DNA of 37,801 bases, taken from the NCBI GenBank assembly GCA_051652765.1, contig JBOFUV010000054.1, positions 1 through 37,801 on the forward strand. Reading direction: 5' to 3'. Below, in pieces: positions 1-37,801 of this stretch. The translations under genes and the position numbers were made by a program. Under the pieces are notes generated by a model. It saw only the letters and a list, made by a program, of their open reading frames with translations. It searched no databases and was not told where the DNA came from. The DNA is from Microcoleaceae cyanobacterium (GTDB taxonomy: Bacteria; Cyanobacteriota; Cyanobacteriia; Cyanobacteriales; Microcoleaceae). Every line of letters starts with the position of its first letter. The first letter of the stretch is position 1.

Positions 1-1
1 T

Positions 2-340
2 AAGGGAGGCCCTGAGGTCATCGGGAGAAAGCACCAGAGCACAATCAACTGGAAATCGCTCCATGAGCTGTAAAGGCTTGCCCCGTAGAACTTGAGAGAG
101 ATTCAGTCGGATATTTGACCCGGTGGCTTCTACCTGGCTGAGGTGGATGCCCTGGTAAATGGTCTGGGTCGCTGAGATCGATGCTTTTGGCAGATAGCCA
201 GAGAGAATTGAACGATTACTGCCCGCAAGAGCAACCTTTAAGTTTTTGACTTGGTCAGCCTGCGATCGCAGCCATATCTGGATTGCCTGTGAAAGTGCTC
301 GGCCAACCCACTGACTTCCTTGGGAGTGATCCAAATCCAT
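2..340 (-). CDS. DUF2993/LmeA-like protein, 5' portion (runs off the window start)
   Basis: Not in the ORF track. Manual translation from ATG at 340: MDLDHSQGSQWVGRALSQAIQIWLRSQADQVKNLKVALAGSNRSILSGYLPKASISATQTIYQGIHLSQVEATGSNIRLNLSQVLRGKPLQLMERFPV..., with no stop to the edge. WLRSQ, YQGIHL and RGKPL..L resemble cyanobacterial DUF2993 proteins. Confidence 0.7.
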   Translation of the reverse strand, partial: MDLDHSQGSQWVGRALSQAIQIWLRSQADQVKNLKVALAGSNRSILSGYLPKASISATQTIYQGIHLSQVEATGSNIRLNLSQVLRGKPLQLMERFPVDCALVLSPDDLRASL

Positions 341-441
341 AATTAAGTAGTATGAACAATAAGCATTGAGGATTAGCATTGAGGACGCTGCAAAGGTTTC
401 TGAAGTAGCCCTACTGCTTTTCAACAAGTAGTGTAGTGTGA

Positions 442-1224
442 TCATTCAACTTGACAACACCGAATAATAGGCGCGTCAGCAATTTGATCCAATCCAACAG
501 ATTTCAGTAAGCTGGATTTCTCCTGCATCAATTCCACACTTTGAGGTTTTTCAAGCAGCAATTGGTTGATCAAAGTCAATGCATCATACCAAATGCCATG
601 GGTGATATAAGCATTATAATTTTTCTCGGTTAGATCATTTGAGAGTTGAGTTCTCAGTTCAGAAGTTGGTTCAACAGGTTGAATCCAGCCATCAACTCTA
701 GGGTTTTTGGATGGATGTTCTGGATCGCAGACTAGCTCGAAAAACCAATGATACTCTTGGTTAGGTTCTAATGAAACTAAAGTTGAAGATAAGGAAACGC
801 TGATAATTCCTGGAGTTTCAGAAAGCTGAATCGTTATAGGTTGTTTAAGAACAGAACGTTGATTTTGATCCAATAATATGAGTTCTGCCTGATAAACTTG
901 GGTAGATTTATAGGGCACATAAAACCACAACGTTGGGGATGCACTCACGGTTAGCCCAAAGTTGTTCGGGGGAATCAATGCTGTTAGGGGCAAGGTCGTT
1001 GCCGGACAATTTCCCCGGCTCCCGCCACCTTGACGGTTTCCTGGCCAAGTTCTGCCATATCCATCAAAAGAACTAGTAAGGAGTAGAGCATTTTGAGGAA
1101 CTTCAGTCAATGTAGACAATGGGTAAATACTTAGGCCAATTTGCCAATCTAAGGCAAGAAAAATTGCCATTATCTTAAAATTTAACCTTGAATTTAACCT
1201 TGAATTTAACTTCATCCAATTCAT
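442..1224 (-). CDS. DUF928 domain protein, predicted exported
   Basis: Motifs PGNRQGGGSRGNC, GLTVSASPTLWFYVP, YHWFFELVC, VDGWI, GIWYDAL and LLKSVGL. The ATG at 1224 overlaps the upstream TGA (ATGA coupling), so it is preferred over the ORF-track start at 1293. Basic then hydrophobic N-terminus. Confidence 0.85.
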   Translation of the reverse strand: MNWMKLNSRLNSRLNFKIMAIFLALDWQIGLSIYPLSTLTEVPQNALLLTSSFDGYGRTWPGNRQGGGSRGNCPATTLPLTALIPPNNFGLTVSASPTLWFYVPYKSTQVYQAELILLDQNQRSVLKQPITIQLSETPGIISVSLSSTLVSLEPNQEYHWFFELVCDPEHPSKNPRVDGWIQPVEPTSELRTQLSNDLTEKNYNAYITHGIWYDALTLINQLLLEKPQSVELMQEKSSLLKSVGLDQIADAPIIRCCQVE

Positions 1225-3530
1225 CTTTTTACTCCTGCTAGAATAAACGAAATTCCCATAGGAATAATTGGTATCCATCCGCCGTTGATCCAAAGAATCA
1301 CAAAACTTGTTCCACCTAAAATAGTCAGAATAATACCCCCTGTGAAAAAATAAAAAATCAACGGGAGCTTTCGATAAAAATAAAACCTAGAGATTGCTTC
1401 TCCTAAAACAGCGCTGGTGAAAATTAACAGTACTTCTCCCCATAGGGGCAAGACCCATATTAAGGGGCGATCATCTTGAACAGCACTTAATATTTGACTC
1501 ACCATTTGGGCCTGAACAAATACCCCTGAAATATGTTGAATCGGGGCATAGGCTGCACTGTAAGGAGTCAGCAAACCATCTTCAATACTACGGGCATTTG
1601 TCCCAATTAAGATAATCCGATCTTTCACCCAAGATGAGTCAAATTGATTATTTAAAATTTCCCCTAGGGTAACAGTTTGAGCAGGGGCTTGAGCAGAACG
1701 ATAGTTTAGTAACACCTGATATCCTGCCGCATCTAGTTTTTGGTAACTTCCGGTCTGCGGTTCAATTTTTTTGAAATTAACTGTTCCAATCTGAAAGGAA
1801 TTTGGCAAAGTTTGGTTAAATTTAACGCCTTCAGAAGTTAAGTAATGTTGGACTATTTGAAAGCTAAAAGATTTGTCTGTGTCGCATCCATCAACCGGAT
1901 TCATCCCAAAGAATTGGCGACGGACAATTCCATCTGAATCAATCGGTACATCACTAAATCCAACCTGTTCTAATGGCATTTCACGAGGAGGAGCGATAGT
2001 AGGATTATTTTCACCCCCCCCCATTTCACAAACTGCAATTAAATTCTGATATAGACTCTTAGAGTGAGCTGAAGGTTCTAAAGAGTTCTGCGCTCCTGCT
2101 TGCAATAAAAAAGGCCGATAAATATCTAAACCAATCACTCGCGGTTGATGTTGATTGAGCTTTTCTAGCAACTGTTTCAAAGTTTGCTCTGATAATGAAC
2201 CCTGGCCATCCCTAGGGCTTTGGGCTTCGATATCTGCTTCAGTGATTGTAACAATTAACAAGCGAGGATCAAGGGATTCTTGAGGGCGTAATCTAACCAA
2301 TTGATCGAAGGTTTTTAACTCCAAATATTCTAATAATCCAAACCATCTGATGCCCGTGACTAAACTGGTAATTACTAAGCTTGCAATCAATAAAGACTGC
2401 CATTGAGGCCATTTTGATATGGTTTTTGGCCGCATGGGCTGCCGCAATTGTTGCCAGGTTGGAGGAGGCTCTGTCAGGTCTTGAAAGGTTGGATTTTGAA
2501 AAATTACTGGTAGCCAGCTAGCGCAGGGAAATTTATCTTCTAATCCTTGTAACCGTTCTCGCGCTTCTCGAACTGATAGTTCAAAGGATTTTCCACCAGA
2601 GAATGCAGTGAGGAAATATTTGAGAAATTCTTGAGCAACTCGATCTGGTATCAGCTCTCGCATCACAATCATTTGAGGAATCTGCAAATCACTCAATTGC
2701 CATGCTAAGCCCAACCCATCACAGGAGTTGAAAATTGCTAGTTTTAACCCTTGATGAACCGACTGTTTTAAACCATATTTCAACTCTTGAATGGTTAAAT
2801 TATCCCTAGGATTCAGGTAAATTTTTCCGGTATCCTGTTCTGTTTCACTGTGCCCAGCAAAGAACAGAATATCCCAGGGTTGTTCCCACAGGCGATCGCT
2901 CACAACTTGACGGTTAGGCTCTACTAAAAACGTCACCTCAGCATCCGGCAAACTTTCCAATAATTGCCGATCCCGACTCACCTGAATACCGGCACTGTGT
3001 CCTAGAATTGCCAGAATTCTCACCTTTTTTTTAGTTGTTGAAGGTGCGACTTTAATCGGTTTAAACCCTGGCGCACAGAATGTGATTTCTGCCTGTCGTG
3101 ACTCTACCCAATCCCACAGATGCCAAGGAAGTTTTTGCAATTGCTGATCGTCAGTTTGAATCAGCACTCTTAAAGTATCTTCTCGATTAATTTCATCTCG
3201 CAATCGTCGCTCAATTGGACGAAATTCAGCCACATCTAACCAGCGCAGAAACTGGTCAACTAATTGTTTGGCAGAGTACTGACAATTGTCAAGCCGAATG
3301 CCAATATTACCATCATAAATAATCGCTTCTGGGTTGATTCGATAGGGTGCCTCAATCCTTCGATACTGTGTGTTCCAATGATTTTGTAAACAAGTTACAA
3401 GCTCTGAGTTGGGAGGTAACCTGCCAACCATTTCGAAGCAGCGATTACCTCCCGACCAGATTTCTAATGTAACCTGTAATCCTTGAATTAAATCACCATT
3501 AAATCTGAGGAGAACTTGTTTGTTCATCAC
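1221..3530 (-). CDS. CHAT (caspase-HetF-like) protease fused to a TM helix, CHASE2 extracytoplasmic sensor domain and C-terminal TM helices
   Basis: CHAT motifs LQKLPWH, ILFFAGHS (His), LAIFNSCDG (Cys) and QEFLKYFL...AR. TM segment SLLIASLVITSLVTGI. CHASE2 motifs LELKTFDQLVRLRP, DPRLLIVTITEADI, PRVIGLDIYR, DSDGIVRR and KDRIILIG. Confidence 0.9.
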   Translation of the reverse strand: MMNKQVLLRFNGDLIQGLQVTLEIWSGGNRCFEMVGRLPPNSELVTCLQNHWNTQYRRIEAPYRINPEAIIYDGNIGIRLDNCQYSAKQLVDQFLRWLDVAEFRPIERRLRDEINREDTLRVLIQTDDQQLQKLPWHLWDWVESRQAEITFCAPGFKPIKVAPSTTKKKVRILAILGHSAGIQVSRDRQLLESLPDAEVTFLVEPNRQVVSDRLWEQPWDILFFAGHSETEQDTGKIYLNPRDNLTIQELKYGLKQSVHQGLKLAIFNSCDGLGLAWQLSDLQIPQMIVMRELIPDRVAQEFLKYFLTAFSGGKSFELSVREARERLQGLEDKFPCASWLPVIFQNPTFQDLTEPPPTWQQLRQPMRPKTISKWPQWQSLLIASLVITSLVTGIRWFGLLEYLELKTFDQLVRLRPQESLDPRLLIVTITEADIEAQSPRDGQGSLSEQTLKQLLEKLNQHQPRVIGLDIYRPFLLQAGAQNSLEPSAHSKSLYQNLIAVCEMGGGENNPTIAPPREMPLEQVGFSDVPIDSDGIVRRQFFGMNPVDGCDTDKSFSFQIVQHYLTSEGVKFNQTLPNSFQIGTVNFKKIEPQTGSYQKLDAAGYQVLLNYRSAQAPAQTVTLGEILNNQFDSSWVKDRIILIGTNARSIEDGLLTPYSAAYAPIQHISGVFVQAQMVSQILSAVQDDRPLIWVLPLWGEVLLIFTSAVLGEAISRFYFYRKLPLIFYFFTGGIILTILGGTSFVILWINGGWIPIIPMGISFILAGVKR

Positions 3531-3545
3531 CCATTCCTCTTAAGG

Positions 3546-4490
3546 TTAAAGAAAAAAGGTTTCCGTAATTCTGGATGTGCCATGGATAATCTGAACTCCA
3601 AAGCCTTCTCCAGTTTCACCACTAAATTTTAGCTGCAGACTTTCAGTACTTCGAGTTTCTGCTTGCATGACCGTTGCTTGTTCCTCATCCAAAATAGATA
3701 GTTTTAAATCTGGAGGCAAGTAAGTCTGATTTTCGATCGGATATAATTCAACCCAAATTTCCATTTCTAAAGCTGTTCTAGGAGTAATCCGAACCAGCAA
3801 TCCAACAGATTCTTGTGGATTATTTAGACTCAACACTTTAACCCGTTCAACCATAGTTTTTGTGCTCTTCAACGCTTGAGAATTGCTATTCCCATGATTA
3901 ACTGTTCCACTCCGCCAAGCCATCTGAGGCGGAGCCAGCAAACTATTTACCGTTTCCCAACCCGTTTCAAACACATTTTGTAACCATTGATCCAATTTTA
4001 CCGAAGCTTCTAACTGACTAGAATACTTGAGAAAATCATCTAGAGATTTCACTTGAATCAAGGGAATTGCTTCAGCTTCAGCCTTTCTTAAAAAACCTAG
4101 GATTCGAGCTTCTGTCAGGGCTGAATTAAGCTGAACAGCAAAGTAACCTCTGCGATCGCTCCATGTTTCAGGCGGAATATGAACTGTGGATTCATCCGGC
4201 AATACTGGACGACACTCAAATCTCCCAATCTGATTGACTTCTAAATCGGCAACATCCATGAATCGTTGGATCATCGGATCAAAACTATTGCTTGATTCCC
4301 AATTTGTTCGGAATCCCATACAGTTTAAATAAAAATCAACGGCATATACACTTAATGTATTGAGATACACTTGTTTAGCACGGTTGGCATCAAATTGCTG
4401 TTGACGAAATTGGCTCGCAATTTGATGGGCTTCTGAATATAAAGGAACGGTAAAAGTTAAAGTTTCCATCATAACCTCCAGAGTCTTCAT
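3546..4490 (-). CDS. DUF1822 family protein (candidate anti-sigma factor / protease substrate)
   Basis: Motifs AKQVYLNTLSVYAV, GRFECRPV, SDRRGYFAVQL, ARILGF, LDQWLQNVFETGW, LPPDLKLSILDE and GETGEGFGVQI are typical of DUF1822. Confidence 0.85.
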   Translation of the reverse strand: MKTLEVMMETLTFTVPLYSEAHQIASQFRQQQFDANRAKQVYLNTLSVYAVDFYLNCMGFRTNWESSNSFDPMIQRFMDVADLEVNQIGRFECRPVLPDESTVHIPPETWSDRRGYFAVQLNSALTEARILGFLRKAEAEAIPLIQVKSLDDFLKYSSQLEASVKLDQWLQNVFETGWETVNSLLAPPQMAWRSGTVNHGNSNSQALKSTKTMVERVKVLSLNNPQESVGLLVRITPRTALEMEIWVELYPIENQTYLPPDLKLSILDEEQATVMQAETRSTESLQLKFSGETGEGFGVQIIHGTSRITETFFL

Positions 4491-4577
4491 GAGTTTAATA
4501 GCAACCGGATTTGATCTGAAATTGTGGTGTAGGCATCTTGTCTACTATCTTACAGAACCATGCCTAAAAAACCAATT

Positions 4578-5252
4578 CTAGGATTGTAAATAGTCTCGAA
4601 AATAAGGGGTGAACTCTTTCAATCTCTTCTTGAAAAATTCGTAAAGGGATGAAATAGGGACATTTAACTCCGCTGAAATCTCTTGCCATTTTCGATCTCG
4701 CCAGATCTTTTCTAAAGCCAGGAACTGAAATGTTGCCTTGGATTGACCTTTAATATGATCTTGAGTGAACATCTGATTTGGATTTTCCTCAATCAACTGT
4801 TTTAATTCCTCAGATTCAGAAACTTGATCTTGAGCCGGAAAAAAGTGATCCAAATCTTCTAAATTTGGTAAAGAGATTTCAGGTTGAGTCTTTTGATCTT
4901 TGGGTAAATGAGTCATTCCTTTCTTGAGATACCGATCAAAATTATCCATGAATCGCTTTTCTAATAAAAAGTTGCACCACGCCATCACATCCTGTTCCGG
5001 TTTATAACGGTCAATTTTCTGACAAATCTCCATCAACATGCTGCTCAGGGCTTCACTGTAAAGATCATCATAAACTCCCTGAGAAAAGGGAAAAGACCCT
5101 TTTTTAGGGTGACCCAAATGACCCGACTTTAAAATTCCTTCGACTAATTGGTTGAGAGTTCGCCGACGTTCATAACTTTGGGCTGGGTATACCTGAGCAC
5201 TTTTGGCTAGCTGATTGAGTTGGCGATCGCCATCATAACTCCCCCTAATCAT
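4578..5252 (-). CDS. Sigma-70 family (ECF-like) RNA polymerase sigma factor
   Basis: Region-2-like LYSEALSSMLMEICQKIDRY..VMAWCNFLL and region-4 HTH RKWQEISAELNVPISSLYEFFKKRL. GGGAGG RBS upstream. Adjacent to DUF1822. Confidence 0.75.
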   Translation of the reverse strand: MIRGSYDGDRQLNQLAKSAQVYPAQSYERRRTLNQLVEGILKSGHLGHPKKGSFPFSQGVYDDLYSEALSSMLMEICQKIDRYKPEQDVMAWCNFLLEKRFMDNFDRYLKKGMTHLPKDQKTQPEISLPNLEDLDHFFPAQDQVSESEELKQLIEENPNQMFTQDHIKGQSKATFQFLALEKIWRDRKWQEISAELNVPISSLYEFFKKRLKEFTPYFRDYLQS

Positions 5253-5276
5253 GGACAGTTCCTCCCGAATTCAAGG

Positions 5277-5319
5277 GTTCTATTTTAGTTTCAGCTTTTA
5301 GAACAAATTTTTTCGGAAA
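5277..5319 (-). promoter_or_regulatory. Candidate sigma-dependent promoter for the sigma/DUF1822/CHAT operon
   Basis: Minus strand reads TTTCCGAAAAAA-tttgttctaaaag-CTGAAAC-taaaat-AGAAC, with the same motif and spacing as 5376-5418 (+). Confidence 0.6.
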
Positions 5320-5375
5320 ATTCAGTTTTTTTTACAAAACTTCAGGTCAATCTCCAATCTGAAAAACTTTTCAAA

Positions 5376-5418
5376 TTTCCGAAAAAAACTAAGCCTACTC
5401 CAGAAACACATACAGAAC
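5376..5418 (+). promoter_or_regulatory. Candidate sigma-dependent promoter for the RTX gene
   Basis: TTTCCGAAAAAA-actaagcctactc-CAGAAAC-acatac-AGAAC, ending about 30 nt before the ATG at 5450. Confidence 0.6.
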
Positions 5419-5449
5419 AACTCACTTGAAACTACAAGGAAGAACCAAA

Positions 5450-6415
5450 ATGGCGATTATTATTGGAACACCTGCAAGCGACCAGATTAATTTGACTGCA
5501 ACTCCTGAATCCCTACGTACAACCAATAACGCTGATACAGTAACGGCGAATGGTGGGGCTGATACAGTTCGAGGAGGAGGAGGAAATGATTTGATCGAGG
5601 GCAACTCAGGGAATGATAGTTTGCTCGGTGAGGCTGGACGAGACACAATCTATGGCGGTGTTGGTGCTGAAACAATTTATGGAGGATCAGACAACGATTA
5701 CCTCGATGGTGGCACTCCCCTAACCTTTGAACTGGGTGATGATCGAATTTACGGAGAGGGAGGGAATGACTTCCTGCTAGGTGGTCTTGGCAAGGATTTC
5801 CTTGATGGAGGAGACAATAACGACACCCTCAAAGGTCATGACAATGATGACAGGCTATTTGGTGGTGCTGGCAACGACAAAATGTACGGCGAGAATGGCA
5901 AGGACAACCTTCAAGGTGATGGGGGTAACGACAGCATGTATGGCGGCGCTGACAATGATACGTTCAATGCGTGGTGGGGGTATGATCTGCTCAGGGGTGA
6001 GGCAGGAAATGATGCCCTGCTAGGATGGGGCGGTCGAGATACTCTGTATGGAGATGAAGGCAACGATACGCTATATGTCAATGATGTACCCATCGGTTTC
6101 GAAGAGGATCTTGATACCTTAACGGGTGGTATAGGTGCGGATACGTTCCGTATCTCTCGTTTAACAGACAAGGTTGATACAATCACGGACTTTAAATTTG
6201 GAGAAAACGACATAGTTGCGATCAGCAAATTAGGGTTTGGGGCAACTTCACTGGATCAATTTGAATCAGTCTATAATTTAACGACCAAGATCGACACTCT
6301 GTTCTTTGATGCCTCTCCAACTGACGGAGTTGCTCCTGCACCAGTCGTCCAATTCACAAACATGCCAAACGATGATGCTTTCATCATTTCTGCTAGCCAT
6401 ATTAATCTCTTTTAG
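5450..6415 (+). CDS. RTX / hemolysin-type calcium-binding repeat protein
   Basis: Many GGxGxDxLx nonapeptides. C-terminal DTLTGGIGADTF...VDTITDF typical of type I-secreted RTX proteins. No Sec signal. AAGGA RBS before ATG 5450 (MAIIIGT...). Confidence 0.9.
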   Translation: MAIIIGTPASDQINLTATPESLRTTNNADTVTANGGADTVRGGGGNDLIEGNSGNDSLLGEAGRDTIYGGVGAETIYGGSDNDYLDGGTPLTFELGDDRIYGEGGNDFLLGGLGKDFLDGGDNNDTLKGHDNDDRLFGGAGNDKMYGENGKDNLQGDGGNDSMYGGADNDTFNAWWGYDLLRGEAGNDALLGWGGRDTLYGDEGNDTLYVNDVPIGFEEDLDTLTGGIGADTFRISRLTDKVDTITDFKFGENDIVAISKLGFGATSLDQFESVYNLTTKIDTLFFDASPTDGVAPAPVVQFTNMPNDDAFIISASHINLF

Positions 6416-6453
6416 ACGGTTGGTGAGCAGATAGGAATTTAATCACAATATCT

Positions 6454-6500
6454 GTAGGGGCGAGGTGACCTCGCCCCTCTTTAACGCGAGGCAACCTCGC
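6454..6500 (+). repeat. GTAG-type REP-like hairpin plus a degenerate inverted partner
   Basis: GTAGGGGCGAGGTGACCTCGCCCCT (6454-6478), followed by GCGAGGCAACCTCGC (6486-6500). Confidence 0.7.
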
Positions 6501-6603
6501 CTTGGATTCAAACCCAGGAATCCAGATGAACTCTGCATCAAGTCAGAGGTGCAATCGGGGACAGGAGCGTTAAGATTATTAAGGAGTGTAGCACGCTGTT
6601 CCC

Positions 6604-9600
6604 ATGTCACCATCCGCTCAGAATTCTCAAGCCAAATCCCATCAGTCTGAACTGGATCAGTTTCACAATGGACATCACTCCAATCCTGCCCTAGCTCAAA
6701 ACAGCATTCGGATTCGGGGTGCAAGACAGCATAACCTGAAGAACATTGATTTAGATCTACCCCGCGATCGCCTGATTGTGTTCACGGGAGTTTCAGGTTC
6801 AGGGAAATCCTCCCTGGCCTTTGATACGATTTTTGCCGAGGGGCAACGCCGTTATGTAGAATCCCTCAGCGCTTATGCCCGTCAGTTTTTGGGGCAGTTG
6901 GACAAGCCCGACGTTGATGCGATTGAAGGGCTAAGTCCAGCTATTTCCATTGATCAAAAATCCACCTCCCACAATCCTCGTTCCACCGTGGGTACGGTCA
7001 CGGAAATTTACGACTACTTAAGATTGCTCTTCGGGCGGGCTGGAGAACCCCACTGTCCAATTTGCGATCGCAGCATTGCCCCCCAAGCCATTGATCAGAT
7101 GTGTGATCGGATTATGGAGTTGCCCGATCGAACCAAATTTAATATTCTTGCACCCGTTGTTCGAGGGAAGAAAGGAACCCATCGCAAGTTACTCTCTAGC
7201 CTCGCCTCAGAAGGGTTTGTGCGCGTTCGAGTCAATGGAGAAATTTTAGAACTCTCAGATTCTATTGATTTAGATAAAAATCATAAACACACAATTGAAA
7301 TTGTGATTGACCGCTTGATTAAAAAGCCTGATATTCAGGAACGGTTAGTCGATTCGTTGACGACCTGTTTAAAGCATTCGGATGGCATTGCTGTGATTGA
7401 CATTTTGGATGAAACCTCCAGCCCAAATCATCGCAGTAATGTTGTTGTCCTAGAACCCAATAATTCTGCTGTTGCCCAGCTTAAAGCCGCAGAGAAACCG
7501 GACAGTTCCTATCAGATTGAGGAGACTTATGCCCAGGGAAATCCTCAAGGGAATTCCCAAGGACATTCTCCAGCTACAAATCAGCTAGTATTTTCAGAGA
7601 ACTTTGCCTGTCCTGAACACGGGGCAGTGATGGAAGAATTATCCCCACGATTATTTTCTTTCAACTCTCCCTACGGTGCTTGTCCCAGTTGTCATGGGCT
7701 AGGGCATGTGCTGACTTTTTCACCAGAGTCGATTATTCCTGATCCAGCAGTGCCGCTGTACATGGCGATCGCCCCTTGGTCAGACAAGGATAATTCTTAT
7801 TACCTGTCTTTGCTCCATAGTGTGGGTCAAGCCTTTAACTTTGAAATTACCCAACCCTGGAATCAATTAACGGAAGAACAGCAACAGATTATTCTTTACG
7901 GATCTGAAGAAGCAATCTGGATTGAAACTGACTCTCGCTATCGAGAAAAAAAAGGCTATCATCGCCCTTATACGGGGGTAATTCCCTTGTTGCAGCGGCA
8001 GTACGAAGAAAGTAGTTCAGAGGCTCAAAAGCAAAAATTAGAAGCCTATTTGGTCAATCGACCCTGCGAAACCTGTGGCGGCAAACGATTAAAACCAGAG
8101 GCACTTTCCGTGCGGATGGGTCAGTATCACATGACAGATTTAACTGAAGTTTCGATTCGGGATTGTTTGGATCGAATTCATCACTTAAACCTGAGCGATC
8201 GCCAAGCTCAAATTGCAGATTTGGTCTTGCGAGAAATTCAAGGGCGGTTGGAATTTCTAGTTGATGTTGGCCTGGACTATCTCAGCTTGTCTAGAACTGC
8301 TGCTAGTTTGTCCGGTGGAGAAGCCCAACGCATCCGTTTGGCCACTCAAATTGGTTCAGGTTTAACGGGAGTTCTGTACGTTTTAGATGAACCGAGTATT
8401 GGGTTACACCAGCGGGATAACGGACGGTTGCTGAATACCTTAACTAAGTTACGGGACTTGGGCAACACCTTGATTGTCGTCGAGCACGATGAAGAAACTA
8501 TTCGAGCGGCGGACTACATTGTTGATATTGGCCCCGGAGCAGGAGTCCATGGTGGTCAGATTGTTGCCCAGGGCAATTTAGCCGCAATTAATGCAGCAGA
8601 ACATTCATTAACTGGAGCCTATTTATCCAGACGAATTCAGATTGAAACTCCAGCAGAACGGAGGCTCGGAAATGGCAGATCCTTGGTGCTAAAAAATGCC
8701 CATCGGAATAATTTGAAACATCTAGACGTAGTATTTCCCCTGGGAAAATTAGTTGCAGTTACGGGAGTTTCAGGTTCCGGGAAATCAACTTTAATGAATG
8801 AGTTACTTTATCCTGCATTGCAACATCACTTTACGCGAAAAGTTCCCTTTCCAACTTCATTAGAGTCTCTGGAAGGGTTAGATGCTTTGGACAAAGTGAT
8901 TGTGATTGATCAGTCTCCGATTGGTCGCACACCCCGATCAAATGCAGCAACTTACACTGGGATTTTTGATGCGATTCGGGCTATTTTTTCAGAAACGATT
9001 GAAGCTAAAGCTCGGGGTTATAAGCCGGGACAATTTTCGTTTAATGTCAAAGGGGGACGCTGCGAAGCTTGTAGTGGTCAGGGGGTGAATGTGATTGAAA
9101 TGAATTTTCTCCCGGATGTTTATGTGCAATGTGAAGTCTGTAAAGGGGCAAGATATAACCGAGAAACCTTGCAGGTAAAATACAAGGGTTATTCGATTGC
9201 CGATGTACTGAATATGACTGTTGAGGAAGCGTTAGCCGCCTTTCAAAATATTCCAAAAGCTGAAGCTCGTCTACAAACTTTATTGGATGTTGGTTTGGGT
9301 TACATTCGTCTGGGACAACCGGCTCCCACTCTATCGGGCGGAGAGGCTCAGCGGGTAAAACTGGCCTCAGAATTATCCAAACGAGCTACGGGGAAAACCT
9401 TATATTTAATCGATGAACCGACAACAGGTCTTTCATTTTACGACGTTCATCAACTCTTGAATGTACTGCAACGGTTGGTGGATAAAGGGAATTCTATCAT
9501 CGTTATTGAACACAATTTAGATGTGATTCGCTGTGCCGATTGGGTAATTGATCTGGGGCCAGAAGGGGGCGATCGCGGGGGTGAAATTGTCGCCATTGGG

Positions 9601-9675
9601 ACTCCTGAAGAAGTGGCTAGAAATCAGCGATCGCAAACTGGACAATATTTGCAACATGTATTAAGCACCCACTAA
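6604..9675 (+). CDS. uvrA: Excinuclease ABC subunit A
   Basis: [11 protein letters not shown]; two Walker A motifs (GVSGSGKS); zinc-finger CxxC pairs; two LSGGEAQR signatures; LDEP/IDEP Walker B. Confidence 0.98.
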
Positions 9676-9733
9676 ATTCTGCGTGTTCCTTCGATGTCTC
9701 TCACAACACAAACACCGTAGAGCAAGTTTCTCA

Positions 9734-9772
9734 AAAAATTACTAATAAAAATTACTAATAAAAATTACTAAT
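9734..9772. repeat. 13-bp tandem repeat x3
   Basis: AAAAATTACTAAT in three exact copies. Confidence 0.9.
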
Positions 9773-9885
9773 ATTATGGATGCCAACTCCTATGAATAAG
9801 TATTTGCTCTTGGAGAAGATGAACTGATTGGGATTGTTCAAGGTTCCCAATTCCCGGACTTAAACGAAGACTATTTTGTGTTCAT

Positions 9886-10545
9886 TTAGAGCTGATAAAT
9901 TACTTTGAAAGCAGCCTTGGCTCCAGGAGGAACAATACCAATTTTTTCGAACTGGATTTCTGGCATCCCCTCCAGATGTTCAACCACAGAATTGGTCACT
10001 AAAATGTCCCAGGGTTTGGCCATATCTTCCCCGAGTTTACTAGCAGCATTGATCTCTGCACCAAAAACATCTTGATCCCCGATGGTTAAGATTCTGCCGT
10101 ATCCAATTCCTACACAGAGTAAAATCTTGTCGGCATCTGATTTGTCTTGGTTGTAAGCTTTGGCTGCCTGTTGCATAGCGATCGCGCACTGCACTGCTTT
10201 CTTGGGTTGTCGAAACACGATTAACAAACTGTCCCCTTCTGTCTTAATTAAAATACCATCGTGTTCATCAATACAAGGGCCAAAGATCCGTTGGGATTCG
10301 TAGATATTCTGGAGGAAATGAATGATCCCAAATTCAGCGACCAAGCGGGAGAAACCGGACAGATCCGTGAACATTACCGCCCAAGTTTCTCCAAATAAAT
10401 CCCAAATCCGGGCATCAATTTTGGCCTTGTCTGCATCAGGTCGTAAGCGTTCTTGCAGTAACTTTTCCAACCGTACAAGGTATCCGCTGGGTTGAATCCT
10501 AGTCACGTATTGCATTAAAGTGTCGTCCTCTGATTGATTTCCCAT
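9886..10545 (-). CDS. Stand-alone class III adenylate/guanylate cyclase domain protein
   Basis: VMFTDLSGFS, IKTEGDSLL, CVGIGYG and DVFGAEINAASKL. Confidence 0.85.
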   Translation of the reverse strand: MGNQSEDDTLMQYVTRIQPSGYLVRLEKLLQERLRPDADKAKIDARIWDLFGETWAVMFTDLSGFSRLVAEFGIIHFLQNIYESQRIFGPCIDEHDGILIKTEGDSLLIVFRQPKKAVQCAIAMQQAAKAYNQDKSDADKILLCVGIGYGRILTIGDQDVFGAEINAASKLGEDMAKPWDILVTNSVVEHLEGMPEIQFEKIGIVPPGAKAAFKVIYQL

Positions 10546-10591
10546 CCATTGATCTTATGAGCTTAGCTGTTCCCTCATGTGAAGTATGAAC

Positions 10592-10636
10592 GTGGAGTGG
10601 GCCTCTTGCCCGCACAGCCTAGAAGTCTGCACCACA
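10592..10636. repeat. Inverted pair of GGCATCTTGCC-family REP-like hairpins
   Basis: GTGGAGTGGGCCTCTTGCCCGC, followed by an opposite-orientation degenerate copy (reverse complement TGTGGTGCAGACTTCTAGGCTGT). Relatives at 4523-4545 and 18822-18845. Confidence 0.6.
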
Positions 10637-10864
10637 AGGCCATTGTCTACAGGGTTCCCTATTCCCTAACCCCTCCACTGCTTAACTTCACCTCAGGCCA
10701 AACCGGCAATCTGATAAGAGTCAGATGAGATTTTCTTAATATTTCCCCAAACAGATTTTAGCTGAGCCTATCCTAAAGAAGAGTCTTGCCCAATCGCAGT
10801 TAGCAAGATTCCAGAGAGAGATTGTTAATATCGATTTATCTAGCGTGTATTCTGGTGATCAACG

Positions 10865-12037
10865 GTGATTTCTCTAACTAACCCCATGATGTCGGCTGAA
10901 TCCTTGACCCATCAGTGGCGTTCCCAAGTTGAACAGGACTATTTGGCACGCAGCCCGGAAGTGCGAGAGAGTATTGTTCGCTGGCTGTTGGGCGAGAATT
11001 CAACTCAATGGGAAACTCTAACCCCCACTCAGCAAAAAGCAGTTGAACAGGGAATTCAGTTTCGGTATCGGATTTTGCAACAGCGCTATTTGGATGCTTC
11101 ACCGGAACAGGCGTATCGAAATTTGATGCGACGGTTAGGAGGATTAGTCATCCTCCGTCAAAAAATCCAGAGTTGGGTGGCGACGAGTCGAGATCGGCAG
11201 CGCAAAGTCATTGATGTCTTGCAGGAAGTGATTCAGGAAATGCTGAATAGCGATCGCTATCTGCAACAGCAGTTAGCCTGGATTTCAGAGTGTACCTCAG
11301 ATCCCAAATTGCGGAATGCTTTGCTGTTTACCAGTCTAGAAGAATATTGCCTGCGACCGATTCGGAACCAACCCTTGATTGCCTGTCGATTTGTCAACTA
11401 TCTGCGTCAATCTCAGAAAGGGGGATTGACCCAAGTTCCTTCTGGGGAGTGGGTTCGGCAGGTTTCTGATGAAACAATGACTCATGACATGGATGAGCCC
11501 ATGAGCCTGTTGGATAACCAGGCGCTCGCCCAATACGAAGACACTCAATTTTTGGAGCATCAACATGCCCAAGGTTTGACGGTTCAGGCTGAATTTACCA
11601 ATTACCTGCAAGACAAGGTTGATCCCTTTGCAGCTCAGTGGTTACAGCTTTACCTGCGAGGAGAATCCCAGGAGGCGATCGCTCAAACCCTTAACCTACC
11701 CATTAAACAGGTCTATCGACTTCGAGAAAAAGTCAGCTATCATGCCGTGCGAAATTTTGCTCTAAAACAGCCTTCTGAGTGGGTTACAACGTGGTTAGGC
11801 ACTTCCCTGACGGAAAATCGACTTGGACTGACTGAAACTCAGTGGCAGGAATTTTGGCAAAACCTAGATCCCGCTCAGCAAAAGATTCTGCAGGGGTTAA
11901 AGCAGGGTCAATCCGTTGAGAATATTGCCAAACAGCTCAATTTAAAGATCACTCAAGTCTTGAATGAGTGGACAAAGCTTTATTTCATGGCTCAGACAAT
12001 GAGAAACTCAGCTAGCCCTAGCAGCGATCTTGAATAG
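10865..12037 (+). CDS. HetZ-related protein (sigma-like multi-HTH regulator)
   Basis: SIVRWLLG, ILQQRYL, QEVIQEML, LLFTSLEEY, and HTH segments LYLRGESQEAIAQTLNLPIKQVYRLREKVSYHA and GQSVENIAKQLNL. Matches my recollection of the cyanobacterial HetZ-related protein 2 family. Confidence 0.75.
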   Translation: MISLTNPMMSAESLTHQWRSQVEQDYLARSPEVRESIVRWLLGENSTQWETLTPTQQKAVEQGIQFRYRILQQRYLDASPEQAYRNLMRRLGGLVILRQKIQSWVATSRDRQRKVIDVLQEVIQEMLNSDRYLQQQLAWISECTSDPKLRNALLFTSLEEYCLRPIRNQPLIACRFVNYLRQSQKGGLTQVPSGEWVRQVSDETMTHDMDEPMSLLDNQALAQYEDTQFLEHQHAQGLTVQAEFTNYLQDKVDPFAAQWLQLYLRGESQEAIAQTLNLPIKQVYRLREKVSYHAVRNFALKQPSEWVTTWLGTSLTENRLGLTETQWQEFWQNLDPAQQKILQGLKQGQSVENIAKQLNLKITQVLNEWTKLYFMAQTMRNSASPSSDLE

Positions 12038-12062
12038 CTGATGATTGGATTTTTTTAAGACA

Positions 12063-12101
12063 TTAGGAGGCAGAAAAAGTTTTCTATCTCCTAAATTTTT
12101 C
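12063..12101 (+). terminator. Intrinsic terminator-like hairpin after the HetZ-related gene
   Basis: TTAGGAGGCAGAAAA...TTTTCTATCTCCTAA imperfect stem followed by a T-run, between convergent genes. Confidence 0.55.
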
Positions 12102-12174
12102 GTCCCGTAGCTAAAATGCAGAGACGCTTCTGACAGCGCCTCTCCGGCAGGATATCATCAATCCGGATTGCACT

Positions 12175-12825
12175 TTACTGGTTTTCTGGCGGTAGGATGA
12201 CCGCATCAACTGCGTGAATCACACCATTGCTGCCAACAATGTCAGTTTTGATCACCGTAGCATCGTTGACTTTGACTGCCTTGGTGGTCTCATCGACTTG
12301 AATTTCCAATGGAGTACCTTCAACACTTTCCACTGTACCGGCCTGAACATCCGCAGCCATTACTTTTGCAGGAACAACATGGTACTTGAGAATCTTGATC
12401 AGCTGATCTTTATTCTCCGGTTTCAGCAGATTTTCTACAGTGCCCTCTGGCAAAGCCGCAAAAGCCTCATCCGTTGGAGCAAAAACTGTGTAAGGCCCTT
12501 CTCCAGAAAGAACTTCAGTCAGTTCAGCAGCTTTCAAAGCAGTCACTAAGGTACTGAATGTGCTGTCGCCACTCGCGATCTCTACAATGGTTTGAGCTTG
12601 CTCGCTGGAAGCAGGAGTTGCGCTGGTGTCGGTGGTGCCATCGGCAGCCGCACTGGTTGCAGGAGATTCAGTTACAGGGGTTTCAGTAGATGCCGGAGCC
12701 TCAGTCACCTGCTCTGTTGCAGTCTCTCCAGGGTTGTTCTGAGCAGTAGGCTGGTTACAGGCTGCCAATACGGAAACGCTGCCTAGGGCCGCTAGTACCA
12801 ACAATCCCTTCATTGCTTTTTTCAT
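12175..12825 (-). CDS. Fasciclin (FAS1) domain lipoprotein
   Basis: Start reassigned to MKKAMKG (GAGAGG RBS). Lipobox LAA-C, Thr/Ala/Pro linker, and FAS1 motifs FSTLVTALKAA, YTVFAPTDEAF, ILKYHVV and SNGVIHAVDAVI. Confidence 0.92.
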   Translation of the reverse strand: MKKAMKGLLVLAALGSVSVLAACNQPTAQNNPGETATEQVTEAPASTETPVTESPATSAAADGTTDTSATPASSEQAQTIVEIASGDSTFSTLVTALKAAELTEVLSGEGPYTVFAPTDEAFAALPEGTVENLLKPENKDQLIKILKYHVVPAKVMAADVQAGTVESVEGTPLEIQVDETTKAVKVNDATVIKTDIVGSNGVIHAVDAVILPPENQ

Positions 12826-13035
12826 TGTTAACCTCTCAGAAATGATGTTAAATAAATCTTCACCTAAGAATAGAAATCTTAACACAATATGAGCAAATGG
12901 CAAGCTGAGTAAGTTCAAGCGGTGAAATTTGGCCCAGGGAATCTCTGTTTGTTGGGTTTGCGGAATCAGCAAGGGACATCTCAGCTTCCAATCCTCCTTT
13001 TTCAGAAGGATTGAGGGCGATCGCTGCATACCCAT

Positions 13036-13100
13036 ACTTAACAACAACACTCAGCAATAATACTTAGTAATAACACTTAGCAACAACACTTAACAACAAC
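13036..13100. repeat. 13-bp degenerate tandem repeat x5
   Basis: ACTTAACAACAAC / ACTCAGCAATAAT / ACTTAGTAATAAC / ACTTAGCAACAAC / ACTTAACAACAAC. Confidence 0.9.
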
Positions 13101-13475
13101 AGCTATGGCAATCAGTAATGATTTGTGAGCGTTGCCCCTCCTTGAAGGATTCTAGTGTGCTGATCAGTTCTTGTGGTGATGTTCTATTGATGGGATCAAC
13201 TAACTTACTACAACTAACCTACTACATCTCCTATACTCAAGCATGATGATAGTTGAAAGTAGGAATTCTTTTGAGTTGACTTTGATTTTGCTAACAAAAG
13301 TTTAACAACTTTATAAAGATACAATTAACAGAATTTCAAGAATTTTATCAGTGGTCAGCCAGTAGGAAAAATCAAAGGGGAAATTAGGATGCTGAATCCA
13401 AGGTTTTAAGTTACAATCTGTTACGGCTGTTATTCGCCCTAACCCTATATTCCCTACCCTACAATTGCCTACCCT

Positions 13476-14135
13476 ATGGTGCCTAAGTGGCTGGCTCTAA
13501 ACTGGCGTGTTATTCTGCTGTTCGTTGTAGTGGGAACGGCTCTCACTCCCCTTGTTCTGAGCCAGTATGTCCAGTTAATCACCCGTGGCTCTTGTTACAA
13601 GGCTTTGGACAATGTTCCAAACAAGCCTGTTGCCATTGTTTTTGGAGCAGGGCTCTGGGCTGATGGTACACCAACACCAATGCTGGCCGATCGAGTTCAG
13701 GGGGCGGTTGATCTATATCGCTCAGGGCAGGTTCAGAAGATTTTAATGACGGGGGACAACGGCAGCCCAGAATACAATGAGGTCGTTGCGATGCAGCACT
13801 ATGCGGAGCAGCAAGGGGTTCCTGCTGATGCAATCAAACTCGATTATGCTGGGTTTAGTACCTACGAGAGCTGTTACCGAGCCAAGGAAATTTTTGGCAT
13901 CGACCAAGCCGTCCTCGTCACCCAGCAGTATCATTTGCCCCGCGCAGTCTACACTTGCAATCGTCTCGGAGTGGATGTCGTAGGGTATGGAACACCGGAT
14001 TGGGGGAGATATCAAGACGACTCAATGCGGTTTTATGCCAAGCGAGAAATTTTGGCAACGGTAAAAGCAGTTTTAGAGATTCATATATTGCATCCCAAGC
14101 CAACTTTTTTGGGGCCATTTGAAGGAATGTCTTAG
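13476..14135 (+). CDS. SanA/YdcF (DUF218) family membrane-anchored protein
   Basis: N-terminal TM; AIVFGAG, MLADRV, LMTGDN, YNEVVAM, DYAGFSTYES, VTQQYHLPRA and REILA. Confidence 0.9.
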   Translation: MVPKWLALNWRVILLFVVVGTALTPLVLSQYVQLITRGSCYKALDNVPNKPVAIVFGAGLWADGTPTPMLADRVQGAVDLYRSGQVQKILMTGDNGSPEYNEVVAMQHYAEQQGVPADAIKLDYAGFSTYESCYRAKEIFGIDQAVLVTQQYHLPRAVYTCNRLGVDVVGYGTPDWGRYQDDSMRFYAKREILATVKAVLEIHILHPKPTFLGPFEGMS

Positions 14136-14302
14136 GGGTTAGGCGGGCTGGGTTTACGGCAATTTGTTACGGCAATTTGTTAAATGAATAGACCTCTCAT
14201 GAAGCGTTGGAGGTGAGGGCTGAATCAGTAAAGACGGTTGTAAAGTGATCACATGTACAGTGATCGCAATTGATCACCAGAGTGTAAACGGGAGTTCCAA
14301 CA

Positions 14303-14944
14303 ATGCTGTATCTGGATTCTGCCCTGATTGCTGAAGTAAAAGCAGCAACTCAGTGGGGATGGGTAAAGGGAGTTACAACCAATCCAACGCTCTTAGCCAA
14401 AAGTGAGCTGTCTCCAGAGGAAACGTTGCAGCAGTTGAAGGCGATTGTTCCAGGAGAAATTTATTATCAACTCACTTCAACTGACTTTGCAGAAATGGTA
14501 GCAGAGGGTAGGGTTGCCGCTAAGATGCTCGGATCTCAAGCTGTTTTGAAAATCCCAGCAACGTCTTTAGGCTTTGAAGTTACCGCTTATTTATCTCCAG
14601 AGATTTCCTGTTCGGTTACGGCAATTTATAGTGCCGCCCAAGCAGCAGTCGCCCAAGCAGCGGGGGCAAAGTATGCGATCGCCTATGTTAATCGGGCAAC
14701 TCGCCTGTTGGGAGACGGGATTGCTTTGGTGAGGGAGATGGCTGATGTCCTGGCTGGAAGTGAGACCAAAATTCTGGCGGCTAGCATCAAATCCCCCGCA
14801 GAAGCCGTCGCAACCTTGCGCGCAGGCGCTGATCATTTGACGCTACCCTACGAAATCCTAAAAGCCATGACCACCCATGATCTGTCCGAAGCAACGGTGG
14901 CAGAGTTTGCTCAAGGTGGGGTAGGGTTAGGACAGAGCGCCTGA
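14303..14944 (+). CDS. Short transaldolase-family protein with fructose-6-phosphate-aldolase-type residues
   Basis: LYLDSA, GVTTNPTL, Schiff-base VLKIP and KILAASIK; Gln in IYYQL and Tyr in AYVNR. Confidence 0.88.
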   Translation: MLYLDSALIAEVKAATQWGWVKGVTTNPTLLAKSELSPEETLQQLKAIVPGEIYYQLTSTDFAEMVAEGRVAAKMLGSQAVLKIPATSLGFEVTAYLSPEISCSVTAIYSAAQAAVAQAAGAKYAIAYVNRATRLLGDGIALVREMADVLAGSETKILAASIKSPAEAVATLRAGADHLTLPYEILKAMTTHDLSEATVAEFAQGGVGLGQSA

Positions 14945-14953
14945 TGCCCAAGA

Positions 14954-16162
14954 TTAGCTAGAAGCCTCACCATTCTCTTGGGCTGCTTCAACGTTGCGGA
15001 AGGGTAAATCTTGGTTTACACAATCAATTTCTTGCTGTTCCATGTCGTTGATTTTGCCAATATAGCCTCGTAGAATTCGCGCTAAACGTTCATCATAGAA
15101 GCGATGTAGACTATAGTTCGGTAGGGCAGGAAATCCTCGACGCTTCTTGTGCCGCCCGCCTGCACCCGGATCAAACACTTGAATCCCATTCTGAACGGCC
15201 CACTCGATCGGGGAATAGTAACAGGCATCAAAGTGCAAGCAATCAATTTCTTGAAAGCTGCCCCAGTAGCGTCCATAAAGGCGATCGCCCTTAGTTAAAC
15301 AAAATGACATTCCCACAGGTTGGCGCTGATCAGGTTCAGCATAGGCTGCTATGAAGAGGACACGATGGCGATAATTATGGTGCAATTCTTCAAAGAATTT
15401 TCGAGTCAAATACTTGCTTCCCCACCAGCCAAATTTGTCGCAAGTATCGGCATAAAACGTGTACATTAATGAAAACAAAGACTTGGGAATATCGTCCCCA
15501 GTTAATCGCTTCAGAACCAAACCTGCTTTTTCAACAGCCTTACGTTCTCGCTTAATATTGCGACGTTGATTGGCATTAAAAACCTGCAAATATTCTTCAA
15601 AAGAATTGAATCCCTGGTTTTGCCAAATATAGCTGTGATGCAACCAGGCCGTGAATCCCTGTTGCTCCATCAATAATTTCCACTCTGGATCAACGTAGAG
15701 AAAACTGCACCCAGAGATGCGATTTCGAGCACAAAATTGATCGATTTCATTTACCATCAAGGCAGTTAACTCAACCTCATCTTCTCCGGGTGCAATCAGA
15801 AATCGATAGCCTTCTGCTGGAGTAAAAGGTGACATTCCCAACAGCTTGGGGTAGTAGTCAATGCCCAGTTGGTAGGCCAAATCTGCCCACTGATTGTCAA
15901 AGACAAATTCACCTCGACTATGACCTTTGAGGTACAGGGGCGCAATGGCAACGATTTGGCGATCGCGCCGAACGACCAAATGATGGGGCAACCATCCGGC
16001 CTGACCTGTTGCACTTCCCGAGGCTTCTAGATTATGCAACCAGTCCCATTCAAAAAAAGGCGTTTTCAAGGATTGGGCAAGCGCCTCCCACTCGGCTTTG
16101 GGGACTTCGGCAACAGTGTTAATCCAGGTAATGCCATCGGAAGACTTGAACTGCTTGAACAT
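14954..16162 (-). CDS. GNAT/FemAB-like N-acyltransferase (DUF482 type)
   Basis: PLYLKGHSRGEFVFD, YYPKLLGMSPFTP, RRNIKRER, LYGRYWG, LHFDACYY and DPGAGGRHKKRRGF. Start reassigned to MFKQF (uncertain). Confidence 0.85.
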   Translation of the reverse strand: MFKQFKSSDGITWINTVAEVPKAEWEALAQSLKTPFFEWDWLHNLEASGSATGQAGWLPHHLVVRRDRQIVAIAPLYLKGHSRGEFVFDNQWADLAYQLGIDYYPKLLGMSPFTPAEGYRFLIAPGEDEVELTALMVNEIDQFCARNRISGCSFLYVDPEWKLLMEQQGFTAWLHHSYIWQNQGFNSFEEYLQVFNANQRRNIKRERKAVEKAGLVLKRLTGDDIPKSLFSLMYTFYADTCDKFGWWGSKYLTRKFFEELHHNYRHRVLFIAAYAEPDQRQPVGMSFCLTKGDRLYGRYWGSFQEIDCLHFDACYYSPIEWAVQNGIQVFDPGAGGRHKKRRGFPALPNYSLHRFYDERLARILRGYIGKINDMEQQEIDCVNQDLPFRNVEAAQENGEASS

Positions 16163-16265
16163 AGATTTTATCAATGGGTTGGGACGCATCTTCACTCTAT
16201 AGGGTAATTCAAGACCATAAACTGTGCAGGAAACTGTCCAAGACAACCCCATCCCGTTAGCAAAG

Positions 16266-16407
16266 CCGCGATTTGTAGTAATCGGCAAAATTCAAGATCA
16301 GTATTGGGCAGCGATAATTACTTATAGAGGAGAAAAAGCCCGAATTATTTCAGTTTATTTCAGTTCGCCGCGCCCGGAAGAATGAGGTAGCCCTTTATGA
16401 AAGCTGA
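16266..16407 (+). pseudogene. BrnT-family toxin remnant (5'-truncated and frameshifted)
   Basis: Translates as PRFVVIGKIQDQYWAAIITYRGEKARIISV / RRARKNEVALYES*. A 10-bp duplication (TATTTCAGTT at 16346-16355 and 16356-16365) breaks the frame. The restored stop overlaps the antitoxin start. Confidence 0.8.
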
Positions 16408-16636
16408 ACAATTTGACAAAAAATTTGATGAGAATCAGGAAGACATAACTCAGTATTTGGATTTGTCTCGAATGCGTCGCCCCAACAAAGAACAGAAACA
16501 AGCCATTAATGTTGATTTTCCGTTGTGGATCATTGAGGCGCTTGATTCTGAAGCTCAACGCTTAGGTCTGACTCGTCAATCAATGATTGAAGAATGGATT
16601 ACTGAACGTCTAAAGCAAACTCTGATGAACTTTTAA
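16397..16636 (+). CDS. BrnA/CopG-like ribbon-helix-helix antitoxin
   Basis: MKAEQFDKKFDE..DITQYLDLS and INVDFPLWIIEALDSEAQRLGLTRQSMI..WI.ERL; located directly behind the BrnT-like remnant. Confidence 0.85.
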   Translation: MKAEQFDKKFDENQEDITQYLDLSRMRRPNKEQKQAINVDFPLWIIEALDSEAQRLGLTRQSMIEEWITERLKQTLMNF

Positions 16637-16687
16637 AGAAGTTTTAAAGAAGTTTAAAGAACTTTTAAAGAAGTTTAAAGAAGTTTT
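16628..16687. repeat. 11-12 bp tandem repeat, about 5 copies
   Basis: GAAS-TTT(T)-AAA units (GAACTTTTAAA / GAAGTTTTAAA / GAAGTTTAAA...) beginning at the antitoxin stop codon; unit length varies by one T. Confidence 0.8.
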
Positions 16688-16890
16688 ATTCTGCGTCCAT
16701 GAATCCCTTTGAACATTACCCCTTGAGCATTGCTACTGAACATTGACAGGTTTAATCGCTAGATGATCAATGGCCGATTCCAAGGCGATGATTCCTTCTT
16801 GATGACCCTTGACATCAATCTGCACGTTTCCAAACGGCTGTGATGACATCATTGATTTCAAGTTATTGACTTCAAGTTCTAGATAAATTT

Positions 16891-17376
16891 CTAGCTCAAA
16901 ATCAGTTGCCAATATCCGACATCAACCCATTGATGAAACTTATAGCCAACTGATTTAAAATGAGCAACTTTTTCAAAGCCAAATTTTTCATGCAGGGCAA
17001 TACTGGATGGATTGGGTAGGGCAATCCCCCCCAGAACAACATGAACGTCCAGATGATTCAGGCGGGTTAAAAGTTCTTGATAGAGTTGGCTACCAATGCT
17101 TTGATTCAGGGCTTGGTGATGGATATAAACACTACTTTCCACTGAAAATCGATAGGCTGATCTGATGTGCCAGGGTTTGGCATAGGCGTAACCCAGGAGG
17201 CGATCCTTGTCTAAAAAGACAATCCAGGGAAAAGAAACGGTTACGGCCTTGATTCGAGCTTGAATCTCTGCGCTAAAAACTTCAGTTTCTTCAAACGTGA
17301 CAACTGTGTTTTTTATGTAGTAGTTATAAACTTGACAGATTGCGTCTGCATCCTGCAAAGTCACATCCCGAATCAT
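16891..17376 (-). CDS. GNAT acetyltransferase, phosphinothricin/methionine-sulfoximine (Pat/YncA, ArsN1-like) family
   Basis: YNYYIKNTVVTFEE, GYAYA..W..RSAYRFSVESSVY, GIALPNPSSIALHEKFGF and GYKFHQWVDVGYWQ. Start at MIRD. Confidence 0.9.
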   Translation of the reverse strand: MIRDVTLQDADAICQVYNYYIKNTVVTFEETEVFSAEIQARIKAVTVSFPWIVFLDKDRLLGYAYAKPWHIRSAYRFSVESSVYIHHQALNQSIGSQLYQELLTRLNHLDVHVVLGGIALPNPSSIALHEKFGFEKVAHFKSVGYKFHQWVDVGYWQLILS

Positions 17377-17407
17377 ACGCTGCCTGAAAATTTTTGATTT
17401 TGGGCAA

Positions 17408-17432
17408 GGGGGCAAGGCAACCTTACCCCTAC
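17408..17432 (-). repeat. GTAG-type REP-like hairpin (same family as 6454)
   Basis: Reverse complement GTAGGGGTAAGGTTGCCTTGCCCCC. Confidence 0.65.
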
Positions 17433-17449
17433 CTCAGGTAATTTTGCTG

Positions 17450-18430
17450 CTAACAGTCAGTCTTGAGGTTGACCGTAAAGGTTGAACCCACTCCAAGCTG
17501 ACTAGAAATATGGATGTTGCCGTCCAAAATTTCACACAAATGAGAGCAAATGGCTAGCCCTAGCCCCGTTCCCTCATATTGACGAGTCATAGAGCTATCA
17601 ACCTGAGAAAATTCCTCAAACAGCATTTGCTGGTGTTCGGCAGAGATCCCAATGCCAGTATCTGTAACTTGGCAACAGATCCAGTTCACGCCTTCACTGA
17701 CTTGCCGACTGATTCTCAGCGTTATCTCGCCTCCCCGAGTAAATTTCAGGGCATTATCTAGTAAGTTCAACAAAATCTGTCGCAGCTTTGCGGGGTCGGT
17801 ATGCACCAAGCCCAGGTTCTCCCCGTAGGACACACAGAGATGATTCTGATGCCTCTGGGCTTTAGGATATAGCTGGGTGAGCAACGCCTCAACTAAAGTC
17901 ACTGGGTCAAAAGTTGTCTTGTTCACTTGCATTTGACCTGCTTCTAGCTTGGTCAGGTCTAGAATGTCATTAATGAGACAGAGCAAGTGTTGACTTTCTT
18001 GCTGAATAATCTGGATATCTGGAAGTGAGTCCACTAAACCTTGGGCGATCGCCTCTTCTTGCAAAATGTCAGCATATCCAACAATGGCATGAAGGGGGGT
18101 ACGAAGTTCATGGCTCATCTTCGCTAAGAAAGAACGCTTTGCTTCAGATGCAACCAAGGCAGCTTCTAGAGCCTTTTGTAACGCAGATTCAAGGAACACA
18201 TGACCCAGATTGCAATGACTACAGGGGTATTCACCAAAGGATTGAGTCGGGGCAATCGGGCTTGAACTTTCCCCTAGGGATGGGGGAACCAAGCTTGAAG
18301 GCAAATGATCCTGCTGTCGTAGCAAAGTCTTGAGATGAATGTTTTCCCGTAGCAACTGCTCTCGCTCCTCTCGCAAAACAAGATAAGCGATCACATCCTG
18401 TTGATTCACTTGGGTTGGGTTCACTAACAT
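17450..18430 (-). CDS. Orphan cytoplasmic histidine kinase (HisKA + HATPase_c)
   Basis: H-box FLAKMSHELRTPL, N-box QILLNLLDNALKFT, G1 DTGIGI and G2 GTGLGL. No TM or receiver domain. Confidence 0.9.
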   Translation of the reverse strand: MLVNPTQVNQQDVIAYLVLREEREQLLRENIHLKTLLRQQDHLPSSLVPPSLGESSSPIAPTQSFGEYPCSHCNLGHVFLESALQKALEAALVASEAKRSFLAKMSHELRTPLHAIVGYADILQEEAIAQGLVDSLPDIQIIQQESQHLLCLINDILDLTKLEAGQMQVNKTTFDPVTLVEALLTQLYPKAQRHQNHLCVSYGENLGLVHTDPAKLRQILLNLLDNALKFTRGGEITLRISRQVSEGVNWICCQVTDTGIGISAEHQQMLFEEFSQVDSSMTRQYEGTGLGLAICSHLCEILDGNIHISSQLGVGSTFTVNLKTDC

Positions 18431-18870
18431 ATCGAGGGTTCAAGGAGGGTTAACGTACAGAAAGGTCGAATTATTCTAAAGGCATCCCAACTTTACGCTG
18501 AATCTAGGGCTTCGTCTTTAAGTCTTTATACACAAAGATCGGATGAAATCAGCACTATGTCCTAAGAATTTTTGATAAACCTAAAAGTTTTAACAACCCT
18601 TGAAACTTTCCGCTTCTCAGACCGAACTGATCCAACCTTTCAAACCAATGCCCTTAGGTCAGCATTTTAAGTGACTCTAGGATGCTCCCCAAAGTTAAAG
18701 AAACTTCACTAAGCATTATATCAACTTAGTTAGTGGTAAGTCTCTGAACCAGTATTAAAAAATTTTAGACAGCTATAGCAATCCCAAATCAATCATAAGA
18801 AAGCAAAAGAGGCTGGGTCAACACGGGCAAGATGCCTGCCCCGTGAATGCAGGGTCATGGTCATTATCTT

Positions 18871-18913
18871 CGATTGTGAAATATCGATTGTGAAATATCA
18901 ATCGTGAAATATC
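18871..18913. repeat. 14-bp tandem repeat x3
   Basis: CGATTGTGAAATAT x2, then CAATCGTGAAATAT. Confidence 0.85.
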
Positions 18914-18981
18914 TGCTGTACGAAGCTACGATCGCTGTGCGATATTGAGAAACGCACTCGCGTCAGAGGTGTAAAGTTCCC

Positions 18982-20124
18982 TTGAAGTATGCTCTGGTTC
19001 ATGAATGGTTGACTCCCGAAGCCACTGGGGGATCAGAACTGGTTGTCAAAGAGATCTTGTCTCAGTTAGAGGCCGATGTCTATGCTTTGATTGACTTTGA
19101 GTCGAGCAATCCCCAAAGCTATCTGTTCAATCGCGCCATCGGGACGACCTTTCTACAACGCTTTCCGTTTGCCCGTGCTGGGGTGCAAAAGTACTTGCCC
19201 TTCTTGCCCCTGGCCATTGAACAGCTTGATCTCCGAGCTTATGATGTGGTCTTGTCTTCTTCCCATGCCGTGGCCAAAGGGGTCTTGACTAGTCCGCAGC
19301 AACTCCATGTCTGCTATTGTCACACCCCCATGCGCTATGCTTGGGACTTAACCTTTGACTATCTCCAAAGTTCTCGTGCCGGACAGGGAATTCAGGGTAT
19401 TCCCACCCGCTACTTGCTGCATTGGCTGCGGCAATGGGATGTAATCTCAGCCAATCGGGTGGATTATTTTATTGCCAATTCTCACCACACCGCCCAGCGG
19501 ATTTGGCGTTGTTATCGCCGCTCGGCTCGTGTTATCTATCCTCCGGTTCATCTAGAACGGTTCTGCTTTCAGCCTCAAAAGCAGGATTTTTATCTGACGG
19601 TATGTCGCTTGGTCAGTTACAAGCAAGTGAGTCTCATCGTTCGGGCCTTTAATCAGTTGGGGCGATCGCTGGTGGTGATTGGGACTGGCCCAGAGTTAGA
19701 CAAGATTCGTCAATTGGCTCAGGCCAACGTTCAGGTTCTGGGGTGGCAATCTGATGAGGTTGTGCAACAGTACATGAGTGAAGCCAAAGCTTTTGTCTAC
19801 GCTGCCTGTGAAGACTTTGGTATGGCATTAGTAGAAGCCCAAGCCTGCGGAACCCCCGTGATTGCCTATGGCGTTGGAGGGGCATTAGAAACCGTTCAGG
19901 ATATTCGGCAGTATCCAGAATCAGGCACCGGTATACTCTTTCCAGTTCAAACTGAAGCGGCGTTGATGGAGGCCGTTGAAGCCTTTGAGCAACTTGCTGG
20001 GACATTTCAACCCGAAATTTTGCGTTCCTGTGCCCACCAGTTTGACCATCACCAGTTCCACCAGCACTATTTTCTCTTTGTAGAGCAGTGTATTGAACAG
20101 TTTCAAACGGGCAAATTCAGCTAA
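18982..20124 (+). CDS. Glycosyltransferase family 4
   Basis: ALVHEWL...GGSE, SSSHAVAKG, CYCHTPMRYAW, RLVSYK and EDFGMALVEAQACGTPVIAY (EX7E). Confidence 0.93.
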   Translation: MKYALVHEWLTPEATGGSELVVKEILSQLEADVYALIDFESSNPQSYLFNRAIGTTFLQRFPFARAGVQKYLPFLPLAIEQLDLRAYDVVLSSSHAVAKGVLTSPQQLHVCYCHTPMRYAWDLTFDYLQSSRAGQGIQGIPTRYLLHWLRQWDVISANRVDYFIANSHHTAQRIWRCYRRSARVIYPPVHLERFCFQPQKQDFYLTVCRLVSYKQVSLIVRAFNQLGRSLVVIGTGPELDKIRQLAQANVQVLGWQSDEVVQQYMSEAKAFVYAACEDFGMALVEAQACGTPVIAYGVGGALETVQDIRQYPESGTGILFPVQTEAALMEAVEAFEQLAGTFQPEILRSCAHQFDHHQFHQHYFLFVEQCIEQFQTGKFS

Positions 20125-20315
20125 AATGCCTAATGATCACAGATTATTGGTGGCAACACCCGGTAATAGAACTTCACGTCTATTCTGTCGATGCTACCAA
20201 CTGTGGCCTCTGTCTCTTATCCTAAAGTTATCGTTTTAAGTAACCCAATTCTCCATATTGGGTGTCTTAACGATTTATGATCAAGACTGTGTGTGGTGTG
20301 AATTGAAGGAGTAAG

Positions 20316-21050
20316 ATGACTGCTAATAGCCAACTCATCTTTGGTAGGGGATTTCGACGTGTCCTTGTAAGGCGCAGCACTCTGCCCTTGACACAGGGAC
20401 GTGGTCGAAGTCTGTCTTTGGTTAGGAATTTAGATGGAGAGTTCTGGAAACGACTATTTGATATCCTGTTCTCTCTGTCAGTTCTCGTCCTGTTTGCTCC
20501 GGTTTATCTCTTGCTCGCATTTTTAATCGCCCTGAGTTCTCCAGGATCTGTATTTTACGTGCAGCAACGAGTCGGAAAAAACCGTCAGCTTTTCGGGTGC
20601 ATCAAATTTCGAACAATGGTCAGCAACGCTGATGAAGTGTTACATCAAATGATGGAAACTTCTCCTAATCTGCGTCAGGAATACCAGAACAACTTTAAAC
20701 TCAAGCATGATCCCCGAGTCACTTGGATTGGTCATTTTCTTCGGGTTACAAGTCTGGATGAGTTTCCTCAGTTCTGGAATGTTTTGAGGGGAGATATGAG
20801 TGTTGTGGGCCCTAGACCCCTTGTGGCCGAAGAACTGTACAAGTACGGTCGCCACATGGATAAGGTGCTGACGATTAGGCCAGGGATTACGGGGTTATGG
20901 CAGGTTTCTGGGCGGAATGACATTCCTTATCCCCGGCGGGTGCAGATCGATCTGCACTATGTCAATTTCAAAAATTTCTGGATTGACCTGTGGATTGTCA
21001 TAAAAACGGTTGGTGTTGTGATCTTTCCGAAAAATAATGGGGCTTACTAG
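20316..21050 (+). CDS. Priming sugar transferase (Bac_transf; HepC-like)
   Basis: KRLFDI, single TM, KFRTM, DPRVT.IG.FLR.TSLDEFPQFWNVL.GDMSVVGPRP and RPGITGLWQVSGR. Confidence 0.93.
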   Translation: MTANSQLIFGRGFRRVLVRRSTLPLTQGRGRSLSLVRNLDGEFWKRLFDILFSLSVLVLFAPVYLLLAFLIALSSPGSVFYVQQRVGKNRQLFGCIKFRTMVSNADEVLHQMMETSPNLRQEYQNNFKLKHDPRVTWIGHFLRVTSLDEFPQFWNVLRGDMSVVGPRPLVAEELYKYGRHMDKVLTIRPGITGLWQVSGRNDIPYPRRVQIDLHYVNFKNFWIDLWIVIKTVGVVIFPKNNGAY

Positions 21051-21056
21051 TCGTCT

Positions 21057-21092
21057 TTGGAACAGAGTTTGAAGTGGCGAACTCTGTTCCAA
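21057..21092 (+). terminator. Strong hairpin after the sugar transferase gene (terminator or 3' stabiliser)
   Basis: 13-bp perfect stem TTGGAACAGAGTT / AACTCTGTTCCAA; no clear U-tract. Confidence 0.5.
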
Positions 21093-21518
21093 GATGAAAC
21101 AAACTCGCTAAGCTTTCCTAGATTAAACCTTTAATGTCCTACAGCCCTTTAAAACCAGCTCTTTGAAACTAGCTCTTTGAAAAGAAGGAAATAGCTGCAA
21201 GGCCGAGTCTGCTTTGCCAGGTATTTTGTTTTTAAAGACAAGAATGTTAGAGTTACCAAAGTCTTCTCCTCACTTTACGATCGACGGATACACTTTGTAG
21301 AAGTCAATTGCTTGCATGTTTTCTAATCACAATCAACTCGGGTTGCTAAGGGGGAACGGCAAGGGATAAGGCTGAATAAGCGCACTGATCGACTTTGTAC
21401 CTGTTTTTGCACAGGGTTTCAGAGGAGTGAAGTGCATAATGGAGGGTGATACTTGGCATTCGCTCCGGTAGGTAGTGATTTGCTAATTAGTCTAGTAACC
21501 ACTGAGAGATAGATTCAA

Positions 21519-22547
21519 ATGACAGAACGGAAACGTGCCTTAATTACAGGAATTACGGGGCAAGATGGTTCGTATTTAAGCGAACTGTTGTTGGAGGAGG
21601 ACTATGAGGTTCACGGTATTATTCGTCGCAGTTCATGTTTCAACACTGACCGAATTGACCATCTCTACAAAGATCCCCATAACCCCGATGCTCGGTTGTT
21701 TTTGCATTACGGAGATTTGACGGATGGAACAACCCTGCGTCGGATTCTTGAGGCGGTTAAGCCCACGGAAATTTTTAATTTAGGCGCTCAGTCTCACGTT
21801 CGAGTCAGTTTTGACTCGCCCGAGTATACTGTCGATGCCGTTGGCATGGGGGTACTCCGTCTCCTAGAAGCAATTCGAGACTATCAACAGCGAACTGGGA
21901 TTGAAGTCCGTTTTTACCAAGCCGGGTCTTCTGAAATGTTTGGCAAGGTTGTTGAGGTTCCACAAAAAGAAACAACCCCGTTCTACCCTCGCAGTCCCTA
22001 CGCCTGTGCCAAAGTCTATGGTCATTGGCAAACAGTGAACTATCGTGAATCCTATGGTCTATTTGCCTGTAATGGAATTCTATTCAACCATGAGAGTCCT
22101 CGACGGGGTGAAACCTTCGTCACCCGGAAAATTACACGAGCAGTTGCTCGAATTGCGACCGGAAGACAGAAAGAGATCTACATGGGGAACCTTGACTCGA
22201 AACGAGACTGGGGCTACGCAAAAGACTATGTGCGAGCCATGTGGCTGATGCTACAACAGGAATCCCCCGATGACTACGTCGTTGCAACCAATGAAACCCA
22301 CTCTGTTCGTGAGTTTTTGGAAATCGCTTTTGGCTGTGTCAATCTGAATTGGCAAGACTATGTCAAGTTTGACGAACGTTATCTTCGTCCTGCAGAGGTT
22401 GATCTGTTGATTGGCGATTCTAGTAAAGCTAGAGAAAAACTGGGATGGGAACCGAGCATAACTTTTGAAGAATTAGTCAAGCTCATGGTTAATTCGGACT
22501 TGAAAGCGGTAGAAGCGATCAAAGAACTGGGCAATGGATTCGATTAG
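21519..22547 (+). CDS. gmd: GDP-mannose 4,6-dehydratase
   Basis: [52 protein letters not shown] and RDWGYA. Confidence 0.98.
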
Positions 22548-22585
22548 GCATTCTCGATTAGGCATTTCCTCACCGAGGTTAAAGT

Positions 22586-23554
22586 ATGGATTCACTCAAT
22601 TTACAAGACAAACTACAAGACAAACGAATTCTCGTCACAGGTGGAGCGGGGTTTCTCGGTCGTCAAGTTGTTGATCAACTTTGTAGAGCCGGAGCTGATC
22701 TGGCAAAGATTACAATTCCTCGTTCTCGAGATTATGATCTTTGTTCCCTAGAGGCTTGTCAACGGGCAGTCGAGCAGCAGGATATTGTTGTTCATTTGGC
22801 AGCCCATGTTGGGGGGATTGGTCTCAACCAGGTCAAGCCTGCTGAGTTGTTCTATGACAACTTGATGATGGGAGCACAATTGATTCACTCTGCCTATCAC
22901 GCTGGAGTGCAAAAGTTTGTTTGTGTTGGCACGATTTGTGCCTATCCTAAATTTACCCCTGTCCCTTTCAAGGAAGATGATCTGTGGGAAGGATACCCAG
23001 AGGAAACAAACGCGCCCTACGGAATCGCCAAGAAGGCTCTTTTGGTGCAACTTCAGGCTTATCGTCAGCAATATGGGTTCAATGGAGTCTATCTTTTACC
23101 CGTGAATCTCTATGGCCCAGAGGACAACTTTAACCCGAAAAGCTCCCATGTTATTCCGGCTCTAATTCGTAAAGTTTATGAGGCTCAAGTTCGAGGGGAC
23201 AAGGAACTGCCCGTTTGGGGAGATGGCAGCCCGAGTCGAGAGTTTCTTTACTCCACTGATGCCGCTCGGGGAATTGTGATGGCAACTCAACACTACAATC
23301 AACCCGATGCTGTAAATTTGGGGACTAACCAAGAAATCACGATTCGAGACTTGGTCGAGCTGATTTGTGAACTCATGGATTTCCAGGGAGAGATTGTTTG
23401 GCAAACCGATAAGCCCAATGGACAACCTCGCCGTTGTCTTGACACCCAACGGGCCAAGGATCAGTTTGGCTTTGTGGCTGAGGTCGATTTTCGGCAAGGC
23501 TTAAAGAATACGATTGATTGGTATCGCCAACATCCTGATGTAATCGCCGCGTGA
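22586..23554 (+). CDS. fcl: GDP-L-fucose synthase
   Basis: [46 protein letters not shown] and [12 protein letters not shown]; follows gmd. Confidence 0.95.
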
Positions 23555-23568
23555 ATCCAATCGCGGCG
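23545..23568. terminator. GC hairpin between convergent fcl and pyk
   Basis: CGCCGCG-N10-CGCGGCG. Confidence 0.4.
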
Positions 23569-23578
23569 CGGTATTCTG

Positions 23579-25369
23579 CTAAGGAGAATCCCCTGGGTTG
23601 CTTGTTGTTCCAGATCCTGCATAGACAACTCCCCGTTGCAGATCCAGAGTAAGAATCACTCCATTGCGAATCACACGGGTTGCATTCTTGACTCCCACTA
23701 CAACAGGTACCCCTAGCCGTAGTCCAATCACTGCGGCATGGCTTGTTAAGCTATCTGCCTCTGTAATAATGCCTTTTGCCTTCCGCATGATCTCAACAAA
23801 GTCAGCATTGGTTTGGGGTGTTACCAGAATCTCCCCTTCAACAAAGTTGCCTAGTTCTCCGGCTGTCGAAGCCACTCTAGCCCGTCCTGTGACGAGGCCC
23901 TGACCCACTGCAGTTCCCCGACCGAGTTCAGCAGTGACAACTTCTACTTTAACGAGATCAGTCGATCCCGCAACACCTTGTAATGTCCCGGCGGTCATGA
24001 CGATTAAGTCACCGTCCGCTACCATATTTCTTTCGCGGGCCACGTTGACCGCAGACTGGAAGGTTTGATCTGTTGAAGGCAAATCCAATACCAACAAGGG
24101 TTTCACCCCCCAAACCAGGCTCAACTGACGGGCCACATCTACATGGGGGGTGATTGCTAAAATTGGGGTACGGGGGCGGAACTTTGAGACATTGCGAGCG
24201 GTAGCCCCGGTTTTGGTCAAGGTCATAATCGCTGCCGCATCCAACTGTTCGGCAATTTGTCCGACAGCTTGACTAATCGCATTGGGAATTGAACGTCCGA
24301 TGTACCCTGGACTTGAGGATGATTTAGAAGCAATTCCCTCCTTTTCAATCCGAGTTGCAATTCGGGCCATCGTTGCCACTGCCTCAACAGGATATTTGCC
24401 CACAGCCGTTTCGTTGGACAACATCACCGCATCGGTGCCGTCTAGAATGGCGTTGGCCACGTCGGAGATTTCGGCCCGAGTTGGGCGGGGATTGTTCACC
24501 ATGCTGTCCAACATCTGAGTTGCTGTGATCACCGGAATCCCCATGCGGTTTGCGGTTAAGATCAGGCGCTTTTGTAGAATCGGCACATCCTCAGCGGGCA
24601 ACTCTACTCCCAAATCTCCTCGGGCCACCATGACCCCATTACACAGGGCGAGAATTTCTTCCATTTGTTCAATGGCTTCATGTTTCTCAATTTTGGCGAT
24701 GACCGGAACCCGCTTGCCTGCCGTTGCAATCAGTTCTTTGATTTCCAGAATATCCTGGGGGTTGCGGACAAAACTCAGGGCTACCCAGTCTACTCCCTGA
24801 TCAAGACCAAAAATTAAATCCTTGCGATCCTTGTCGGTTAGGGCTTTGATTGAGAGATAAACCCCAGGAAAGTTAACCCCTTTGCTGTTCGACAGTGGCC
24901 CCCCAACCACAACTCGGCAGTGTAACTCCCGGGTCTCTCGATCGATTCTTTCGGCCTGCATTTCTACTTTGCCGTCATCAAGCAGAATGATTGCTCCCTC
25001 TGGAACTTCATCGGCTAGAGGTTCGTAGGTGACTGAGGAAATTTCTTGGGTTCCCGGGAGGGGATGACTGGTCAGAATAAAAGAATCGCCGCGATTCAGC
25101 ACGATTGAACCATTTTCAAACTTCCCTAAGCGAATCTTCGGGCCTTGCAAGTCTTGTAAAATCCCTACAGGTCGATTCAACTCAAAAGAAATCTGACGGA
25201 TGGTGCGAATATTTCGTTGGTGATCCTCATGGGTTCCGTGAGAAAAATTGAGTCGTAACGTGGTTGCTCCGGCTTCAATTAACGCCCGCAGAACGTCAGG
25301 ATGCTGTGTAGCAGGGCCGATCGTGGCAACAATTTTGGTTCGGTGCATTAGTTCAGGAGTTCCCATCAA
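23579..25369 (-). CDS. pyk: Pyruvate kinase with C-terminal PEP-utiliser (swivel) domain
   Basis: RTKIVATIGP, RLNFSHG, DLQGPKIR, IAKIE, MVARGDLGVE, ATQMLDSM and MLSNETAVG; C-terminal SHAAVIGLRLGVP. Exact start uncertain. Confidence 0.97.
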   Translation of the reverse strand: MMGTPELMHRTKIVATIGPATQHPDVLRALIEAGATTLRLNFSHGTHEDHQRNIRTIRQISFELNRPVGILQDLQGPKIRLGKFENGSIVLNRGDSFILTSHPLPGTQEISSVTYEPLADEVPEGAIILLDDGKVEMQAERIDRETRELHCRVVVGGPLSNSKGVNFPGVYLSIKALTDKDRKDLIFGLDQGVDWVALSFVRNPQDILEIKELIATAGKRVPVIAKIEKHEAIEQMEEILALCNGVMVARGDLGVELPAEDVPILQKRLILTANRMGIPVITATQMLDSMVNNPRPTRAEISDVANAILDGTDAVMLSNETAVGKYPVEAVATMARIATRIEKEGIASKSSSSPGYIGRSIPNAISQAVGQIAEQLDAAAIMTLTKTGATARNVSKFRPRTPILAITPHVDVARQLSLVWGVKPLLVLDLPSTDQTFQSAVNVARERNMVADGDLIVMTAGTLQGVAGSTDLVKVEVVTAELGRGTAVGQGLVTGRARVASTAGELGNFVEGEILVTPQTNADFVEIMRKAKGIITEADSLTSHAAVIGLRLGVPVVVGVKNATRVIRNGVILTLDLQRGVVYAGSGTTSNPGDSP

Positions 25370-25446
25370 TCTGAATCCAAAGACAAACTAGGGCTAATTC
25401 GAGGCTTAAGCAACCATCATACCGAAGCCCATGAACAGATCGGGTA

Positions 25447-25538
25447 ATTTGTTCAGAAAGATTTGTTTGAAGGATTTGTTTGAAAGATTTGTTCAGCAAG
25501 ATTTGTTCAGCAAGATTTATCTGAAGGATTTGTTCAGA
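25447..25538. repeat. 13-14 bp tandem repeat, about 7 copies, upstream of pyk
   Basis: ATTTGTTCAG(A/C)AAG and ATTTGTTTGAA(A/G)G variants in tandem. Confidence 0.9.
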
Positions 25539-25820
25539 ACGAGAACGGAAAAGCCATGCCCTCAATTCTGAAGACCTGTTCTCAACAGACCCTGAATTGA
25601 ACCAGTTTGCCAAGTGTCTGTAATCACCGCTGCAATATCCACCTTAAACTTTTTCCGGAAATCCATCTGCATCAAGCCTTACAACGGTTTAGGATGGATG
25701 GCAGTCAGGTCAAATACAAGGCTCGCTGTTGTAGCGCTTGAGGGAGTATCACGAACCGTGCTGACTATAACAGATGCGCTGCGTAGAGTAGGAGTGTAGT
25801 GTTCAAAGCCCCTCACCATC

Positions 25821-26270
25821 ATGACTTCCAGACTCCGTGCTCTACTCATTGCAACCTTACTTCCCTGCATTTCCGCCTTCATCATTCCTCAGAGTGCCCA
25901 AGCGAATCCAATGAGTAATGGGAATACAGATATTTTTGTTCTAGATGCAAACCAAGCCACGAATAACCCACGTCAAGCCACGGTGATTGCTGATTTTGAT
26001 TGGTTCAAGGATGGAGACAAAATCGGCCTCGCAAATGGCCTGACAGAAGCCGATCTAGACTACAGAGAGCGGGTTGACTTTGATCAAGATGGGATGCAAG
26101 ATGATGCTGTGATCAAGTTAAAATCCAGCCAGGAAATCTTAGCCATTGTGTTAGATGCGGATGATTTTGTTCTGGCCGGGGAATTTTTCTCGATGGCTGC
26201 TAACGAACAGCCTGTAGCTTGTCTGCAAAAAGCAAATGTTGCAGCGTGCAAGACTTCTGCTCCCAGGTAA
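25821..26270 (+). CDS. Small exported protein resembling the C-terminal domain of cyanobacterial RTX proteins
   Basis: Sec signal (LLIATLLPCISAFII..AQA); DIFVL, VIADFD, DKIGLANGLTEADL and EILAIV; DxDxDG motif. Confidence 0.65.
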   Translation: MTSRLRALLIATLLPCISAFIIPQSAQANPMSNGNTDIFVLDANQATNNPRQATVIADFDWFKDGDKIGLANGLTEADLDYRERVDFDQDGMQDDAVIKLKSSQEILAIVLDADDFVLAGEFFSMAANEQPVACLQKANVAACKTSAPR

Positions 26271-26420
26271 GCTCAGACTTAACGAGCTAACTGAGCTAAC
26301 TCTGATTTCTAGCTGGTACTTTCGATTGACACCTTCAATTGACACCTTCAATTGGCGCTAGACTAGGAATAGAAATTTTTCGTGATTTCTACAGTCCTTA
26401 ATTTAATTTAAAACCTCAGA

Positions 26421-27470
26421 ATGGCTTCGGTTCTTACCCAGGTTTATCCCGTGATTTGGCAGGGCGATCGCGTTCTTCTCATTGATCAAACTCGCTTGCC
26501 CGAAGAGTATACCCGCGTTGAGGTCAGCCGCTCCGAAGATATGGCCCGTGCGATTAAGACAATGGTTGTGCGAGGTGCGCCTGCAATTGGAATTGCGGCA
26601 GCCTATGGGATGTACTTGGGAGCCAGAGAAATTCAGACTTTAGATCGACCAAGTTTTTTAAGTCAACTTGAGACCGTAGCCGCCGAACTCCGCAATACCC
26701 GCCCCACAGCCGTTAATCTATTCTGGGCAATTGACCGCATGTTCAAGGTGGCTCAGTCTACCTTCGGTTCAGTGGAGCAGATTCAGCAAGCCCTATTAGA
26801 AACGGCAAAAGCCATCCAAACAGAAGACTTACAGACTTGTCAGGCGATTGGCAACCATGGCCTCCAAGCTCTGCCTCAAACTCCAGAAAAATTAAATATT
26901 CTCACCCATTGCAATACAGGTTCCCTGGCAACAGGAGGCTATGGAACGGCGTTGGGGGTGATTCGTTCCGCTTGGCAAGGGGAACGGCTAAACCGGGTCT
27001 ATGCCGATGAAACCCGTCCTCGGCTTCAGGGGGCAAAGCTAACGACTTGGGAGTGCGTTCAGGATCACATTCCTGTGACCTTGATTACGGATAGCATGGC
27101 GGCTCACTGCATGAAACAGGGTATGATTCATGCCGTTATTGTGGGCGCAGATCGGGTTACAGCCAATGGTGATACTGCCAATAAAATTGGCACTTATAGT
27201 TTGGCGTTAGTGGCTAGAGCCCATCAAGTTCCGTTTTTTGTGGCCGCGCCTTTGTCCACGGTTGACTTCAAGCTCGAATCGGGCAATGAAATCCCCATTG
27301 AGGAACGGGATCCGACAGAGCTTTATCAAGTCGGAAAAACTCGCCTTTGTCCTGAGGGAGTTGATTTTTACAATCCTGCTTTTGATGTCACTCCGGCTGA
27401 ACTGATCACGGCAATTATCACTGAGTCTGGAGCAGTTCCTCCCCAAAATCTTAAGCAGTTTCAGACTTAG
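26421..27470 (+). CDS. mtnA: S-methyl-5-thioribose-1-phosphate isomerase
   Basis: [65 protein letters not shown] and NPAFDVTP. Confidence 0.97.
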
Positions 27471-28726
27471 GTTGATTCTGTTTCACGGTTCGTGGTCAGG
27501 GGAAGGATAATCGTAAATTCAGTTCCTTCTCCGGGTTGAGAACTACAGGTAAATTTTCCGGCGTGGTTGTTAACAATAATCCGATGGCTAATGTCTAGTC
27601 CAATCCCTACCCCAGATCCCAAAGGCTTAGTGGTGAAGAAGGGATCAAAAATTCTGTCTTGAATCTCTAAGGGAATGCCAACACCGTTGTCTTTGATGTG
27701 AATTTCAACACTGGGTTGATTCAATTCTGTCTGGGCAGATTTTGTTTGCAGCCAAATGGTTGGTTCTTCGGAAGATTCCTGCAAGCGTCGAGATTCTAGT
27801 GCCTCAACTGCATTTCTTAAGATGTTCAGAAACGCTTGGTTTAATTGTCCAGGATAGCCTTGAAGTTCGGGCAGTCTCTCATAATCTTTGATAACTTGAA
27901 TTCGCCGACCTTTTTTGCCTTTCAGATGACCTTGAAGAATCAACAAAATATCCTCTAAGCTACTCTGAATATCAATAAACTTTTGTTCGGAATCATCCAG
28001 TTGATAAAAGTTTTTTAGGGACTGAACCAGTTGACGAATCCGTTCTGTTGCAGTTTTCATCGAGTTGATCACCTGGGGCAAATCTTCGATCAAAAACTCC
28101 AGATCAATTTCTTCAATACGCTCTTGAATTGCTGGGGTAGATTTAGGAAATGCTTCTCCATAGAGTTCAATCAGATCAATCAAATCTTGAACATAGTCAG
28201 ACACATGACTAACATTCCCTTTGATAACCGAAACTGGGTTGTTAATTTCGTGGACGATGCCAGAGACCATTTGCCCAAGACTAGACATTTTCTCGTTTTG
28301 GATTAACTGCTGAGTCATTCGTTGTAACTGGCTAGATTCTTGTCGCAAAGATTGAGCTAGATGACGAGTTCGGAGGCTGGACTGGATTCGCCATAATACT
28401 TCTTCATTGCTGGCTGAGTCGATGATCCAATCATCAGCGAGAGTTGTGATGACTTGAAATTGACTTTGCAACTGCTCTAACGGAGCAATCAAAATACAGA
28501 ATATTGCCGCGAGTTGAGGAAGAGATTTAACTTTTTGCAGAAGGGAGAGGCTATCCAGCTTGACCGATCCTGAAACACAGATCAGCAGTGCTGGAGGATG
28601 CTGACTCATTTGTTCTAGGGCTGAGGTTTCCTGATCGGCAAATTCAATGTGATGCCCCTGACCAATCAGCAGAGGTTGCCAACTTAGATCAGCAGCATCC
28701 TCTTTAACCAGAAGAATAGTAGCCAT
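27467..28726 (-). CDS. Histidine kinase with N-terminal degenerate receiver domain
   Basis: [47 protein letters not shown] and GVGIGL. N-terminus ILLVKED...PPALLIC. Confidence 0.9.
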
Positions 28727-29037
28727 AATCTAGAGATTTGTGTTCTCTACGAGAGATTAACAGGAAAATCCAAGCTTGATTCTAGGATCTGACCTTAGAA
28801 TTCAGCTTTAGAGCTTAGCTTTGTAGGGTTACTTTCAGGACTGACTCTTCCTAAGAGTAACCCATCCTTGCAATCTATTTTTTATTTTAAGTGCCTCAAG
28901 GTGCCAGCCCAGCTTTCCAGGAATAGAAAGCCACAATTTGTCATCCGTAGAAAGTTCATTAGTGGACAGACATACGTTATTTTTGTATGAGTGGTTCAGC
29001 GTGCTACAACTCTAGAGGAGTTCTGGAGGGCAGATTA

Positions 29038-30366
29038 ATGCAGCGGTTACGGAATCGCGCCTTTGAGATTCTTAGCACAGAAGTCAGTCAATACGCCCAA
29101 GGGGACTTTGTTAGTGAAGTCGGGCGTAAAATTGTGATGCAGCGGTTAGAGAAGTTGCGATCGCAGCCTGGAAACCCCCTGTCCTTTGATGAACTGCGGG
29201 AAGTGGTCAGTGATCAGTTTCCTAACTTTGATGAGGATGTTCTCAAGCGTACGGCCCAGATTAACAGTCCAGCCAAAATTGCAACTTGGGTGCTGTGGGG
29301 AACTGCTGCCCTGGTGAGTCTGTGCGCCACGGTTTGGATTGCGAATCTGCCTTTTTCCTTCATTCGCAAACCCATTGCTCAGAAGGCCCCCCTGTTATTG
29401 TTGCCCAGTCAGATTGTCGCAGACCGCAACTACCAACAGGCGACAACGTTATTCAATCAGGCTGAGCAACGGTTTCAACAGGCAAAAACTAGTGCAGATT
29501 TAGATAGAGTTCAGCAACCCCTAGAAGAGGCAAATAGATTTCTGCAACAACTCCCAACCCATGCTTTGGAGACCTATCCTAAGCAATACTGTTCAGTGGT
29601 TCAGTGTCGTTGGAAGTTTACCCTACAGGAATACCAGACCACTCAAAACAACCTCGAACAACTCCAAGCAAAAGTATTACAGAACAAGCAAGCTCAGAAG
29701 CAACTGGCCCAAGCCCAAGCTGCCCTGAATAGTGCCCGACAACGGTATCAAAACTCTCAGTCCAGTTCAGAGCGAAACCAAGCCATGCTCGCTTGGCAGA
29801 GCGCCCTCGATCAGCTAACGCAAGTTCCGGCAGACACTCTGGCATGGAAAAGTGCTCAAACCCAGCACAATCAAGCCCAGCAACAATTTCAAGCCACCAT
29901 TGGGGCGACTGCTCCTACCCAAAATGTTGATTCTCTATTCTTGCTCGCTCAACAGTACGCCGAAAAAGCCGCAAGTACAGCCCAGAAGCCTCCCCATCCC
30001 GAAGCGCGATGGAACGAGGCGATCGCCCTTTGGCAACAGGCGATTCAACAATTAGAACGGGTCTCAGCGGATAGCCCGAGTTACTCCAAAGCTCAGGAAA
30101 AATTGCCGGAGTATCAATCCAACTTGCAAGACCTTGAGACGAGACTGCAAGAGGAGCAAGACTCGGTTGCCACCCTCAAAGCAGCTAGACAAATGATTGC
30201 TGAATGGCGAGAACTGGCCCACACCCAAGATCCGAGCTTGCGATCGCTGACTCGAAAATTGAATCAAATCATTGATACCTTGGAGGAGGTCAAACCTGGT
30301 ACTACGGTATCTGGAGAAGCCCAAGACTTGCTGCGTGCGACCCGTTATACTCGCAGTCAGTTATAG
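29038..30366 (+). CDS. Conserved cyanobacterial hypothetical membrane protein with helical/TPR-like repeats
   Basis: One TM (WVLWGTAALVSLCATVWIA); Gln/Ala-rich helices with repeated WQ.AL.QL.QV motifs. GGAGG RBS precedes ATG 29038. Confidence 0.7.
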   Translation: MQRLRNRAFEILSTEVSQYAQGDFVSEVGRKIVMQRLEKLRSQPGNPLSFDELREVVSDQFPNFDEDVLKRTAQINSPAKIATWVLWGTAALVSLCATVWIANLPFSFIRKPIAQKAPLLLLPSQIVADRNYQQATTLFNQAEQRFQQAKTSADLDRVQQPLEEANRFLQQLPTHALETYPKQYCSVVQCRWKFTLQEYQTTQNNLEQLQAKVLQNKQAQKQLAQAQAALNSARQRYQNSQSSSERNQAMLAWQSALDQLTQVPADTLAWKSAQTQHNQAQQQFQATIGATAPTQNVDSLFLLAQQYAEKAASTAQKPPHPEARWNEAIALWQQAIQQLERVSADSPSYSKAQEKLPEYQSNLQDLETRLQEEQDSVATLKAARQMIAEWRELAHTQDPSLRSLTRKLNQIIDTLEEVKPGTTVSGEAQDLLRATRYTRSQL

Positions 30367-30593
30367 GCGAACTCGGAACTTAGAAAGTATACTGGAGCTA
30401 GACGGAAAGCTGAGTATAAACTTGTTCATCATCCTGGTGACAAAGGTTGCTATTGTTGGCAACACGTTTACGATAGAGTGAATGCTTCAGCGATTCATCT
30501 CTTGTACTAACCCTGATTTTTGGTTTGTCAAGATGTTGCTAAACAGCCAAATTTACTCTCTAACCCGAGAGGCCCTACGCAGTTGCACCAGTC

Positions 30594-32849
30594 ATGGTTA
30601 AGACTGATCCAAGCTTTGCTACTCCTGCACAGAATTATTCCCTCGCTTACTCCGATGACAGTGATGAAGGCGGTTTGGATTTTGGTCAGGTGCTGGAAGC
30701 CGTTCGTCGTCGAATTCTGGTGATTGTAGGGATGACCGTTATTGTTGCGGCAGCAGCAGTGTACAAAGCAGCAACAGATACACCCATTTACAAAGCTGAG
30801 TTTGAAATTTTAACCCAGCCGGTCACGATTGAAACTCAAGTTCTCTCCGCCACCAATCCCCAAACCCTGAGTGGTCAAGAGGAGATTATTGCGGTTGAAG
30901 CGGATGCGGTCAAACTCAAACTGCTCAAAAGTCCGATTGTCATTGACCCAGTCGTTACGGAATTGGCAAAGAAATATCCCGGCATTACCTACGGTGCTGT
31001 TGTTTCAGGGTTGTCTATTGCACCTTCAGAGATCAATCTGCTCACGGTTGGCTATAAGAGTCATAGCCAGCAGTTGGTGATTGATACCTTGACCCAACTT
31101 CAGGAAGCTTATCTTCGCTATAGCTTAGAATCTCGACAGGCTGATATCCGTACAGGCATTAACTTTGTTGAGGAACAATTGCCCCAGTTGCGATCGCGAG
31201 TCCAAGATCAGCAAGACCGTCTACAACAACTGCGACAGAAATATAACTTAGTGAATCCCGATAGCGAAGGTGAGAGTCTCTCCACTCAAATTAGCGGAGT
31301 TGAGCAACAGCGTCTTGATACACAGTTGCAACTCAATGAAGCTAGGGCGCTTTATACCAACTTTCAACAAGAGCTAGCTACAACCCCAGCAGAATTTGTC
31401 GCAAGTTCTGTATTGACTCTGAGTCCTCGCTATCAGGAGTTGCTGACCCAACTACGCGGGATTGACAATCAGATTGCCAAGGAATCAGTTCTGTACCTGG
31501 AGAAAAGTCCAGAGTTAGAGACCTTGCAAGAACAGCGCCAGAAACTTTTGCCCCTGCTCAACCAGGAAAGTGAGCGCGCAGCCCAGGACTTGGCCAGTCG
31601 TATCCGCGACCTAGAAGCCCGCAGCCAAATTCTGGACAACACCACCCAAGACTTGAATCAACGGGTTAAGCAACTGTCTGTGATTAGCCGAGAATACACA
31701 GACATTCAGCGAGAACTGCAAATTGCAGCCAATAATCTTGATCAGTTTTTGGCCAAGCGGGAAGCCTTTAAGATTGATGCGGCTCAACGAGAGACCCCCT
31801 GGCAGTTGTTGACTCCAGCAGGAAAGCCAAAACCCTCCTCTGCCAGCGCCAAGAAAAATTTTGTTTTAGGTTCCGTCCTTGGGTTGATGCTAGGGTTAGG
31901 GACTGCATTACTGCTTGACAAGCTGAGCAATACTCTCTACTCCCCGAAAGAGGTCAAAGAAGTCACGCGCTTGCCTTTACTCGGGATTATTCCTCTGAAC
32001 AAGCACCTTGAAGATAGTAGTTTGATTGAAAATCAACTCGCTAATCTTTATTCAGATGAAATTTCTTTAGAACTATTTGGTCATGGCAAGGCTGCACTTT
32101 CATTTTCTCCTGTATTTTACGAAGCATTTCGTTCTCTTTATACGAGTATTCGTCTGATTAGCCCTGATGCTCCGATTCGGTCAATCGTGATTAGTTCTCC
32201 AACCCCTCGCGAAGGCAAGTCAACCGTTGCAATTTACCTGGCCCAAGCCTCAGCGGATCAGGGGAGACGGGTTCTGCTGGTTGATTCGGACTTGCGTCAC
32301 CCTTCCATCCACCAAAGAATGGGCTTAGTCAATGCCCAGGGTTTGACAGATGTGATCTTGGCGGATGCAGACTTCAATCATGTCATTCAGCAATCTCCCA
32401 AGGATAACAACCTATTTATCTTGACTACAGGGTCTCCTCCTCCTGATCCAGTCCGAATTCTAGCTTCACAGAAAATGTCGAGTTTGATGGAGCAGCTAGA
32501 GAGTTCATTTGACTTGGTGATTTACGATACCTCTCCGATTCTTGGCTTGTCAGATGCCTATTTATTAGGTGCTGAAACGGATGGCCTGATTCTAGTCACA
32601 GGCTTGGGTCAACTCAAACGGTCTGTACTGGAAAACGTCATGAATGATTTGAGACAACATTCTAACTTTAGGGTTCCAGTTTTAGGTGTGATTGCCAATC
32701 GTGATCAGAATGCGGCGCAAAGTCTACACAACTATAGTTATTATCAGCAATCCTCCTCACCGATTGTCGCCCAACAGAATGGCTTGGTGACAACACAGGC
32801 AAAACCCACCAAGTCTTTTTTGAACTTATTTCACAAGAAATCAAAATAG
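30594..32849 (+). CDS. wzc: Wzc/GumC polysaccharide co-polymerase with tyrosine autokinase domain
   Basis: Two TMs flanking a coiled coil; EAFRSL, Walker A SPTPREGKST, LLVDSDLR, Walker B VIYDTSP and C-terminal YSYY. Confidence 0.92.
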   Translation: MVKTDPSFATPAQNYSLAYSDDSDEGGLDFGQVLEAVRRRILVIVGMTVIVAAAAVYKAATDTPIYKAEFEILTQPVTIETQVLSATNPQTLSGQEEIIAVEADAVKLKLLKSPIVIDPVVTELAKKYPGITYGAVVSGLSIAPSEINLLTVGYKSHSQQLVIDTLTQLQEAYLRYSLESRQADIRTGINFVEEQLPQLRSRVQDQQDRLQQLRQKYNLVNPDSEGESLSTQISGVEQQRLDTQLQLNEARALYTNFQQELATTPAEFVASSVLTLSPRYQELLTQLRGIDNQIAKESVLYLEKSPELETLQEQRQKLLPLLNQESERAAQDLASRIRDLEARSQILDNTTQDLNQRVKQLSVISREYTDIQRELQIAANNLDQFLAKREAFKIDAAQRETPWQLLTPAGKPKPSSASAKKNFVLGSVLGLMLGLGTALLLDKLSNTLYSPKEVKEVTRLPLLGIIPLNKHLEDSSLIENQLANLYSDEISLELFGHGKAALSFSPVFYEAFRSLYTSIRLISPDAPIRSIVISSPTPREGKSTVAIYLAQASADQGRRVLLVDSDLRHPSIHQRMGLVNAQGLTDVILADADFNHVIQQSPKDNNLFILTTGSPPPDPVRILASQKMSSLMEQLESSFDLVIYDTSPILGLSDAYLLGAETDGLILVTGLGQLKRSVLENVMNDLRQHSNFRVPVLGVIANRDQNAAQSLHNYSYYQQSSSPIVAQQNGLVTTQAKPTKSFLNLFHKKSK

Positions 32850-32859
32850 AAGTTCATCT

Positions 32860-32888
32860 TCCCCGACGAGCGTCGGGGATTTATTTTA
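32860..32888 (+). terminator. Intrinsic terminator after wzc
   Basis: TCCCCGACG-AG-CGTCGGGGA followed by TTTATTTT. Confidence 0.75.
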
Positions 32889-32966
32889 GAGCCTCAATCA
32901 AACTGATGGGTTCCCTGCTGCTCGCGGATACGTGAGTCCATAGCGGTCGTGATTCCAACGCAATAG

Positions 32967-35264
32967 TTAATCCAGTGGATTCAATGTTACAAGTTGAATC
33001 CCTTGAGGCAATTGGGTTGGAGTCTTCTTGAGATGGCGGTCAAACAGAATTCTAGGTCTCAACAATGCCTTGAAGAGCAACAGCAAGGATTGAAACTCTC
33101 CGGGAGATTGCAGGGGTTTCCACTGACCCGGACGACAGAACAACATCTTAACCAGACGGCGATACTGATCGGTTTTTAAGGTGTTAAAGGCGATCGCGAC
33201 AACCCATTGTTCACCGTCCTGCTGATAGTCACCTCCTACAGCCGCAAGTTCTAATCCTTCTTCCACGAATTCTAATTGGACTGGAAGATCAGAGGCAGCC
33301 CACACAGGTTGATGATTCAAACAAACTTTAGCACCTGCCTCAGAAACACTGCGAGTTACTCCATAAAAAGTGGTTTCCCCCAGCTTGAGCTTAACCTTGC
33401 GCTCTAACTTAAACCACTCAAACTTGGGCTTAGGGGCATCAATCATAGCCATAATTGCCAGAGTTAAAACAAACAGGTTAAAGCCACTCCAAAACAGGAA
33501 TAAGCCAGATTCGTTGGTTGAGTATTGACCAAAGTAGCTCGTTTCTGGGAACCAGGACTCTGGTAGCAAGTCAATGCCCAACCCCTTGCACACTCCGATA
33601 CTCGTTGCCAGCCATAACAATATCAAAGGAATAGCCAAAGTCCAGTTGAACTCAAAGCGATCGCTCGTAATTCCCTTCGGCGTGACTTGAAACTTTTTAG
33701 AGAACGGGCGAAGCATTGAATGAATCGTCGTTATGGCCACTGGAAAACAGAGGATTGTGGAATAAATCTCAATCACAATTGTTGAACAAGATCGACGATT
33801 CAACCAATGGAATACAATCAAGTTGACCAGATACAAAGGCAGGAAAAAGTATAACCATTCCTCTAGGGAGCCAAGAATTGGTTTTAATCCCAAAAATGGG
33901 TATGCTAGAGCAATTATCAAAAATCCTACTCGAGATAAACTACTGGTCAACCAGAGTAAAATTCCCTCCAAGTAAGCCAGTCTTTGTCTTAAATTGAGGC
34001 CAGAAATTGTTAACGGATTGGCATCAACAAAAAAAGACTGAATTGTTCCTCTGCCCCATCGTTGCCGTTGAATGATACTGGCGCTAACACTCTCTGGAGC
34101 CAGACCTGCACTTAACTGTTCATCTAGAAAAATAACCTCATAATGTTTTGCCAGGAGTTGAATTGCCGTAAAGTAATCTTCACTCAAAGACTTAGTGTAA
34201 AAGCCATTGACTTCTACTAAATGGCTCCGTCTTACAACAAACGAACTGCCATAACAAAGTGTTGCATTAGCACCATCTCGAACCAACTGAGTATATCTTG
34301 AAAAGATCTCCTCAAGGGGATGATAAAACTGATGTTCTAGCCCCAAGTTATAGGCAAAGGGGTCAGCATTATAGAAGTCTTGATGAGTCTGTACTAAGGC
34401 AAGCTGATCGCGCTGAAACAATCCAACGGTTCGAGTGAGGAAATTAGAACTAGGAACAAAATCAGCATCGAATACAACAATGAGTTCTCCATGGGTTTGG
34501 GCAATGGCATGGTTAAGATTTCCCGCTTTAGCAAATCGATTCTCCGATCGAGTGATATATTGGCATCCCAGTTCTTGCGCCAGATGCCTCATCTCCAACC
34601 GTTTCCCGTCATCTAAAAGATAGATTTGTTTGCGGTTGTACTCGATTGCTTGACACCCGATAATGGTGCGACGAAGAATTTCAACACCCTCGTTGTAGGT
34701 TGGAATCAAAATATCGACGGTTGGGAGAAATTCACCCATGCTCACCGCAACTGACATTAAATCCGCTTCTTTTTTTCGCTGCCTTGACTGAATGGTTAAA
34801 AAAAGCTGAATCCCTCCCCCCAGGAAAATTGGCACTTCTAAAAGCAGCAGGATCAGGCTTAATGTTCCATTCAGAGGATCAGCCAGATTCAGACTGGAAA
34901 ACATCCGCCAAGTCAGGTAGCGAATCTGTAGGGCTAGCAAAATTGCAACAATTAAGGCTTGTGACCAGGGTTGAGGTGCTGGAGAAACCTGAACAACAAC
35001 CAGCGCCACTGTTGCCAGAATCAAGGCTGGGAGCAGTAGATATTGTAAAGCGGCATCGGGAGGCTCTAGCCAAATTGGCGGGTTTTCTTGCCAGAGGTGG
35101 AGTTGAGCAAAAAACTGACTAATACTGCTCTCCCCAGAGAACCAACTCCAAGTGATCACAGTAATAAAAGTAAAAACACTGAGCATCACTAATGTTGCCG
35201 TTCTTGGGCGAATCATGCGCCACCAACTCCGATGGACAGACTGACTACTGTACCCTGACGTCAT
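32967..35264 (-). CDS. Cellulose-synthase-like processive GT2 with degenerate C-terminal PilZ domain
   Basis: VDILIPTYNE, LLDDG, AKAGNLN, FDADF, SED, QRQRW and FQVTPKG; multiple TMs. Confidence 0.9.
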   Translation of the reverse strand: MTSGYSSQSVHRSWWRMIRPRTATLVMLSVFTFITVITWSWFSGESSISQFFAQLHLWQENPPIWLEPPDAALQYLLLPALILATVALVVVQVSPAPQPWSQALIVAILLALQIRYLTWRMFSSLNLADPLNGTLSLILLLLEVPIFLGGGIQLFLTIQSRQRKKEADLMSVAVSMGEFLPTVDILIPTYNEGVEILRRTIIGCQAIEYNRKQIYLLDDGKRLEMRHLAQELGCQYITRSENRFAKAGNLNHAIAQTHGELIVVFDADFVPSSNFLTRTVGLFQRDQLALVQTHQDFYNADPFAYNLGLEHQFYHPLEEIFSRYTQLVRDGANATLCYGSSFVVRRSHLVEVNGFYTKSLSEDYFTAIQLLAKHYEVIFLDEQLSAGLAPESVSASIIQRQRWGRGTIQSFFVDANPLTISGLNLRQRLAYLEGILLWLTSSLSRVGFLIIALAYPFLGLKPILGSLEEWLYFFLPLYLVNLIVFHWLNRRSCSTIVIEIYSTILCFPVAITTIHSMLRPFSKKFQVTPKGITSDRFEFNWTLAIPLILLWLATSIGVCKGLGIDLLPESWFPETSYFGQYSTNESGLFLFWSGFNLFVLTLAIMAMIDAPKPKFEWFKLERKVKLKLGETTFYGVTRSVSEAGAKVCLNHQPVWAASDLPVQLEFVEEGLELAAVGGDYQQDGEQWVVAIAFNTLKTDQYRRLVKMLFCRPGQWKPLQSPGEFQSLLLLFKALLRPRILFDRHLKKTPTQLPQGIQLVTLNPLD

Positions 35265-35475
35265 AAACGAAGCTCCTTGGTCAACGGATAAACTTAGAGT
35301 TGAAAGTGAACTCCTAGGTCTGTGTTAGGTCTGTGTTCACGGGGGTATGCTCAAAGATGGGTTCAAGAATCCCACTCAAAGCGTAAAGAAAAGTTACCCA
35401 ATTTGAATCTATCTATAGAGTGTCTTGCTTTCCTGAAAATCCTCTGAGTCAAGTCTGGGAAACTCTGGAGAATTT

Positions 35476-35512
35476 GTAAAACAAACAAAAAAGGATAGGC
35501 AAGAGCCTACCC
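35476..35512 (-). terminator. Intrinsic terminator of the caspase-like gene
   Basis: Minus strand GGGTAGGC-TCTT-GCCTATCC followed by TTTTTTGTTTGTTTT. Confidence 0.75.
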
Positions 35513-35545
35513 AGTTACATTAGACTAAGTTTTACAAAGAAAGGT

Positions 35546-37516
35546 TTAGTTTTTCTTTTGATTGTTCAAACGCGCTTGCCACTGGGCGATCGTCTTCTGA
35601 ACTGTTTTATAAGCTGGGGTATCTTTAGGAATGAGGGCTGCCGATTCAACTGCCTGACCCAACCGTCCTTTTTTGGCTTGGGCCTGGGCAATCTCTAAAA
35701 TTGCAGCCCCCCATTGGTCAATGGACTGTTTTGCCTCTGCATAACCGGGCTGACTCGCATTGATTTGGCGGGCGGTGTCAATTGCACTTCGGTAGGAACC
35801 AGCATCTCCAGTTTTAATTTTGGCCTGGGCAGCTTTGAGTTGGGCTCGATTATCTTTAATTTGCTGTAGCTTTTGATCCCATTTTTGAATTTGGAGCTGA
35901 GCCTGTTCGTAGATCGCCTGATTTTCCGGTGGAACCAGCTTTGCAGCCGCGATCGCATCGGGAAGATTATTGGCCAAAGCCCGCCCTTGAGCAATATCAA
36001 AAATCGTTTGACTCCAGCGTTCAATATCTTGCTGAGCAACGGGATACAGGGGGTCAGTCTTTTGAACCTTGCTGGCGGCGGCAATGGCCTCGCTCCAATT
36101 TGAGGCCGAGCTACTTTGCAAGGCAGTTCTGGCTTGCTTTAGAGTTGCTTCATTCCTAGAGATTGCTGCTTCCGAAAGATTTCCCGAATCTGCAGGTTTC
36201 ACCGGGCTAATCGCCTGGGTCTCAGGTGCCTTAGCAGCAGGCGCTGGAGATGTTGGAGCAGAAGCTGGACTAGGAGGAGTAGGAGACACCTTGACAGATT
36301 GACCCTGAGACGTAGGCTGAGACGTTGGGGACGGTCGGCCTAACACAATGCTCCTGTTTGCATAAAACACTCCAAACAGCAGGAGTAGCGCCGTTAGTCC
36401 ACTCCACAAAATCAGTTGCTGTAAGAAAGACTTATCTGACATCAATCCCTCAGTCAGTGGCTCTGGGTTTATAGAATGAGTAACGTTCTCTGTTCGATCT
36501 GGTGTTGCTGGAGAGCTGGGCGGCTTCCCAAAACCTCCATCAAAATCTCTCTGGGTTGCTGGCTGGGCGGCTGCGGCTGCCGCTACTGGAGGCAAGGATG
36601 ACTCTAGAGCATTAGCATTGCTCTCTTGCTCTACCGAGGAGTAACGGGTCATGGATTCAACATTCAATGCTGAGCCATTTTGGCCTTGACGATCCCCAGC
36701 CTTCGGGCCAACTCCACCTAAAGTGTTACTTGAACTTCCTAAGTTTGTAGTAAAACTAGAAACCGCTTCAGGCTCAGGCAAAATTAGACGACTCACCTTT
36801 TCAGAAGGGTTCATGACCAAAACAGGATCTTGCTGGGGTCTCAAATGCTGCTCCGTGAGTTCAGGCAGGCGATGACTCAAAAAGCGATACAGATCCTCAA
36901 TACTTTTTCCCTGATTACTCTTCAGCCCTTCTAACAAGGTCGCCGTGAAAAAACCTTGACGCAAGGCAGAGGTCTCACGAGAAAGCTGATCCGGGCGGCA
37001 GGACAGAATCGTCGGAATCTCCATTTGATTTGCCAACTCCATAGTGGTAATCCCCACACGCTCGCCAACTCGTCCCCCTTGACTTCGATTGATGTCCAGC
37101 AACATTAAAACTGACTCCGCTGGCGATCGCCTCAGACGCTCAAACATCAACTCCATCGGAATAGCTGTTTCCTCAGGATTAGCAGAACTCCCATCAATTG
37201 GCATCAGATAATCCTGTTCTCCACAATTCATGCCATAGCCACTAAAGAAACACCACAAGGTATCCCCTGGCTGCAGGCATTCATCACAGAGTCTGTCCAG
37301 GCAACTCAAGATGTTGTTTCGACTCGGATAAGTTGAGAGTCCTTCAATCTCCGGAGAAGAATCCGTGAGTAAAAGACACTTATCTGTTGAAAACCCTGCC
37401 TCAAGAAGAACTTGGTGCAATCCTTCTGCATCTCTCTGAGAATAACTGAGCGGCTGTAAAAACTGATATCCGTTAATTCCAATAGCAATACAAGAGTGTC
37501 GTCCCATCGGTGACAT
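35546..37516 (-). CDS. Peptidase C14 (caspase-like) protein, catalytically substituted pseudo-orthocaspase, membrane-anchored
   Basis: IAIGINGY..L..L.Y...DA, FFSGYG, DYLMP.DG, LLDINRS and GFFT..LLEGL; linker; TM (LILWSGLTALLLLFGVFY); C-terminal helical repeats. Confidence 0.88.
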   Translation of the reverse strand: MSPMGRHSCIAIGINGYQFLQPLSYSQRDAEGLHQVLLEAGFSTDKCLLLTDSSPEIEGLSTYPSRNNILSCLDRLCDECLQPGDTLWCFFSGYGMNCGEQDYLMPIDGSSANPEETAIPMELMFERLRRSPAESVLMLLDINRSQGGRVGERVGITTMELANQMEIPTILSCRPDQLSRETSALRQGFFTATLLEGLKSNQGKSIEDLYRFLSHRLPELTEQHLRPQQDPVLVMNPSEKVSRLILPEPEAVSSFTTNLGSSSNTLGGVGPKAGDRQGQNGSALNVESMTRYSSVEQESNANALESSLPPVAAAAAAQPATQRDFDGGFGKPPSSPATPDRTENVTHSINPEPLTEGLMSDKSFLQQLILWSGLTALLLLFGVFYANRSIVLGRPSPTSQPTSQGQSVKVSPTPPSPASAPTSPAPAAKAPETQAISPVKPADSGNLSEAAISRNEATLKQARTALQSSSASNWSEAIAAASKVQKTDPLYPVAQQDIERWSQTIFDIAQGRALANNLPDAIAAAKLVPPENQAIYEQAQLQIQKWDQKLQQIKDNRAQLKAAQAKIKTGDAGSYRSAIDTARQINASQPGYAEAKQSIDQWGAAILEIAQAQAKKGRLGQAVESAALIPKDTPAYKTVQKTIAQWQARLNNQKKN

Positions 37517-37684
37517 CTTTCATATACCTTATCTACACTTGGGAAAACCATACCACAAGCCCAGCTTTAGAGACCAACTCCCAGACCAAGCAGAAAAGCA
37601 GCACCACACAGCGAAGCAAAAGCCCCATCTCACAGACTTTCCAGCAATCAAATCACCCAGTTAAAAATCATTTAAGGGAAGGGG

Positions 37685-37714
37685 TTGACAGAAGGGTGTG
37701 GGATAGAATAGATT
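37685..37714 (+). promoter_or_regulatory. Sigma-70 promoter, probably of an rRNA operon
   Basis: Perfect -35 TTGACA (37685-37690), 18-nt spacer, -10-like TAGATT (37709-37714), AT-rich upstream region. Confidence 0.65.
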
Positions 37715-37721
37715 AGTAAAT

Positions 37722-37767
37722 GCGCTCGAGAAACAGAGAAACGAACGAAGCGCTCGAACCTAGAAAA
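37722..37767 (+). promoter_or_regulatory. rrn leader boxB-like stem and boxA antiterminator
   Basis: GCGCT...AGCGC stem enclosing a purine-rich loop, immediately followed by GAACCTAGAAAA (37756-37767), which resembles cyanobacterial boxA GAACCTTGAAAA. The 16S gene itself is not in the window. Confidence 0.65.
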
Positions 37768-37801
37768 TTGAAGAGCTAGAAAGCCTGAAAGCATTCCTTG
37801 A

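Follow-up and report, generated by a model that had tools for sequence, protein, structure and literature searches.

A cyanobacterial CHAT-CHASE2 receptor protease predicted to control an ECF-type sigma factor through a DUF1822 protein

Introduction

In Anabaena PCC 7120, the CHAT protease HetF cuts PatU3 at R117/S118 (PMC9457339), and PatU3 inhibits the ECF sigma factor HetZ (PMC13342950); no single experiment covering the full chain from HetF to HetZ was found in the available portions of the literature. Neighborhoods that combine an EACC2-caspase gene with an ECF sigma factor and DUF1822 were catalogued computationally by Kaur, Iyer, Burroughs and Aravind in 2021 (PMC8195603). Operons in the consulted part of their supplement comprise a DUF1822-family gene, an EACC2+CASPASE+CHASE2+TM+TM gene and then a 'TM+beta_rich+TPRs' gene, which we infer from its position to be DUF928.

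Here we analyze a locus of this kind in the window, i.e., the whole stretch of 37,801 nucleotides studied (contig JBOFUV010000054.1 of assembly GCA_051652765.1, Microcoleaceae cyanobacterium). As in the consulted portions of the 2021 catalogue, a caspase, preceded here by a putative counterpart of the constant N-terminal module, is joined to a variable C-terminal sensor, which may be CHASE2 with transmembrane (TM) helices, and the ECF sigma and DUF1822 genes are adjacent. An earlier sequence-only reading knew of no experimental characterization of the module. This holds for the bench, as no experiment on the sigma/DUF1822/CHAT-CHASE2/DUF928 gene set was found in the literature searched, but the catalogue had already described such neighborhoods computationally.

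Filamentous cyanobacteria encode many caspase-like proteases without assigned function, usually framed as agents of cell death or defence. The locus offers a concrete alternative, with a predicted anti-sigma factor and a single predicted scissile bond in it, a consensus for the promoter and a predicted regulon of six sites. We consider it probable that it encodes a one-receptor transmembrane switch, in which CHAT would free an alternative sigma factor by cutting DUF1822 and so turn on a regulon marked by a promoter box. If true, this would assign roles to DUF1822 and DUF928, supply a CHASE2 sensor with an output, and could provide a source of orthogonal protease-gated sigma switches.

Locus organization and gene linkage

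The locus consists of four co-oriented minus-strand ORFs and a divergent RTX gene:

442..1224, minus strand: DUF928 protein, 260 aa, probably exported (PF06051, E 5e-59); its start overlaps the protease stop (ATGA)
1221..3530, minus strand: receptor protease, 769 aa, with putative EACC2-like N-region, CHAT, TM, CHASE2 and more TMs (PF12770, E 2e-11; PF05226, E 2e-60)
3546..4490, minus strand: DUF1822 protein, predicted anti-sigma factor and substrate (PF08852, E 4e-67)
4578..5252, minus strand: predicted divergent ECF-type sigma factor, 224 aa, from fold matches (region 2 ~5-110, region 4 ~158-222)
5450..6415 (alternative start 5426), plus strand: protein of RTX calcium-binding repeats, 321 aa if started at ATG 5450 (PF00353 only, 7 stretches)

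The tight packing noted in the sequence-only reading is borne out by intergenic gaps of 87 and 15 bp, followed by the ATGA overlap at 1221-1224. The listed TTG start of DUF928 at 1293 falls within the CHAT gene, and the likely start is the ATG at 1224.

A gene-neighborhood survey, proposed in the same reading, placed DUF1822 immediately downstream of the sigma homolog in 40/40 loci and the EACC2-CHAT gene next in 33/40, with DUF928 directly after 20/24 CHASE2-type proteases versus 0/9 with other sensors; these counts are drawn from related genomes, which are kin and hence not independent samples. The grouping of the four genes exceeds chance. Genome-wide, the source organism has 28 CHAT matches and 7 DUF1822 genes, and 98 of 151 genomes sampled across the phylum carry DUF1822.

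The sigma factor and its predicted DUF1822 complex

The model of the sigma-like protein is of middling quality (pLDDT 70, pTM 0.47). Its best fold matches are ECF region 2 domains, namely SigC (Z 9.7, rmsd 2.1, 86 residues aligned), SigW (Z 8.6) and SigK (Z 8.5), with CnrH and SigE also in the range 8.0-9.7, and its C-terminal part resembles HTH and region 4 domains (Z ~6-7); helical folds can score such Z values by chance, yet sigma factors top both fold searches. The ten best Foldseek rows are all sigma factors, although none is as good as E 0.001. The protein has the ECF (group 4) layout, in which the folds of regions 2 and 4 are present but neither region 1.1 nor region 3. It scores 14 bits on TIGR02937 against a curated cut-off of 42.9, which is not decisive because the source genome's own HetZ, a proven sigma factor, likewise falls below at 24 bits. 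The modeled fold suggests that the product is probably an ECF-type sigma factor, which would bind core RNA polymerase and direct initiation.

The DUF1822 model (pLDDT 88) comprises an N-terminal domain with the PD-(D/E)xK core fold (residues 11-161), a linker and a C-terminal Ig-like β-sandwich (209-314) that matches Ig-like domains with Z ~7. The N-domain fold resembles I-Ssp6803I with Z 9.6 (rmsd 2.9, 114 aligned), and four more family members score Z 7.0-8.8. Sequence searches found neither support for PD-(D/E)xK kinship of the N-domain nor a solved relative of DUF1822.

The predicted complex of the sigma factor with DUF1822 scored 0.88 in three runs and the best of 3 controls 0.00, to be read against a mark passed by 116/157 solved complexes and 2/215 mismatched pairs, which is rough given the custom alignments. 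Contacts agreed between runs to at least 96%, partner pLDDT was at least 82, and in the model the N-domain of DUF1822 lies over sigma regions 2 and 4. The earlier suggestion that DUF1822 acts as an anti-sigma factor is supported by this prediction.

The same fold invites a reading that we regard as very unlikely, a defence or cell-death module in which cleavage would free the N-domain as a PD-(D/E)xK nuclease, the sigma factor being antitoxin-like and transcription secondary. The resemblance extends to Holliday-junction resolvases (Z 8.8), and D82 (38/41) and E92 (41/41) are conserved among DUF1822 homologs, both off the predicted sigma interface. However, the motif Lys position is Arg in 36/41, and the presumed helical-acid position, placed by the family motif, is Val in 36/41; D82, E92 and the Arg are the candidate catalytic set, assigned by that motif and not by superposition. 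The source genome's long-type DUF1822 paralogs lack the E-x-R motif, PADLOC returned no match for any of the 5 proteins, and the predicted regulon described below consists of secreted surface and hydrolytic proteins, with no defence genes. The consulted portions of the 2021 catalogue do class EACC2-caspase systems among counter-invader conflict systems (PMC8195603). The anti-sigma role is the one followed below.

The receptor protease and DUF928

The CHAT dyad, earlier described as intact, is present as H227 (AGHS) and C270 (NSCDG), and its motifs occur in 35/36 homologous ORFs; the one ORF without them is truncated where its contig stops. A hydropathy scan places hydrophobic helices at 380-398, 690-708 and 728-746, with a weaker one at 746-764. 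Since no such helix precedes CHAT, the protease most likely resides in the cytoplasm and CHASE2 in the periplasm, as first suggested. The accompanying placement of DUF928 outside the membrane stands less firmly: an N-terminal hydrophobic stretch in 19/21 homologs suggests that the protein is probably exported, but the stretch of the window copy is weak and contains an Asp. DUF928 is a likely partner of CHASE2, and gene linkage is the basis for proposing that the two may sense an envelope cue.

In homologous proteases, pentapeptide, STAND-WD40, periplasmic-binding or TPR parts replace CHASE2. About 90 residues lie ahead of the Pfam CHAT match; for EACC2 models there was no match in Pfam or NCBIfam. 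Profile comparison with the source genome's HetF-like protein gave a probability of 98.8%, with the CHAT domain alone in common.

Predicted cleavage of DUF1822

The candidate site lies in the linker:

3909..3914, minus strand: Arg193-Ser194 codons, predicted scissile bond of DUF1822, from homolog alignment and low pLDDT

Model pLDDT is below 50 across residues 188-209, and the linker is variable, with columns flanking Arg193 conserved to at most ~50%. Among 41 aligned homologs the Arg193 column holds Arg in 39, Lys in 1 and Ala in 1, with a preceding Phe in 25 and a following Ser in 22. Because HetF cuts PatU3 at R117-S118, we infer that CHAT would cut DUF1822 after Arg193; the conserved Arg in a low-confidence linker, together with this precedent, lends computational support to the earlier proposal that DUF1822 is the CHAT substrate. 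In two cases only, L148 (a TRADD-N fusion) and L139, the N-domain is swapped while the C-terminal half, which bears the Arg-Ser motif, is still encoded close to an EACC2-CHAT gene; PF20694 (TRADD-N), present in L148, is absent from the window DUF1822 at E 0.01. No CHAT gene lies downstream in 7/40 sigma-DUF1822 loci, so a protease acting in trans must be assumed there; the Arg is kept in 4 of the 5 such loci present in the alignment.

In the predicted complex the cut site sits outside the sigma interface, so it is not evident that cleavage by itself would release the sigma factor. This favors the autopeptidase activation proposed by Kaur et al. in the consulted portions of PMC8195603, in which sensing would lead the caspase to cleave itself and the fragment set free would act on the DUF1822-sigma pair, DUF1822 being an adaptor or anti-sigma factor and not a substrate. 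Self-cleavage is also proposed for the CHAT-bearing anti-sigma factor DdvA in the available part of PMC11506125. Nevertheless, a hydrophobic-Arg-small motif is found in DUF1822, whereas none is conserved between CHAT and the first TM (1 match in 25 CHASE2-type homologs, at the TM edge), and HetF, the closest characterized CHAT protease in the sources consulted, cuts a separate anti-sigma factor. We therefore judge self-cleavage unlikely and retain DUF1822 as the predicted substrate.

Promoter-like boxes, predicted regulon and the RTX gene

The intergenic region between the sigma and RTX genes contains three candidate elements:

5289..5317, minus strand: predicted sigma-dependent operon promoter, TCCGAA-17 bp-CTGAAA, 65 bp before the sigma ATG, 23.5 bits
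5331..5348, plus strand: HLR1-like (RpaB) repeat a short way upstream of the predicted operon promoter; half-site 5331-5338 is perfect and the other half-site degenerate in the source genome
5378..5406, plus strand: predicted sigma-dependent RTX promoter, TCCGAA-17 bp-CAGAAA, 72 bp before ATG 5450, 29.5 bits (maximum score)

The box TCCGAA-17 bp-CAGAAA, from which the operon copy differs by one mismatch in its second element, matches twice in the window versus 0.01 expected by chance and faces both the operon and the RTX gene. The first element of the operon promoter is invariant in 9/9 aligned loci, and the spacing is fixed in 20/20 training sites. A matrix trained without the source genome found 6 sites above 22 bits in 5 Mb, versus 0, 0 and 0 in three shuffles: two at the window locus, three ahead of further RTX genes and a sixth ahead of a small ORF. 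Four of the six lie on contig C144, where two precede paralogs of the window RTX protein (63-64% identity) and may have been duplicated along with the gene.

The exact box occurs in 10/10 genomes with an orthologous sigma factor (63-66%) versus 2/134 others, the first count being partly circular because nine of the ten positive genomes supplied training loci for the motif; the ten are kin from three genera. The two same-genus genomes among the others lack it. Loci whose divergent gene encodes a metabolic enzyme (L100, L101), or which have no divergent gene (L099), lack the outward-facing box. A related motif of equal spacing was recovered de novo before more distant sigma factors (information content 15.8 versus 10.8-11.4 in shuffles), with an outward copy at 12/26 divergent versus 1/13 co-oriented loci. 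This co-occurrence supports the earlier proposal that the sigma factor would transcribe its own operon and the RTX gene.

Another regulator might instead read the box, or the box might belong to a duplicated leader, leaving the RTX gene outside control of the sigma factor. The sigma-motif link is a correlation among kin, RTX paralogs have common leaders, and genome G097, without a sigma ortholog, has one exact box before an RTX gene. We nonetheless hold this to be quite unlikely, since the box is non-palindromic, has a rigid 17-bp spacer, points at a gene both ways, is absent from 132/134 genomes without the sigma ortholog, changes in step with sigma subfamily and stands ahead of genes that are not related to one another (those for sigma, subtilase, serralysin-like, DUF4347 and FG-GAP proteins). 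Control by the sigma factor remains the preferred reading. The box stands at 3/44 RTX-like ORFs by a custom repeat count, so most RTX genes lack it. Some of the exact sites lie in front of genes for a NACHT NTPase or a glycosyltransferase, in front of small ORFs, or with no gene close by.

Judged by the HLR1 consensus of PMC6525291, 14/26 family promoters contain a repeat that deviates at no more than 2 positions, versus 0/520 shuffles, and the first half-site of the window repeat is nearly invariant in orthologous loci.

PF00353 is the sole match in the RTX protein, with no catalytic or pore-forming domain; assignment as an RTX pore-forming toxin was rejected (NF033943, 107 bits versus 1000, confined to the repeats). 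The RTX gene stands as a predicted target, but an interchangeable one and not a fixed fifth component; its adjacency to the sigma locus is not fixed across related loci.

Proposed mechanism

In the resting state, the DUF1822 N-domain would wrap sigma regions 2 and 4 and block transcription, as the predicted structure suggests. To judge from architecture and linkage, a periplasmic cue would act on CHASE2, probably with exported DUF928, and activate the cytoplasmic CHAT. CHAT would then cut the DUF1822 linker after Arg193, shedding the C-terminal Ig-like domain. Because the sigma-binding domain would stay intact, release would probably depend on additional breakdown of the N-terminal fragment, as proposed for Csx30 and PatU3. 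The freed sigma factor would read TCCGAA-17 bp-CAGAAA promoters, amplify its own operon and switch on a small secreted set comprising the window RTX protein, its two paralogs and an RTX-subtilase (contig C144).

A wider generalization is conceivable, though we lean slightly against it. An expanded family of receptor-caspase pathways may be a general form of cyanobacterial transmembrane signaling beside two-component systems and classical intramembrane proteolysis. Each receptor would cut a portable tag, made up of a Trp-rich helix, an Arg-Ser linker and an Ig-like domain, on an anti-sigma factor of retired restriction-nuclease fold. Each sigma factor would recognize a distinct version of a common promoter family and thereby control secreted surface proteins, with HetF-PatU-HetZ as a remote branch of the same design used in development.

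Comparison with known systems

Where the consulted portions of the 2021 catalogue call DUF1822 a TPR protein, the window model is beta-rich and without helical repeats; those portions propose autopeptidase activation and name no anti-sigma factor, cleavage site, promoter or regulon.

With HetF-PatU3-HetZ, as far as the sources consulted describe it, the locus shares a membrane CHAT protease, a cytoplasmic sigma inhibitor with a post-Arg cut, an ECF-type sigma factor and an autoregulated operon, the last three as predictions here. The HetZ -35 element, TCCGGA with 16-17 bp spacing, is similar to the first element of the window box, TCCGAA with 17 bp. HetF differs in having periplasmic TPRs in place of CHASE2, its output being heterocyst differentiation and division. 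HetZ orthology of the window sigma factor was rejected (profile comparison E 0.12, probability 0.5%), the source genome's true hetZ-patU lying on contig C3, as was HetF orthology of the protease (NF045509, 29 bits versus a cut-off of 1200). The likeness of DUF1822 to PatU is weak: the C-terminal domains align at E 0.004 (probability 8%), a broader profile gave E 0.05, and nothing emerged when 10,547 ORFs were ranked reciprocally. By analogy, the window module appears to work like HetF-PatU3-HetZ and is not its ortholog.

In Csx29-Csx30-CASP-sigma, according to the consulted part of PMC10028731, CHAT likewise cuts an anti-sigma factor outside its N-terminal sigma-binding domain (predicted here), release is thought to require further degradation, and the sigma factor autoregulates its own locus. 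Csx29 differs in being a cytoplasmic TPR-CHAT protein triggered by target RNA through Cas7-11. Membership of the type III-E CASP systems was rejected, with no Cas gene or TPR family in 27 window proteins and no PADLOC match.

DdvA-DdvS of Myxococcus xanthus, in the available part of PMC11506125, also signals across the membrane to an ECF sigma factor through a CHAT-bearing receptor, but its CHAT lies in the periplasm as part of the anti-sigma protein itself, with RseP acting next, whereas the window CHAT is predicted to be cytoplasmic and its anti-sigma factor a separate soluble protein. In CalpL-CalpT-CalpS, as described in the consulted part of 10.1101/2023.06.23.546230, a protease similarly cuts a soluble putative anti-sigma factor and a fragment-sigma subcomplex is released; CalpL differs as a Lon-like protease activated by cyclic oligoadenylate, without a membrane receptor.

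Gene organization and conservation

The sequence-only reading described four co-oriented genes divergent from an RTX-repeat gene, and ORF and domain analysis of the window bears out this anatomy, including the H227/C270 dyad and the ATGA overlap. The window is contig C54 of a 5.04-Mb source genome, whose gene content and relatives mark it as cyanobacterial. Its genes here are:

4578-5252, minus strand: sigma-like ORF, 224 aa, without a Pfam match
3546-4490, minus strand: DUF1822 gene
1221-3530, minus strand: CHAT-TM-CHASE2-TM protein, 769 aa, with H227 and C270
1224 (ATG) to 442, minus strand: DUF928 gene, overlapping the protease gene as ATGA
5450 (ATG) to 6415, plus strand: RTX-repeat gene, in which no toxin or enzyme domain was found

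When 41 genomes were searched with the sigma sequence, 46 distinct places came up outside the source genome, of which the best 40 were fetched and the weakest 6 omitted. The gene-neighbourhood survey proposed with the earlier reading upheld the linkage: DUF1822 immediately follows sigma in 40/40 fetched loci and an EACC2-CHAT gene comes next in 33/40, although these genomes are kin and the counts are not independent trials. Of 36 protease ORFs, 35 have the CHAT dyad motifs; a contig end interrupts the remaining one. The sensor is CHASE2 in 24 of the 33 EACC2-CHAT genes and a pentapeptide, STAND-WD40, periplasmic-binding or TPR part in the other 9. Since DUF928 follows 20/24 CHASE2-type proteases and 0/9 with other sensor parts, it tracks CHASE2 rather than the protease itself. 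The RTX gene was rejected as a fixed module member, as the first divergent gene bears RTX repeats in 3/26 loci family-wide; about five more of the 26 have other extracellular domains there.

In the source genome all seven DUF1822 genes sit behind a sigma-like gene; three are short and four long, with a weak likeness between the two forms (probability 40%). On contig C115 (37799-45472) a paralogous sigma-DUF1822 pair precedes three EACC2-CHAT-like ORFs of 903, 209 and 748 aa, of which one seems to be a fragment. DUF1822 matches occur in 98/151 genomes sampled across the phylum. Scans of the genome collection and of the metagenome collection yielded no more than 2 loci and 1 locus, respectively, and a search returned 9 short proteins with the C-half alone, many on very short contigs. 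In family f24, 49/57 genomes of 1.6-2.3 Mb have a match; in the five inspected (L134-L138) it covers the N-domain only, which opens an acidic protein of ~1000 aa. The helical stretch behind it looks anti-sigma-like by eye and has no Pfam match, and the short flanks contain no sigma or CHAT gene.

Several neighbouring features were also recorded. An LmeA-like ORF (window 2-445) likewise has its first ATG in an ATGA overlap with the stop of DUF928. Its true start probably lies further downstream, and orthologous loci have different genes in this slot. HetZ-related protein 2 (window 10865-12037; NF037965 above cut-off), 4.5 kb from the module, is probably a second unusual sigma factor, with no PatU-like or DUF1822 gene after it. 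A second caspase-like gene (window 35546-37516, 656 aa) has an N-terminal Peptidase_C14 caspase domain. In eight loci (L028, L029, L034, L037, L041, L046, L047, L048) the region beyond DUF928 has a TPR-CHAT gene that is convergent with the operon and often adjoins further large ORFs; the window's locus is without it. Rfam gave zero matches over 4400-5600.

Predicted sigma-DUF1822 complex

The sigma model (pLDDT 70) best matches ECF region 2 (SigC, Z 9.7, rmsd 2.1, 86 aligned). Sigma factors also fill the top rows of the Foldseek search, with no row significant by itself. In the DUF1822 model (pLDDT 88) a low-confidence linker (188-209) connects two domains. The N-domain has a PD-(D/E)xK-like fold (I-Ssp6803I, Z 9.6, rmsd 2.9, 114 aligned); the C-domain is Ig-like (Z about 7). 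Identity as a TPR protein was rejected, the model consisting of 15 strands and 6 helices without tandem hairpins. Sequence searches of solved structures gave no match for the protease or for DUF1822, and the ESM Atlas gave no usable match for the DUF1822 N-domain and only DUF928 clusters for DUF928.

The binding of DUF1822 to sigma, postulated from the sequence, is favoured by co-folding, which scored 0.88 in three runs against 0.00 for the best control. Contact agreement between runs was at least 96%, with partner pLDDT of at least 82. The score mark is attained by 116/157 solved pairs and 2/215 mismatched pairs, rates that apply only roughly because the alignments were supplied by the analyst. 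The predicted contacts place DUF1822 11-161 against sigma 24-78, 126-147 and 179-219, covering both DNA-binding regions as expected of an anti-sigma; the C-domain is not among the named contacts. On these models DUF1822 is very probably the anti-sigma of this sigma. The nuclease-like fold would also permit a reading in which cleavage releases a nuclease; this is regarded as very improbable.

Candidate cleavage site

Arg193 is the single kept residue in the variable DUF1822 linker, present in 39/41 homologues, with Phe before it in 25 and Ser after it in 22. The window protease's CHAT domain is related to the source genome's HetF-like protein (profile comparison, probability 98.8%). HetF cleaves PatU3 between R117 and S118 (PMC9457339), and PatU3 is an inhibitor of the ECF sigma HetZ (PMC13342950). 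In two proteins (L139 and L148) the N-domain is replaced, the C-half and Arg-Ser motif are retained and an EACC2-CHAT gene lies nearby, which suggests that the C-half is a handle for the protease. The foreign N-terminus is TRADD-N plus pentapeptide in L148 (7334-8668); in L139 (7802-9196) it is an unassigned domain, PemK/MazF-like by eye, and a gene containing sigma region 2 precedes this fusion.

Two points count against this scheme. Seven sigma-DUF1822 loci without a downstream CHAT gene mostly retain the Arg, which counts against the cleavage model; and in the predicted structure a cut at Arg193 would leave the sigma-binding domain intact, which counts against cleavage as the releasing step. 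The same intact-domain puzzle exists for Csx30, for which a further degradation step has been put forward (PMC10028731). Alternatively, the caspase may cleave itself: Kaur et al. 2021 (PMC8195603) describe the neighbourhood, class DUF1822 as a TPR protein and put forward autopeptidase activation. Set beside the Arg kept in the DUF1822 linker, self-cleavage appears unlikely.

Promoter-like boxes and their distribution

The 197 bp separating the sigma and RTX start codons contain two TCCGAAAAAA-N13-C(A/T)GAAA copies, each facing one gene, against 0.01 expected by chance. The box, TCCGAA, 17 bp, CAGAAA, is shaped like a sigma promoter. A scan for sigma-70 housekeeping promoters was negative for the intergenic region, and its overall yield was lower than in shuffles. 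A box matrix derived from 20 sites in genomes other than this one, identical in spacing throughout, found six sites above 22 bits in the source genome and 0 in three shuffles. Two are the window's own pair; the other four are on contig C144, ahead of two RTX paralogues of 63-64% identity, of an RTX-subtilase and of a small ORF. By our own count (four or more repeats), 3/44 RTX-like ORFs of this genome have a box, so that the regulon would be a subset. Besides these four boxes, the two RTX paralogues and the RTX-subtilase, the C144 region (983-11000; L140) encodes three similar proteins whose terminal tail looks PEP-CTERM-like by eye; the one that was scanned gave no Pfam match. Small ORFs that end in a WRRNGFWVID-like tail are found repeatedly behind the box, on C144 as well as in L098 and L121.

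Among 144 family genomes the exact pattern occurs in 2-9 copies in 10/10 with a 63-66% sigma orthologue and in one copy each in 2/134 without; because 9 of the 10 positive genomes gave training sites, the informative parts are the source genome, the other-contig copies and the absence elsewhere. The reversed control pattern gave one match each in 8 of the 144. That another regulator reads the box is considered improbable. Recognition by the module's own sigma is the reading followed here.

The downstream genes of 31 outward-facing positions were tallied by hand, three sites not being fetched. RTX-repeat proteins follow 15 and other extracellular-type proteins 7 (DUF4347, FG-GAP, PPC, two unannotated). 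Of the rest, 4 have a small ORF downstream, 2 an unrelated enzyme and 3 no close gene; the box-to-gene distance is 49 to 631 bp. All ten orthologous loci have the sigma-facing box. The outward box occurs in 7 of them and not in those whose divergent gene is lacking or codes for a metabolic enzyme, presumably ProA-like. In 38 loci of more distant sigmas a de novo search picked up a related motif of identical spacing, with the outward copy in 12/26 divergent versus 1/13 co-oriented loci. A regulon of box-bearing genes is quite probable.

Locus L024 (G020:C376:47144-47616) has four exact tandem boxes before one RTX gene, in pairs about 75-80 bp apart. Separately, an HLR1-like (RpaB) direct repeat lies just 5' of the family promoter in 14/26 loci (at most 2 mismatches) versus 0/520 shuffles. 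Its centre would fall near -57, inside the upstream RpaB-site cluster of -66 to -45 (PMC6525291). The window copy (5331-5348) has a degenerate second half-site; others occur in sigma promoters of L026-L056. The repeat suggests that the operon receives an input from light or redox state.

Proposed mechanism and relation to known systems

The observed gene order, dyad, conserved Arg and box distribution, together with the predicted folds and complex, can be assembled into one chain. The CHAT protease, in its presumed membrane topology, would be activated through CHASE2 and DUF928 and would cut DUF1822 at Arg193; sigma would be freed by degradation and may then recognize the box promoters. The chain as a whole is a reasonably probable account.

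The locus is a genuine member of a family known from computational cataloguing. To this family it contributes a predicted interface for the anti-sigma, a scissile-bond candidate and a candidate regulon made up of a few genes for secreted proteins. No experiment on the module or its promoter was found in the open full-text literature, subscription journals lying mostly outside it. Earlier papers remark on CHASE2-DUF928 adjacency in one Nostoc (PMC5587647) and have DUF1822 in a table only (PMC9679502). The window sigma was rejected as a HetZ homologue by profile comparison. DUF1822-PatU homology, suggested by eye, is not claimed, the profile E of 0.004 being weak and the reciprocal rank tests null. 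The HetZ consensus TCCGGA N16-17 TGNA (PMC13342950) resembles the window box. The module would function like HetF-PatU3-HetZ and Csx29-Csx30-CASP-sigma, while being a member of neither.
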